A stretch of DNA of 64,000 nucleotides, from NCBI GenBank assembly GCA_963693055.1, contig OY843751.1, forward strand, positions 6,304,001-6,368,000. Reading direction: 5' to 3'. Positions within the stretch are counted from its first letter, which is position 1. Every line of letters starts with the position of its first letter. The position numbers and the translations under genes are program-made. The notes under the pieces were generated by a model, which did not search any database, was not told where the DNA came from, and worked only from the letters and a program-made list of their open reading frames with translations. This stretch comes from a bacterium (GTDB lineage Bacteria > Zhuqueibacterota > Zhuqueibacteria > Residuimicrobiales > Krinioviventaceae). Shown here in pieces: positions 1-64,000 of the stretch.

Positions 1-1
1 T

Positions 2-664
2 ATTTCTCACAACTCGGCTGGCATTGTTTTTCCTTCCTCTAAAGGAGTTATTGGTTTGGGCATTATGCTAAACAGTGTTGATGATTTTGAACGCCGTATC
101 ATTGCTTCTGAAGAACCTTTGGGAACATTTTCAATTCAGGATGTTTCCTTTTCTCTCAGTTATGCCAAGATGATGGGAAGCAAGCTGTCATTGGGTGTTC
201 GGACCGCCTTTTTATATGAAAAAATTTACACGGAATCTTCAAGTGGTTTTGCTTTTGATCTGGGTGCCAGATACAGTCTAATTTCAGATAAATTGTTTGC
301 TGCTGCGGCTTTGCAGAATTTGGGTTCTATGTCTGAGATGGTTATTGAATCTGTGGAACTGCCAAAGGTATTGCGGGCAGGTTTAGCTTATCATTTTCCC
401 ATGTTTCCCGGATCTCAGGCTTTGATTGCTGCTTTAGATTATGTTCAATATCTTGAAGGAGACAGTCATATTCATGCAGGTTTGGAGTATAATCCGGTAT
501 CTGTTATTACATTACGTACCGGTTTTCAAACCGGCTATGAAGAAAAATCTATATCTGCAGGATTTGGATTGGATTTTGGTTTTATTGTTATCGATTACGC
601 TTATGTCCCTTATGAAAACGACCTCGGAAACGCTCAACGGTTCTCACTTGCAGCCCGTTTTTAA
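2..664 (+). CDS. PorV/PorQ (UPF0164)-family outer-membrane beta-barrel, 5'-truncated by window edge
   Basis: Frame open from position 2; motifs LSYAK..LSLG, GFAFDLG, NLG, LP..LRAG, GLEY, LRTG, IDYAY, C-terminal Phe. Confidence 0.8.
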   Translation: MSHNSAGIVFPSSKGVIGLGIMLNSVDDFERRIIASEEPLGTFSIQDVSFSLSYAKMMGSKLSLGVRTAFLYEKIYTESSSGFAFDLGARYSLISDKLFAAAALQNLGSMSEMVIESVELPKVLRAGLAYHFPMFPGSQALIAALDYVQYLEGDSHIHAGLEYNPVSVITLRTGFQTGYEEKSISAGFGLDFGFIVIDYAYVPYENDLGNAQRFSLAARF

Positions 665-697
665 CAAAATTCTTTAAAAATTGTGCAAAAAATTCTT

Positions 698-737
698 TTT
701 CCCCTAAATTCTGTGGCATTAGGGGAAATTTTTTTTT
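698..737 (+). terminator. Intrinsic terminator
   Basis: TTTCCCCTAA/TTAGGGGAAA stem followed by T-run after the PorV-like gene. Confidence 0.65.
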
Positions 738-806
738 ACATTTAAGATTAAGTTAATCTTTGCTCTAGAATTTAGAAAAGTATGGTATTATTATAAAGGA
801 TGCAGA

Positions 807-2960
807 ATGTCGATGAAAAAATTAAATGTCGCTTTTGGGATCCACAATCACCAACCAATTGGTAATTTTGATTTTGTTTTCGAGCAGGCATATGATCAAT
901 CATATAGCCCTTTCTTTGAAGTGTTAGAAAAACACCCCAATGTACGTATGACCAAACACTATAGCGGAATATTGCTAGAGTGGTTAAAACAACATCATCC
1001 GGAATTGATTGACAAGCTGAAAAAAGGAGTTAAATCTGGTCAGATTGAAATGATGTCCGGTGGATATTATGAACCCATTTTAACCAGTATTCCGGAGCGG
1101 GATATTGTTGGTCAAATTGACAAATTGACAAAATATGTAAAAAAAGAAACCGGTTATGATCCCAAGGGGATCTGGTTAACCGAACGGGTTTGGGAACCGT
1201 ATTTACCGGCGTCTCTGGCGCAAGCGGGAATACAATACACATTGACCGATGATTCGCATTTTAAATCTGTTGGTTTGCAGGATGATCAGTTGTTAGGGTA
1301 TTATGTGACTGAACATCAAGGTCAACCATTGAAAATATTTCCCATTTGCGAAAAACTTCGCTATACCATCCCTTTTCAGCCTCCCGAGAAAACCATTGAA
1401 GTATTTGAATCACTTGCGACAGAAGATGGTGAGCGCCTGGTTGTGTTTGCGGATGATGGTGAAAAGTTTGGTGTTTGGCCGGGCACATATGAACAATGTT
1501 ATGTAAATGGATGGTTGGACCGGTTTTTCACCCTTTTGGAAGAAAATCAGGACTGGTTGAATATTATTACATTTTCTGAGGCCCTGGAGCAGTTGAAACC
1601 TTTGGGTCGTGTATATTTGCCTACCGCATCGTATCGTGAAATGATGGAATGGGCCATGCCCACCCAGGCTATTACAAAATATGAGCATTTCCATGAATGG
1701 CTGGAAAGCCAGTCTGTTTCTAAAGAAGATATGAACTTTGTTAAAGGCGGTTTTTGGCGTAATTTTCTTGCCAAGTACCCCGAATCGAATAACCTGCAAA
1801 AACGCATGCTGTTAACAAGCAACCGTTTTGATCGTTTAAAAGAAGAAAAGTCCATTGAAAAGGCCCGTGACCATATTTACGCAGGCCAGTGTAATTGTCC
1901 CTATTGGCATGGTGTGTTTGGCGGACTCTATTTACCACATTTGCGTTATGCAATTTATAACAACCTGGTTCAGGCTGATGTAGAAATGGACATGATTGAA
2001 CACAAAGATGAGCTCAAAACCGGTTGGGTAGATGTAAAAATGCAGGATTTTGATGCGGATGGATTCGATGAATGCCTGGTAGAAACCGACCGTCTTTTTC
2101 TGAATTTTTCTCCTGAAAACGGTGCCGGTCTTACAGAATTGGATTTTAAACCCAAGGCCCTCAACCTCCTCGATACCATGACACGACGAGAGGAAGCCTA
2201 TCATAAAAAATTATATGAACTGGAGAATAATCAAAGCGGTTATGATGGCGATAGCGTGGCTTCCATACATGATATTGTCATGACCAAGGAAGAAGGTCTT
2301 GATCAGTACCTGAATTATGACTGGTACAGACGGGTTTCCATGCTGGACCATTTTCTTCATCCACAGGTAACGCTGGAGAGTTTTAATAAAGCCCAGTACG
2401 GAGAACAGGGTGATTTTGTAAATCAACCCTATGAAGTCAAAGTCTCAAAGCAAAAAGATAGTGCGAAAATTACGTTTTTACGAGACGGGAATGTGTGGAT
2501 AGGATGGGACTTTTTGCCGCTGCAGGTTAAAAAAGTGGTAACGGTTAAAGCCAAGAGCGATCTGGTTGATATGGCATATACTCTGAAAAATACCAGTGAT
2601 AAATCGATTTCTCTATGGTTCGGTGTTGAATTTGCAACAGCATTAATGGCCGGAAACGCGCCAGACCGGTATTACAAAGTACCTGGTGTTGAACTGGATG
2701 ATGCTAAATTGGCAAGCAAGGGAGTCATTGAGAATATCAACGAGATATCTCTTTATGATGAATGGTTAAAGGTAAGGGCGTCTTTTGAGGTGAGTAAAAA
2801 AGCGGATTTTTGGAGATTGCCCATAGAAACGATTTCCATGTCTGAAGCCGGCTTTGAAAGAGTGTATCAGGCTTCGGTAATAATGCCAAATTGGAAAATT
2901 AATCTGGAACCCGGCGAGCAATGGAAAGTAAATATAAAAGAGACTATTACCAGTCTTTAA
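807..2960 (+). CDS. GH57 alpha-amylase/4-alpha-glucanotransferase with C-terminal DUF1925/DUF1926-type domains
   Basis: HNHQP, GGYYEPIL, WLTERVWEP, DDGEKFG, QCNCPYWHGVFGG motifs. Confidence 0.92.
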   Translation: MSMKKLNVAFGIHNHQPIGNFDFVFEQAYDQSYSPFFEVLEKHPNVRMTKHYSGILLEWLKQHHPELIDKLKKGVKSGQIEMMSGGYYEPILTSIPERDIVGQIDKLTKYVKKETGYDPKGIWLTERVWEPYLPASLAQAGIQYTLTDDSHFKSVGLQDDQLLGYYVTEHQGQPLKIFPICEKLRYTIPFQPPEKTIEVFESLATEDGERLVVFADDGEKFGVWPGTYEQCYVNGWLDRFFTLLEENQDWLNIITFSEALEQLKPLGRVYLPTASYREMMEWAMPTQAITKYEHFHEWLESQSVSKEDMNFVKGGFWRNFLAKYPESNNLQKRMLLTSNRFDRLKEEKSIEKARDHIYAGQCNCPYWHGVFGGLYLPHLRYAIYNNLVQADVEMDMIEHKDELKTGWVDVKMQDFDADGFDECLVETDRLFLNFSPENGAGLTELDFKPKALNLLDTMTRREEAYHKKLYELENNQSGYDGDSVASIHDIVMTKEEGLDQYLNYDWYRRVSMLDHFLHPQVTLESFNKAQYGEQGDFVNQPYEVKVSKQKDSAKITFLRDGNVWIGWDFLPLQVKKVVTVKAKSDLVDMAYTLKNTSDKSISLWFGVEFATALMAGNAPDRYYKVPGVELDDAKLASKGVIENINEISLYDEWLKVRASFEVSKKADFWRLPIETISMSEAGFERVYQASVIMPNWKINLEPGEQWKVNIKETITSL

Positions 2961-2996
2961 TGTGATAAAGAGGTTTGTTTAATAAAGGACGATAAT

Positions 2997-4598
2997 ATGG
3001 TAAAAGGGAAAAATATGAAACGATCACTCTGGACTGTTCTGGCAATTGCATTAGCAATTGTTGTATTGAATCAGTTTGGAAATCGTGATGTGTATCCATC
3101 TGATGGTATACGTGATCAGCTAGTCCGGTTTAATGAGGTTTTTGCATATATCAATCAATTTTATGTTGAAAAGCCAGACAATGAGGAGATTATTACCGGT
3201 GCAATAGAAGGCATGTTGAGTGAGCTGGATCCTCATTCTGTATATATTCCTAAAAAACGACTTGAGCGTGTTAATGAACAGTTTGAAGGCGCTTTTGAAG
3301 GTATTGGTATTGAATTTGTGATTTTAAATAAAGTATTGACTGTGGTTGCACCTATCGTTGGCGGTCCCTCTGAAGAAGTGGGGATTTTGCCAGGTGATCA
3401 GATCATCAAGATTGAAGAAAAGTCTGCATATGGTATAACAGAAGATGAGGTGCAGAAAAAGTTGCGCGGACCCAAGGGCAGTAAGGTAAATGTAACCATA
3501 CGCCGACCGGGCCAGTCAGAAAACTTTGATGTTACAATCATTCGCGATAAAATTCCAATATACAGTGTAACCGCCTCGTTTATGCTGGAAGACAACGAGA
3601 CAGGATACATTTATTTGGGACGTTTTGCGAAAACCACTTCGCAGGAGCTTGAAGATGCAATGAACAAGCTTGAAAAGCAGGGTATGAAACAATTGATTCT
3701 AGACCTTCGAGGAAACTCGGGTGGTTTTCTGGATCAGGCTTTTGAAGTTGCTGACAAGTTTGTTCCCGGCGGGCAAAAGATTGTATATACCCGTGGGCGC
3801 CTGAAAAACACCGGTTCAGACTTTTACTCTACCGATGAAGGCACTCACCGTCTGTATCCGTTGATTGTAATGATTGATCATGGATCCGCAAGTGCATCTG
3901 AAATTGTGGCAGGCGCTATTCAGGACCTTGATCGGGGTCTAGTGGTTGGAGAAACCAGTTTTGGTAAAGGACTTGTGCAAAACCAGATTCCTTTACGTGA
4001 TGGTTCTGCGTTACGTTTGACTGTGGCGCGTTATTATACCCCTAGTGGCAGACTGATTCAGCGTCCATATGATGACGGCGTTATGGATTATTATGCGGAT
4101 GCTTATGATGATTCAAGCAGTGCCAGCAAGATTGATTCAACAAAGCAATTCAAGACCTTGTCCGGTCGTGTTGTTTATGGTGGCGGTGGAATTACTCCCG
4201 ATGAGCATCTGGATTCTGACAAAATTACCCGTTTCACTTTTCAATTAAGAAGCAAACGCGTCTTTTTTGAATACGGATCTTCACATGGCCAGGATTTTAA
4301 AAACTGGAAAAACGATTTTGAGAAATATCGTCAAGATTTTGTTATAAATGATGATATGTTGACTGACTTGAAAGCGATAATGGAAAAGCATGAGATAGAA
4401 TATAATGAAAAAGCCTGGGAAAAGGATTTAGATTATATCAAGAATTTCATGAAAGCCGAAGTTGCAAGAAATCTTTGGGACAGTGAGCACTTTTACAGAA
4501 TTAGAATAAAATCTGATAACGAAGTATCGCAAACTGTAGGGCTTTTTCCAAAGGCGACAGAAATTGCAATGTTGAATAACTGGGTTGAAAAGCTCTGA
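2997..4598 (+). CDS. S41 carboxy-terminal processing protease (CtpA/Prc-like) with PDZ domain; start may be 3015
   Basis: LDPHS, GIGI (PDZ), DLRGNSGG, SASASEI, SFGKG, ARYYTPSGR. Confidence 0.93.
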   Translation: MVKGKNMKRSLWTVLAIALAIVVLNQFGNRDVYPSDGIRDQLVRFNEVFAYINQFYVEKPDNEEIITGAIEGMLSELDPHSVYIPKKRLERVNEQFEGAFEGIGIEFVILNKVLTVVAPIVGGPSEEVGILPGDQIIKIEEKSAYGITEDEVQKKLRGPKGSKVNVTIRRPGQSENFDVTIIRDKIPIYSVTASFMLEDNETGYIYLGRFAKTTSQELEDAMNKLEKQGMKQLILDLRGNSGGFLDQAFEVADKFVPGGQKIVYTRGRLKNTGSDFYSTDEGTHRLYPLIVMIDHGSASASEIVAGAIQDLDRGLVVGETSFGKGLVQNQIPLRDGSALRLTVARYYTPSGRLIQRPYDDGVMDYYADAYDDSSSASKIDSTKQFKTLSGRVVYGGGGITPDEHLDSDKITRFTFQLRSKRVFFEYGSSHGQDFKNWKNDFEKYRQDFVINDDMLTDLKAIMEKHEIEYNEKAWEKDLDYIKNFMKAEVARNLWDSEHFYRIRIKSDNEVSQTVGLFPKATEIAMLNNWVEKL

Positions 4599-4624
4599 GC
4601 TATCAAACCGGTTCAAAAAATATA

Positions 4625-4653
4625 TTGACTTTTAAAGCAAAATATGCTAAGTT
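4625..4653 (+). promoter_or_regulatory. sigma70-type promoter of exbB operon
   Basis: TTGACT-N17-TAAGTT with extended TG. Confidence 0.5.
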
Positions 4654-4714
4654 AAAAAATGAGTTTATTGGAAATAATTCACATTAATTAAAATTGTTTG
4701 GAGGAGTCTGAATA

Positions 4715-5332
4715 ATGGTAGAAATGTTTATTGATGGCGGTGCCTTTATGTGGCCCATTTTAGGTCTTTTCGTTTTTGGTTTAGCAATCAGTTTGGAAAG
4801 ACTGTGGACCTTGACACGCGCAAGTGTTAACACAAGAAAATTTATTGCAAAAATTAAAGAGGCGTTGAGTGAAGGTGGCGTTCAAGGCGCAATCGAAGTT
4901 TGTGAAAATACACGCGGTCCTGTTGCATCTATTTTTCATGCAGGTTTGATGCGTTCAAGCCGTGGTTTGGAACATGTAGAAAAAGCAATTTCAAATGCCG
5001 GATCTATTGAAATGGCTTTTCTTGAAAAAGGTTTGGTATGGTTGGCAACTGTAATTAGTGTTGCACCGATGTTGGGATTTACCGGTACTGTACAAGGTAT
5101 GATTAAAGCTTTTGAAGATATTGCTGCTGCAAATGATATTTCACCCACCATCGTTGCCGGTGGTATTGGTGTTGCGTTGTTAACAACCCTTTTTGGTTTG
5201 GTTGTGGCTGTTACTATTCAAATTCTTCACAACTATTTTGTTTCAAGAATTGACAAGTTGATCATTGATATGGAAGAAAGTTCCAATGAACTTGTTGACA
5301 CCTTGATTGCCCTTGAAGAAAAAGGAAACTAA
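4715..5332 (+). CDS. exbB: MotA/TolQ/ExbB proton channel
   Basis: APMLGFTGTVQGMIKAF, ALLTTLFGL; three TM segments. Confidence 0.93.
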   Translation: MVEMFIDGGAFMWPILGLFVFGLAISLERLWTLTRASVNTRKFIAKIKEALSEGGVQGAIEVCENTRGPVASIFHAGLMRSSRGLEHVEKAISNAGSIEMAFLEKGLVWLATVISVAPMLGFTGTVQGMIKAFEDIAAANDISPTIVAGGIGVALLTTLFGLVVAVTIQILHNYFVSRIDKLIIDMEESSNELVDTLIALEEKGN

Positions 5333-5362
5333 TTTAACCCGGCAATGTAGAGGTATATTCTT

Positions 5363-5761
5363 ATGTTAAAAAAGAAAGAAAAAGAGTCACCCGAAATTAA
5401 TTCCGGCTCAATGGCAGATATCGTATTTTTGCTGCTCATATTTTTTCTGGTAACAACAACAATTGATACTGATAAAGGTATTACTCTGGTACTGCCTCCA
5501 AAAGGTTCAGATACCAAAGAAGTGCATAAAGATAACCTTGCCAACATCCTGATCAATGCTTCCGGTGAGGTAATGCTTGATGAAGAACGTATAGCAATTC
5601 CTGAAATTTCTTCACGTGCACGTGAAATGATCCAGAAAAATGACAAGATTGCTTTTTCAGTAAAAACACTGAAACAAACAAAATACGAAGCCTATATCGA
5701 CGTTATTGATCAACTGAAACGCGCCGGAGCGATCCGTATTTCAATTGCGGAACCTGATTGA
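5363..5761 (+). CDS. exbD: ExbD/TolR, type A copy 1
   Basis: SMADIVFLLLIFFLVTT. Confidence 0.92.
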   Translation: MLKKKEKESPEINSGSMADIVFLLLIFFLVTTTIDTDKGITLVLPPKGSDTKEVHKDNLANILINASGEVMLDEERIAIPEISSRAREMIQKNDKIAFSVKTLKQTKYEAYIDVIDQLKRAGAIRISIAEPD

Positions 5762-5809
5762 TTTTTGGGCGTTAAAAATATGTAATTATATAAAACTGGA
5801 GCAAATGCT

Positions 5810-6232
5810 TTGGACTTTAAGAAAAAATCAAAAGCAGGTAGCGGCATTTCTACGGCTTCCATGCCTGATATCATTTTTATGTTGCTGATTTTCTTCATGG
5901 TTTGTACTGTGATCAAATCATCACAAGGTTTAAAAGTGATATTACCGGATGCAAAGAAAATTGAAAAATTACCGGGTAAACGTGGTGTTGGCGTTATTTG
6001 GGCTGACCGTGCCGGCAATTTAACAATAGATGATAAATTTTTAAACCCCACAGATATTCGTAGTATCGTTTATCAAAAGGCTATTGACCCAACAAGCCCG
6101 TTAAAGATTGTATCTTTAAAGATTGACAGTCAGGTTGAGATGGAACGCGTAACCCAGATACACGAAGAGTTGCGGGAAGTTGGTGAAGCAGCATTGAATG
6201 TCAACTATTCTGCAAAAACTGCAGCAGATTGA
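5810..6232 (+). CDS. exbD: ExbD/TolR, type B copy 1 (TTG start)
   Basis: SMPDIIFMLLIFFMV. Confidence 0.9.
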   Translation: MDFKKKSKAGSGISTASMPDIIFMLLIFFMVCTVIKSSQGLKVILPDAKKIEKLPGKRGVGVIWADRAGNLTIDDKFLNPTDIRSIVYQKAIDPTSPLKIVSLKIDSQVEMERVTQIHEELREVGEAALNVNYSAKTAAD

Positions 6233-6243
6233 GGTGATTTTAT

Positions 6244-6894
6244 ATGAACTTGAGAAAAAAACCAGAAGTCAGCCTGCGCTTTAAATATAAAAAAAATATT
6301 GAGCTGGGCATGGTTTTAACCCTGGCATTACTGGTTTTAGGGTTCCAGGGTTGGAAAAAATTTGAAAAAGGAGAGGTCGAGCAACAGGTTGTGGATTTGA
6401 CCATCAAGGTTGAGGAAATTCCACAAACTGAGCAAACAAAACGTCCTCCCGCACCTTCACGGCCTGCAATTCCTGTAGAAAGTGAAGATGAAGACATTGA
6501 TGTTGATGAAACCATCGAATCAACCGAGATCAATCTCGATGAATTACCACCACCACCACCACCACCAGAAGAAGATATTGATGATTCTGCAGAAATCTTT
6601 GTGGCTTATGATGAACCTCCACAGCCAATTGGTGGATTTGCAGCTATCCAGAAAAATTTGGTTTACCCTGAAATTGCGCGTAAAGCAGGTGTTGAAGGTC
6701 GTGTTGTAATCAACTGTTTGATTGATGAAAAAGGTAGCGTAGTTAATACCAAAGTACTCATGTCTTTGGGAAATAATGGTTGTGATGAAGCTGCTATTGC
6801 TGCTATCAAAAAAGCAAAATGGAAACCGGCAAAGCAACGTGATAAACCGGTTAAAGTTTGGATTGGTATCCCGGTTGTATTCCGGTTGAAATAA
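6244..6894 (+). CDS. tonB: TonB energy transducer, copy 1
   Basis: N-terminal TM, Pro/Glu-rich linker, YPEIARKAGVEGRV, WKPAKQRDKPV. Confidence 0.93.
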   Translation: MNLRKKPEVSLRFKYKKNIELGMVLTLALLVLGFQGWKKFEKGEVEQQVVDLTIKVEEIPQTEQTKRPPAPSRPAIPVESEDEDIDVDETIESTEINLDELPPPPPPPEEDIDDSAEIFVAYDEPPQPIGGFAAIQKNLVYPEIARKAGVEGRVVINCLIDEKGSVVNTKVLMSLGNNGCDEAAIAAIKKAKWKPAKQRDKPVKVWIGIPVVFRLK

Positions 6895-6915
6895 TCCAAC
6901 AATATATTTGATATC

Positions 6916-6953
6916 AAGGGCGAATGAGATTTTCTTGTTCGCCCTTTTTTTTT
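6916..6953 (+). terminator. Intrinsic terminator after tonB copy 1
   Basis: AAGGGCGAA/TTCGCCCTT stem plus long T-run. Confidence 0.8.
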
Positions 6954-6993
6954 ATTCCTTACCATATAAAATTTCTCTCTTGAATAAATTACC

Positions 6994-7023
6994 GGGAACC
7001 GTAGCCTCTTTGATGCAGTTAAA
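6994..7023 (+). promoter_or_regulatory. Putative ECF-sigma promoter of the second exbD-exbD-tonB unit
   Basis: GGGAAC-N17-AGTTAAA. Confidence 0.4.
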
Positions 7024-7151
7024 CTTGTAGAAAGAGGGACCCTCACTAATCATAACATTTTTGATTGTCCGATTAATGGACGGATAAAATCGGGCAAATT
7101 AAAAAAAACCGTAAATGAATACAATTTCACCGGCAACGAGGAGGTATGCTC

Positions 7152-7550
7152 ATGCTGATCAAGAATGATAAAGGTACACCTGAAATCAATTCCGGATCTA
7201 TGGCAGATATTGTTTTCCTTTTGCTCATCTTTTTTCTGGTAACAACAACAATTGATACCGATAAAGGTATTTCTCTTGTTCTGCCAGCCGAGAATAGTGA
7301 AATCGTGAAAATGATTGACAAAAATCTGGTGACTATTTTAATCAATGAAGCAGGTGATGTTATGTTTGAGCGAGAAGCGATAACGATTCCCGAGATTGGA
7401 ACCAAAGCCCGTGAATTGATCCAAAATAACGACAAGCTGGCGTTTTCTGTAAAGACGTTAAAACAAACACGCTATGATGCTTATATCCATGTATTAGACC
7501 AGCTCAAGCGTGCCGGCGCCAAACGTATTTCAATAGCTGAACCAGATTAA
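7152..7550 (+). CDS. exbD: ExbD/TolR, type A copy 2
   Basis: Paralog of 5363-5761; start chosen by homology. Confidence 0.9.
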   Translation: MLIKNDKGTPEINSGSMADIVFLLLIFFLVTTTIDTDKGISLVLPAENSEIVKMIDKNLVTILINEAGDVMFEREAITIPEIGTKARELIQNNDKLAFSVKTLKQTRYDAYIHVLDQLKRAGAKRISIAEPD

Positions 7551-7589
7551 ATTGTATGCACCAAGGTATAATCAGAACAGGAGGAAATC

Positions 7590-8012
7590 ATGCAATTTAA
7601 AAAGAAAGCCCAGGCTGGAAGTGGAATTTCAACCGCATCAATGCCAGATATCATTTTCATGCTGTTGATCTTTTTTATGGTTTGCACAGTTATTAAATCT
7701 TCAAACGGACTCAATGTGATTTTACCTGACGCACAAAAGATTGAAAAATTGCCCGGTAAGCGGGGAGTTGGAGTGATTTGGGCTGACCGTGCAGGTAATC
7801 TGACCATTGATGACCGGTTTTTGAATCCGAATGATATCAGTGGTGTGATTTACCAAAAGGCCATTGATCTTACAAGCCCGCTCAAGATTGTATCTTTAAA
7901 GATAGACAATCAGGTAGCAATGGAACGCGTAACCCAAATACATGAAGAATTGAGAAAAGTAGGAGAAGCTGCGTTGAATGTTAATTATTCTGCAAAAACC
8001 GCGGCGGATTAA
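7590..8012 (+). CDS. exbD: ExbD/TolR, type B copy 2
   Basis: Paralog of 5810-6232. Confidence 0.9.
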   Translation: MQFKKKAQAGSGISTASMPDIIFMLLIFFMVCTVIKSSNGLNVILPDAQKIEKLPGKRGVGVIWADRAGNLTIDDRFLNPNDISGVIYQKAIDLTSPLKIVSLKIDNQVAMERVTQIHEELRKVGEAALNVNYSAKTAAD

Positions 8013-8164
8013 TTGAAAAGGAATCTGTTTGACCGTGTTTGGGTAGATCTGTAATTCAAGCATGTTAGCCAAATAGACAGGGAAGGATACAAAATAGAGA
8101 GCGATCCATACAGGATCCGGAAACCCGGCACAAAGCCGGAGATCAAAATTGAAAGGAGTATCCT

Positions 8165-8809
8165 ATGAAATTTGCTAACAAAGAATTTAAAAGCCGCTAC
8201 CAACGCAACTTTGAACTGTCTCTGGTTTTGTCTTTGGTATTTCTGATTGCCGTTTTTCAAGGCTGGAAACAGTTTGAACATGAGGCTAATGTTGTAATTC
8301 CGGAATTTGACAAACCTATCTATGCCGAGAACATTCGTACTGTTTATCCCCAAAAAATACCCAAACCCTCCAGGCCAGCTATTCCGGTAGAGACTGATGA
8401 TCCGGATGTACCTATTGATGCTACAATTGAAGGTAATAGCAAATTTATTACCAATATTGTTCCACCACCGCCACCATTTAATCCTGAAAAGGAAAAGATT
8501 GACAATGATCCTTTTATCAGTTATGATGAACCACCTACACCAGTTGGTGGATTTATGGCTATTCAACGCAAGGTTGTGTATCCTGAAATTGCCCGCAAAG
8601 CTGGTGTAGAAGGTAGAGTGGTTGTTAAATGTTTGATTGATGAACGTGGAAACGTTATTGAAACTCAAATTCTTCAATCTCTGGGCAACAATGGATGTGA
8701 TGAGGCAGCCATTACAGCGGTTCGTTCTGTAAAATGGAAAGCCGCTATGCAGAGAGATAAACCGGTCAAAGTTTGGATTTCTGTACCTATTACATTCAGA
8801 TTGAAATAA
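8165..8809 (+). CDS. tonB: TonB energy transducer, copy 2
   Basis: Paralog of 6244-6894; YPEIARKAGVEGRV. Confidence 0.92.
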   Translation: MKFANKEFKSRYQRNFELSLVLSLVFLIAVFQGWKQFEHEANVVIPEFDKPIYAENIRTVYPQKIPKPSRPAIPVETDDPDVPIDATIEGNSKFITNIVPPPPPFNPEKEKIDNDPFISYDEPPTPVGGFMAIQRKVVYPEIARKAGVEGRVVVKCLIDERGNVIETQILQSLGNNGCDEAAITAVRSVKWKAAMQRDKPVKVWISVPITFRLK

Positions 8810-8817
8810 TCGAATTT

Positions 8818-8849
8818 AAAGACAAGGGCTTCAAGCCCTTGTCTTTTTT
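8818..8849 (+). terminator. Intrinsic terminator
   Basis: AAAGACAAGGGCT/AGCCCTTGTCTTT perfect stem plus T-run. Confidence 0.85.
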
Positions 8850-9038
8850 ATATTTCCTGCCAGATATGAATAATTCATGTTTCATAATTGTTTAGATGGA
8901 AACTGTTCATTTCTAAATAGTATTGTATAAATTGATCATTCCCCTCTTGTTGGTACTTGCCGAATAATTTTCAGTTATCCTGTTGAATCAATACTATAAT
9001 CCTATAACATTTATTAAAAACAGTGTATGAGGTATATT

Positions 9039-12000
9039 ATGAAGTTTCGTAGTATATTCATTTTTCTGTTTAGTCTGAGTGTATGCATAAACACAATGGC
9101 TCAGAGTGTTTTGTCTGGCAGAGTTTACAAAGGAACTACAGGAACAGAACCCCCGGTTTCAGAGCCAATTGCAGGTGCAAGAGTTTGGCTTTTGGGTGCC
9201 AATAATCCTTCCATCTCTACAGCATATCTGGTGGATAGTACATATACAAATTCCGCCGGCTGGTTTGGTTTAAATGTTCGGCAGATTTGCGAGTTTTATT
9301 TTATTAAAGAAATTGATCCTCCTGGTTATACCTCCAAAGGTGCTACTACAGTCAGCGGAACTGTTATAAATAATAATGTAATACAATACGATTACCCCCT
9401 GGATAACAAGACATTGACAGGTAACAAGTTCTGGGACGATACCTCGGGAAGCAGCAATAATCCTCCGGTTGCTGATGCCGGAGGACCCTATACAGCAACG
9501 GTAGGTCAATGGATTACGCTAGTAGGTTCCGGCAGTTATGATCCTGATGCTGGAGATAAAATTGTTTCATACGAGTGGGACTGTAATCTGGATGGTGTTT
9601 ATAATGGTGCGGGTGATGTGACCTGTATTTATGGAGACACGCTATTTGCCTGGTACAGTCCATATTCAGGTAATATTAGATTACGTGTAACAGACACACA
9701 TGGTGCAACAGATACCGATCTGGCATCTGTTAATATATATCAGGAATCATCCCAGTATGAATATGACTTTGGCGATGCACCTTCTCCTTTTAAAACCCTG
9801 CTTGCTGACGGCGGTCGATATTTTACTGTAGATACTTTATTGTTTATGGGGCAATCGGTTGATATAGATACAGACGGTCAACCAACTGCACAGGCCAAAG
9901 GAGATGATAATGACGGTAATGATGATGAAGATGGGGTGATTTTTACAACATTGTTAATACCCGGGACCGTTGCCTCGTTCTCTGTCGATATCAGTAATTC
10001 ATCACCTTTTGCACAGCCGCAACTTGAAGCATATATAGATTTTGATGGTAATGGCACCTGGGAAGTACAGGAACGAATAGTAGATCAATCCATAACACCC
10101 GCGATCCAGAGTACGCTAAATTTTAGTGTACCTTTTTCTGCAGTAGCGGGTAATACATTTGCAAGATTTGTAGTTTATGATAAAGGCCCGGTACCACCAA
10201 ATGGAACACCTATTGGTGAAATTGAAGATTATATGGTGAATATTGAATACGAAACAGAGGGAGGTTCTATCATTGTACACAAAATTGCTGATCCCGCTGA
10301 TGGTACCCCCTTCCAGTTTACGGGAGATTTGGGATCTTTTACTTTGATTGATCCTTCTAGTCCACAAAAAATATTTACAGGCATCAATGCTGGGAAATAC
10401 AAAATATATGAAACAGATATTCCCGGATGGCTCTGGTTTGCCTTGGGATTGGCTGGAAATTCATTTAGCGGAGTTCAGATTGACTGGGCCAATCATTTCA
10501 TGGAAGTGGATTATGATGCCTCCGGTGATCTCAATTTATACTTTTTTAATATGGCCGAACCCGGCCTTGATTTTGGAGATGCTCCCGATGCATATAAAAC
10601 AACACTTGCCTCTAATGGGGCCTATCACTTGCCCGGTGAAGTCATGTTGGGCCAGCGTATAGATACGGAACCGGATGGCCAACCTTCTTCACAGGCAAAC
10701 CAGGATGATCTGAATGATAATGACGATGAAGACGGTGTTACGTTTACTACTACACTCGTCAAGGGCCAGGCTGCAACAGTGCAGGTTGATGTTTCAGGTC
10801 CCCCCGGACTGTTGGGCTCCTTGGCCGGTTGGGTCGATTTTAATGGTGATCAGGTTTTTGATAATATCACAGAGAAAGTGGTTGACGATGTTATTACCAC
10901 AAATGGAGCAGTCATTAATAAAACCTATACGATCAATGTTCCTTCCAGTGCGGTTATTGGAACAGCCTATGCGAGATTTAGAGTCTATCAGACCGAACCG
11001 TTGATGCAGATTGTAACTTTTCCTGAAGGGGCTGGTGGCATTGGAGAAGTTGAAGATTATGTTGTTACGATATCCGATAGTGATGAGGAACTGGATTGGG
11101 GAGACGCCCCGTTACCCTATCCTGAAGCTAGTCATTCTATTGGATTGGTTTGGCTGGGTGATTCGTTTGATCAACCGGATGCTGAAACATCAATGCAGCG
11201 TCACCCGGATGCATTGGGCGACGATAATGATGCTCAGGGAGATGATGAAAACGGATTGATTGATGCTATACTGGTACATCCTGATAAGGGATGGAGTATG
11301 TTAAAATTAAAAGGACAGACAATAAGCGACAGTATTAAAGTGGCAATGTGGTTGGATATTAATATGGATGATGACTGGGATGATGTGGGTGAAGAAATTT
11401 TGAGTTTTGCGGTTTTGTGGGGAGCAACACCGGGACCGTTCCCGGCAGGAAGTACCTGGGTTGAAGCGGCTGTTATATTTAAAATGCCGGCTGGTACACA
11501 AACCGGAGTAACCTTTGCAAGATTGCGTGCAATGAATGGTTTTAATAATCCCATTCCTGTAAGCGGATATGTGGAAACAGGCGAAGTTGAAGATTATGTT
11601 TTGGATATTATTAATGATGATTCACCTGTTCCGGAGGGTGGTTTTACCCACGGTTACAAGTGGAATGATCTCAATGGTAATGGAATTAAAGATGCTGGTG
11701 AACCGGGATTGTCCGGTTGGGAGATCTGGCTGGATGCAAATAAAAATGGTGTTGAGGATGCCGGAGATAAATATGCTATAACCGATGCACAGGGGCATTT
11801 CGAGTTTACCGGTCTTGAGCAGGGTGATTATATTGTTGGGGAAAAATTGGAATCCGGATGGGTGCAAACTTATCCGGCATCACCCGGAACGCACACGGTT
11901 CAGGTTGTGCCGGGACAGTTGATGCAGGCTGTCTGGTTTGGCAATCATAAAGAAGGTGGCAGCGGTGGTGAAGGATTTTTAAAATGGAGTCAACGCCCTA

Positions 12001-13451
12001 TACTGGGCAAGATGGAAGCGGATTCTGTTTGCTTTGCCGGTTGGTCTGAGCCCTCCTTGATCGACAGGGAAGGCCCAAAAGTTGTGTTGGCAGATGATTG
12101 GTTTTGTGCGGATAATAATCCTGTTACCGGAATTCGATGGTGGGGAGTATATGCCGGATGGGATTCTCTGCAAACACCGGATTATGCTCCGGAAGCATTC
12201 CATGTTGGCATCTGGCAGGATGTTCCTGCTGGAGTGGATAGTGCGTGGAGTCATCCCGGGGAATTGGTGAGATCTTGGTTGTTGGAGCAGTCACAGGTGA
12301 ATGAACACTGGGTACGCTGTCAAAGCGGTGATGGAATGTTTCATGATGAATGTTTAACGGCATTTGAATATTTTTTCAGCATTCCTGCTGACGAGTGGTT
12401 TCTGCAGGAAACGGATTCCACAGTATGGTGGCTTAGTGTAGCCGCAGTCTATGATTCAATACCACCTGAAGATCATGAACGATGGTATCCCTGGACATGG
12501 TTGACTCGGGAACATTATTTTGGTGATGATGCAATCGTAATGCCCCCACCTTTGGATCTTGAACCGGGAGCAATACCCGAATCTCATTTCCCGCTAGCAG
12601 AGATGTGGGATTTATCTTTCGAGCTGACGACGGATCTGGATTTTCGCATGTTTGATTTTGGTGATGCTCCAGACCATTACGGAACATTGCTTGAGCATAA
12701 CGGGGCACAGCATGCTTATGATCCTGATGTGTATATGGGTAACCGAATTGACGTAGAAGATGATGGTATGCCGCATGATGAATTGTTGGGTGATGACATG
12801 AATGATCAGGATGATGAAGATGGTGTTGAAATGATAAATATTGCAGGTCCGGGTGAAATTGCAGAGATCAGAGTAAAGCTTTCAAAAAGCGGATATTTGA
12901 GTGTCTGGGCAGACTATGATCGAAATGGTGTATGGTATGAAGAGGATAATAATGTATTCTATAATTTCATACTCCCTGCGGGTAGTCATGATCTGAGTTT
13001 TTTAATCCCCGAATATGTTGAGCCGGGGCAGGTAGCAACGCGTTTCCGTTTTTCTACTCGACCCAATCTCTGGTTTAACGGATATGCAGTTGACGGAGAA
13101 GTTGAGGATTACCTGATGGAAATTGCAGAACCGGTATCTGTTAGGGATGAGCAGATAAAGAGCAAGCTTCCGCAGGAATACATATTGTATCCTAATGTTC
13201 CGAATCCATTTAATCCTGAAACGCAGATCCGATACGATCTGCCTGAGCAATCTCGAGTTGTGTTGCTTGTATATAATATTATGGGACAAAAGATTGTAGA
13301 GCTGGTTAACGCTGATCAGCCGGCAGGGAGATATAGCTTTAACTGGAATGCTTGTGATCAGTACGGGAAACCGGTGTCAACCGGTGTTTACCTGTATCGT
13401 ATGCAAACGGAAACATTTAGCATGACACGGAAAATGATATTGATACGATAA
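9039..13451 (+). CDS. Large secreted surface protein: PKD, 4x GEVED, SdrD-B-like domain, C-terminal FlgD/T9SS-type CTD
   Basis: Signal peptide; NNPPVADAGGPY..SYDPD (PKD); four D[FW]GDAP...GE[IV]EDY units; KWNDLNGNGIKDAGEPGL; PNPFNPET...GVYLYRM. Confidence 0.85.
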   Translation: MKFRSIFIFLFSLSVCINTMAQSVLSGRVYKGTTGTEPPVSEPIAGARVWLLGANNPSISTAYLVDSTYTNSAGWFGLNVRQICEFYFIKEIDPPGYTSKGATTVSGTVINNNVIQYDYPLDNKTLTGNKFWDDTSGSSNNPPVADAGGPYTATVGQWITLVGSGSYDPDAGDKIVSYEWDCNLDGVYNGAGDVTCIYGDTLFAWYSPYSGNIRLRVTDTHGATDTDLASVNIYQESSQYEYDFGDAPSPFKTLLADGGRYFTVDTLLFMGQSVDIDTDGQPTAQAKGDDNDGNDDEDGVIFTTLLIPGTVASFSVDISNSSPFAQPQLEAYIDFDGNGTWEVQERIVDQSITPAIQSTLNFSVPFSAVAGNTFARFVVYDKGPVPPNGTPIGEIEDYMVNIEYETEGGSIIVHKIADPADGTPFQFTGDLGSFTLIDPSSPQKIFTGINAGKYKIYETDIPGWLWFALGLAGNSFSGVQIDWANHFMEVDYDASGDLNLYFFNMAEPGLDFGDAPDAYKTTLASNGAYHLPGEVMLGQRIDTEPDGQPSSQANQDDLNDNDDEDGVTFTTTLVKGQAATVQVDVSGPPGLLGSLAGWVDFNGDQVFDNITEKVVDDVITTNGAVINKTYTINVPSSAVIGTAYARFRVYQTEPLMQIVTFPEGAGGIGEVEDYVVTISDSDEELDWGDAPLPYPEASHSIGLVWLGDSFDQPDAETSMQRHPDALGDDNDAQGDDENGLIDAILVHPDKGWSMLKLKGQTISDSIKVAMWLDINMDDDWDDVGEEILSFAVLWGATPGPFPAGSTWVEAAVIFKMPAGTQTGVTFARLRAMNGFNNPIPVSGYVETGEVEDYVLDIINDDSPVPEGGFTHGYKWNDLNGNGIKDAGEPGLSGWEIWLDANKNGVEDAGDKYAITDAQGHFEFTGLEQGDYIVGEKLESGWVQTYPASPGTHTVQVVPGQLMQAVWFGNHKEGGSGGEGFLKWSQRPILGKMEADSVCFAGWSEPSLIDREGPKVVLADDWFCADNNPVTGIRWWGVYAGWDSLQTPDYAPEAFHVGIWQDVPAGVDSAWSHPGELVRSWLLEQSQVNEHWVRCQSGDGMFHDECLTAFEYFFSIPADEWFLQETDSTVWWLSVAAVYDSIPPEDHERWYPWTWLTREHYFGDDAIVMPPPLDLEPGAIPESHFPLAEMWDLSFELTTDLDFRMFDFGDAPDHYGTLLEHNGAQHAYDPDVYMGNRIDVEDDGMPHDELLGDDMNDQDDEDGVEMINIAGPGEIAEIRVKLSKSGYLSVWADYDRNGVWYEEDNNVFYNFILPAGSHDLSFLIPEYVEPGQVATRFRFSTRPNLWFNGYAVDGEVEDYLMEIAEPVSVRDEQIKSKLPQEYILYPNVPNPFNPETQIRYDLPEQSRVVLLVYNIMGQKIVELVNADQPAGRYSFNWNACDQYGKPVSTGVYLYRMQTETFSMTRKMILIR

Positions 13452-13537
13452 AATTTGAGGTGGTATCAGTGAATGATTGAAATGAAAATTTAGTTACCGC
13501 ATTAAAAGTGTATTTTACTTGACTGCTACTAGGGGCT

Positions 13538-13572
13538 AGTCACTCTGATTAATAATTAGAGTGACTTTTTTT
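13538..13572 (+). terminator. Intrinsic terminator
   Basis: AGTCACTCT/AGAGTGACT stem plus T-run. Confidence 0.75.
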
Positions 13573-13722
13573 AACTGGTAATATGTTAATATAATTATAC
13601 CTATTGTTATGCAAAAACATGCATGTTAGATTAATGCTTTTATAATTCTTGTTATTGCTGCATTCCTACAGTATATTAAATTACAAGGGAAAAGAAATAC
13701 AAAAATCTTGAGGAGTATCGGT

Positions 13723-16700
13723 GTGATAAAACCTAGGATTTTGATTGTTGAAGATGAACTTATTGTAGCCCGGGATATCAAAAACATTTTAGATAGTGCA
13801 GGTTATTCTATACCTGCAATTTTTTCTTGTGGTATTGATCTCATTGATTTTGTGAAAAAGGATACTCCGGACTTGATATTAATGGATATCAAGTTAAAAG
13901 GGGAAATTGATGGTATCGAAACAACACGTCAGGTTAAAACAGTCTGCGATGTTCCTATTGTGTACATGACGGCAAATGTTGATAAAGATATAATGGAACG
14001 AGCAAAAAAAACCGCACCACACGGCTTTATATACAAACCTATACAGGTTGATATGATCAAAAATGCGATAGAGATGGCTCTATACAAGCATGAAAGGGAA
14101 AAAGAGTTATATGAACAAAACGTATGGTTAAATGCTACTTTGAATTCAATAGGGGATGCTGTAATAACAGCCAACACTGAAGGAAATATTACTTTTATTA
14201 ATCCAATTGCGGCCAAGTTATCCGGATGGAGTTATGACAAGTGTAAGGGCTTGCCATTAACTGATATTTTCAAAATAATTAATTCTGCAACACACGGCCT
14301 CGCTGATAATCCTGTCAAGTGGTATATTGAAACAGGAGAGATTTCTGATTCGATAAAAAAAACAAGGCTAACTAGTAAGAGTGGTAAAGAATTTCAGATT
14401 TCTGATAGTTCATCACCCATATTGAATTCAAAAGGTGAGGTTATTGGATTTGTTTTGGTTTTTAGAGAGACAATGCCAGTACAGGAAATACAAAATGAGC
14501 TTGTTGAGAGCGAAAAAAAATACAAGACACTATTTAATTCAATGCTTGAAGGAGTTTGCCTGCACCAGATTATTTATGATGAATCCGGGAATGCTGTTGA
14601 TTATAAAATAATGGATGTGAACACAAAATTTGAACAAATTCTGGCTTTTAAAAAAGCGGATGTTGTAAATAGAAAAGCAACTGAAATTTACCAAACAAAT
14701 ATACCTCCCTATCTTGACATCTATGCAAAGGTTGCCCAAACCGGTGAACCTACCGAGTTTGAAACGTTCTATGAACCTTTGAACAAGTATTTTCTTATTT
14801 CAGTTTTTTCCCATGGTAAGGAAAAGTTTGCAACTGTTTTTGAAGATATTACTGACAAAAAGCGAGCAGAATTAAAAATAGCAAATAATGAAAAATATTT
14901 ACATAATATTTTTCAAACGGTTATTGACGGATTTTGGATAATAGACACAAATGGAAATCTTGTTGATGCAAATAATGCGTATTTAAAAATGACGGGCTAT
15001 TCTCGTGATGAACTTTTAAAATTCAAGATTAATGATCTGGACGCTATGGAAAGCCCGGGCGATACCCGAAGGAGAATGGAAGAGATAATTGAAAATGGAA
15101 GTGAGATATTTGAAACTCAACTTTTACATAAAGATAATCATGTTATAGATATTGAAGTTTCTTCAACATATGCGGATTTTGATGGGGGACAATTTTTGTG
15201 TTTTGGTCGGGATATTACTGAACGTAAAAAAATGGAAATGGAACTCAAAGAGTCAAAGCTCTTTTTGGATAATATGTCTGACATTGCATATATTGCTGAT
15301 GTAAATGGTAATATTGTTTGGGTTAATGCGGCAAGTGAACGGGTTACAGGTTTGTCAAAAAAAGATGTCATTGGTAAAGCCTTTTTGCCGCTATTCATTG
15401 ATAAAGACCATCCGTCAATAAGAGATATGATCAAGAGAACGCTAAAAGGAGAATCACTTGAAAATACCATAACCTTTACCTCTGGAATAACATGTCTGGT
15501 TTCAAGTATTCCCAAAAGAAATGATAAAGGTGAAATAATTGGTACCTTTGGTATCGCAAGAGATATTACAGAACGTAAACGCATAGAGTCAGAACGTGAA
15601 ATCACCATTCGACTGCTTGAAATAATAAATGAGAAAAATGAATTGCGTGAATTGATGCAATCCGTATTAACATTTATGTTTGAACTGTCAGGTTGTGAGG
15701 CTGTAGGCATTCGTTTAAAAGAAGAACATGACTATCCCTATTATGAAATTCGGGGATTTTCTGAAAAATTTGTTAAAAAAGAAAAGTACTTGTGCGCAAA
15801 AGATTTAAAAGGTCAAATCTTAAAAGACGAAATTGGGAATCCGGTTCTTGAATGTATGTGCGGAAATGTTTTATGTTCACGATTTGATGCATCATTACCT
15901 TTTTTTACAGAACATGGTAGTTTTGTTTCAAACGGTACCACAAAGCTGTTAGCCACCACAACTGAAAAAGAACGTCAGGCACACACCCGAAATCGGTGCA
16001 ATGCTGAAGGATACGAATCTGTTATGCTGGTCCCTTTGCGGGCAGGAGGCGAAACCTTTGGTTTGCTTCAATTTAACGATCACAGAGAAGGGTGTTTTAC
16101 GGAACAGTTTGTGGACCAGGTTGAGCGAATGGCAGGAAATTTTTCAATTGCTCTGGCACAACGAAAAGCAGAAAAAGAGCTGAGTGAAAAGCAATATTTT
16201 TTAACCAAAGCGCAGGAAATTGGAAAAATCGGTACCTGGGAGCTGGATGTTATTGAAAATGTGTTAACCTGGACAGATGAAAATTACAAGATTTTTGGTG
16301 TACCATTGGGAACGAAATTGAATCTGGAAACATTTATGGAATGTGTTCACCCCGATGACAGAGAATATGTTGCACAGGAATGGACTGCAGCGTTGCATGG
16401 TGTGCCCTACGATATTGAACATCGCCTTTTAGTTAATGGTAAAGTAAAATGGGTGCATGAAAAGGCCAATGTGGAGTTTGATAAAAACGGTAATGCACTT
16501 TTGGGCATAGGCTTTACTCAAGATATTTCACAGTTGAAAATAGCTGAAGAAAAAATCAGGAAAAAGGATTTGGAATTCAGAAAGCTATCTCAACATTTGC
16601 CGGATATGATTTACCAATTTACCCGAAATCCGGATAGGAAATATAATATACCGATATCGTCGGAGGGTATTAAAAATATTTTTGGATGCACACCTAAAGA

Positions 16701-17556
16701 TGTAGTAGATTCATTTGAACCCATAGCAAGGGCCATTCATCCGGATGATCTTGATAGAGTGATTGAAACTATAGAAATCTCTGCAGAACAGCTATCTCCT
16801 TTTAGTTGTGAATATAGAGTGATTTTGCCGGAAAAAGGTGTACAGTGGATTTTGTCCAATTCTACTCCGGAAATGCTGCCCGATGGTTCAATTTCCTGGT
16901 TTGGATTTACAGTAAATATTACTGAACGCAAAAAATCAGAAGAGCAGATTAAAAAGGATTTATTAGAAAAAGAAGTATTAATTCGGGAGATCCATCACAG
17001 GGTCAAGAATAATTTGCAGGTCATCATCAGCTTGTTGAATCTTCAAGCTGAAAAGATTGAGGATCCGGAGATCAGGGATGTATTTAACCAAAGCCGCAAT
17101 CGTGTTTTCTCTATGGCAATGGTCCATGAACAGCTTTATCAGTCCAAAGAGTTGTCACATATTGAGATGCATTCGTATATAGAAACTATAGTACGGGATT
17201 TGAAAAATATGTATGCACCTCTCAAACACATCAAAAGTCATATTCAGGTAGATAGTATATATTTTGATGTTGTGCACGCCATTCCCTGTGGCTTGATCTT
17301 GAATGAGCTTGTAAGTAATGCTTACAAACACGCTTTTAAAACCAGAGATCTTGGTGAAATTACAGTCATGTTGGTTGCTAAATCTGGTAAACATATACTG
17401 GTTGTAAAAGATGATGGTGATGGCCTACCTGTAAATTTGGACCCAGAACACACAGATACATTGGGAATGCAATTGGTCAAGATGTTAACACTTCAATTAG
17501 AAGGGGAATTAAGTATAGAGAATAAAAAGGGGACATGTTTTACTGTAGAGTTTTAA
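13723..17556 (+). CDS. Hybrid sensor: N-terminal receiver, multiple PAS, Cys-rich GAF, HisKA_2/HATPase histidine kinase
   Basis: ILIVEDE..PDLILMDI; repeated DITE[RK]K PAS ends; EIHHRVKNNLQ; NELVSNAYKHAF; GTG start after GAGGAG. Confidence 0.9.
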   Translation: MIKPRILIVEDELIVARDIKNILDSAGYSIPAIFSCGIDLIDFVKKDTPDLILMDIKLKGEIDGIETTRQVKTVCDVPIVYMTANVDKDIMERAKKTAPHGFIYKPIQVDMIKNAIEMALYKHEREKELYEQNVWLNATLNSIGDAVITANTEGNITFINPIAAKLSGWSYDKCKGLPLTDIFKIINSATHGLADNPVKWYIETGEISDSIKKTRLTSKSGKEFQISDSSSPILNSKGEVIGFVLVFRETMPVQEIQNELVESEKKYKTLFNSMLEGVCLHQIIYDESGNAVDYKIMDVNTKFEQILAFKKADVVNRKATEIYQTNIPPYLDIYAKVAQTGEPTEFETFYEPLNKYFLISVFSHGKEKFATVFEDITDKKRAELKIANNEKYLHNIFQTVIDGFWIIDTNGNLVDANNAYLKMTGYSRDELLKFKINDLDAMESPGDTRRRMEEIIENGSEIFETQLLHKDNHVIDIEVSSTYADFDGGQFLCFGRDITERKKMEMELKESKLFLDNMSDIAYIADVNGNIVWVNAASERVTGLSKKDVIGKAFLPLFIDKDHPSIRDMIKRTLKGESLENTITFTSGITCLVSSIPKRNDKGEIIGTFGIARDITERKRIESEREITIRLLEIINEKNELRELMQSVLTFMFELSGCEAVGIRLKEEHDYPYYEIRGFSEKFVKKEKYLCAKDLKGQILKDEIGNPVLECMCGNVLCSRFDASLPFFTEHGSFVSNGTTKLLATTTEKERQAHTRNRCNAEGYESVMLVPLRAGGETFGLLQFNDHREGCFTEQFVDQVERMAGNFSIALAQRKAEKELSEKQYFLTKAQEIGKIGTWELDVIENVLTWTDENYKIFGVPLGTKLNLETFMECVHPDDREYVAQEWTAALHGVPYDIEHRLLVNGKVKWVHEKANVEFDKNGNALLGIGFTQDISQLKIAEEKIRKKDLEFRKLSQHLPDMIYQFTRNPDRKYNIPISSEGIKNIFGCTPKDVVDSFEPIARAIHPDDLDRVIETIEISAEQLSPFSCEYRVILPEKGVQWILSNSTPEMLPDGSISWFGFTVNITERKKSEEQIKKDLLEKEVLIREIHHRVKNNLQVIISLLNLQAEKIEDPEIRDVFNQSRNRVFSMAMVHEQLYQSKELSHIEMHSYIETIVRDLKNMYAPLKHIKSHIQVDSIYFDVVHAIPCGLILNELVSNAYKHAFKTRDLGEITVMLVAKSGKHILVVKDDGDGLPVNLDPEHTDTLGMQLVKMLTLQLEGELSIENKKGTCFTVEF

Positions 17557-17716
17557 GAATAAAGAGGGTTCTTATCAGAAAAAATTTGTTTTAAAATTTG
17601 TGATCAGATAAGAGATCGTCATTGCAACATACCGTCCATATTATAAATTTAACTTGAGAAATACCCCATAATTGTGTTAATTAGAAAAGAGGTTGATTCT
17701 ATAAATATGGTGTTTT

Positions 17717-18232
17717 GTGAAATTTCGTTATTTATATATGATTTTGATTCTGCTGACAGGAATTGTTGGCTGTTTCAATCCTTTTGCGCCAAAGCTTGAT
17801 CGCTCAGGTGAAGAGGGGTATGTCATTACTGAACAGGCTACGCCTGAAGAGGTGTTGCAGAATTTTGTTTATGCTTATACATTCAAAGATTCTTTGGTTT
17901 ATGCAGATATATTAGACAGCTCGTTCGTTTTTGTCTATTTTGATCCCAATTTGGGCGGTTCGGGACGTTTTGTCTCCTGGGGACGTGATATCGATTTAAA
18001 AACCACAGGGCGACTTTTCAAAAGTTTTGAGACCATTACCCTGACCTGGAATTCCACCATCTATGAAGAAGAGGGTGAAAATACAGCCGAGGTCTCTAAA
18101 ACATTACAGTTGGTCATGTTTGGCAGTGCTGGCGAGTTCAGTCTGACCGGAAGTGCTATTTTTAATTTTAAAAAAAGCGATTATGATGATAAATGGCGCA
18201 TTACCCGCTGGAAAGATGAATCCCAAATGTAA
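17717..18232 (+). CDS. Hypothetical lipoprotein (possibly NTF2-like fold)
   Basis: Lipobox IVGC-FNPFAP; C-terminal WRITRWKD. Confidence 0.7.
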   Translation: MKFRYLYMILILLTGIVGCFNPFAPKLDRSGEEGYVITEQATPEEVLQNFVYAYTFKDSLVYADILDSSFVFVYFDPNLGGSGRFVSWGRDIDLKTTGRLFKSFETITLTWNSTIYEEEGENTAEVSKTLQLVMFGSAGEFSLTGSAIFNFKKSDYDDKWRITRWKDESQM

Positions 18233-18310
18233 ATTCAGCATCTAAATTATACGATGAATAGTTGTTTTGGTTAGCGTGTTATTAAGATGTGAAAAAAATT
18301 GAGGAATGGA

Positions 18311-20128
18311 ATGAAAAGCCTAATGAAAAGTTTATGGATACCCATATTGCTGTTGTTTGCAGTAAATGGATTGGCCCAATTTGGCCCGGATAAAATACTG
18401 GAAGCCTCTGCATACAGCTCGCAAAGCGCGGTTGTACCAGGAGGAGAGTTTGATATTGCTATTGTTCTGGATATTGAAGAAGAACTGCACATCAACTCGC
18501 ACACGCCCTCTGGCGAGTTTTTCATCCCAACTGTGGTAACGTTGGATTCCCTGTCGGGTTTGGAATTCAATACCCCGGTGTATCCACCGCATGAGTTAAA
18601 AGCCTTTTCTTTTTCCGATGAAAGAATAGCGGTCTATGAGGGAAAAGTTGTTATTGTAACTCATGTAGCTACAGCATCATCATTGGAAACAGGTAAACTG
18701 ACCGTAAAAGGCCAGGTGTCTTACCAGGGTTGTAATGATACCATGTGCTTTGCTCCCGGTGAGGAAGACTTTACGGTAGAGGTTGAGGTTGTACCAGCCG
18801 GAACACCTGTTGAAAAGATCAACCAGGGTTATTTTGCCGGAGTGATTGCTGAGGTTACAGAAACTGTTGAAACAACGGATGATACAGGAACTTTGACGGC
18901 GGATGAACAGCGAGCGAGAGAAATTATTGAAAAAGGGATTTTTTACGCCATTATTGCTTTCTTTGGAATTGGTTTGGCGCTTAACCTGACACCGTGTGTG
19001 TACCCTGTAATTCCCATGACTGTTAGCTATTTTGGCGGACAATCAGGCAAGAGCCGTGGCTCTGCATTTGCTTCAGCATTGTTGTACCAGATTGGTATTG
19101 CAATTGCTTTCGCGCTGTTGGGATTAATCTCCGGGTTGGCCGGAAAACAATGGGGGTTCCTATTTCAGAGTCCCTGGTTTGTGGTTGTGATTGCCACCAT
19201 TATTCTTGCTATGGCTGCGAGTTTGTTTGGCGCTTTTGAAATTACAGTTCCCAACTGGTTGATGAACAAAGTTGGTAAAAGCCGCGAAGGTATTGTAGGC
19301 GCTTTTGTTATGGGACTGACTGTGGGTGTTGTAATTGCTCCCTGTGCGGCGGGCATTATTATAGGACTTGTAGGATTGGTAGCCAAACTCGGGTTGGTGG
19401 TTAAAGGAACATTGTTGTTCTTTGTAATGGGACTGGGACTTGGGTTGCCTTATCTTATACTGGCAACTTTTTCAGGATTGTTGGAAAAACTGCCACAATC
19501 AGGCATGTGGATGGTTTGGGTGCGCAAATTGTTTGCTATTATGCTGATTGGTGTTGCGTTCTATTTCATTATACCACAGCTTGAACGTATTTATGATAAA
19601 TTTGCATTTCTGGCAGGAGTGCTGGGGATTTTTGGCGGGTTGTTACTGGGCTTTTTGGACCACGCACCGGGATACACAAAAACATTCAAGATTTTCCGAG
19701 GAGTGGTAGGTGTGGCTTTGGTGGTTCTGGGTATAATGTGGACCCAGGGTGCGATTGAATCTAAAGCATCTGAAATTGAATGGATAAAATTGCACGATCA
19801 GGATATTCAAACATATATCGATGATGATAAACCTGTATTCATTGATTTTTACGCGGACTGGTGCGCGCCATGTAAGCAGCTTGATCGGGTAACTTTTAGA
19901 GATGAAGCGGTTGTGGAAGCAGCTCAGGATTATCATATGATCAAAGTGGACTGTACCACTCCGGATGACCAGATCAAATCTATTATGCAGCGCTTTAATG
20001 TAACCGGAATGCCCACGCTGGTGTTTATCTCTCCGGGCGGTAATGTACTTGATGATCTGCGAGAAATTGGATTTATTGGTCCAGAACAGTTTGTAAAGAG
20101 TATGCAGGCAGGGCTAGCCGCAGAATAA
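18311..20128 (+). CDS. dsbD: Thiol:disulfide interchange protein DsbD
   Basis: YQGCNDTMC (alpha), LTPCVYP and APC (TM), FYADWCAPC (thioredoxin). Confidence 0.88.
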   Translation: MKSLMKSLWIPILLLFAVNGLAQFGPDKILEASAYSSQSAVVPGGEFDIAIVLDIEEELHINSHTPSGEFFIPTVVTLDSLSGLEFNTPVYPPHELKAFSFSDERIAVYEGKVVIVTHVATASSLETGKLTVKGQVSYQGCNDTMCFAPGEEDFTVEVEVVPAGTPVEKINQGYFAGVIAEVTETVETTDDTGTLTADEQRAREIIEKGIFYAIIAFFGIGLALNLTPCVYPVIPMTVSYFGGQSGKSRGSAFASALLYQIGIAIAFALLGLISGLAGKQWGFLFQSPWFVVVIATIILAMAASLFGAFEITVPNWLMNKVGKSREGIVGAFVMGLTVGVVIAPCAAGIIIGLVGLVAKLGLVVKGTLLFFVMGLGLGLPYLILATFSGLLEKLPQSGMWMVWVRKLFAIMLIGVAFYFIIPQLERIYDKFAFLAGVLGIFGGLLLGFLDHAPGYTKTFKIFRGVVGVALVVLGIMWTQGAIESKASEIEWIKLHDQDIQTYIDDDKPVFIDFYADWCAPCKQLDRVTFRDEAVVEAAQDYHMIKVDCTTPDDQIKSIMQRFNVTGMPTLVFISPGGNVLDDLREIGFIGPEQFVKSMQAGLAAE

Positions 20129-20160
20129 TCTTTTGCAAAATCCGTAAATTTTGTTATTTT

Positions 20161-20197
20161 ACAGCCGTACTGTTCCCTCGAGTGCGGCTGTTTTTTT
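20161..20197 (+). terminator. Intrinsic terminator
   Basis: ACAGCCGTACT/AGTGCGGCTGT stem plus T-run. Confidence 0.75.
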
Positions 20198-20214
20198 ATT
20201 GAAAGGCGACTGAT

Positions 20215-21981
20215 TTGAAACGGATTAATGCTTTAGCCCTGATTATTATAGTAATGACGATGCCGTTGTATGCAGACGCGTCACTTTCCCTCAATGTTAC
20301 ATTTCCATCAAATCCCGATACGTTTTCGCTGGACAAGGTTAGGTTGTCTGGTAATACTCTGCCCGGTGCGCATGTGTTTGTGAATGACAAGCCAGTCAAG
20401 GTTTATCCTTATGGTGCTTTTGTCACCCGAGTTGAACTGGAGGATGGTGAAAATTTGATCCGTGTCCGTGCGAACAAGGGTGATCAGCAAACAGTACAGG
20501 AAATAGTTGTTTTACGTCCACCAAAACTGGTTGAAACAGATACGGTAGAAACCGTGATTGATACACTGTACCAGGTACCGGATAAAGATGTGATGGTACT
20601 GCCCGGAGATTATGTTTGTGTAAAATTTAAAGGAACACCTGACGGGGATGCCAGATTTTCAATTGAAAAGATAGCGGATCAAGTTCCCATGATAGAGCTG
20701 CCACCGGGAAAAGCATTTGGCATGCGGGGTATTTACAGCGGTATTGTGCAGGTGCATGAAGGTCCACGAAACCGTCCTCTTGATATTGAATGTGAACTGC
20801 GTGGTAAAGATGGCAAACGTAAAAAGATAAAACTTTCTGGTCAAGTATTTATCATGTCTGATGATGTTCCGGTAGTTGCCGAAACGAGAGAAGAAACCTG
20901 GCTGCTAAATACCGGGGATGGATTCATTCCCAAATCACTTATGCAGGAAGGGACGCTGCTACATATTGTAGGGAAAACCGGTGACCGTTTCAAGGTAAGG
21001 TTGGGGCACGGCAAATACGGATATGTAGATGACCAAAAAGTAACCTTGCTGTCATGGGGAACCGATATACCCAGGGCCAGAATTTCTGCACCTATACTAG
21101 CGTTTGATGAGCAGTATTTTAAGTTGCGTTTTCCCGCAAATGTACTGGTACCTGTCACCATTGCTTCTGATCCTGCAAGTAAAGATATTGTGCTGACCTG
21201 GTATGGAGCGCAGCAAGCCTCTCATTGGATTACATATCCTAATATTGATACGGGAATTGAAAATGTTGCATTTTCTTATCCCGAAGAAGGGGTCTTTCAG
21301 GCAAGTATAACAACGGAAAATAAAGATTATTGGGGCTATAGTGTATATTATGATGAATCCGGTTATCATGTGAAAATATTAAAAGCACCAGACATGGAGA
21401 ATGTTCAGGAAAGTTCATTTCTAAAGGGCTTGACCCTGGTTTTGGATCCTGGACATGGTGGTGAATTTGAAGGTGCTGTGGGCCCTATGGGTTTTTTGGA
21501 AAAAGAAGTGAATTTACTTTGGGCCCAGGTTTTAAAAGACAGTTTGGAAAAATATGGAGCAAAGGTTGTATTAACCCGTAACTCGGATGAAACCGTGTCA
21601 TTAAAAGAGCGTGTGGATATTGCCCGCAGGCAAAAAGCACAGTTGTTGCTTTCTTTGCATAATAATTCTACAACACCCGGAGGTAATGCCGAGAGTGCGC
21701 GTGGTACAAGTGTTTATTTTTACCATCCTCACAACAAGGACTTGGCCTGGGCAATCTATCCGCACCTGGTGGACTTGGGATTAGCGCCTTATGGTCGGAT
21801 ATATAACTCTTATTACATTACCCGGGTTACGGATATGCCGGTTTTGCTTATAGAAGGCGCATTTCTTTCTCATCCCGATGAAGAGCAAAAATTTGCTGAT
21901 CCCAAATTTTTGCATCAACTCTCGGGCGCCGTGATCAAAGGGTTACGTGATTTTCTAACCAAACCATCAGCAGGTCAATAA
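20215..21981 (+). CDS. N-acetylmuramoyl-L-alanine amidase (Amidase_3) with N-terminal accessory domains
   Basis: LDPGHGG, EKEVNL, LTR, SLHNN, LIEGAFLS. Confidence 0.88.
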   Translation: MKRINALALIIIVMTMPLYADASLSLNVTFPSNPDTFSLDKVRLSGNTLPGAHVFVNDKPVKVYPYGAFVTRVELEDGENLIRVRANKGDQQTVQEIVVLRPPKLVETDTVETVIDTLYQVPDKDVMVLPGDYVCVKFKGTPDGDARFSIEKIADQVPMIELPPGKAFGMRGIYSGIVQVHEGPRNRPLDIECELRGKDGKRKKIKLSGQVFIMSDDVPVVAETREETWLLNTGDGFIPKSLMQEGTLLHIVGKTGDRFKVRLGHGKYGYVDDQKVTLLSWGTDIPRARISAPILAFDEQYFKLRFPANVLVPVTIASDPASKDIVLTWYGAQQASHWITYPNIDTGIENVAFSYPEEGVFQASITTENKDYWGYSVYYDESGYHVKILKAPDMENVQESSFLKGLTLVLDPGHGGEFEGAVGPMGFLEKEVNLLWAQVLKDSLEKYGAKVVLTRNSDETVSLKERVDIARRQKAQLLLSLHNNSTTPGGNAESARGTSVYFYHPHNKDLAWAIYPHLVDLGLAPYGRIYNSYYITRVTDMPVLLIEGAFLSHPDEEQKFADPKFLHQLSGAVIKGLRDFLTKPSAGQ

Positions 21982-22727
21982 GCCGCTTCCTTTTGCATGA
22001 TTTCCTGCGTTTTCTGCATGCCCAGTTTTGTACTCAGCGCATTGATGATAATTCTGGCTGAGGTCTGGGGCGGCAGATTTTCTGCATTCAAAACCAGGTC
22101 ATAGGCAGCATGATCATTCGCGCTACGATGAAAATAGCGTTGAATGAAAGCAAAGCGGTTGCTGTCAACCAGTGAAACCGTTTTACGGGCTTCTTTGATA
22201 GACAAGCCTTTTTCGCGAGCGACGCGTTCAATCCTCCATTCCATTGGTGCGGTGATCAAGACACGCATTGCCAGTTTGGGTTCAACCATCAAATGGCTGC
22301 CACGGCCAATGATAATTGCCTGACCTTCCTGAGCAATGACGGTTATGACATCGTGAAGAAGTTTAAAGTATTTGTCCATAGCAATGGATTGTTTACTTAG
22401 CATTGTGTGGACAAAATTTTGGGTTTCACTCTGTCTGCGTTCGTCAAGATCTTCAATGACGCGGTTGCGCACCTGGCCGGTCTGTGCAATGTACTCTACA
22501 AGTTCTTTGTCGTAAACCTGCCAGTTCAGGATTTGCGAAATTTCATGTGCAACTGCATCACCGCCTGCACCATGTGTTCTTGAAATGGTGATTACGGATT
22601 TTTGAAAGAGGCTGTCTTGGGGATGATGGATTTGGTGTTTTTTGATTTGTTGCTTGATCTCCCAAATGGCGACCTGGCTTTTAACCAATCGGTCCCAATT
22701 GAGTTGTTCGTTTTGTCTTGTTGTCAT
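21975..22727 (-). CDS. Cytidylate kinase-like family protein
   Basis: VITISRTHGAGG, IIGRG, YDLVLN. Confidence 0.8.
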   Translation of the reverse strand: MTTRQNEQLNWDRLVKSQVAIWEIKQQIKKHQIHHPQDSLFQKSVITISRTHGAGGDAVAHEISQILNWQVYDKELVEYIAQTGQVRNRVIEDLDERRQSETQNFVHTMLSKQSIAMDKYFKLLHDVITVIAQEGQAIIIGRGSHLMVEPKLAMRVLITAPMEWRIERVAREKGLSIKEARKTVSLVDSNRFAFIQRYFHRSANDHAAYDLVLNAENLPPQTSARIIINALSTKLGMQKTQEIMQKEAAY

Positions 22728-22864
22728 GGCAACCTCCGTTTTTTTTGTGGTTATGCCATGTCATACTACCAGAATAGAAGGGAATGTCAAAGGTCTCTAC
22801 TTAAAAATACATAAACTGTAGCGTCATGTCAATAGATTTTTGTGTTTTGGGAGAAAAATATTTT

Positions 22865-23443
22865 TTAAAGAGATAATATGCTGTTTATGTAGGTTTCCAG
22901 TAAGCGGATTTTGTCCAGACCGGACAAGTAACCAGCATATTGGCCTTGTTTGTTGAGAATTACAAATGTGGGATAATGGTGCACATTGAACGCCTGACGA
23001 ATTCGATTGTCCCGGTCAAAGACTACAGGGGTATCTATTTTGTATTTTTTAATGGCGTCTTGTATATTGTTTCGATCAAGATTGTTGTAAAAATTTGGGG
23101 ATTGTACATCAATAAACTTGACCTGGTCGCGATATTTTGCCTTGATTGCTTTTAACTGTTTGTGTTGTTCCATGGCTTTTGTGCTGCCAAAGGTCCAGAA
23201 ATTAATTATAACAATCTGACCTTTCAGGTCAGACAATTCAATTCGTTCTTTGGTATTGAACCAGTCCAGATGTTCCGGAAACTCGGGGGCTTGAATATTA
23301 TAGCTGCTGATTTGTCTTATTTCGTTGCGGATTTCATCGGGAGTAAAATAGACCTCACTACTCTGGTTTGCATTGGTACCGTCAATGTAAAACAGTGGAA
23401 AAGAGATACACAAAAATGAGAGTAATGTAACAAGTCTTTTCAT
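22865..23443 (-). CDS. Exported redoxin/thioredoxin-fold protein lacking CxxC
   Basis: APEFP..LDWFNT..LSDLKG.IVIINFWT, cis-Pro YPTF; active-site position reads FGSTKA. Confidence 0.75.
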   Translation of the reverse strand: MKRLVTLLSFLCISFPLFYIDGTNANQSSEVYFTPDEIRNEIRQISSYNIQAPEFPEHLDWFNTKERIELSDLKGQIVIINFWTFGSTKAMEQHKQLKAIKAKYRDQVKFIDVQSPNFYNNLDRNNIQDAIKKYKIDTPVVFDRDNRIRQAFNVHHYPTFVILNKQGQYAGYLSGLDKIRLLETYINSILSL

Positions 23444-23519
23444 AATCTAACCATAAACGAATTCTGAATTCGATAACAGATATTTATAGTATAATAGTTA
23501 TTTTTTTAAATATCAAGAT

Positions 23520-23942
23520 TTAATCTTTATAGATAGTGATCTTGATTCTTGCTGACGTACTGACCAGAAAGGGAATATTTACCCCGGATTCGATATAAAA
23601 TGGATCGGGGTAAGCATCTTCCAATACAAAACTGTTCCAGTAGCCCGGTTCCCAGTGCTCTTCATTGTTGGATTCGGTTTTTCCACCTATTTCGGCAGTC
23701 ATATAATTGATCTGATCGTAATTTTTTGTTTCCATTGCGTATAGGTATTTGCCGGGTTCTACATATTTACCATTGTCGTCTTTGCCATCCCAAAAGTAGA
23801 CATACCTGCCAGATTCTGTAAAAGTTTGATCAACCAGCAGTCTTATTTTTTCTTTTTGGGTCTCACCTTCTTCAAGTGGATTGCTGCAAAAAACAAGACT
23901 GCCTGCTATTGTCAATAATATAAAAGTATATATTCTATTCAT
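23520..23942 (-). CDS. Lipoprotein with circularly permuted FlgD/T9SS-CTD-like Ig domain
   Basis: Lipobox LVFC; WDGKDDNGKYVEPGKYLY precedes FVLEDAYPDPF...IKITIY. Confidence 0.7.
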   Translation of the reverse strand: MNRIYTFILLTIAGSLVFCSNPLEEGETQKEKIRLLVDQTFTESGRYVYFWDGKDDNGKYVEPGKYLYAMETKNYDQINYMTAEIGGKTESNNEEHWEPGYWNSFVLEDAYPDPFYIESGVNIPFLVSTSARIKITIYKD

Positions 23943-23950
23943 AACACTGT

Positions 23951-23979
23951 TTTAACGAATATGATTTGTCAACGTTCCC
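23951..23979 (-). promoter_or_regulatory. Putative ECF-sigma promoter
   Basis: Minus strand GGGAAC-N16-CGTTAAA just upstream of ATG 23942. Confidence 0.5.
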
Positions 23980-23985
23980 AAAAAA

Positions 23986-24951
23986 TTAATATATCAGACC
24001 GGTTTTTTCTTTTGCCGGTTCAAGAAATGTTTTGGCAACTGCACGTGCTTTTTCTGCCCCCATTTTCATGATATCATAAACATCATCTTTGTGGTTCATA
24101 TAATGTTCACGTTTTTCACGATAGGGTTCAAAATATGCCCAAATGGTTTCGAGCAGTTCTTTTTTTACATCGCCATATCGCATACCCGGTGTTATGTAGC
24201 GTTGTTTCAACTCTTCCTGACCGGCTTTATCCAGAAATAGAGAATAGATAGCATACAGGTTACAAGTTTTGGGATCTTTGGGTTCTTCGATTGGGGTAGA
24301 GTCGGTTACAATAGACATTACCTTTTTCTTTAAGGGCTTGTAATCCGCAAAGATTTCTATTGTATTGTCATAAGATTTTGACATTTTTTGTCCATCCAGG
24401 CCAGGTACGGTAGCCACATCGGTGGGGATTTCTGGTTCAGGAATGACAAAAGTTTCGCCATACATTTGGTTGAATTTAATAGCAATGTCACGGGTCATTT
24501 CAACATGCTGCTTTTGGTCTTTACCCACGGGGATCTTGTTAGCGCCATAAAGTAGAATGTCTGCTGCCATTAAAACCGGATAAGCAAACAGTCCATGATT
24601 GGCGGCAATGCCTTTGGCTTTTTTGTCTTTGAACGAGTGTCCGCGTTCCAACAAACCCATGGGTGTAATGTTGGAGAGGATCCATGTCAACTCTGTAACT
24701 TCGGGAACATCAGATTGTACATAAAAATATGATTTTTCGGGATCAATGCCCAAGGCCAAAAAGTCACAAATGGCTTCAAACGTATGTTTGCGTAAACGTT
24801 CACCGTCAGTAACGGTGGTGAGTGCGTGATAATTTACAATAAAACAAAACAGTTCATGATTTTCCTGGTAATCGATCATTCGTTTCATCATTGCAAAATA
24901 ATTGCCCAGGTGAAGGCTGCCAGAGGGCTGAATGCCGGAAAGAATTCGCAT
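23986..24951 (-). CDS. trpS: Tryptophan--tRNA ligase
   Basis: SGIQPSGSLHLGNY, YPVLMAADIL, PVGKDQKQH, KMSKS. Confidence 0.97.
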   Translation of the reverse strand: MRILSGIQPSGSLHLGNYFAMMKRMIDYQENHELFCFIVNYHALTTVTDGERLRKHTFEAICDFLALGIDPEKSYFYVQSDVPEVTELTWILSNITPMGLLERGHSFKDKKAKGIAANHGLFAYPVLMAADILLYGANKIPVGKDQKQHVEMTRDIAIKFNQMYGETFVIPEPEIPTDVATVPGLDGQKMSKSYDNTIEIFADYKPLKKKVMSIVTDSTPIEEPKDPKTCNLYAIYSLFLDKAGQEELKQRYITPGMRYGDVKKELLETIWAYFEPYREKREHYMNHKDDVYDIMKMGAEKARAVAKTFLEPAKEKTGLIY

Positions 24952-25191
24952 GTTACATCCTTTCTATAGTAATTCTCTATATTCAAATTTCAGACTGTAC
25001 TGTCACACATAAAGAAATAAATTACAAAAACTTGGTCGATTAATCAAGTTTAATCTCTATTCAAATAAAAAGCACAATAATGCGAGTTTTTAACAGTTTG
25101 TTGAAAAAGATTGGGATTTGCTTGCTTTTTCAAGGGCAAATTTGTAATTTCGGCGCGTAAAGCATTCATTTTTTTTGAATCAGGAGGTTTA

Positions 25192-26394
25192 ATGACGACA
25201 CAAGAGTATATCCGGATTGAGGACCAGTACGGAGCTCACAATTACCATCCATTGGATGTTGTGTTGACTCGAGGGGAAGGCGTTTGGGTTTATGATGTTG
25301 AAGGTAAAAAGTACATGGATTTCTTGAGCGCTTATTCAGCGGTGAACCAGGGACATTGTCATCCCCGGTTGGTGAAAACCATGAAAGATCAATGCGACAA
25401 GATCACCCTTACATCGCGGGCGTTTCGTAATGATCAGTTACCCCTGTTGTGCAAAGAGCTTTGCGAATTGACAGGTTTTGACAGGGTGTTACCCATGAAC
25501 AGCGGTGCTGAAGCGGTTGAAACAGCAATTAAAGCTGCCAGAAAATGGGGTTATACCGTTAAAGGGGTTGCCAAAGACAAGGCAGAGATTGTTGTGTTTG
25601 GTAACAATTTTCATGGCCGTACTACAACCATTGTGGGATTTTCTTCCGAAGAGCAATATAAGGAAGGTTTTGGTCCCTTTACCCCGGGATTTGTATTGGT
25701 ACCCTATGGTGATGTTGATGCGTTAAAAGCAGCAGTGACAGAAAATACAGTAGCTGTTATGATAGAGCCTGTTCAAGGTGAAGGCGGTATTTTAATACCT
25801 AAAGATGGAACCCTTGAACAGATTCAGGCGCTCTGTAAAGAAAAGAACATGCTTTTCATTTTAGACGAGATTCAGTCCGGTTTGGGACGAAGCGGCAAAC
25901 TGTTTGCCTATCAGTATGAAAATGTGGATCCGGATGTGGTAATCATTGGTAAGGCGTTGAGTGGTGGATTTTATCCTGTATCTGCAGTACTGGCCAGCGA
26001 TGAAGTATTGGGAGTTTTCAAACCCGGAGATCATGGCAGTACATTTGGCGGCAATCCTTTGGCGTGTGCAATAGCGCGCGAGTCGTTAAATATTCTGGTT
26101 GAGGAAAAACTCCCTGAACGATCAGCCGAATTGGGTGAATTTTTTAAATCAAAATTGCAAACATTGGATTCAAAGCACATCAAAGAGATCCGTGGACGCG
26201 GGCTGTTTATTGGCATCGAGTTGCATCCCGAGGCTGGTGGCGCACGCAGGTTTTGTGAACAGCTTGAAAAAGATGGCCTTTTGTGCAAAGAGACACACGA
26301 GAATGTCATCCGGTTTGCACCTCCGCTGGTGATCAGCAAAGAAGATCTAAATTGGGCCTTTGAGAAAGTGAAAAAGGTGCTTGAAACAGAATAA
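25192..26394 (+). CDS. rocD: Ornithine--oxo-acid aminotransferase
   Basis: GAHNYHPL, SAYSAVNQGHCHP, DEIQSGLGRSG, GKALSGG; ATG after AGGAGG. Confidence 0.95.
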   Translation: MTTQEYIRIEDQYGAHNYHPLDVVLTRGEGVWVYDVEGKKYMDFLSAYSAVNQGHCHPRLVKTMKDQCDKITLTSRAFRNDQLPLLCKELCELTGFDRVLPMNSGAEAVETAIKAARKWGYTVKGVAKDKAEIVVFGNNFHGRTTTIVGFSSEEQYKEGFGPFTPGFVLVPYGDVDALKAAVTENTVAVMIEPVQGEGGILIPKDGTLEQIQALCKEKNMLFILDEIQSGLGRSGKLFAYQYENVDPDVVIIGKALSGGFYPVSAVLASDEVLGVFKPGDHGSTFGGNPLACAIARESLNILVEEKLPERSAELGEFFKSKLQTLDSKHIKEIRGRGLFIGIELHPEAGGARRFCEQLEKDGLLCKETHENVIRFAPPLVISKEDLNWAFEKVKKVLETE

Positions 26395-26465
26395 ATTGGT
26401 GATCTAAAGTGTTGATAAAAAAAGCAGATTTTAAGAATAAGGAATATAATAAACAGGAGCCACCT

Positions 26466-26873
26466 ATGAAACGCATGATGTTTGTTAGTATATTGGTATT
26501 GTTGACCGCGCTTTCGGCTTTTGCGAAACAGCCAACAGTTGTAGACGCAAAGATTGATCCTGCAGTAGCCGCACCGGGTGCCAAAGTTGTTATTACCGTC
26601 GAGTTTACCGGAAAAACAGCGGATGTTAAATCAGTTGAAGTATTGGTTAAAGAATATCCCTATGATGCACCGGAAATGATCTTGCAGCCCAAAGAAGGCA
26701 GTGAGAAAAATGTATGGGAACTGGTAGGTCAGGTACCTTATGAAGCACCTTTTGAAAAATTAACCCTGGAAGTAAAAGCATTGGATAAAGACGGCGAACA
26801 AATTGTTACTGAAGCATGCAAAGACCAGTACTGGGGTAAAGCCGCAAAGCTGATGTTTGAAATCAAACAATAA
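26466..26873 (+). CDS. Hypothetical secreted beta-rich protein
   Basis: AGGAG RBS; signal peptide ending ALSAFA. Confidence 0.7.
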   Translation: MKRMMFVSILVLLTALSAFAKQPTVVDAKIDPAVAAPGAKVVITVEFTGKTADVKSVEVLVKEYPYDAPEMILQPKEGSEKNVWELVGQVPYEAPFEKLTLEVKALDKDGEQIVTEACKDQYWGKAAKLMFEIKQ

Positions 26874-26895
26874 TCTGAAAAAAGTTGAAGAATTT

Positions 26896-26931
26896 AAATC
26901 CCCGGTAACCATGGGCTGCCGGGGATTTTTT
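26896..26931. terminator. Terminator between convergent genes (probably bidirectional)
   Basis: AAATCCCCGG/CCGGGGATTT stem, T-run on + strand. Confidence 0.8.
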
Positions 26932-27619
26932 AATTTTCAGACATATTTTCTCCATAAACCAACGATACCCGTTCTATGCCTTCATGCATTGCAAGTTCTT
27001 GCACCAGTTCCTGGTGGGTTTTATCTTTTTTAAAGCGCACATTGAATGTAAGCTCGAGGAATTCACCCAAACGCGCGGAGCGGATATTGACGAGGGAATG
27101 AACGGACAAGTATTTTTTAAATATTTCGAGATAGGCGGGTTTTTCATTATGTTCCGGCATGACCCAGAAGCGCAGCATCATTTCTTCATGAAATGTGGCG
27201 CCGTATTTGGTGAAATGTAAAATAATCACAACCAAAGCGATTATAACACAACCGATAATCCCGATAATGTGATTACCGGCACCTGCTGCCATACCTGCGG
27301 CCAGCGAGAAAAAGACAAACGCAATATCGAGCGAATCCTTAACTGCAGTTCTAAAGCGGATGATGGACATGGCGCCCACCAACCCAAAAGCCCTCGCCAG
27401 ATTATTACCAATGACCATGATAACAATTGTTGTAACCATCGTAATAATGATCAGTGTGTTTACAAATGAAACAGAATAGGCATATCCCTTGTAGGTCAGT
27501 TTATATACCAAGGTAATCAATAAACCCAAACATAAAGAAAGCAAAATATTGAAAAACACATCAAAAATAGTTATGGTTGCGCTGTTTGCCAGCAAACTTT
27601 CAAAAATGAGATCCTGCAT
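26930..27619 (-). CDS. DUF4956 membrane protein
   Basis: VIGNNLARAFGLVGAMSIIRFRTAVKD; several TM helices and an ACT-like C-terminus. Confidence 0.9.
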   Translation of the reverse strand: MQDLIFESLLANSATITIFDVFFNILLSLCLGLLITLVYKLTYKGYAYSVSFVNTLIIITMVTTIVIMVIGNNLARAFGLVGAMSIIRFRTAVKDSLDIAFVFFSLAAGMAAGAGNHIIGIIGCVIIALVVIILHFTKYGATFHEEMMLRFWVMPEHNEKPAYLEIFKKYLSVHSLVNIRSARLGEFLELTFNVRFKKDKTHQELVQELAMHEGIERVSLVYGENMSEN

Positions 27620-28367
27620 CCGTTAATCCTTTATTTCCGTTAAAATTTCCATCTATTCCCAGGCAGTATTTCGAAATCGATTCCGGTCGTATTTTAACTT
27701 TTTGTACCAGCCTTCGCATCCATTTGGGCATAAACTCGTCAAATTTCAGTTCAAGAATACATTGGGTTTCGGTAACCGGGGCAAGTGTTTCGTTTGTATA
27801 TATTTCATTGTGAGAGGGAGCATATTTCATTCTAACATTATAGTCTATGGTTAATCTGGCCCTGTCGTCAATCTGGTCCATGAATGCATCTCTGTCATAG
27901 AGTATCAGCAGGGTTGGTTCAAGGTTTAGTGTTGTCATATTATAAACAAAACGATGTAATGATCTATATTTTCCGTTCGAGCTCTTGAAACGGTTTACAT
28001 ATTCAACCGGTGTTTTCATCAATTCATCAATGTTTGTGATGGGTATTTTGGTCCTTTCTTTGACAACACAATTGTTGTATCTGCGTTTAATCTCTAAAAA
28101 TCCTATATTGTCCGGGTGAAAATCATTATATGTTCTTACGCGTAATTTTTTCCTTACTTTGAGCCCGTCTACTTTTTCATAATAAAAGTCGAGATCGGGG
28201 GTGTCGTAATAGAGACTGCGTACCAAATAGCGGTTGTTTTCCACTTTTTCCGCATAGGGGTCAAGTTTTACAAAAGGTCCAATCAAGTTTTTAATATGAT
28301 CTGCCATTTCAACGGGAACATAATACTTGATTTCGTAACGGGATATGTGATGTTTGGAGCTTGTCAT
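27600..28367 (-). CDS. VTC-domain (polyphosphate polymerase/CYTH-like) protein
   Basis: RYEIKY, VRSLYYDT, RKKLRVRTY, FLEIK, RLTID, ILELKF, SKYCLG. Confidence 0.9.
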   Translation of the reverse strand: MTSSKHHISRYEIKYYVPVEMADHIKNLIGPFVKLDPYAEKVENNRYLVRSLYYDTPDLDFYYEKVDGLKVRKKLRVRTYNDFHPDNIGFLEIKRRYNNCVVKERTKIPITNIDELMKTPVEYVNRFKSSNGKYRSLHRFVYNMTTLNLEPTLLILYDRDAFMDQIDDRARLTIDYNVRMKYAPSHNEIYTNETLAPVTETQCILELKFDEFMPKWMRRLVQKVKIRPESISKYCLGIDGNFNGNKGLTDAGSHF

Positions 28368-28388
28368 TGAATTATTCCATGTTGTGAA

Positions 28389-29480
28389 TTACATAGATAG
28401 TTTTCGTACTTTATAGTTATTCCACTGTTCAAGGAACCGTTTGTACAGAGGAACCGGTCCGAAATTGATTTTAGCGATTCCCGTAGAACCGGTTTTGATT
28501 TTGTTTTCGGGATTGGCAATACTGCATAACAAGTAGAATATGGACTGCCCATTCATAAAATGCGCCTGATTCCCGATTTCGAGTATTTGACATTCTCTTG
28601 ATTCATAATTGTTAAATGGTAAAGCGATCTTTATTTTTTGATCTGTCTTTACCCGGCCTATTAATGATTCAGAAACGGGTATTTTTACAATCAGGGTGTC
28701 GGTTTTGTTTACCTGGCATACCAGGCCGGCTTTGTTGCCGTCACTGACAATACCGGATACCGGGGAGGTGATTTGCTTTGCATGGTTTTTCATTTCAAGG
28801 ATTGAATACTGTTTTTCAAATCCTTCCAATTCGGTTTGGATATATTGAATATATTCAGGCTTTTCACCTGATTGGGTGGCTTTGAGTTTTGCCGTTTGTA
28901 ATTCTACATTTATCTGTAAAAGTTTGAAAGTGGCTTCTGCCAGTTCAAGTTCTTCAATGCTGACCAGGTTGGAATTGTACATTTCTTTTTTTCGCTCAAG
29001 CTGGGGCTTGTACGCTTTAATCTGGGCTTTTGCGTATTCAAGAGCTTGCTCTGCCTCTTGCTGCAACTCAATTTTTTCACCAACTTTTAACATTTGTAAT
29101 TCAGCGCGGGTTTGTTCAAGCTCGGCTTTAATTGATTCAATGCGATATTCGTCTTCTTTTGAATGTATTTGAGCAATTACTTGTCCTGCACGGATGGGGG
29201 TACCAAATGTTATGTCGGGTAAAAGTTTAAAATGTACCAGGTCTGGTCTGCTAAAGTGAAAGCATGAAAATTGGTCAACCAGATTTTTATCATTTCTTGT
29301 TAATTCCATATATAATTTTTCAGGATCATCCATATGAACCGACCACTCTGCCTGCGCTAAAAAAAGACAGGGGAAAATATGGGTTTTATTTGTTTTTATA
29401 AATGCTGACATGATGATTAAAAATATGACGACCAGCGATATCAGATACAAGATTGTTTTGTTTTTCAATTTTATCACCAT
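28389..29480 (-). CDS. HlyD/MFP-like periplasmic adaptor
   Basis: N-terminal TM, IRAGQVIAQI and ITSPVSGIV lipoyl halves around a long coiled coil, IKTGSTG. Confidence 0.75.
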   Translation of the reverse strand: MVIKLKNKTILYLISLVVIFLIIMSAFIKTNKTHIFPCLFLAQAEWSVHMDDPEKLYMELTRNDKNLVDQFSCFHFSRPDLVHFKLLPDITFGTPIRAGQVIAQIHSKEDEYRIESIKAELEQTRAELQMLKVGEKIELQQEAEQALEYAKAQIKAYKPQLERKKEMYNSNLVSIEELELAEATFKLLQINVELQTAKLKATQSGEKPEYIQYIQTELEGFEKQYSILEMKNHAKQITSPVSGIVSDGNKAGLVCQVNKTDTLIVKIPVSESLIGRVKTDQKIKIALPFNNYESRECQILEIGNQAHFMNGQSIFYLLCSIANPENKIKTGSTGIAKINFGPVPLYKRFLEQWNNYKVRKLSM

Positions 29481-29484
29481 TCTA

Positions 29485-30503
29485 TTATTTGAGATGTATT
29501 GCTTTAATTGTGTCTATATGCTTTTTGTCTATTTCCAGCCGGTAAAAATAAATACCGGATGGTAAAGTTGATCCATCCCATATTACTGTGTTTTCATTTT
29601 CAGATGGATAGAACGATTTTACTTTTTGTCCTAATATGTTGAAAATTGTGATTTCCGCGTTTTTCGATTTACCGGAAAACTGAATTGTTGTTTTATTGTT
29701 AAAAGGATTGGGATAGTTTTGATATAATACTGGAATGCTTTACCGGGATTGTCAAAAAGAAAACAATGGTCCAAAGCTGCGTCAGATTCATTGAACATTA
29801 AAACCGGTTGACTGTGAGAGTGCCCAAATTCTTTTTCCTGGTCAGCGCCTCCGTTATTGAAAATACAAAAAGACAGATTTGCAGTGGTATTGATATATTC
29901 TATTCCTCCCCAGGCAATATTCGTTTCATATGCATTAAAATATACAGGTTTGTCTTTTGAGCCTTCAATTAACAGTTTCCCATAAACCAGTAGATTAACC
30001 GTGTTATTCAAAAGTACAATTGTGCCTTCCTGAATTATCTATTCATCACTTGCCTGAATAGTGAGGTCGCTGTCAACGATATAACAGGTATCGCTTTTCC
30101 ACTCTGTAAATCCGTTCAGTTGACCACTGACATGCTTTTCAGGGAGTGTGATAAAATTTATGGTTTTTCTTTCTGTAATATTTTCAATTTCGAATATAAA
30201 TGTATTTTGCATTCCCGTTTCAATGATTGCGCACCCGGTCCCTTTTTTTAGGAAAAAGTCTTTACTGCTGGTTTGTTTGTTAAATGCCAGGGCATAGCTT
30301 TGTTTGGTATTGTTGCCAAAAAACAGGTTGTTCTTTTTGGGGAGGACAATAACAGGTAAAGGGCAGTTTTGACAAATCTGGTGCAATGTTATGAATTCAT
30401 ATTCAGAGACAAAGTATGTATTGGGATCGATGGAATTATCTCTTGAACAATTGGCCAGAACCAGAAGGGACAAAAATAATATATTATATAGCTTGTTCAT
30501 CAT
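29485..30503 (-). pseudogene. Disrupted beta-helix lipoprotein gene (in-frame TAG at 30039-30041) joined out of frame to an orphan CTD (29485-29739)
   Basis: ORFs 30503-30042 and 30038-29631 share a frame across a single TAG; another frame reads SIPVLYQNYPNPFNNKT...GIYFYRL...KAIHLK*. Confidence 0.75.
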
Positions 30504-33127
30504 TTAAACAGTACTGCCTTTTTAGTATCTACTATATTGTTATTTACAACCAATTGATAAAAATATACACCTGAACTTTGATTGATGGTGTTCCAGGTAA
30601 CCATAAAAGTATTTGTTGGTGGTGTGAGTGATTCAACAAGCTGTCCGGTTATGTTGTATATTTTTATTTCAACTTTTTGATTTAATTTTGTAATAAAGCT
30701 GATATGGGTTTTTTCGTTAAAAGGATTTGGGAAATTTTGTCGCAGGTACGAATTATTTGCAGGCTGCGCCGTTGTATCGATTTTACTGTACCTGCTGTTA
30801 AAAGCACACGGACTACCAAAATTTTCAGAAGCTGCCCAATGTTGTGCTACATTATTGTCAAGTAATGGGTTGATTAATTCAAGGGTTGCACCACTGCCAT
30901 CCGGACTTTCGGGCCAGGGTGCGTGATCGTCAAACGCCACAGAATCTATGGTGTTGTGTAACGCATCATAGAGGATAAGTTGTTCTCCGGAAGCACTTAG
31001 TTTGAAATCCATTTCACCGATGATTTTTTCTACATTTGGAAAACCCGATTCAAAGTCATCCATGTCTGAACAGATAATCATAAAATCGTTGGGAAGGATA
31101 GTAGTGTTTGCAGGAAAACGGTACATGTTTTCCGAATTTCCATCGGAAATTGACCAGTAAGAGATATCCGTAACAGTATTGTTGGGGTTGTACAATTCAA
31201 GCCAGTCACCAACATCAAACGCTTCTGCCGAGTTGTAATTGATTTCATTGATTACAATGGTTGCGAACTCACTATTAATGGGTTCATAATGAGTACAAAG
31301 CTTTGATGTGATTTTTGTTTGAGCTGGAGAAAATAAAGCAATTGAGTCATCTATGGCTATGTCAAACAATGCATTACCGATTGTTTTTTCTTTGGTTATG
31401 GTTGCCATTGAAAGTTCGGTGTCTGATGAAATATAAAGACTTTTTTTAGCCTGAACTATTGTGCCTTGCGGAATGAGAAATTGGTTCCAATATTCTCCGG
31501 ATTGAAGCGTGCAGTATGAAAGATCAATATCTTTATCAGAGTTGTTGTGCAGTTGAACCGTATAGTCATTATCTATTTTATAAATACTACCGAGTTGAAT
31601 GTTTTGTTTTATATTCATTTCTTCATCAAACAGACGAATTGCATGAGAGTGGGAACTGTTGAATTTTATATAAAAGTGTCCGTTTGCCGGGTAATCATAA
31701 TTTTCAATTGAGAAATAATACGGCAAGAGCTGTGGAGAAAAATTTTTAAATTCAACCTGACAGCCATACAAGAGATCACCAGCTAAGCTGTCATTATGAT
31801 TGCCATCATCATACATGGGAAATGTTTTTAAATAAAATCCGGACGTGCCTGCCCAATCCATATCTTTAATGATATTCAATTTTATATTCTGGGGTTGAGA
31901 GGATTTGACCTGAAATGTGACTGTGGAATCGGGAGTGGGAAATGGATTGGAACAATAAAAGTTTGCAACTTGTGGTCTGTTAAATGTAGTTTTGGTTTTC
32001 AGGAATTCTTTACGCTTTGTAAAAAAGGATTTTAATTCTATAATTGAATCGTCAAATTCCTGATTTGTACATCTTTTAAAGGTGTCATTGTAAATATCTG
32101 GTTGTATTCGAGTTACGTCATTGTCTATTTCAGAAAGCAGGTGCGAAAATTTTTCGTCAATGATGGATTGAACAGTATTCCAGAACATTATTTTGTATTT
32201 TTCATGCTCTAACAGTCTTTGAAAGAGGAGCTGATTTTTTAAAGGGCTGTCATAATAAAATGTCTCATAATCTTGAATGTATTCACCTTTCCAGGAAAAA
32301 CCCCAGGCTGCATCATTGTCCCATGGAAAGATCTCCCAAAGATCTGTTTTGGGATTTAAATAAAAGAACAAATTTTTTGTAAAACAATCATAACTGGATA
32401 TTACAAATTCAATCGCAAAATAGTTGATAATATTTTCAACATTAACCATGTTTTCAATGTTGTTGACAAAATCCGTATTATTGTAATAATATAGCTTGTT
32501 TAAAAGAGTTATCAGCTTTTGATAATCTTTTGGGTCACCAATTTTTTGTTCCCATGAGATGGGATATTCCCCAAAGTGACAAAGGGGAGCCATGTTGGCG
32601 CTATGGTTTATAGCTTTAAACAAGCTGTTTTTTTGACGGTCATTATCTTTTAAAAAGTATTCATCAATGTTTTGTATACATAGGTATACGCCTCTAAATT
32701 CATTATTAACATATAGTTTGATGTGTTTAGTTTTTGGAGCAGGAAAGCCCATGCTTTTATAAAGATTGTTTGTCAGGTGATTTCGAAGCATTGTGTTGTC
32801 AATATATTCTGCGTTGAGATTTAACTTTTCACAATCAAAATCATTATTGTCACTAAACAAATCAATCTTCCAACTCTTTTTGGGATGGTTGCGAGAAGTT
32901 GCACCTCTGTACCTGACCTGACATTCATAGACTTTATCATCGAAAGCAAGCTGAGCCGGATAATAAATATCATCGTATGGGTTTTTGTCAAGTGTATCAA
33001 GCGATTCCTGGTCAATAATTATATAATATTCTGGAAGCTCATCCGCATATAATAGCGAGATAAATAACATTATAAATAGTGTCATAAAAAAATATAATAA
33101 TTTGAAATTTTTGGGAAATTTTAACAT
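30500..33127 (-). CDS. Secreted CotH-family kinase with lamin-tail domain(s) and C-terminal CTD
   Basis: YRGATSR.HPKKSWKI, LNLNAEYID..LRN, SYD..TKN, PWDND; INEINYN..WLELYN; QNFPNPFN..SGVYFY. Confidence 0.88.
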   Translation of the reverse strand: MLKFPKNFKLLYFFMTLFIMLFISLLYADELPEYYIIIDQESLDTLDKNPYDDIYYPAQLAFDDKVYECQVRYRGATSRNHPKKSWKIDLFSDNNDFDCEKLNLNAEYIDNTMLRNHLTNNLYKSMGFPAPKTKHIKLYVNNEFRGVYLCIQNIDEYFLKDNDRQKNSLFKAINHSANMAPLCHFGEYPISWEQKIGDPKDYQKLITLLNKLYYYNNTDFVNNIENMVNVENIINYFAIEFVISSYDCFTKNLFFYLNPKTDLWEIFPWDNDAAWGFSWKGEYIQDYETFYYDSPLKNQLLFQRLLEHEKYKIMFWNTVQSIIDEKFSHLLSEIDNDVTRIQPDIYNDTFKRCTNQEFDDSIIELKSFFTKRKEFLKTKTTFNRPQVANFYCSNPFPTPDSTVTFQVKSSQPQNIKLNIIKDMDWAGTSGFYLKTFPMYDDGNHNDSLAGDLLYGCQVEFKNFSPQLLPYYFSIENYDYPANGHFYIKFNSSHSHAIRLFDEEMNIKQNIQLGSIYKIDNDYTVQLHNNSDKDIDLSYCTLQSGEYWNQFLIPQGTIVQAKKSLYISSDTELSMATITKEKTIGNALFDIAIDDSIALFSPAQTKITSKLCTHYEPINSEFATIVINEINYNSAEAFDVGDWLELYNPNNTVTDISYWSISDGNSENMYRFPANTTILPNDFMIICSDMDDFESGFPNVEKIIGEMDFKLSASGEQLILYDALHNTIDSVAFDDHAPWPESPDGSGATLELINPLLDNNVAQHWAASENFGSPCAFNSRYSKIDTTAQPANNSYLRQNFPNPFNEKTHISFITKLNQKVEIKIYNITGQLVESLTPPTNTFMVTWNTINQSSGVYFYQLVVNNNIVDTKKAVLFK

Positions 33128-33227
33128 TTTCCGCCCGGTGTATGATTTAATATTATTTTAACGAAATCAAAATAATATTAATTTTTTATAAATTATAAAA
33201 TTGCCGTGTATTTATAATACCTGTTCG

Positions 33228-33243
33228 CGCAAAAATTGTTCCA
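33228..33243 (-). promoter_or_regulatory. sigma54 (-24/-12) promoter candidate for the CotH-VTC operon
   Basis: Minus strand TGGAACAATTTTTGCG (GG-N10-GC). Confidence 0.55.
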
Positions 33244-33391
33244 AGAATTTTATCAATTGGATAGAGAACAAGTAGGATAGAATAAGAATTAAGAAAACAC
33301 AAGTATTGAAATGAAAACGCTAGATTGCAAATCATTTGCGATGAGGGTGTTTGCCTGGGGTATGTTTTTAAAAAAGTATGAACGAACTTTT

Positions 33392-33919
33392 TTATTTTGT
33401 CAACAGCTCCATCATTTCCCGAATGATGGTTTTGCCACGATCTTTGGCATATTCTTTACGTAAGATCTGGTGTACGGTTTCTTTGCTGATTTCACCGGAT
33501 TTGATTTTGGGGCGATATTGTTCAAAAATCTCCTGAAAGGGTTTGGGGCGTGGACCCCAGTTGCCCAGTTCATTTAATTCTCCGTCGAAAAAAACAAACT
33601 TGGGGACGGCCCTGCCACCGTTGGTCAGGTAATTGTCCATGATGTCTGGGTGGTCATCCCGTTCCAGGATGCGAAGTTTTACATTTTCCAATCCTTCAAC
33701 CAGCTTGAATAGCACGGGTAATGTTGCAACCGAGTCTCCACACCAGGGTATGGTAAGTACCATAATGTTCAAGTCTCCGGCGTTTTGGATCAGATTACGG
33801 TCATCATCGTGAATTACGGTCTTATTGTAATGATGCTGATGCAGTTCAAGCTGCTCGGGATAGTTTTGCAGCATTTCGTTAAATGTATAGCCTTGCTCAA
33901 ACCGGGTTTTATCAATCAT
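33392..33919 (-). CDS. Thioredoxin family protein (WCGDS, CxxS type)
   Basis: WCGDS, YLTNGGRAVP, WGPRP. Confidence 0.85.
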   Translation of the reverse strand: MIDKTRFEQGYTFNEMLQNYPEQLELHQHHYNKTVIHDDDRNLIQNAGDLNIMVLTIPWCGDSVATLPVLFKLVEGLENVKLRILERDDHPDIMDNYLTNGGRAVPKFVFFDGELNELGNWGPRPKPFQEIFEQYRPKIKSGEISKETVHQILRKEYAKDRGKTIIREMMELLTK

Positions 33920-34070
33920 GTTCTGTCCATTTTTTGTAGTTTTATCTATTAATTTGATGAGATACCTGCTTGCAGGATTCAAAATAGATGCTGTAAATTT
34001 ATATTAATTTAACTTGACATTTTTGTGGTTAATGAATACAATTAAAGAGAAACCAATTTCTGGGGTGTTT

Positions 34071-34859
34071 ATGCAAATTATTGATTTATCAGAAGCACAT
34101 CAACCGCTTTATTTTGTCTGTCTGGAGGACTGGTCGGACGAGATTAGAGATGCGGCTGACCACAAGAAAAACTGGTATCATACCATGAAAGACCGGGGAT
34201 TACGGGTTAAATTGGCAGTGGATGATTCCGGTGAGGTGGGCGGCATGATCCAATATCTGCCCATTGAGGAATCATTTGCCGAGGGAAAAGATTTATACAT
34301 GGTTCTTTGTATCTGGGTGCATGGGTATAAAAAAGGACGTGGAAATTTTCAAAAGCAGGGAATGGGCAAAGCTTTGATTCAAGCAGCAGAAGCTGATGTT
34401 AAAGAACTAGGCGCAAAAGGCCTTGCTGCGTGGGGGGTGGCTATACCGGCATGGATGAAAGCAAGCTGGTTTAAAAAGCAGGGCTATGTCAAAACAGACA
34501 AGCTTGGAGTTCAGGTCCTTTTATGGAAAGCGTTTGACGATAGCGCAGAACCTCCGAAATGGATTCCTCCGAATCGGAAACGGATAACAAATACTGATAG
34601 TCCCGAGATTACCCTTTTTAAAAATGGTTGGTGTCCTGCGTTTAATATGGTTTATGAGCGAACACGGAACATTGCCTCAGAGTATGGAGATATGATACGT
34701 TTGCATGAGATTAATACAACAGATCGCAATACCTTTTGGGAATGGGGCATCTCGGATGGTATTTTTATAAATGGAAAAGAACTGCGTACGGGGCCGCCAC
34801 CCTCTGAAAAAAAGATCAGGAAAAAAATTGCAAAAGCAGTTAAAAAATATAAAAATTAA
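34071..34859 (+). CDS. GNAT acetyltransferase (YoaP-like) with C-terminal thioredoxin-like WCP domain
   Basis: GMIQYLP, LCIWV, FQKQGMGKAL, GWCP. Confidence 0.75.
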   Translation: MQIIDLSEAHQPLYFVCLEDWSDEIRDAADHKKNWYHTMKDRGLRVKLAVDDSGEVGGMIQYLPIEESFAEGKDLYMVLCIWVHGYKKGRGNFQKQGMGKALIQAAEADVKELGAKGLAAWGVAIPAWMKASWFKKQGYVKTDKLGVQVLLWKAFDDSAEPPKWIPPNRKRITNTDSPEITLFKNGWCPAFNMVYERTRNIASEYGDMIRLHEINTTDRNTFWEWGISDGIFINGKELRTGPPPSEKKIRKKIAKAVKKYKN

Positions 34860-34862
34860 GAA

Positions 34863-35870
34863 TCAGGAATTGGCTACCCTGTTGATCTCGTCGTAATGTC
34901 CTTGTGGGTGCAGTTCTTTGGATTTTACATTTTTTTCGTTCACCAGAAAGGCCCTGATCTCTGCGCAAAGCTCGCATTTTGCTACATAGGCATTGTGTTT
35001 TGCTTTGAATCCATATTCTGATTCCGCAAAGGTCAACAGTCCGTTGATTCCATTGTTGTATAATAAAGTAATTAGTGGATAGTCTTGCGGATTCAGTTCT
35101 GATCCCAGATCGCTGGCCTGGATGCCCAAGCCTGTGCAGAGTCCGGGAATGTAATAGCCATACAGATCCACATGGAAGTGACCGGTTTCAGTCAACTCTT
35201 GACAACCGTGATTGCTGTTGCGTAATCGTTCCAGCGGAATCCGTCTGCTGCTGAACGTACGCAGCAGATCAAGCGTTCGGCCGCCGGTAGAGAGCCAATA
35301 GCGGTTTAAAACGCTCTGCGGCCATTGGTCGCCAAACAGGTCAATATATTCCTGCATTTTGTGTTTTCTGTCATCTGGCAGCTTGTCCAGTTCGTCATAA
35401 AAATCGCTGATCCAGGGAAAGATGTTCATACCGGTTTGGTGACAGGCGCGTATAACGCCTTTAACTTTGGCAAGGGGAATATATTCAACATGAAAAGGAC
35501 TGATGGAAACCAGCAGCGTATTCAGTCCATGCGCACGTAAATCGCGTAGCATATCCAGCGCTGAGAGATGATCATGAAACCATGACGAATTGGTTTCCAC
35601 GTATTCAATCGATACACCCAGTTCATTTGCGGCATCCAGCACATTGATTAGCTTGTTGGGGTTAAGCATGGGTTCTCCACCACCAATGTGCAAAGAGTGG
35701 CAACCCAGGGATATTACCGTTTCCAGGTTACTTTTTACAGTATCAGTTGAGATATAGTCATTGTCCCACCGCGGGCTGCAGCGATATAAACAGTGTCTGC
35801 ATATTGAAGAACAGTTGTAGTTTGTGATCAGGCCACCGGAGATCAATCGGCTGATTTTTAAAGGCTGCAT
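34863..35870 (-). CDS. Radical SAM protein
   Basis: CSSICRHC (CxxxCxxC), HIGGGEP, ETN, C-terminal CELC. Confidence 0.85.
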   Translation of the reverse strand: MQPLKISRLISGGLITNYNCSSICRHCLYRCSPRWDNDYISTDTVKSNLETVISLGCHSLHIGGGEPMLNPNKLINVLDAANELGVSIEYVETNSSWFHDHLSALDMLRDLRAHGLNTLLVSISPFHVEYIPLAKVKGVIRACHQTGMNIFPWISDFYDELDKLPDDRKHKMQEYIDLFGDQWPQSVLNRYWLSTGGRTLDLLRTFSSRRIPLERLRNSNHGCQELTETGHFHVDLYGYYIPGLCTGLGIQASDLGSELNPQDYPLITLLYNNGINGLLTFAESEYGFKAKHNAYVAKCELCAEIRAFLVNEKNVKSKELHPQGHYDEINRVANS

Positions 35871-35996
35871 AAAATTTTCCTGTTGGGTTTCTATAATAAT
35901 ACGGAAAACCACAAATAAATGCAAACGTTCTAACAAGAAAACGTTTGCTGTTTGGTTGATAATTCTTATTTTAAATTATAACACATTGGGGATATC

Positions 35997-37007
35997 ATGG
36001 TGAAAAAGTTATTAATACTAATCGTTTTTATATCTTTACTATCCTGTTGGAAAAAACAGGACCATGATGTTACACGACCATTGATACCCAGTTACCGGTT
36101 CAGCGGTCAAACTATCGATATTGACAGTGGTGAAATTTTGTCTGGTGTGTCCATACAGATCCGGCAGGTGCATATGCTCTATGAAGTGACCTTTGGCACC
36201 CAGGTTGTTGAATCTGACAGTAATGGAAATTTCGAGTTTGACCCCATCTATCCGGGGACATATTATATTGATTACCAGATTGGGGATTACTGGATTGATG
36301 CCTGGGACAAGCTGGAAATTGCACACAAAGATTCTGCAGTTGTTATAGAAATCCCCAAAATCTTTATGTGTAATGTGTTCAGCACCTCATCCATGTCAAC
36401 GCATCCGGCAATTGCCAGTAATGGTTCACGCCTGGTCAGTAACGAAATGTGGATGGGTGCTTTGACCGGTCAGGAGCCATTGGTGAATGCTGAACTGCTA
36501 CGGAAATACAAGTATAATGTAAATCATTGGGAATTTGAATATTATTTCATGTCCCCGTTTAATAAAAAGAACGTAACGGGAATGACCTATCACCGGGAGG
36601 TTGTACTGGCATGCGTGGGACCGGATTCTTTATATCAATTGGATCTGAATCATTTTACCGTGCAGAGAGCCCATAAAATGACTCAAAATATTAAGGGGCT
36701 CTGTTTAAATATAGCGGATGGACATGTATATTCCTGTTCACAGAATTCAATTTTTAGGCACGATAAAACGGATTTTTCAAATATAACCGAACAGTACACG
36801 ATTGAGGCGAATAATTTACGTGCTATGGCTTATTACAAGGGGATGTATTGTTATGATAATGATCGTTACATTTTACGTAAATTTGATGCAGATATGAACA
36901 CAACAGCATCTTATGTATTGATACGTAAAAGTACAGACCAGCAAGTCAAAAAAGTGTATGATATGACCTTTAGCGGTTATGGGGATTTGTGGGTAACAGA
37001 GCCTTGA
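35997..37007 (+). CDS. Lipoprotein with carboxypeptidase-regulatory-like beta-sandwich and probable beta-propeller
   Basis: Lipobox LLSC; SDSNGNFEF..IYPGTY; beta-repeat C-terminal half. Confidence 0.65.
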   Translation: MVKKLLILIVFISLLSCWKKQDHDVTRPLIPSYRFSGQTIDIDSGEILSGVSIQIRQVHMLYEVTFGTQVVESDSNGNFEFDPIYPGTYYIDYQIGDYWIDAWDKLEIAHKDSAVVIEIPKIFMCNVFSTSSMSTHPAIASNGSRLVSNEMWMGALTGQEPLVNAELLRKYKYNVNHWEFEYYFMSPFNKKNVTGMTYHREVVLACVGPDSLYQLDLNHFTVQRAHKMTQNIKGLCLNIADGHVYSCSQNSIFRHDKTDFSNITEQYTIEANNLRAMAYYKGMYCYDNDRYILRKFDADMNTTASYVLIRKSTDQQVKKVYDMTFSGYGDLWVTEP

Positions 37008-37064
37008 TATCATCGAGTGAAATTTTAGCTCTCAAAGAATTAAGGCTGTATAAGAGAGTTTGAT

Positions 37065-37307
37065 TTATTTTTTATTGATGAGTCCGAGCAGCCACAATAG
37101 CACAACAGCACCTATGGTTGCCATGATAATAGAACCGAGAACACCATAAGCTGCTAATCCCAGTGCATTGAACAGAAATCCTCCAATGACCGCACCGAGT
37201 ACACCTACAATCAGGTTTCCCAGTAATTTACGTTTTTTATCCTTCATGATCTGACCGGCAAGCCATCCCGCGATCAGTCCCACAAGCAGAAATACGACTA
37301 TATTCAT
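37065..37307 (-). CDS. GlsB/YeaQ/YmgE transglycosylase-associated membrane protein
   Basis: GLIAGWLA...NLIVGVLGAVIGG...GAVVLL. Confidence 0.9.
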   Translation of the reverse strand: MNIVVFLLVGLIAGWLAGQIMKDKKRKLLGNLIVGVLGAVIGGFLFNALGLAAYGVLGSIIMATIGAVVLLWLLGLINKK

Positions 37308-37388
37308 GTTAGCCTCCAAATTGTATATATCAGAAAACAGAGCTAGTGGTGAAATTATTCATATAATTGATTATTAAAAAACATCTTT

Positions 37389-37652
37389 TCAGTCATCAAG
37401 AAACAAGTCGTTTGTATATCTGAAAATTTTGATCATGTCTTGTTTGTAAGGAGTTTCGGCAAATATTTTATTTGCCATGAGGATGGTTTTCCAGTCCTGT
37501 TCCGAGAGGTTGTCGAGTTTGATTTTACGCAGTTGCGAGATAACCGCAACAATTTCGAGCTGTTTTTCCATGGGATATTCAGACACCTTGTCTTGAATGT
37601 ATTCCAGATAATTTCTTACGGTCTGGTCAAAAAAATTCTGGTCAATTTTCAT
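37389..37652 (-). CDS. Small hypothetical protein
   Basis: AGGAG RBS; directly follows the SNF2 gene. Confidence 0.6.
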   Translation of the reverse strand: MKIDQNFFDQTVRNYLEYIQDKVSEYPMEKQLEIVAVISQLRKIKLDNLSEQDWKTILMANKIFAETPYKQDMIKIFRYTNDLFLDD

Positions 37653-37666
37653 GGAGCGCTCCTTTA

Positions 37667-40600
37667 TCAGGCAAACAGCATTTCCACGTTTTCCCGTGTC
37701 AGGCTTTTGAAAAATCCGGAATCTGTGGTGATGAGGTCAGATACCAGTTTTTTCTTTTTATCCTGCAGGGTCAGCATTTTTTCTTCTACACTTTCTTTGG
37801 TAATCAGGCGATAGACGAAAACTTTTTTCTCCTGCCCTATACGGTGCGCGCGGTCTGTGGCTTGAACCTCAACTGCGGGGTTCCACCAAGGATCATAATG
37901 GATGACATAATCGGCTTCGGTCAGATTGAGACCGGTTCCACCGGCTTTGAGACTGATTAAAAAGATCTTTATGTTTTTGTCATTTTGAAAACGCTCTACA
38001 CATTCCTGTCTGTTGCGGGTGTTACCATCGAGATAGACGTAGGGAATGCCAACCTCGTCGAGGTGTGCCTGTAATAATTTTAACATACGTACAAACTGTG
38101 AAAACAGCAGAATCTTGTGGTCTTCGGCAATGATTTCTTCAATGGATTCTTTCAGGTATTCAAATTTACCCGAGTCTTCATTTACATTATTGTCTATCAA
38201 ATGCGGATGGCAGGCTATCTGACGCAGTTTGACCAAGCCTTCCAGTATGTTCATGCGGGCTTTGTCTATACCTACGGTGTCAATTTTTTCAAGAATCATT
38301 GAGCGATAGTAATTTTTCCAATATTGATATAATTGCTGCTGTTCAGGATTCATAGAACAAAAGACAGTTTGCTCAATTTTGGGCGGCAGTTCTGTTGCTA
38401 CATTCTCTTTGGTCCGTCTGAGGATGAATGGATAGATCAATTGCTTTAACAGTGCTGCTGTTTCAGTGTCCTGCTTTTTTTCTATGGGATTGGTAAAGAA
38501 TGACTTGAAATATGGCAATGGACCCAAAAGTCCCGGATTTAGAAATGAGAACTGTGACCACAATTCAATGGTATTGTTTTCAACCGGTGTACCGGTAAGA
38601 ACCAGTTTGTATCTGCTGTTTAAAATACGGACCGCTTTGGCGGTTTGAGATTGTGGATTTTTAATTTTTTGAGATTCATCCAGTACGATATAATGGAAAT
38701 CCAGATCCCTGAGAAAGGTAACATCGCGTCTCATAATGCCATAACTGGTCAAAATGATATCATATTCTTCAAAGCCGTCAATGTTGCGTTGGCGGTAGTT
38801 CCCGGTATGAACCAATACATTGAGCTCTGGGGTGAATTTTTTAATTTCCTGTTCCCAGTTAAACACGACCGATGTGGGGCATACAATCAAGCTGGATTTG
38901 TTATTGCCAAGTTTTTTTTCTTTCAACAATAAAGAAAGGGTTTGCAGGGTTTTTCCAAGACCCATATCATCGGCAAGGCAGCCGCCAAAGTTATATTCTT
39001 TTAAAAAGTAAAGCCAGTCAAAACCCGCTTTTTGATAGTCCCGCATAACACTGTTCAAGCTTGTTGGTAATTCCTGCTGTTCAATGCCTTTAAATCCTTG
39101 AAGGCGTTCGAGGTTGAAATTATATTCTTCGTCTACTATTTTACCTTCGGCATCTTCAAAAAGAGAGTCTATGAGGGTTACATGATATTTTGCAACCTGT
39201 ATCTCCTGGTCATCTGAATGACTGAAATTGAACAGATGTTTAAATTTCTTGAACCACTCTTCCGGGAGTTTGGCTATGCTATTGTCTTCAAGCCTTACAT
39301 ATTTTTTGTTCTGCTTGACCGCGCGTCGTAGTTCAGAAAGGGCCAGGGAAACGCCTTCAATATCAATTTCGATATTGAGGTCAAACCAGTCGATCTTTGT
39401 TGTTACTGCCATGCGCACGTTAGGTTCGCCAGTGCGGATTCTGAAATTTTCCAGCTCGTCAATTCCATCAAGCACAAAACCTTTTTCGCGTAAATGGGGA
39501 ATGTTTTTAAACATCCATTTCAATACTTTAGAGTTGATCAATCTGAGCGGGCCACGCGGCGAGGTTTTTAATCCGGATTTGAGCAGTGATTCAAGGATTC
39601 TGTTTTCATTTTTTATATCCCGGCTGATGAGTGTTACAGTTTCATCTTCTTTCCGAAAGATATTGAATTGAGATTCATTAGGGTCTATCAGGTGGCCCCC
39701 GTAATTGAATGAGGGGGTGATTTCCAGATAATCTTCGGTCTCTTTCAAAGTTAAGACACAGTTACTGATCGAGTTTTGATGCTTAACCGGAACAGAGTCT
39801 GGCAGTGGGATAGAAGAAAATAATGACAATTGTGGATAGATGTTTTCCAGAAAATCCGGAAATTCTGATTTGGGTATCTGTAGATCAATAGCATCTTTGC
39901 TAAAGGGGAGAAGCAGGCCGGAATATTCCTGATTGTCGATTTTGTAAATTTTATTTTTTCTAATAATCCAAACCGGTTGTTCAGACAGGATGTGATATTC
40001 GGGGTTTAGTTTTTCAACTTTTTGTCCACGTGAGATAACCGGACTCAGGCTGTAATGCTCATTGGTGTTTTCAAATTCAAAGTGAATTGAGCAGGTTTTG
40101 CCAAATTCAATTGGACTTGTGTTATCATTTGTTTTTAATAACAGGGTGCTGTTTTGTAAAAAATCAAAAAGCGGTCCCAGTTTGCTGCCATATTTAAAAT
40201 GAAAGCTCGATATGTCATAGTCGTGATTATTGCCATAGTATCTGTAATTATAAAACGAATTTTGCTGCTGCTCTAATTTTTGTAGATATGATATGATAAT
40301 GGGATCATTTTCGGCATATAATAGTTCTTTAGAGTTTGGATCAAATTCGCCAATGTTGGCAAAACGGCCAATACTGCCATCTTTTTTTACATACGCTTTT
40401 TGGGGGGTTAAAGACCAGGATTCATTATCAAACTGGATAATAAAGACAATTTTCCATTTCTGCATGGAATTGTCTTCGTTGTTTGGTAAGGAATAGATTT
40501 GAGATTCTATTACCTGATCAAAAAAAGACTTCCATTGTGGCTGCGATTGAAGTTGTATTAGATTTTCCTGATTCTCATTGTACCAGGTTTTTGCCTCAAG

Positions 40601-40837
40601 TAGCGCGGCAATCACATGCTCACAGGTTCCCCAGCTGGGGCACGTACAGCTTGAATAGAATTTTCCGTTTTCCTGTTCAACCTGAACATTATGTGTTTCA
40701 TCATTTTCGACGGTTGCTTTGAATTGTACAAGACCTGTTTCAAGCAGTTCAACCTTGCTTTGCTTGTATAGGCGCACTCCTTTTTTGTATACAGAATCGT
40801 TAGCGTAAGCTTTAATATTTTCTAATGTTATATTCAT
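37667..40837 (-). CDS. SWIM-domain SNF2/SWI2 helicase-like ATPase
   Basis: CTCP...CEH (SWIM), LADDMGLGKT, DESQ, TGTP, QATDRAHRIGQ. Confidence 0.93.
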   Translation of the reverse strand: MNITLENIKAYANDSVYKKGVRLYKQSKVELLETGLVQFKATVENDETHNVQVEQENGKFYSSCTCPSWGTCEHVIAALLEAKTWYNENQENLIQLQSQPQWKSFFDQVIESQIYSLPNNEDNSMQKWKIVFIIQFDNESWSLTPQKAYVKKDGSIGRFANIGEFDPNSKELLYAENDPIIISYLQKLEQQQNSFYNYRYYGNNHDYDISSFHFKYGSKLGPLFDFLQNSTLLLKTNDNTSPIEFGKTCSIHFEFENTNEHYSLSPVISRGQKVEKLNPEYHILSEQPVWIIRKNKIYKIDNQEYSGLLLPFSKDAIDLQIPKSEFPDFLENIYPQLSLFSSIPLPDSVPVKHQNSISNCVLTLKETEDYLEITPSFNYGGHLIDPNESQFNIFRKEDETVTLISRDIKNENRILESLLKSGLKTSPRGPLRLINSKVLKWMFKNIPHLREKGFVLDGIDELENFRIRTGEPNVRMAVTTKIDWFDLNIEIDIEGVSLALSELRRAVKQNKKYVRLEDNSIAKLPEEWFKKFKHLFNFSHSDDQEIQVAKYHVTLIDSLFEDAEGKIVDEEYNFNLERLQGFKGIEQQELPTSLNSVMRDYQKAGFDWLYFLKEYNFGGCLADDMGLGKTLQTLSLLLKEKKLGNNKSSLIVCPTSVVFNWEQEIKKFTPELNVLVHTGNYRQRNIDGFEEYDIILTSYGIMRRDVTFLRDLDFHYIVLDESQKIKNPQSQTAKAVRILNSRYKLVLTGTPVENNTIELWSQFSFLNPGLLGPLPYFKSFFTNPIEKKQDTETAALLKQLIYPFILRRTKENVATELPPKIEQTVFCSMNPEQQQLYQYWKNYYRSMILEKIDTVGIDKARMNILEGLVKLRQIACHPHLIDNNVNEDSGKFEYLKESIEEIIAEDHKILLFSQFVRMLKLLQAHLDEVGIPYVYLDGNTRNRQECVERFQNDKNIKIFLISLKAGGTGLNLTEADYVIHYDPWWNPAVEVQATDRAHRIGQEKKVFVYRLITKESVEEKMLTLQDKKKKLVSDLITTDSGFFKSLTRENVEMLFA

Positions 40838-40969
40838 CAACTGATATCATAATAATACAAAAAAGACTAAACTTTATGGTACAGTTTGTTTTGCTAAAAA
40901 TCAAGGATTTTATTTTTTGTAAAGGTTAGTTCACACCAAATTACAGACCCCATGGTAATTTTTGGGCAT

Positions 40970-41899
40970 TTATTTTGTAATGATCATCTTTTTGACTTGT
41001 TTAAATCCCGGAGCAGACATTTTGTAAAAATAAACGCCCGATGCAACTTTGATATGGTTGTCATTAAGTCCAGACCACGATACTGCATGTGTGCCTGCTG
41101 GTTTTTCAGCATCTACCAGAGTGGCTACATGTTTACCCTGCAGGTTAAATATTGAAATATGTACCGGTGAAGCTTCTGGCAACGCATACATGATGGTTGT
41201 TACAGGATTAAATGGATTGGGGTAATTTTGAGCCACAAGAAAAGTTTCGGGTAATCCTTTGTCTACCAGGATTTCCTGCGGGCCAAATATTTGTGTGGTG
41301 CCATCAATATTCAGACATAATAATTTATAGTAATATGTTTTAAACAGTTCCGGTTTTTCATCGATAAAAGAGTATTGTTTTAACGTTGTACTGTTACTGC
41401 TTTGTATTATATGGGTGTTTATTTTTTTATAGCTACCATCTTTGGTTTCTGAACGTAGTACATTGTATCCCAACATATCCTGTTCGCTATGTACATTCCA
41501 TTCGACTTGAACTTTACCTTCAAGCAGTTCCAGCTCAAACGAAGAAAGCTCAACCGGCAACGTATGTTCTTCACCCAGGGGTGATTCGTTACCGAATTCG
41601 TCAACTGCAGTTACAGTATAATAGAGAGTTACTTCAGGATCCAATAGCCGGTCATCGTAATGTACAAACGCTGCATTGGTTGTTGTGCCCACAATTTCAG
41701 ATTGTAGTGGGGGATAAGAAAGAGTCTCCTGGCAATAGATATAATAATATATAGTTCCGGTTTCCGGGTCACCGTTTATATCTGTAGTTACCGGGTCCCA
41801 GATAATTGTAGAAAAGCCATTGCCCTCACTTTTAGCTATAACAAGTGAAGCTGTAATTAATAAAAAGAAAATTATAATATGTATATATGCTCTCATCAT
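40970..41899 (-). CDS. Secreted Fn3-like protein with C-terminal CTD
   Basis: Signal peptide, VTAVDEFGNES, LPVELSSF, QNYPNPFNP..SGVYFY..KKMIITK. Confidence 0.8.
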   Translation of the reverse strand: MMRAYIHIIIFFLLITASLVIAKSEGNGFSTIIWDPVTTDINGDPETGTIYYYIYCQETLSYPPLQSEIVGTTTNAAFVHYDDRLLDPEVTLYYTVTAVDEFGNESPLGEEHTLPVELSSFELELLEGKVQVEWNVHSEQDMLGYNVLRSETKDGSYKKINTHIIQSSNSTTLKQYSFIDEKPELFKTYYYKLLCLNIDGTTQIFGPQEILVDKGLPETFLVAQNYPNPFNPVTTIMYALPEASPVHISIFNLQGKHVATLVDAEKPAGTHAVSWSGLNDNHIKVASGVYFYKMSAPGFKQVKKMIITK

Positions 41900-41937
41900 A
41901 CTTCCATGAAATTGATCTACTATATCAAAAAATAATA

Positions 41938-41953
41938 AGCAAATTTCAGGCCG
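41938..41953 (-). promoter_or_regulatory. sigma54 promoter candidate
   Basis: Minus strand CGGCCTGAAATTTGCT (GG-N10-GC). Confidence 0.45.
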
Positions 41954-42112
41954 AAATCGAACTGTTTTTGTTTGTTGTTTTTTATGGACTTGCCCTTGTT
42001 TTGTTGCCGTTGCCTTTCCTGATGTGTATTTTATGAAACAATTTTTGTGTACAATTGTATCATATATATAAAAAAATCTTGTTATTGCAGCATTTTATCA
42101 ATAATTTTGTTC

Positions 42113-43801
42113 ATGAAAATTTTAAAACTATTTTTGCTGATAATTTTATTAACGGGTTGTGCAAAGCAGGGGTATCCCCCTGGTGGACCTGTGGACAAGC
42201 GTCCCCCGTTGATTTTGAATACCTATCCACCGGCTGACACAACCCAAATTGCGGTTGATACTCAGGTGATGATCGAGTTTAGTGAAGCGGTAGATCCGCA
42301 GTCCTGTCAGGAATCAATATTTATTACACCGTTTCCGGGTGAGAATATTCAATATAAATGGAAAAAGGGTCGTCAGCTATTTATCACATTTCCGGGACCG
42401 TTGGCAGAGAATCGGACCTATGTAATAACCGTGGGAACCGGGACCCAGGACCGGCGCAATAACAAGATGCGTTCTTCGTATTCGCTTGCCTTTTCAACAG
42501 GTCCGGTATTGGATATTGCTTCTATTGGTGGTAATGTATATGCATCCGGGAAAACACCTGTTCAGGGTACTCAAATTTGGGCTTATGATCTGGAAGAAGT
42601 TCCAGAACCTAATCCTTCGGTAGATTTCCCACTATATATTACCCAGGTGGGTGAAGATGGTGAATATGATCTTTCATACATGGCTTTTGGACATTATCGT
42701 TTACTTGCAATCAAAGACCGGGATATGAACAACAAGTATGATACAGAGTATGATATGCTGGGAGTCAGCTTTAATGATGTAATATTGTCAGAAACCATTC
42801 CTTCAATTGATGGATTTGATTTCAGAATTGCACTTGAAGATACTACTGCCCCCATTTTGAGAAGTGCCGGTGCATTGGACCAAAATCATGTTGATGTTCG
42901 ATTTTCGGAAAACATGCGAACTGACAGCCTGTCTAGCTTGAACAACTATCTACTCTTTAATCCTGTTGATACGTTGACAATTCTGGATGCCTTTCCCGAT
43001 GCGTCTACTCCATTTTTGGTGCATTTAACTACCTCGGAACAGATTTCGGATAGTATGTATTTTGTCAAGGTTGAGCACGCTATGGATCTTGCCGGACATT
43101 TGCTTGGGCCGGATACATTGAATGTGAATTTTAAGGGCAGTACAGTCCCGGATACAACGGGTCCTTATTATGTCAGCATGATTCCGGCGGACAGTTCAAA
43201 GAATGTAATGATAGATACAACCATAACACTTTTGTTCAGTGAAATAATGGACAGGCAATCTGTTGAGAAATGTCTGGTAGTTGCAGATACCCTGGGTGAT
43301 ACCTTGTCTGGCACATTTAACTGGCTGCATGGCGCAAGTATAGAGTTTGAACCGGATGTGCCTATGGAGCCTGAAACTTTTTATTGGGTAACATTGCCAG
43401 TTGATTCAACGGTTAAAGATTTTTTTGGTAATCCTTTGGCTGATACATTGGTGCAAAAGCGGTTTAATTCAATTAATCCCGATACATTGAGTGAAATTGC
43501 GGGAACCGTTCGGGATGCAGACACATCGGCAACCGGACGTTTCCAGATTACCGCGCAGATGATTAATGGACCGGAAAAGACGTTGTGGATTGATGGAGAA
43601 GGTGATTATCGTTTTACTGAACTGATGCCGGGAGCCTATGTATTGTCGCTGTTCAGGGATGAAGATGATAATAATGTTTACAGCAAAGGAAGGGCCTTTC
43701 CTTATCAGGCTGCTGAACGTTTTTATATTTTCCCGGATACAATAAAGATCCGGTCAAGATGGCCAGATGAAGGCGAAAATATAACATTGCCAAATTTCTA
43801 G
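42113..43801 (+). CDS. Lipoprotein with bacterial Ig-like (Big_5) domains
   Basis: LTGC-AKQGYPPGGPVD..PP; repeated D.T.P...FSE units. Confidence 0.8.
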   Translation: MKILKLFLLIILLTGCAKQGYPPGGPVDKRPPLILNTYPPADTTQIAVDTQVMIEFSEAVDPQSCQESIFITPFPGENIQYKWKKGRQLFITFPGPLAENRTYVITVGTGTQDRRNNKMRSSYSLAFSTGPVLDIASIGGNVYASGKTPVQGTQIWAYDLEEVPEPNPSVDFPLYITQVGEDGEYDLSYMAFGHYRLLAIKDRDMNNKYDTEYDMLGVSFNDVILSETIPSIDGFDFRIALEDTTAPILRSAGALDQNHVDVRFSENMRTDSLSSLNNYLLFNPVDTLTILDAFPDASTPFLVHLTTSEQISDSMYFVKVEHAMDLAGHLLGPDTLNVNFKGSTVPDTTGPYYVSMIPADSSKNVMIDTTITLLFSEIMDRQSVEKCLVVADTLGDTLSGTFNWLHGASIEFEPDVPMEPETFYWVTLPVDSTVKDFFGNPLADTLVQKRFNSINPDTLSEIAGTVRDADTSATGRFQITAQMINGPEKTLWIDGEGDYRFTELMPGAYVLSLFRDEDDNNVYSKGRAFPYQAAERFYIFPDTIKIRSRWPDEGENITLPNF

Positions 43802-44154
43802 TCTACGTCGTCAAACATGGATACTACCCGGCCGCCATTTTGAGATTTGGGTTTGTCTTTTATTGCTGATTTTTCTTCATTGGGTTGTGCGGGTTCAGCT
43901 TCTTCAGGTGTTTCTACACGTTCAATGCGTACCGGATTTTGATTCATGGTAAAATTGGCGCCGTGCATCTGGTTGTCATCTAAAATCCAGGTTGCGGTTT
44001 GTAATGGAACAGATAATACCAGAAAATTCATTTGCCACCATCCTTTTTTAACATCAGGAGATACGTCTTCTACTCTGGCAAAAAAAGAAGGTTCGTCATG
44101 AAAGTAAATAAGAATAACTTCACCCGGATGGAACATGTTTTTGTAGAAAGGCAT
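43798..44154 (-). CDS. Hypothetical protein
   Basis: Well-formed ORF (FARVEDVSPDVKKGWW..PLQ..TWIL); start uncertain. Confidence 0.65.
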   Translation of the reverse strand: MPFYKNMFHPGEVILIYFHDEPSFFARVEDVSPDVKKGWWQMNFLVLSVPLQTATWILDDNQMHGANFTMNQNPVRIERVETPEEAEPAQPNEEKSAIKDKPKSQNGGRVVSMFDDVD

Positions 44155-44250
44155 AATAACTCCTGTGTAATGGTCGCAATTCGTTCTGATAATATAAAAA
44201 AAATCTTGCAAAAGTTGAACATTATTTATAATATAAATTACTTAAATAAG

Positions 44251-44283
44251 GCCTTCACGAATTATCGATGGAGGTATTTTTTT
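44251..44283 (+). terminator. Terminator-like hairpin in the pyrR leader (possible attenuator)
   Basis: GCCTTCACGA/TCGATGGAGGT stem plus T7, 20 nt before pyrR ATG. Confidence 0.45.
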
Positions 44284-44303
44284 GTCTATTAAAGTGTGTA
44301 CAT

Positions 44304-44861
44304 ATGAATCCAAAAATTAAAGCTAAAGTTATTGATGCAGAAGGATTACAGCGTACAATTGTTCGCCTGGCTCACGAGATTATAGAGCGGAACAAGGGTG
44401 TTGATAATGTTGTAATCGTTGGTATTCAAACCAGGGGTGCAACCATTGCCACCCGTCTGGTAAACAAAATTGAAGAAATTGAGGGTAAAAAGGTACCTCT
44501 GGGTATTTTGGATATTACCCTGTATAGGGATGATTTTAGAAAAAGAATGAAACAGCCGGTTGTGCAGGTTACCCGAATTCCGTTTGAGATCAATGATGTT
44601 CAGGTTGTGCTGGTGGATGATGTCATGTTTACCGGTAGAACATCGCGAGCTGCGCTTGACGCGCTGATGGATTTTGGGCGTCCCTCAAGTATTCAACTCG
44701 CCGTATTGGTTGACCGGGGGCACAGAGAGTTACCCATTCAACCGGATTATACCGGCAAGATGATACTGACATCTATTGGAGAAGAAATTCAAGTGCGTTT
44801 AAAAGAGGATGATACAGAAGACAGTGTATACCTGGTTGAGGCGCCAAAGGAGGAAGTTTAA
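44304..44861 (+). CDS. pyrR: Bifunctional pyr attenuation regulator/UPRTase
   Basis: RLAHEIIE, LDITLYRDD, LVDDVMFTGRT, DRGHRELPI. Confidence 0.95.
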   Translation: MNPKIKAKVIDAEGLQRTIVRLAHEIIERNKGVDNVVIVGIQTRGATIATRLVNKIEEIEGKKVPLGILDITLYRDDFRKRMKQPVVQVTRIPFEINDVQVVLVDDVMFTGRTSRAALDALMDFGRPSSIQLAVLVDRGHRELPIQPDYTGKMILTSIGEEIQVRLKEDDTEDSVYLVEAPKEEV

Positions 44862-45796
44862 TGTCATTATCCATTTCCCATTTGTTAGGGTTGGAGGGAG
44901 TGCCAAAATCAGATATTAAGCTAATTCTGGATACGGCAGAATCATTCAAAGAAATCCTGAGTCGTGATATCCCCAAAGTCCCAACATTACGTGGCAAAAC
45001 CGTACTTAATTTCTTTTATGAGCCTTCAACCCGTACACGTATTTCATTCGAACTCGCAGAAAAAAGACTCTCGGCAGATACGGTTAACTTTTCCAGTTCT
45101 ACCAGTTCTGTAAAAAAGGGAGAAACTCTGCGCGATACTATTCGTAACATTGAAGCCATGAATATAGATATGGTCGTTGTGAGGCATTCAACACCCGGTG
45201 TGCCGTTATTTCTTACCCAGTGTGTGGATTCGGCAATTATTAATGCAGGTGATGGTATGCATGAGCATCCTACACAGGCCCTGCTTGATATGTTGTCTTT
45301 GCGGGAAAAGTTTGGCTCCCTTGAAGGCCTAAAGGTTGCAATTGTTGGAGATATTACTCATGGTCGCGTGGCAACATCCAATATTTTTGGACTCAAAGCC
45401 ATGGGTGCCGAAGTTATGGTCTGCGGGCCCAAAACGTTGATACCGAACAGTATTGAAGATCTGGGTGTTACCGTCTCTTATAGCATCGATGAAGCAATCG
45501 AATGGGCAGACGCGTTGAATGTATTGAGAATTCAACTTGAACGACAAGACGCGGGATTGTTTCCCTCAATCCGTGAATATCATTCCGAGTTTGGCGTAAC
45601 CAGAAAACGTCTTGAAAATGCGAAAAAGGATATCGCAATTATGCACCCGGGTCCCATAAACCGGGGAGTGGAATTGGATAGTGATGTGGCAGATTCCGAT
45701 TTTTCATTGATACTGCAGCAGGTAACCAATGGTGTAGCTGTTAGAATGGCGGTTTTGTTGCTGCTGAGTGGTGTAGAAACATCGGCTATAAATTAA
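44861..45796 (+). CDS. pyrB: Aspartate carbamoyltransferase catalytic subunit
   Basis: EPSTRTRISF, HEHPTQ, MHPGP. Confidence 0.97.
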   Translation: MSLSISHLLGLEGVPKSDIKLILDTAESFKEILSRDIPKVPTLRGKTVLNFFYEPSTRTRISFELAEKRLSADTVNFSSSTSSVKKGETLRDTIRNIEAMNIDMVVVRHSTPGVPLFLTQCVDSAIINAGDGMHEHPTQALLDMLSLREKFGSLEGLKVAIVGDITHGRVATSNIFGLKAMGAEVMVCGPKTLIPNSIEDLGVTVSYSIDEAIEWADALNVLRIQLERQDAGLFPSIREYHSEFGVTRKRLENAKKDIAIMHPGPINRGVELDSDVADSDFSLILQQVTNGVAVRMAVLLLLSGVETSAIN

Positions 45797-45804
45797 AGGA
45801 TCAT

Positions 45805-47094
45805 GTGTTGATAAATAAAGCAAAACAGGTATTGATAGCTGGCGGATCGGTTTTTGATCCGGTTAGTGGTAAAAGTGAAAAAGCAGATGTATTGATTATA
45901 GATGGTGTTATTAAAGAAATCGGCAAGCTTGACAACTCTAGTTTTAAAGGCGAGCTGGTATCTGCAGAGGAGTGTTTGATTACCCCCGGTTTGATCGATA
46001 TACACGCACACCTGCGCGAACCTGGTCATGAAGACAGAGAAACCCTGGCCAATGCCTGTGAGGCAGCTATGGTGGGTGGTTTTACAGAAGTTTGTTCTAT
46101 GGCAGATACTGATCCGGTTTGCGATAAACAGCAGATTGTAGAATTTATCAAGAAACAGGTAAAAGACGAACTTGTTGAGGTGTATCCCATTGCTGCGATT
46201 ACCAAAAAATGTCAGGGAGTAGAGATAACAGAGATGGCAGAGCTCAAGCGGGCAGGCGCTGTTGCTGTATCTGATGATGAGCATCCTGTGTTGAATTCAG
46301 CGGTAATGCGCAGGGCCATGGAGTATGCAAGTATGTTTGATCTGCCGGTTATGGACCATTGTGAAGATACCGGGTTGACGCATCGAGGACAAATTAATGA
46401 AAGTATCATGTCTACACGTTTGGGATTTCTTCCCATGCCAAATGCGGCAGAAGAGATTTTGGTTTCACGAGACATAAGGCTTGCAGAATTGACAGGCGCC
46501 CGTGTGCACCTGACAAAGATCAGTACCGCGGTTTCTGTAGATATGGTTAGGCAGGCAAAAGCGGCAGGAGTGGATATTACCTGTGATGTTACCGCACATA
46601 ATTTGGTATATTCGGATGAAGACCTGGCTACATTTGATTCAAATCTAAAGGTGAATCCACCCATGCGCAGACCCAATGATGTTAAAGCATTGATCGCCGG
46701 AGTAGCCGATGGTACAATTGATGCTATTGTGACAGACCACTCTCCGTATGCGCTGGAAGAGATTGATGTGGAATTTGATGCGGCACCTTTTGGTATGATT
46801 GGTTTGGAAACGCATTTGAGTTTGTTGATAACCCATCTTGTAAAACCGGGATTGTTGAACCTGCAGCAGGTATTGAATGCTTTGACGGTTCAGCCCCGAA
46901 AAATTTTAAAAATTGAACAAGCAGTAATCAAAGCCGGAAGCAAAGCAAATTTGACGGTTCTGGATCTTGATGGAGAACGGACCATCAAACGGGAGTCGCT
47001 AAAATCTCTGGCGCAAAACACCCCATTAGACGGTCAAACGCTAAAGGGAGTGGTAAAATGTGTTGTAAACAAGGGGAAAGTAGCAAATTTTTGA
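45805..47094 (+). CDS. pyrC: Dihydroorotase (type I; one metal ligand substituted)
   Basis: DIHAHLREPG, HCED, KVNPP, TDHSP; follows pyrB. Confidence 0.88.
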   Translation: MLINKAKQVLIAGGSVFDPVSGKSEKADVLIIDGVIKEIGKLDNSSFKGELVSAEECLITPGLIDIHAHLREPGHEDRETLANACEAAMVGGFTEVCSMADTDPVCDKQQIVEFIKKQVKDELVEVYPIAAITKKCQGVEITEMAELKRAGAVAVSDDEHPVLNSAVMRRAMEYASMFDLPVMDHCEDTGLTHRGQINESIMSTRLGFLPMPNAAEEILVSRDIRLAELTGARVHLTKISTAVSVDMVRQAKAAGVDITCDVTAHNLVYSDEDLATFDSNLKVNPPMRRPNDVKALIAGVADGTIDAIVTDHSPYALEEIDVEFDAAPFGMIGLETHLSLLITHLVKPGLLNLQQVLNALTVQPRKILKIEQAVIKAGSKANLTVLDLDGERTIKRESLKSLAQNTPLDGQTLKGVVKCVVNKGKVANF

Positions 47095-47210
47095 AAAAAT
47101 ACTGCCTTAAAAGCACTTCCACACCAGTCTTGTTTTGATTTTTCTTGCATATTTATTTTTTTTTGTGTAACTTCTTCGTCTGTGTAACAATTAAAATGGG
47201 AGATTTAACG

Positions 47211-47639
47211 TTGAAGACCTATTCACCAAAGCCGGGGGACATAGATCGAAAATGGTACGTCATTGATGCGGAGGGGCTCGTATTAGGACGTGTTGCCAGT
47301 AAAGTGGCAAATGTATTGCGCGGTAAGCACAAACCCATCTGGGCACCACATATGGATGTAGGTGATTTTGTGGTAATCGTAAATGCTGACAAAATACGGG
47401 TAACCGGAAGAAAAGCAGAACAGAAACTGTATTATCGTCATTCCGGATATCCCGGTGGTTTGAAAGAAACCTCTTATCAGACCATGATACAAAAGAAACC
47501 AGAGTTTGTTCTGCATGAAGCTGTTCGCGGTATGCTTCCTCATAACCGTTTGGGCCGCAAAATGTTGAAAAAGCTGAAAATTTATGCAGATGCAGAGCAT
47601 CCGCATCAGGCACAAACTCCGGAACCAATGTCTTTGTAA
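47211..47639 (+). CDS. rplM: 50S ribosomal protein L13 (TTG start)
   Basis: [24 protein letters not shown]. Confidence 0.97.
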
Positions 47640-47673
47640 AATTACCTAAACGATCGGATTTTTAGGAGCAATA

Positions 47674-48066
47674 ATGAAAGAAAACTATTATTACGCAACC
47701 GGTAGAAGAAAAAATGCTATTGCACGTGTATATCTTACACCGGGAAGCGGAAAATTTACCGTTAACAATCGCGAGTTGATGGATTATGTGAGACGTGATA
47801 CCTTGCGCATGATCGTAGAACAACCCCTCGAAGTAACGGAAAATTTGGGCAAATATGACATTAAAGCCTTTGTAAATGGCGGCGGATTAAGCGGTCAGGC
47901 AGGAGCTTTGTTGTTAGGCATTGCACGTGCACTTGTTAAAACTAATGAAGATTTACGTTCTCCTTTACGTCGTCATGGATTTTTGACACGTGATCCGAGA
48001 ATGGTTGAACGTAAGAAATACGGACAACCGGGCGCAAGAAAACGCTTCCAGTTCTCAAAACGTTAA
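47674..48066 (+). CDS. rpsI: 30S ribosomal protein S9
   Basis: [18 protein letters not shown]. Confidence 0.98.
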
Positions 48067-48074
48067 TCTTTATA

Positions 48075-48144
48075 TCACACACATTTTCCCAATTGGGGTG
48101 TTATATACCGATGCACAATGGGAAAATGGAGGAAAAAACCCCAA
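48075..48144 (+). ncRNA. rpsB (S2) autoregulatory leader, t44-like
   Basis: CACACA...GGGGTG...TGGAGG..AACCCC with CATTTTCCCA/TGGGAAAATG stem and GGGGT/ACCCC pseudoknot potential. Confidence 0.7.
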
Positions 48145-48161
48145 AAGAGAGGTGTTAAATT

Positions 48162-48929
48162 ATGGCTAAAGTGCAAATACAAGACCTGCTGTTAGCAGGA
48201 TGTCATTTTGGGCATTTGACCCGCCGTTGGAACCCGAAAATGAAGCAATTCATTTTTATGGAACGGAATGGCATTCATATAATCGATTTGAAAAAATCTC
48301 TGGCAATGTTAGAGACCGCCTGTGATGAGCTTAAAGATATTGTGAGCAAAGGCGGAGAAGTCTTGTTGGTTGGAACGAAAAAACAAGCAAAAGATATTAT
48401 AAAGTTGGAAGCCGAACGTTGTAACATGCCTTATGTTACAGAACGTTGGTTAGGTGGAACCCTTACCAATTTCATTACCATCAAAAAGAGTGTAAAACGC
48501 TTAAAAAACCTTGAGAAAAAAGCCATTGATGGTACCTATGACAAACTTGCTAAAAAAGAAATTTTGTCAATTGAACGCGAAAAAGAAAAACTCAATACTG
48601 TTTTAGGTGGTATTCGTGAAATGAACCATCTTCCCGTTGCAATGTTTATTGTAGACGCTAAAAAAGAGAGTATTGCATTAAAAGAAGCTATCAAACTGGG
48701 AATACCGGTATTTGCTATTATTGATACCAACACAGACCCTGATCCCATTGACTTTCCCATTCCCTGTAATGATGACGCGTTCAAGTCCATCAACCTGGTT
48801 ACCCATACAATAGTTGATGCTATTATTGAAGGCAAAGCTGGTCAACAGGAACAGCAGGCAATTGCTGAATCTGAAGCTTCGGAAAAAGAATACGCCAAAG
48901 CTGAAGAAACAGGTAAAGTAGAAGAATAA
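48162..48929 (+). CDS. rpsB: 30S ribosomal protein S2
   Basis: HFGHLTRRWNPKM, RWLGGTLTN, DTNTDP, NDDA. Confidence 0.98.
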   Translation: MAKVQIQDLLLAGCHFGHLTRRWNPKMKQFIFMERNGIHIIDLKKSLAMLETACDELKDIVSKGGEVLLVGTKKQAKDIIKLEAERCNMPYVTERWLGGTLTNFITIKKSVKRLKNLEKKAIDGTYDKLAKKEILSIEREKEKLNTVLGGIREMNHLPVAMFIVDAKKESIALKEAIKLGIPVFAIIDTNTDPDPIDFPIPCNDDAFKSINLVTHTIVDAIIEGKAGQQEQQAIAESEASEKEYAKAEETGKVEE

Positions 48930-48982
48930 GACCCTATTTTATAATAGAGTTGTTAAGAAATTAATTTCAAGGAGAATTAATC

Positions 48983-49576
48983 ATGGCCATTTCGGCTTCG
49001 GATGTGAAAGCATTACGTGAAAAAACTGGCGCCGGCATGATGGATTGTAAAAAAGCGCTGGCTGAAAATGATGGTAATATAGAAAAAGCAATAGATTATT
49101 TGAGAAAAAAAGGTCTGCAAAAAGCTGAGAAAAAAGCAAGCAGAGACGCCAAAGAAGGTATTATTCAATCTTATATCCATCCTGGAAGTAGATTGGGTGT
49201 AATGGTTGAAATTAATTGTGAAACTGACTTTGTAGCACGTAACGATGATTTTCTTGAATTTGCCAAAGATGTTGCAATGCATATTGCAGCGGCAAAACCA
49301 TTGGTTGTTACCCGTGAAGAAGTTTCTCAGGAATTGATTGACAAAGAATTGGAAATCTATCGCGGACAGGCACGTGAACAGGGTAAACCGGAAAATATCA
49401 TTGAAAGAATGGTAACCGGCAAGATGGACAAGTTTTATCAGGAAAACTGCTTACTTGAGCAGCCTTTTGTTAAAGATCCTGACAAAACAATCAAAGACCT
49501 GTTGACCGGCGCAGTTGCAAAACTTGGGGAAAATATTGTAATTGCAAGATTTGTCCGTTTTCAATTAGGTGAATAA
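48983..49576 (+). CDS. tsf: Elongation factor Ts (short form)
   Basis: [24 protein letters not shown]. Confidence 0.98.
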
Positions 49577-49582
49577 ATTATC

Positions 49583-49614
49583 AAGAGCAAAGAGTTATCT
49601 TTGCTCTTTTTTTT
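49583..49614 (+). terminator. Intrinsic terminator after tsf
   Basis: AAGAGCAAAGA/TCTTTGCTCTT stem plus T-run. Confidence 0.8.
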
Positions 49615-49647
49615 AACTATAGTGTAATAAAATCAGGAAATAGTATT

Positions 49648-50373
49648 CTGTCAGATAAACCGATATACAAACGAATATTGTTAAAGCTCAGCGGTGAGGC
49701 TCTTATGGGAGACTCAAAAAAGCTGGGAATTGATCCTGCGACTGTAGACCAGATCTGTAGGGATATAAGCGAGATTTATCATATGGGTGTACAGATTGGG
49801 ATCATAGTAGGTGGTGGAAATATCTTCAGAGGTCTTTCTGCAAGTGCCCGTGGAATGGACCGGGTTTCAGCCGATTATATGGGAATGCTTGCCACAGTGA
49901 TTAATTCTCTGGCTTTGCAGGATTATCTGGAACGTTACGATATTGAAACCCGTGTAATGACCGCCATTAAAATGGAAGAACTGGCCGAACCCTTTATTCG
50001 CAGAAGAGCTGTTGCACATCTTGCAAATAATAAAGTTGTAATTTTTGGTGCCGGTACAGGAAATCCTTATTTCACTACTGATACGGCAGCTGCTCTGCGT
50101 GCTATTGAAATAGAGGCAGATGCTATATTAAAAGCAACACAAGTTGACGGTGTTTATGATAAAGATCCGCAAAAGCATGATGATGCTGTCAAATTTGAAG
50201 AATTGACATATATGGATGTAGTTCAAAAACGTTTACGTGTTATGGATACTACAGCCGTTACATTATGTATGGAAAACAATTTACCGATTCAGGTATTTAA
50301 ATTAAAAGAGCCAGGTAATTTGAAAAAAGTTATCTATGGCGAAAAAATTGGAACCAAAGTTATTGGTGAGTAA
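49648..50373 (+). CDS. pyrH: UMP kinase (probable CTG/ATT start; first canonical start is TTG 49678)
   Basis: [33 protein letters not shown]. Confidence 0.93.
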
Positions 50374-50374
50374 A

Positions 50375-50932
50375 ATGATTGATTCGACCAAAAATGAAGC
50401 AAAGAAAAAAATGGAACTTGCTGTTGAAAGTGTACGTGGTGATTTTGTTAAACTACGTACCGGCAAGGCTACTCCTGCACTTCTTGATGGCATTCAGGTA
50501 GAGTACTATGGAAGCAATGTACCCTTGAAGCAAGTTGCCAATGTAAGTGCACCAGAACCCCGATTGCTGGTTGTTCAACCATGGGAAAAAAATCTTATTT
50601 CTGAAATTGAGAAATCAATACTGAAATCTGATTTGGGCTTTAATCCTACAAATGATGGTATTGTGATTCGTATTCCAATTCCACAACTCACGGAAGAACG
50701 CAGGCAGGCAATGGTAAAACTGGCAAAAAAAGCGGGCGAAGATGGCAAGATTGCAATCCGCAACATCCGCCGCGATGCTAATGAGAAATTGAAAAAGTCT
50801 CAAAAAGCCAGTGACATCTCTGAAGATGAAATGCATACCGCTCAGGAAGAAGTACAAAAATTAACCGATGATTTTGTTAAAAAAATCGACGAGTTGGTTG
50901 TCATTAAAGAAAAAGAGATTTTAGAAATCTAG
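50375..50932 (+). CDS. frr: Ribosome recycling factor
   Basis: LRTGKA, PQLTEERR, IRNIRRDAN. Confidence 0.97.
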   Translation: MIDSTKNEAKKKMELAVESVRGDFVKLRTGKATPALLDGIQVEYYGSNVPLKQVANVSAPEPRLLVVQPWEKNLISEIEKSILKSDLGFNPTNDGIVIRIPIPQLTEERRQAMVKLAKKAGEDGKIAIRNIRRDANEKLKKSQKASDISEDEMHTAQEEVQKLTDDFVKKIDELVVIKEKEILEI

Positions 50933-50959
50933 TTTATCGTTCAAAATGATTGTATTTAG

Positions 50960-51000
50960 ACCGCTGTTATTGTATTTTATAATACATCAGCGGTTTTTTT
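50960..51000 (+). terminator. Intrinsic terminator after frr
   Basis: ACCGCTG/CAGCGGT stem (extended by TGTATT/AATACA) plus T-run. Confidence 0.7.
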
Positions 51001-51006
51001 ATTTAT

Positions 51007-51780
51007 ATGGGAAAATTTATGAAAGCTGAATATGATGGTTTTGCATCGTTTTATGATTTGGAATATGGTCATAAAAATGATGATATAGAGTTTTATCTGC
51101 ATGTTGCACGAGAGATTGGCGGGCCCATTCTTGAAATTGGTGCCGGCACAGGACGTTTAACACTACCCCTGGCGCAGGAAGGTCATTCTATATGGGGTAT
51201 TGATAATTCTGGTAAAATGCTTGAAAAAGCAGAAGAGAAAAAACAGACCTTACCCGGACATGTAATTCCTGAAATCCATTTTGAGCAACAGGATATGCGG
51301 GAATTTAGTCTTGATCAAACTTTTAATCTTTGCATTATTCCCTTTCGGGCTTTTTTGCACAATTTGAATATTGATGATCAGCTCAAAACGCTTGACCGGA
51401 TTTATGAACATATGGAGCCCAACGGGATTTTGGCCTTTGATTTATTTGTTCCATTATATAGTATGCTGGCTAAAACACAGTGGCAGGATTCCTTTGCGCC
51501 CGAAGAATTGGCTGATCCCAAGGCTGGTGTTTCAATCTCTACGCAGGTTGATCATGATCCGGTAGAGCAGTTGTTGACCATTAACAATACCTATCGGGTA
51601 AATGATAAAGTTGAAGAACAGGTTATGAAATATAGGTATATTTTTAGATATGAAATGGAACTTTTATTAAATATGGCCGGTTTTACAGTTGAACAAGTTT
51701 ATGGAGGCTTTGAGGGCCAGGAATATGACTTTAACAGTGGATTAATGATAGTCACTGCAAGCAAACAAGATGAATCCTAA
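51007..51780 (+). CDS. Class I SAM-dependent methyltransferase
   Basis: ILEIGAGTGR, GID, QDMREF. Confidence 0.88.
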   Translation: MGKFMKAEYDGFASFYDLEYGHKNDDIEFYLHVAREIGGPILEIGAGTGRLTLPLAQEGHSIWGIDNSGKMLEKAEEKKQTLPGHVIPEIHFEQQDMREFSLDQTFNLCIIPFRAFLHNLNIDDQLKTLDRIYEHMEPNGILAFDLFVPLYSMLAKTQWQDSFAPEELADPKAGVSISTQVDHDPVEQLLTINNTYRVNDKVEEQVMKYRYIFRYEMELLLNMAGFTVEQVYGGFEGQEYDFNSGLMIVTASKQDES

Positions 51781-51804
51781 TTATAACCGGACCAGGAAGC
51801 GGCA

Positions 51805-52692
51805 ATGTTGAATATCAAAAAAGTTAAATTTGTTTTAAATCCAAAATCGGGATTAATTCAGAGTCCGTTGATCTTTCGTAATATTATTGAATCTGCTATT
51901 CACGGTGCAGAATTTGAATATGATTTTCAGGAAACAGAATACCGTGGACATGCAAAAAAAATTGCATCAGATGCCGCTAAAAATGGATACGATGTGGTTG
52001 TAGCTATTGGCGGAGATGGAACGGCAAACGAAGTCTGTACTGGTGTTTTACATACTGATACTGCTGCGGCAATCATCCCTATTGGTTCAGGCAATGGATT
52101 GGCAAGAAATTTGGGAATTCCGCTGGCAGCAAACAAGGCTGCAAAATTATTGCTGGATGGTAAAGTCAAAACCATTGACGCAGGCAAGATACAAGATCGG
52201 TACTTTTTTATTGTAACCGGTATGGGATTTGACGCAATTATTGGTAAGATCTTTGACGAAGGAAATATACGCGGACCTGTACCCTATTTTTATATCGGGT
52301 TTAGAGAATTTTTTATGTATAAACCCGAAGTGTTTATTTTAAAATTTGACGGCAAACAGGTAGCAGTGCCCGCACTTTTGGTTACTATTGCCAATCAGCG
52401 ACAGTGGGGTGTAGGTGCCATTATCTCTCCCAAAGCTGACCCTGAAGACGGTTTGCTGGATGTTTGCGTTTTACACCGGGTCAATTTTTTCTATGGTCTC
52501 TTTCATTTACCTAAAATTTTTACCGGCAAGATAGACAAGATAAGGAAATATGATCGTTACCAGACCAAAGAGTTGACAGTGGTAAGAGAACAAGCCGGCC
52601 CGTTTCATTACGATGGAGAGCCGGTAGATGCGGGTACTGAACTAAAAATTTCGGTTGTGCCCAAAGCGTTGAAAATTATTGTTCCGTCATGA
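51805..52692 (+). CDS. Diacylglycerol kinase (YegS/DgkB) family lipid kinase
   Basis: NPKSG, GGDGT, PIGSGN, DGE. Confidence 0.9.
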   Translation: MLNIKKVKFVLNPKSGLIQSPLIFRNIIESAIHGAEFEYDFQETEYRGHAKKIASDAAKNGYDVVVAIGGDGTANEVCTGVLHTDTAAAIIPIGSGNGLARNLGIPLAANKAAKLLLDGKVKTIDAGKIQDRYFFIVTGMGFDAIIGKIFDEGNIRGPVPYFYIGFREFFMYKPEVFILKFDGKQVAVPALLVTIANQRQWGVGAIISPKADPEDGLLDVCVLHRVNFFYGLFHLPKIFTGKIDKIRKYDRYQTKELTVVREQAGPFHYDGEPVDAGTELKISVVPKALKIIVPS

Positions 52693-52702
52693 TTACAAGT
52701 GT

Positions 52703-52730
52703 GGAACATTTTTACTTCTTTTCCGTCTAT
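52703..52730 (+). promoter_or_regulatory. Putative ECF-sigma promoter
   Basis: GGAAC-N16-CGTCTA. Confidence 0.5.
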
Positions 52731-52758
52731 AAATTAGTTTCGCTTGCCGGAGAAATTC

Positions 52759-53682
52759 ATGACTTTTATTAAAAATATTTTAATGGGCTTGTTTGTGCTG
52801 ATTATTTCAGCAGGCGTGTTTTTTTATCTTGTTAAAGATCAGCCTGTTAAAGACAATATTTTAAAAACTACGCTTGAACTGTTTGGTGATGATCTTTTTG
52901 CAATGTACCCGGATGGTGAGCAAAAAGAAAAATTGCGACAAAAGTATGATGTATTTTTAAAACGCACAGAAGAAGATGAGGTACCCCAGGAAGAAATTGA
53001 ACGCGTTGCCGCGGGTATTTTAAACTTTACTTCAATGGAGCACAGACTGCCTCCCGAGCTGGTTATGCAATTTCTGGATGGTGCTGCTTTGGATTCTATT
53101 ACCAACGATTCTCTACAACCTCTGGCTGCACGTGACCGTTCGATGCGCCCTATGATGCCTGGTAACCCCCGTTTTCCGTTTCCCCCAAAACGCCCTGATC
53201 ATGTGGAATGGGACCCTGAATCTAAAAAAGAATTTGCAGAACATTTAAAAGAGATTAAACTATTCCACGAAGAAATGCAGCGTTTGTGGGAGAATGACTC
53301 TACCATGCGGGATTTGCAAAATCAGGTTTTTTTCAGTGCAGACAGTGGGCTAAAGGTTACAATAGATGTAAATATGCGCGATCTGATGCAGCAGCGTGCA
53401 GATAAAATGGAAAAATTAAAAGACCTTGAGAAACAACGAATTATTGTGTGGAACCAGCAGCAAATCGATGAAAAACAACTGCAGGCTATCAAGCTGGGTT
53501 TGCAGCACATACCCGGTGTGGGGAAAGAATTAAAAGCAGTTATCGAGTTGACTGACTTGCCTGATTCACTTTTACACAATTATCATTACGAATTCAACAC
53601 TGATTCACTTGAAAAGGTTATTGAATTACGTCTTGAGGAACTAATTGAAAGAAATCTACAAGAACTGGATTCACTCCAATAA
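52759..53682 (+). CDS. Hypothetical membrane-anchored helical protein
   Basis: Single N-terminal TM, central Pro-rich linker. Confidence 0.65.
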   Translation: MTFIKNILMGLFVLIISAGVFFYLVKDQPVKDNILKTTLELFGDDLFAMYPDGEQKEKLRQKYDVFLKRTEEDEVPQEEIERVAAGILNFTSMEHRLPPELVMQFLDGAALDSITNDSLQPLAARDRSMRPMMPGNPRFPFPPKRPDHVEWDPESKKEFAEHLKEIKLFHEEMQRLWENDSTMRDLQNQVFFSADSGLKVTIDVNMRDLMQQRADKMEKLKDLEKQRIIVWNQQQIDEKQLQAIKLGLQHIPGVGKELKAVIELTDLPDSLLHNYHYEFNTDSLEKVIELRLEELIERNLQELDSLQ

Positions 53683-53697
53683 ACCTAAAATAATAAA

Positions 53698-55386
53698 TTA
53701 CAGGTTCCCGGCTAAAACCAATGTTCCTGTTTGTTTTTCTGTTATCCCTTTTCCTGATTCAATGCATTCCAAAAGAACAATATAAATACCCATTCTACAG
53801 CATATACCTTCATCATCCAGACCATCCCAAAAGACTGTACCTTGAGCGGCACAACTTTCATTGTTACATAAAAATCTGACTTGTCTGCCTACACTGTCAA
53901 ATATTCGAATGTTGATTTTTGAGGTATAGCGGGGAAGAATATAATTGATGCCTGCATAGTCTTCGTGCCCATCACCATCAGGAGAAAAGGGGCTGGGAGA
54001 TATTTGGATGCTTGAAGCGGTTGGCAGCATATCGGTATAGATACTGTTGGACAGTCCTGCCGAATGGCCGTTTGTATTTACACAGCTCTTCCAGTTTCTG
54101 TATTCATTACTCTCTGATAGAGGATTCAACCGTTCCAACGAGATCCCTTTGGCGCCTCCCCAGGATTCGTAATATTCCACATACTCTACAAGCGAGCCGA
54201 TGGCATCCCGCAATGCAATGCTGTCCGCGTCGTTAACCAGTCCCGGAAATGACAGAGGAACCAGAACATTGGTTTCCTGAGATAAAAAAGGTACAATTGT
54301 GCTGTCATCTGCAATTACCGCAAAGCTTTGAGAGGGAAGCCAAAACGGTGTATGGGTGAATGTTTTTGCTTCTCCCTGATTGTCATAATACATCCAGTTT
54401 TGCAGGTTGATATCCTTTTGGCTGGAGTTATAAATTTCAAACCATTCAGGCATATCCGGTTGAGGCGAGTACATGATCTCATTCACAATGACAGAACCTT
54501 TTGGGTATCCTCCAATAATCTGTAGAGAGTCAAGATTGTTATCCGGATTTTCATCTTTTTCACATACCAGCTCAGCGGTTATATAGAAAATGCCATTCGG
54601 AAAATCATTCCATTCTAATCCAAGTGTTGCGGATTCGTCCGGTTCCAGCATTGAAAAGACAATTCCGTCTTTAATTTTTTGATATGGACCCTCCTGGTTG
54701 CATGACCATGAAAACACTATTTCCGCAGCGTCTATTGTCTGTGCACCTTTGTTAATAACAGTTATTTCAAGATCAAGGGGTTGGCCAGATTGAGGAGGAT
54801 TGGGAAGAATGTTTATTGATCCTTTAACAATAGCAGGATCGATGGCTTTGAGCGAGATAGAGTTTCTGTAGCCAGGTGTACCATTCATTATTGTGCTGTG
54901 TCCCCAACTGTTTTGATCATACCGTATGCGTTCTTCTGAAATTCCATCATCATTCGGGATTGTATATTGGAACGAATCTACCATGGTACTATCGGGTTTG
55001 TATAAAAAAACAGTCTCTGCTCTGGTATTTGACAGACCATAGGCGCCAATCTGTGAGTGGTTGATGGTAAGAACCAGGCAATCTTGAGGGATTTGATTGT
55101 CATATTCAGTACTGTTGATAAAATAGTTTTCAACCAGTACAAGGGCATACTGGCCGGGAGCCAGTAAGGTATGTTCATTATGGGCAATTAGAATACTGGT
55201 GCGATCGGCATCGCCAATCAACCAGCCATTGATATCTATTGTTTCGGAACGACTTGAATTATAAAGTTCAATAAATTCATTGTAACGTTCATTCCCTTGA
55301 GGATTAAACATAATTTCAGATAAAAATATCTCTGAATAACATACTGCGGACAACAACAACACGAAAACTGCAGGTACTATTTTCAT
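53698..55386 (-). CDS. Secreted protein with two lamin-tail domains, CARDB-like domain and C-terminal FlgD/CHU_C-like domain
   Basis: SEIMFNP..EFIELYN and NEIMYSP..EWFEIYN; PFSPDGDG..D; WDGLDDEG. Confidence 0.8.
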   Translation of the reverse strand: MKIVPAVFVLLLSAVCYSEIFLSEIMFNPQGNERYNEFIELYNSSRSETIDINGWLIGDADRTSILIAHNEHTLLAPGQYALVLVENYFINSTEYDNQIPQDCLVLTINHSQIGAYGLSNTRAETVFLYKPDSTMVDSFQYTIPNDDGISEERIRYDQNSWGHSTIMNGTPGYRNSISLKAIDPAIVKGSINILPNPPQSGQPLDLEITVINKGAQTIDAAEIVFSWSCNQEGPYQKIKDGIVFSMLEPDESATLGLEWNDFPNGIFYITAELVCEKDENPDNNLDSLQIIGGYPKGSVIVNEIMYSPQPDMPEWFEIYNSSQKDINLQNWMYYDNQGEAKTFTHTPFWLPSQSFAVIADDSTIVPFLSQETNVLVPLSFPGLVNDADSIALRDAIGSLVEYVEYYESWGGAKGISLERLNPLSESNEYRNWKSCVNTNGHSAGLSNSIYTDMLPTASSIQISPSPFSPDGDGHEDYAGINYILPRYTSKINIRIFDSVGRQVRFLCNNESCAAQGTVFWDGLDDEGICCRMGIYIVLLECIESGKGITEKQTGTLVLAGNL

Positions 55387-55398
55387 GGCGTATTTCCG

Positions 55399-56763
55399 TT
55401 AAGAGTTCGCTTCTTTTCCCTTTAAAATATCTAACAGTGTTTTTTTGTTAAAAGATTTTCTGTACGAAGTCAGAAAAGTATTCGTTAGAGACGTTACAGT
55501 TTTATCGTATTGAGATTCCTGTTCATTGTGTAAACGGTTTGTACCAAAATTGTTAATCTGCTGCAATACATCCGAGATTTGCAATTTGTCCAGGCTCCTG
55601 GCTGGTGTGTAAGCAGAGGGAACGCTTTCAATAACATTGATTAGCTTTTGTTCACTCAGCATGTTCAGCAATTCACTGGTTAGCGGTTCTGGGATGTTGA
55701 ATGTATCTGTTATATCATGAGCAGATGGTGCCTTTTCCCCGAGATAAAAACGCTCGGAGATCAGCAGCATGATCTTGAGCGCGGTTTGGATTTTAATATT
55801 ATGACTGTAATTGGTATCACGCAGTTCCCAGGTGATCTTGTTTACATTTTGATTAACATAAGAGACCTCAACACCCAATAATACAATGGCCCAACTCATG
55901 AACATCCAAACCAGAAAAAGCGGTAATGTGGCAAAACCGGCATATACCGCAGCTTTGGCTCCAAACTGGTATGAAGAAACAATAAAATGCGCAAAGAAAT
56001 AATTACTGATCATCCACAAAGAACCGCCCACAATAGCACCCATAAACGCGGAACCGGTTTTGACTTTGGTGTTGGGAACATATGAGATGATGAAATAAAA
56101 AAACAGCCAGGTGATTAAAATGGGTATGGTTTTGTTGATCAAAAATGGTACACCGGGAATCTTGTTGATAGCCTGAACAATAAACAGACTTTGCATTGAA
56201 GCGGTTACACCCAGAAAGGCAAAGACCAGTAAAGGTCCCAGCATCAGCACACTCAGATAATCGGTAAAACGGCGATGAATGCTGCGAACCTGACGAATCT
56301 TCCATACATCGTTAAAGGCGCGTTCAATATTGTTGACAATAGAAAGTACAGACAGAAACAATAATAAAAAGCCTACGGTTCCCAAAGCGCCAACATTGAC
56401 ATGGTTGACAAGTTTGATAATGTTTTCAACCAAAGTCTTTACAGCTTGGTCACCTAATGGGCTGAACAATTGATCAAGGGCGGGCTCTAGTTTGTTGTCA
56501 TACCCAAATCCTTTTAACAAAGAAAACAAGACTGCTAACAGAGGTACTATGGAAAGTAGAGTGGCATATACCAAAGCCGAAGCCCGTACCAATAGTCTGT
56601 CTTGAATGAAAGCGCGTCCCACCAAAAAAACTACCAATAGTTGGTGATACCCCAATGCCCTTGCGCGAGAAATTTTGCTGAAATCCAATACCCAAAGATC
56701 GTGGATAAAAAACTGTTTAAGCGATTTTAATACTTGAATTATTTGTAATATAAATTTTTTCAA
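55399..56763 (-). CDS. YihY/BrkB family membrane protein with C-terminal winged HTH
   Basis: ASALVYATLLSIVP, IERAFNDVW, VYAGFA.LP.FL.W. Confidence 0.88.
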   Translation of the reverse strand: MKKFILQIIQVLKSLKQFFIHDLWVLDFSKISRARALGYHQLLVVFLVGRAFIQDRLLVRASALVYATLLSIVPLLAVLFSLLKGFGYDNKLEPALDQLFSPLGDQAVKTLVENIIKLVNHVNVGALGTVGFLLLFLSVLSIVNNIERAFNDVWKIRQVRSIHRRFTDYLSVLMLGPLLVFAFLGVTASMQSLFIVQAINKIPGVPFLINKTIPILITWLFFYFIISYVPNTKVKTGSAFMGAIVGGSLWMISNYFFAHFIVSSYQFGAKAAVYAGFATLPLFLVWMFMSWAIVLLGVEVSYVNQNVNKITWELRDTNYSHNIKIQTALKIMLLISERFYLGEKAPSAHDITDTFNIPEPLTSELLNMLSEQKLINVIESVPSAYTPARSLDKLQISDVLQQINNFGTNRLHNEQESQYDKTVTSLTNTFLTSYRKSFNKKTLLDILKGKEANS

Positions 56764-56857
56764 ATGTGAACCAATAGTTTGTATTTATCAGGTTTAATGA
56801 TAAATTATACAAATAGCTACTTCAAAATGCAAGTTAAATGAACATTAGGATTGAAAT

Positions 56858-57826
56858 ATGAAATATAGAACTTTGGGTAACTCTGAACTTGATATATCCG
56901 TTATTGGATTGGGAACCTGGGCAATAGGTGGACCGGACTGGGAATATGGCTGGGGCAGTCAGGAAGATCGTGAATCGATACAGACCATTCACAAGGCTGT
57001 TGACAACGGTATCAACTGGCTCGATACCGCGGCAGTTTATGGCCTGGGCCATTCGGAAACTGTTGTTGGCAAAGCATTAAAAGAGATGAGTGAAAAGCCC
57101 TACGTTTTTACCAAATGCGCGCGTACCTGGAATGATAATCGGGAAATTGGACATAATCTGAAAAAAGAGAGTGTAAAAAAAGAGTGTGAAGACAGCCTGC
57201 GTCGTTTGGGTGTTGATGTGATTGATGTTTATCAAGTCCACTGGCCGGTGCCGGATGAAGACATAGAAGAGGGCTGGACCGCCATTGCGGAATTGATTGA
57301 GGAAGGTAAAGTCCGTTATGCCGGTACTTCGAATTTCAGTAAATCACAATTGCAGCGGGTACAATCCATACACCCGGTGATTTCTTTACAGCCACCTTAT
57401 AGCATGCTGGTAAGAGATATAGAAAAAGAAATTATGCCCTATTGTGGTGAAGAGAATATTGGTATGATCTGTTACAGTCCCATGTATAAAGGATTGTTAA
57501 CGGGTAAAATGACTCGTGAACGGGTTGAGGCTTTTGATGAAAATGATCACCGCAGCCGTGATCCACGTTTCAAGGAACCGGAATTGACTGCAAATCTGAA
57601 TCTAGTTGAAGGATTAAAGACCATTGCCGATCGTAATGATAAATCAGTTTTGCATCTGGCTATTGCATGGACATTGCGTCGCCCAGAAATGACGGCTGCA
57701 ATAGTTGGGGCCCGCAGACCTGATCAGATAGAGGGAATTATACCGGCAGGGGACTGGGAGTTGTCTGGAAAAGATATTGATGAAATTGATGTGTTATTGA
57801 AACAGCGGAATAATGATTTATCCTAA
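56858..57826 (+). CDS. Aldo/keto reductase
   Basis: GLGTW, DTAAVYG, SLRRLGVDVID.Y..HWP, SNF. Confidence 0.93.
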   Translation: MKYRTLGNSELDISVIGLGTWAIGGPDWEYGWGSQEDRESIQTIHKAVDNGINWLDTAAVYGLGHSETVVGKALKEMSEKPYVFTKCARTWNDNREIGHNLKKESVKKECEDSLRRLGVDVIDVYQVHWPVPDEDIEEGWTAIAELIEEGKVRYAGTSNFSKSQLQRVQSIHPVISLQPPYSMLVRDIEKEIMPYCGEENIGMICYSPMYKGLLTGKMTRERVEAFDENDHRSRDPRFKEPELTANLNLVEGLKTIADRNDKSVLHLAIAWTLRRPEMTAAIVGARRPDQIEGIIPAGDWELSGKDIDEIDVLLKQRNNDLS

Positions 57827-57878
57827 GCCTGCAAGGTATATCAGGTCATGGACTGATATGCCTTGTTTTTTTGATATA

Positions 57879-59870
57879 TCAAGTTTTAGATGTATCAAGA
57901 TTGAACCGTATCACAAATGTTGTGCCCCCATTGCGTTCCACTTTGATCTCACCATCAATTTGTTTGGCCAGTACAGTAATAAGATTTAGACCTAAGGATT
58001 CAATATTATTAATATCCATATCTTTAGGAAGACCAATTCCATTGTCTTTTACGCAAATTTCATACCCGTTTTTATTTACAGATTTAAACCATATTGAAAT
58101 ATTTCCGGATTCTGTATTGGGAAAGGCATGTTTAAAAGCATTGGTGATCAGTTCATTGAGAATTAGTCCACAGGGAATTGCATGGTTCACATCAAGTAAA
58201 ATGTCGTTAATGTGTAGATCGTAATGGATCTCTTTTTCAGGGGCATAAATATATTTTATTTCCCGGGAAATGTTTTGTATATAGGTTTTCATATCAATTC
58301 TTGAAAAATCATCGGTCTTGTACAACTGTTCATGAACCAGTGCGATAGAATATATCCGATTGCGGCTTTCCTTGAACGCTGTCAAAGCCTGATCTGTATT
58401 GGTGATTTTGGATGCCTGTAATGTCAACAGGCTGGATATTACATTGAGATTGTTCTTGACCCGATGATGAATTTCTTTGAGCAAGATCTCTTTTTCCACA
58501 AGACTTTTTTGGATCTGTTCTTCAAAGTTTTTCCGATCTGTAATGTCTACAATAATTCCACGCAAGCCTACAACTTTATCATTTAACAATATGGGGCTAG
58601 AGTATATCAAAACAGGAAAGGTTGTGCCATCTTTTTTTATTGCCGTGTATTCGTGGTCATTGCCAATGATCTCACCCTGTAATACCTTTTGAATGTTTTT
58701 CATGGCGCGTTCGCGTTCGCCAGGGATGATAATATCTATGGAGCTAATGCCATTATTAAAATCTTCTAAACTGTAATCAAATGTTTTAAATGCCTGTTTG
58801 TTGACAAAAGTTAATTTACCCTCAAGATCGGTTTCATATATGATTTGCGGTAAAAGTTTTGCCATTTCCTGAAATTTTGTTTCGCTGACTTGCAGTGCGT
58901 TCTCAATTTTTAATCTTTTTTCTTCTTCTTTGACAATTCTAACAGCACCAAACAGATAATAAGTATATACAATCCCAAAAACAAAGAGAATACCTGCTAT
59001 TAAGATCATTTTATGCTGAAAACTCTTGAGGGGAGAAAGTACATGGTTTTCTCTACCTGCAATTGAAATGGACCAGATTTTATTTGCAATATGAATGGGC
59101 GTATATGAAATTAACATTTTTTGGTTGGTTTTTGAGTCGAAATATTTTAAAGAGCCTTTTTCTCCATTTTTCATTTTTTCAATAATTTTGATAAAAGATG
59201 AATCCTGATCGGGCTGACTGATAAACTGGCTGCCAATGTGTTCTTTGTTTTTACAATACAATTCAGTTCCCTGTTCGCTTATCATCCATATGTTACTGTC
59301 ATTTCTGTTTTGTAAATTGTCCAGAAAATTATTAGCAATGTCTTCAAAGGGTATCAATACAGCTATGCTACCGGCATATGTATCACCATCCATAACGGGA
59401 ACATGATAAGCGATGCATCTATAGCCCTGCACCGCAGTGAAAACTTCACTTACAACCGGTTGATGGGTTTTCATTAAGGTCTGTATATGTTTTTGGTAGG
59501 TAAGGTCTGATCCTATTGCACTGTCGTTTGGTGGATATGTAAATGCAAGCTTGCCATCTGCATCTATTCTGGAGATTGTGAGAATTATATTTTCGTTTAT
59601 TCTATAATAATGCTCAAAAATGATATTTGTAAAATTGTCAAATTTTATTATGGGGAGTATTTTTGAATATTTGGTCAACTCTCGATGATAATATCCTATA
59701 TATTCCTGAATTCCTTTTGCTGCCTGATCTGCTAATAATGTTTGCTGATTGTTAAAGTCTTGAATCGTTCTTTCTTTAACATCTAAATATATGGCAAATA
59801 ATAGATAAATAATTGATAGAATAACTAGTAATCCAGAGATATATGTTATTCGTTTTGTATTTAACTTCAT
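57879..59870 (-). CDS. Membrane Cache-PAS HisKA_2 histidine kinase (alternative start 59891)
   Basis: Two TM flanking a periplasmic domain, PAS, EIHHRVKNNL, NELITNAFKHAF, DNGIG. Confidence 0.88.
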   Translation of the reverse strand: MKLNTKRITYISGLLVILSIIYLLFAIYLDVKERTIQDFNNQQTLLADQAAKGIQEYIGYYHRELTKYSKILPIIKFDNFTNIIFEHYYRINENIILTISRIDADGKLAFTYPPNDSAIGSDLTYQKHIQTLMKTHQPVVSEVFTAVQGYRCIAYHVPVMDGDTYAGSIAVLIPFEDIANNFLDNLQNRNDSNIWMISEQGTELYCKNKEHIGSQFISQPDQDSSFIKIIEKMKNGEKGSLKYFDSKTNQKMLISYTPIHIANKIWSISIAGRENHVLSPLKSFQHKMILIAGILFVFGIVYTYYLFGAVRIVKEEEKRLKIENALQVSETKFQEMAKLLPQIIYETDLEGKLTFVNKQAFKTFDYSLEDFNNGISSIDIIIPGERERAMKNIQKVLQGEIIGNDHEYTAIKKDGTTFPVLIYSSPILLNDKVVGLRGIIVDITDRKNFEEQIQKSLVEKEILLKEIHHRVKNNLNVISSLLTLQASKITNTDQALTAFKESRNRIYSIALVHEQLYKTDDFSRIDMKTYIQNISREIKYIYAPEKEIHYDLHINDILLDVNHAIPCGLILNELITNAFKHAFPNTESGNISIWFKSVNKNGYEICVKDNGIGLPKDMDINNIESLGLNLITVLAKQIDGEIKVERNGGTTFVIRFNLDTSKT

Positions 59871-59894
59871 ATTGTTTTCCAGTAACTGCAAGTA

Positions 59895-60338
59895 TTATTG
59901 ATCATTGAAACAATCTATCAATTGATCATCGTTATCAGCATTGAGCAGGCATTCTCTTTTTTCATTGTTTTTAACAATCAACATAAGTTGGGATAATAAT
60001 TTTAGATATTGCGTGTGAGAATTGGGAGGAACTCCTATTAGAAAAACGATGGAAACCGGAGCTTTGTCTATGGATTCCCATTCAACTGAAGTTTTGAGTA
60101 AACCGGTGAGGATGATAAAGTCGTTGCAGTCTGGAATTGTTGCATGGGGAATAGCAACACCCAAACCTATACCCGTACTGAGTATTGACTCTCTTTCATC
60201 AATGGCCCGTTTGAATTGAATACGCTTCTGTTCATCCAAAATACTGGACGAGTTGATCAGTTCATTCAATACACCATGTTTGTCTGTACTACTTAGAAAG
60301 AAAATAGTTTCTTTGGTAATATAATCATTAATTTTCAT
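59895..60338 (-). CDS. PTS EIIA (Fru/Ntr-type) domain protein
   Basis: RE..LSTGIGLGVAIPHA, D..PV. Confidence 0.88.
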   Translation of the reverse strand: MKINDYITKETIFFLSSTDKHGVLNELINSSSILDEQKRIQFKRAIDERESILSTGIGLGVAIPHATIPDCNDFIILTGLLKTSVEWESIDKAPVSIVFLIGVPPNSHTQYLKLLSQLMLIVKNNEKRECLLNADNDDQLIDCFNDQ

Positions 60339-62121
60339 CAGTTGGTTTTTCCTCTTTGTGTTTTACACGAGCAACACCTTCAAAGATGAGTTTTTCTTCA
60401 CCATCAAGCGTTACCATTTGTCCGTCTTTGAGGGTCTCTGTTGCTTTATATGCTCCGGCAAGGGCAACAAGTTCCGGGTTTATACTGTGTATCTCTTCCC
60501 AACTGATGGAAGAAAATTCTTCCAGTATGTAACCTTTAATTTTTGAAAGTATGGGTTTGTACAGCTCATCTATATATTTTGCCAGCAGAATCTCTGTACC
60601 GTCTCCTTTGATTCGTTCTTTGGCCTCAAGAACATCTTTGACCTTGACAATTTTACCGGAAACGGTTTTGCCATAACCGCGCAGACTTTTACCCAAAACA
60701 TTGGCAATCAGATGAACGCGAATGGTATTGAGCATGATGGGAGAGTTTATTGGTACGCCGGCAAGAATAACAAGCTTGTCAAAGGGGTTCAATAAATCAT
60801 GTTTTATTCCTTTTTCAATGGCGTTTTCTAGCATTGAATCAGAATCGCTTGTTACTTCCGAGATTATTGAATAGACGCCCCAGTATAGCAGCAATTTTCT
60901 TCTGACATGTTCATAAGGTGTAACCGCAAGAATATATTGGTCTGGTCTGTATTTGCTGATGAGTTTGGGTGTGTTTCCATGCAGAGATGGGGTTAAAATA
61001 GCATTTGCGCCTATATCTTTGGCTGTAAAGTAAGCTGATCTGGCTACTGTATCTGCCATATTGTTTTTCATTGGCAATTTTACACATTCACGAAGCCGAG
61101 ATTTATATTCATCAGATTTTTCAATTTGTAAGGCTATTTTGTTCATCATTTCAACGGTTTTGCTGGGATATTTACCGCTTGCCGTCTCTCCCGAAAGCAT
61201 AATTGCATCGGTACCGTCCAAAATTGCGTTGGCTACATCTGTTACCTCTGCTCGGGTGGGTGAGGGATTGTCTATCATGGAATCCAGCATCTGGGTGGCA
61301 ACGATAACAGGTTTGTTGTGCATGTTACATTTACGGATAATACGTTTTTGCACAAGGGGTATTTCTTCCGGAGGTAATTGTACCCCCAAATCACCACGGG
61401 CTACCATAACTCCATTTGCGACCCGGATGATCTCGTCAATATTATCCAACCCTTCCTGATCTTCAACTTTGGCAATAATATCAATGTCAACATCACAGAT
61501 GTCAATAATTCCCCGGATTTCTTTAATATCACTGGGTTTACGTACAAAGGATGCCGCAATAAAATCTACTTGGTTTTCAATGCCAAACATAATGTCTTTG
61601 ATGTCTTTTTCGGTAATGGCCGGGAGTGATGTTCTTACGCCAACCACATTGACATTTTTACGACTGCCAATTTCTGCGCCACTCCGGATGATACAGTGGA
61701 TATCGAAATTTGAGACTTTTTCAACTTCCAGATCAACAAGTCCATCTGCAATATATATATGTTTGCCTGCAGAGATCTCACCGGGCAGGGCTTTGTACGA
61801 AATGCTGAGCCGTTCCGCAGTACCTTCAACCTCTTCGGTTGTCAGAATTATATGCTTTCCTCTTTCGAGGTTGATTTTTTTATTATCTTTAACAATGCCG
61901 GTGCGTATTTCGGGACCTTTTGTGTCCAGCAGCAATGCTACGGGTATGGATGTTTGACGGCTTGCTTCTCTCAACATATCCATATTGTTCTTGTGATACT
62001 CGTGATCACCATGAGAAAAGTTGAATCGTGCAATGTTCATTCCGGATATTAATAATTGTTTCATAATATCGACATTGCTGACTGCCGGACCCATGGTGCA
62101 TATAATTTTTGTTTTGCGCAT
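60328..62121 (-). CDS. pyk: Pyruvate kinase with C-terminal PEP-utiliser-like swivel domain
   Basis: TKIICTMGP, RFNFSHG, DTKGPEIR, ARGDLG, ATQML, MLSGETA. Confidence 0.96.
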   Translation of the reverse strand: MRKTKIICTMGPAVSNVDIMKQLLISGMNIARFNFSHGDHEYHKNNMDMLREASRQTSIPVALLLDTKGPEIRTGIVKDNKKINLERGKHIILTTEEVEGTAERLSISYKALPGEISAGKHIYIADGLVDLEVEKVSNFDIHCIIRSGAEIGSRKNVNVVGVRTSLPAITEKDIKDIMFGIENQVDFIAASFVRKPSDIKEIRGIIDICDVDIDIIAKVEDQEGLDNIDEIIRVANGVMVARGDLGVQLPPEEIPLVQKRIIRKCNMHNKPVIVATQMLDSMIDNPSPTRAEVTDVANAILDGTDAIMLSGETASGKYPSKTVEMMNKIALQIEKSDEYKSRLRECVKLPMKNNMADTVARSAYFTAKDIGANAILTPSLHGNTPKLISKYRPDQYILAVTPYEHVRRKLLLYWGVYSIISEVTSDSDSMLENAIEKGIKHDLLNPFDKLVILAGVPINSPIMLNTIRVHLIANVLGKSLRGYGKTVSGKIVKVKDVLEAKERIKGDGTEILLAKYIDELYKPILSKIKGYILEEFSSISWEEIHSINPELVALAGAYKATETLKDGQMVTLDGEEKLIFEGVARVKHKEEKPTDEN

Positions 62122-62227
62122 ATTTATCCTCAAATTGTAAATTTTACCATAAATTTACAATTTAATGTGAAAATTGTACTTGGTTTTATGTTAATATTTA
62201 GTAAAGATAGTACAACAACTGGAAAAT

Positions 62228-62243
62228 AGCAAATGTTATACCA
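62228..62243 (-). promoter_or_regulatory. sigma54 promoter candidate for pyk operon
   Basis: Minus strand TGGTATAACATTTGCT (GG-N10-GC). Confidence 0.55.
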
Positions 62244-62346
62244 ATTTTTTTTTGCAATTTAGGCAAGTCTGAATAGTTTCAGGCGAGTTTGTAAAAAATA
62301 CAGTTAACAGCATATTTTGTGATAAGAACAGGAATAACTTGATATC

Positions 62347-62374
62347 TCCCCGTACTTTTGGGGTGGTACGGGGA
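62347..62374 (-). terminator. Hairpin just downstream of the heparinase-like gene
   Basis: TCCCCGTAC/GTACGGGGA inverted repeat; weak U-tract. Confidence 0.5.
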
Positions 62375-62380
62375 AGATGA

Positions 62381-64000
62381 TTATTGCGTAATTTTTATTT
62401 TATTTTCACCTTTTGATTTTAGTGATTTCTCTGTAAACAAGATGCGATATACTTTATCCTGCCATACACTTTTCAGCTGAACGTCATTTGTTTCGATAGA
62501 TTCAATGTCAATGGACAGGCTATTGTTATCGTAGGTAATTAATACGTCACGTGCGGCATTGTCTGTGCGATCTGCCAGTTTAATTCGGAGGGTACCTTTT
62601 TTATCAATGACCGGTTCAGCCCAGGTCATAAGTGTGTATTGCAGAGGTTTTTCTGACTTTTCAAGGTTGTATTGATCTACCAGGGTAATATCTTTATTAC
62701 GGTTAAAAGTGATCTGGCGCTTCCAGGATTGTACACCGGCATCTTTAGGATATGCTTTTGCCAGATTTAGTTCAAATTGAACCTGTTTTTTATTGCTTTT
62801 GTATTGAACATCCGTAGATTCAAATTGTCTGCCATTTTTTTGCATGACACCGTTGATGGTCGGCAGATTGTGATATGCCGATTGCATCGTCCAGATTTCA
62901 TAACGCTGCTCGCTAAATGTCTTTTTGGTATAGGTTTCAACACCAACATCAATAACAGCGGGGTATCCATCAGAATAAACTAGAAAATTACCTACATCAT
63001 TATGGTTATGACTTTCTTTATTGTGACCCCCTTTAGCGGCAAGATACAATCCTTTACTGGTTCCGGCTTGTGAGCGTGCGGTCAAAACCTGGAGATCATA
63101 AAACCAGTAACCAAGATCTGGTGTGAAAATTGGTTTTGTTTCGTTTAGCTCTTTCCAATTAAATATTGATGCCAATGACCTGCCAAGCCACATACCCGGA
63201 AAAGAAACTGGTTTGTTATCAGAGTATGTTTTGTGGAAATGATAAGCGGCAAAGCTTTGCATGATCTCGTCACCAATTGCTTTTCCATAGCGATAGGTGA
63301 TAAAGGGGTGCCCCCCGAATTTGGCGGGTGCGTCCGCAAAATTGATAAAATATCCATTATCAATATAAACGCGATAGATGTATCGTCCAATTTCTTGTAT
63401 CAAGGGTTGATCGGAAATATCAATTTTACCATTGGTAGCTGAGTAGAGCAGTTCAAGGTTGTCATAAAGTGAACCACCTGCATGCCCCCAATACTTGGGG
63501 CCTTCATCACATCCACCGTCTTTGGGGTAGGGATTGGTAAATTCATCCAAACAACGCATAATCTTGTATACAGATGCGACCCGTTTTTCCTGATCTTTTT
63601 CCACCAACAGTACACAGGTCAACCAGTTTGAACAGATCCAGGGGTTCCAGTTGTTTACAATGCGTTCCTTGTTTAGCCCCATCCACCAAAAATCTTCTCG
63701 TTCAAGGCAAACATCAATAATACGTCGTTCAATTTCGTATTCCAAACGTTCATTGATTAATGGTGATACCGTGTCTAATTTGTCTTTAAGCAAATAGTAA
63801 GTCCATGCCAAAATAGATCCTGTTTGTGCGGCGAACAGGTCAACCGTAGGTTCAGTAACATCCGGAAGGTTTTTACCCCATTTTTGAAAACCTACGTGGG
63901 CTGGTACTCCCCAGTAGGTTTCTTCGCAAATGGCCCAAATACCGTTGGCAATATCATCCAGAAATCGACCTTTGTTTTCCATACATTCGGCAAGGACCAG
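62381..64000 (-). CDS. Heparinase II/III-family protein, 5'-truncated by window edge
   Basis: NNWNPW, DGGCDEGPKYW, NFAD, KGGHNKESHNHNDVG, HNLP; frame open to 64000. Confidence 0.85.
   Translation of the reverse strand: MVLAECMENKGRFLDDIANGIWAICEETYWGVPAHVGFQKWGKNLPDVTEPTVDLFAAQTGSILAWTYYLLKDKLDTVSPLINERLEYEIERRIIDVCLEREDFWWMGLNKERIVNNWNPWICSNWLTCVLLVEKDQEKRVASVYKIMRCLDEFTNPYPKDGGCDEGPKYWGHAGGSLYDNLELLYSATNGKIDISDQPLIQEIGRYIYRVYIDNGYFINFADAPAKFGGHPFITYRYGKAIGDEIMQSFAAYHFHKTYSDNKPVSFPGMWLGRSLASIFNWKELNETKPIFTPDLGYWFYDLQVLTARSQAGTSKGLYLAAKGGHNKESHNHNDVGNFLVYSDGYPAVIDVGVETYTKKTFSEQRYEIWTMQSAYHNLPTINGVMQKNGRQFESTDVQYKSNKKQVQFELNLAKAYPKDAGVQSWKRQITFNRNKDITLVDQYNLEKSEKPLQYTLMTWAEPVIDKKGTLRIKLADRTDNAARDVLITYDNNSLSIDIESIETNDVQLKSVWQDKVYRILFTEKSLKSKGENKIKITQ

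Follow-up and report, generated by a model that had tools for sequence, protein, structure and literature searches.

The open reading frame at 23520..23942 (minus strand, 140 aa, ATG start), delimited from the frame and its homologues, encodes a predicted lipoprotein whose only domain is almost certainly a circular permutation of the type A C-terminal domain (CTD) of type IX secretion systems (T9SS), i.e., of the T9SS type A CTD/FlgD-Ig fold. The gene is flanked by trpS and a thioredoxin-like gene in the window, that is, the whole 64,000-nucleotide stretch of DNA analysed here. The two complementary halves of the fold are inverted, the cut falls at a turn, a linker joins the old ends, and a single compact domain is predicted. 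No passenger domain stands ahead of the permuted CTD, which is preceded by a tether only.

Inverted halves of the domain

A CTD profile of 94 positions, for which 181 CTDs from the genome containing the window were used, matched the protein twice: positions 39-91 were matched by residues 29-82 (28.9 bits), and positions 3-37 by residues 103-139 (14.6 bits). The initial annotation had claimed that the second half of the domain is N-terminal and the first half C-terminal, with the cut at the IYN-x-x-GQK hairpin turn. Both statements agree with the profile matches, in which the break between positions 37 and 39 lies at the same turn, between strands s3 and s4. The expectation that a profile search would give two hits in inverted order held for the own-genome profile and failed for Pfam, where the sole match was to FlgD_ig and remained below the threshold (residues 42-74, the s4-s6 half; 23.9 bits with a cut-off of 27; E 4e-5). 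The Pfam and NCBIfam scans gave only sub-threshold FlgD-type matches, located on the N-terminal s4-s7 part, and listed no match to TIGR04183 or PF18962. Searching the sequences of solved structures returned half-length FlgD matches only.

Both profile matches were found in inverted order in 11 of the 12 proteins tested; in the twelfth, P0011, the second-half match has only a negative score. Profile-profile comparison with the CTD set gave 98.7% (E 3e-16) for the N-terminal part of the family and 97.4% (E 1e-11) for its C-terminal part. At least 8 bits against the CTD profile were reached by 47 of 55 real C-terminal parts and by none of 2200 shuffled ones (1920 reported by HMMER, maximum 6.2). 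The motifs L-x-x-x-YP-x-PF, WDG and G-x-Y, characteristic for the fold, are retained in the permutant.

Along the chain (all coordinates on the minus strand), a predicted signal peptide II (residues 1-18, 23889..23942) is followed by the lipobox Cys19 with a short acidic tether of the C-x-N/D-P type (residues 19-28, 23859..23888). The lipobox noticed in the initial annotation is a constant feature: Cys follows a hydrophobic stretch, at +1, in 55/55 aligned members, lipidation itself being a prediction. Pro is found at +4 in 54/55 members and at least two acidic residues within +2..+10 in 50/55, the tether length ranging across members from 9 to 14 residues. Strands s4-s7, the normal second half, occupy residues 29-84 (23691..23858), s7 being devoid of the conserved Lys. 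The linker (residues 85-102, 23637..23690) comprises 18 residues here, close to the roughly 20 estimated earlier; the span matching residues 85-103 varies between 18 and 26 aa in the 55 members, and its Gly86, Gly87 and Asn92 are conserved in the family. Strands s1-s3, the normal first half, fill residues 103-140 and are followed by the stop (23520..23636); Gly120 and Asn122 of this part are family-specific. With the order s4-s7, linker, s1-s3, the last strand s7 has become internal, as had been stated for the displaced export strand.

Predicted structure

AlphaFold2 with a 55-row alignment predicted one compact seven-strand domain (pLDDT 91.9, pTM 0.83) with the strand order s4-s5-s6-s7-linker-s1-s2-s3. 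All five models were confident compact monomers with pLDDT 91-98 over model residues 11-122. The linker is ordered in them and contains one additional short strand; the sole disordered part is the tether, with pLDDT <50 over model residues 1-9 (the first nine of the mature chain). The strand pattern maps one-to-one onto the control model of a normal-order CTD from the window, including two small s5-s6 bridges. The structure prediction proposed as a check in the initial annotation thus yielded a compact sandwich with strands in permuted order, and the models point to a closed seven-strand sandwich with new ends at the old s3-s4 turn.

Foldseek found nothing at E<=0.001 for the permutant model (best listed probability 0.47), and a second fold search gave a best Z of 5.2, with nothing above background. 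The same searches with the normal-order CTD control retrieved the PorU CTD (TM 0.71, Z 10.8), PorZ, FlgD and translocon-bound CTDs. Missing the permutant while finding the control is consistent, though indirectly, with the permuted topology of the model; from the misses, a fold that is new or otherwise distinct does not follow.

Distribution and descent

Of 167 genomes from the phylum, 61 carry a full-length family member, each as a single copy. These are 41 of the 43 genomes of the own order and 20 genomes in seven families outside the own class; in the same 167-genome set, other families of the own class hold no member. The family spans two classes of the phylum, and its relatives are by name mostly candidate division KSB1. 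Homologues with the same order, whose absence would have suggested a misassembly or a one-off rearrangement according to the initial annotation, are therefore widespread, and neither explanation applies. Among 140 short proteins retrieved as homologues, 86 have the permuted order, 49 the normal one and 5 neither clearly. The lipoprotein P0146 (135 aa) combines the family's first half with an unrelated tail and is possibly a frameshifted family member.

The alignment and the tree were based on 55 distinct members of the 61. In the tree, the own order is separated from the other class with support of 100/99, as vertical descent would give. Comparison with the same-genus orthologue gave a dN/dS of 0.059 for the mature part, which corresponds to purifying selection; the signal part is relaxed (dN 0.19) relative to the mature part (dN 0.02).

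Samples of 86, 151 and 201 genomes from three other groups outside the phylum yielded no match at E<=1e-12; 22-52 candidates were scored per genome, and the 151- and 201-genome sets overlap. The best 80 loci of a contig database search included 18 full-length matches, the remainder being half-length; the titles of the 18 were KSB1, 'bacterium', 'uncultured Cytophagia' and, once, Calditrichota. The nearest Atlas clusters (0.90-0.93) are 133-138-aa FlgD-Ig proteins of other phyla, which may be normal-order lone-CTD lipoproteins; the C-terminal part alone gave 0.80, a lead only. Longer proteins gave only weak full-length matches, none above 42 bits and most of them to tandem repeats, and no fused forms of the permutant were evident among the long-protein matches listed. 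No such permutant was found in the literature on T9SS with KSB1 or on circular permutation in connection with FlgD or type IX secretion, subscription papers being outside the scope of this search.

Loss of cargo features and relation to T9SS

The host genome (G000) encodes SprA, 22 PorV-family genes and two tandem PorU over the cut-off, as well as 244 CTD-like ORFs; its main PorV gene lies at G000 C1:3067392-3068489. GldM/GldN gave no match in the host genome, and the control searches were also empty, so that this result does not show absence. An LTD protein in the window (53698-55386, minus strand) has a divergent CTD-like end scoring 29.7 bits against the host CTD profile, which may represent another CTD type.

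Mapping has placed the export signal in the last two CTD strands, and in type A CTDs an almost invariant Lys near the end is described as contacting PorV (PMC10994853, PMC4804311). Of 181 host CTDs, 157 have Lys at -6; in the family, 0/55 members have it at the aligned column. The mature chain of the permutant is acidic, with a mean net charge of -4.8 versus +2.0 for the basic CTDs. The protein was rejected as T9SS type A cargo, since it has neither a passenger nor a terminal export strand, all members lack the Lys, and the domain is acidic. In PMC10994853, the translocon pocket is presented as plastic, recognizing CTDs by size, shape and hydrophobic contacts and not by sequence, while CTD motifs are said to specify the fold and not the binding.

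PorV was found in 143/167 genomes and the permutant family in 61/167; hence, the permutant is not a core T9SS component. Being absent from most PorV-bearing genomes, the family cannot be an essential plug or chaperone. No T9SS gene occurs in the conserved neighbourhood. For Bacteroidota, PMC5080379 reports K-(D/E)2 or Q-A-(D/E)2 after the Cys as the export motif of surface lipoproteins. In its strict form this motif is found in 16/55 members, the consensus being that of Bacteroidota, which may not apply to this phylum.

Genomic neighbourhood and promoter

The conserved neighbours of the family are genes for an S9 peptidase, an amidase and an Smr-domain protein. At 39 of 55 loci, distributed over both classes, the gene upstream is one for a secreted S9 (Dpp5-like) peptidase in the same orientation, and its stop and the lipoprotein start often touch or overlap. 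In the other class, the Smr gene follows the lipoprotein gene. The S9 gene is missing at 16/55 loci in several lineages (one case is a contig end). The host genome and the same-genus genome G085 have lost it, and only a paralogue with 40-41% identity is present. Where genomes lacking the family have an S9 orthologue, the lipoprotein gene was not found in any of 20 stretches downstream of it, five of which end at contig ends; in three of the 20, Smr directly follows S9, and in one it stands after a short ORF. The adjacency of the S9 and lipoprotein genes reads as an old synteny with deletion and not as an obligate pair. An obligate S9 partnership was rejected, as each gene has been lost without the other, and the host keeps the lipoprotein at a dN/dS of 0.06.

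The thioredoxin-like (AhpC/TSA) protein encoded downstream (22865-23443, minus strand) has FWTFG at the position expected for CxxC and may therefore be redox-inactive. Elsewhere in the window (26930-33127, minus strand), genes for DUF4956, VTC-domain, HlyD-like and CotH-kinase (with LTD and CTD) proteins form a cluster.

The ECF-like promoter proposed in the initial annotation is plausible as a motif and does not extend to the family as a whole. GGAAC-N16-CGTT is present at 23954..23978 (minus strand, read from 23978 to 23954), 11 nt ahead of the ATG in the 43-bp gap after trpS. At the matching position, it occurs in 2/55 loci only, those of the host and G085, both of which lack S9, and is thus genus-specific; two other loci have less exact matches at a greater distance upstream. 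Within the host genome, GGAAC-N16/17-CGTT was found near 13 gene starts versus 3.7 expected from a uniform model, in which the composition of intergenic DNA is disregarded. The genes bearing the motif encode mostly predicted envelope proteins, many with signal peptides, and include an ExbD-like gene of the window (5810-6232). Judged by the motif, these starts possibly constitute an ECF regulon.

Origin

Among the matches in long proteins, 180 of 189 full-length ones cover the junction of two tandem FlgD-Ig repeats. Such junctions score at most 42 bits versus 103-173 bits for family members. Since they display pieces of the half-linker-half type, duplication followed by trimming is an available route, and the permutant could have arisen from a duplicated and trimmed CTD or FlgD-Ig unit with a lipoprotein signal placed at the cut. 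The halves score up to 36 bits against host CTDs and only 13 bits against the true FlgD of the host, which is encoded by a separate flgD gene. A FlgD match was found in only 9 of the 61 family-positive genomes, which argues against an involvement of flagella.

Possible function

The explanation preferred here, though held with less than even confidence, is that the lipid-anchored (predicted) permuted CTD is a dispensable, non-exported, CTD-shaped accessory occupying or guarding CTD-binding sites. Candidate sites would be the outer-membrane parts of the secretion system, PorV-family barrels, SprA or PorU. By general Ig topology, the cut would lie at the pole opposite to the normal attachment of the passenger, so that the lipid-tethered fold would sit on the membrane upside down relative to cargo. 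As the translocon is reported to read CTD shape and not sequence, the permuted fold could still fit the site without being exported. The inverted halves, the CTD origin, the T9SS machinery of the host and the loss of cargo marks count for this accessory role. Against it stand the lack of T9SS neighbours, the absence of the family from most T9SS-bearing relatives and the fact that the retained motifs specify the fold and not the binding. The lost Lys, the acidic surface and the additional 18-residue linker could equally abolish PorV/SprA binding. It is rather doubtful that, as a more specific proposal would have it, the KSB1 lineage turned a T9SS signal into a tethered non-exportable mimic which sits in empty CTD sites of PorV-family proteins or the translocon and tunes or gates secretion where the GldM/GldN motor was not found.

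Because the lost features could abolish binding and no T9SS gene is adjacent, it is nearly as likely that a CTD-derived fold was repurposed as a small Ig-like envelope or surface lipoprotein with a partner unrelated to secretion, the permutation having removed it from the cargo pool. Such repurposing would agree with the loss of all cargo marks, the family's own conserved residues in the linker and the s1-s3 part, the lack of T9SS neighbours, the patchy distribution compared with PorV and the excess of the ECF-like motif at host starts, many of them of genes with signal peptides. Tandem FlgD-Ig repeats in long proteins, including names from Elusimicrobia and Salinispira, also indicate that the fold has uses in other settings. 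However, among the genomes sampled the family is confined to a phylum that abounds in CTDs and PorV-family genes, its halves are closest to the hosts' own CTDs, and a second family of lone-CTD lipoproteins exists in 7/167 genomes. A role as membrane anchor or adaptor of the upstream S9 peptidase would explain the close same-strand arrangement in both classes, and the one S9 peptidase scanned matched no CTD model and would itself lack a CTD; this role is nevertheless improbable given the 16 loci without S9, the host and G085, which keep the lipoprotein under purifying selection beside a mere paralogue, and the 20 empty stretches downstream of S9 in family-negative genomes. Instead of closing on themselves, the halves might pair with their counterparts in other copies or in cargo CTDs, which would lead to swapped dimers, chains or exchanged strands; such pairing has a precedent in the RgpB CTD, for which PMC4804311 describes dimerization via a swap of the last strand, and the two halves do correspond to pieces found at tandem-repeat junctions. 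The strand-swapping partner suggested in the initial annotation is still less probable than an S9 anchor, as the predicted monomer is closed and does not favour swapping: all five models are compact with an ordered linker, and the linker is held at a length sufficient to span the domain. The suggestion that the protein is a relative of the flagellar hook-cap protein FlgD, a decayed relic or an assembly artefact draws on the sub-threshold FlgD_ig match, the only one in Pfam, and on FlgD being the best match among solved sequences. It is already largely refuted and barely credible in view of the separate true flgD of the host, the rarity of FlgD in family-positive genomes and a frame that is intact in 61 genomes and conserved between same-genus orthologues.

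Significance

The protein represents a naturally occurring circular permutation of the fold that serves T9SS as export signal; it is conserved in two classes of the phylum and escapes family scans and fold searches. Three features that are always joined in cargo are uncoupled in it, namely the CTD fold, a last strand at the chain end and the conserved Lys, which makes it a reagent for the question whether the system reads the CTD shape or the last strand. Binding to PorV or SprA would make the permutant a secretion accessory of a new type; failing that, it would still clearly exemplify how a secretion signal became a lipoprotein domain standing on its own.

Comparison with known systems

The permutant has the complete set of seven strands and the fold motifs known from the T9SS type A CTD (TIGR04183/PF18962; solved for RgpB, PorU, PorZ, RemZ and NucA), and its hosts likewise encode SprA, PorV and PorU. 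The permutant differs from this CTD in the strand order, in being a lone domain on a predicted lipid anchor and in the internal export strand; it is acidic, devoid of the conserved Lys and matched by neither model. At most, it works like a CTD, and it does not belong to the type A cargo family. With the FlgD Ig-like domain (PF13860) and tandem FlgD-Ig repeats, the permutant shares the s4-s6 half and the order found at junctions. In tandem repeats, however, each half belongs to its own complete domain, whereas the permutant has no flanking halves and is predicted as one domain. Unlike FlgD, it has no N-terminal domain of the FlgD type (no PF03963 match in the Pfam scan) and no flagellar link.

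Among known systems, PorA of Porphyromonas is a CTD-containing protein with a regulatory role, and Plug of Flavobacterium is a non-cargo protein associating with the translocon. Neither is known to have been described as a permuted CTD.

The closest parallel in architecture is the second family mentioned above, lipoproteins with a lone normal-order CTD, which occurs sporadically in its seven genomes, the host included. One of them is a 134-aa protein at G000 C1:5441244-5441645 (L204:1245-1646, plus strand). Like the permutant, these proteins have about 125-135 aa, a lipobox, a short tether and a single CTD with no passenger. Their strand order is normal, Lys or Arg is present at -6 in five of the six read, and they are no closer to the permutant than ordinary CTDs are. 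At G000 C1:3116990-3117385 (plus strand), a protein of 131 aa is encoded that has a signal peptide and no passenger either; its lone CTD is divergent and in normal order. The existence of the second lipoprotein family suggests that a tethered lone CTD is a recurring design; the permutation itself is unique so far, whereas the tethered lone CTD is not.
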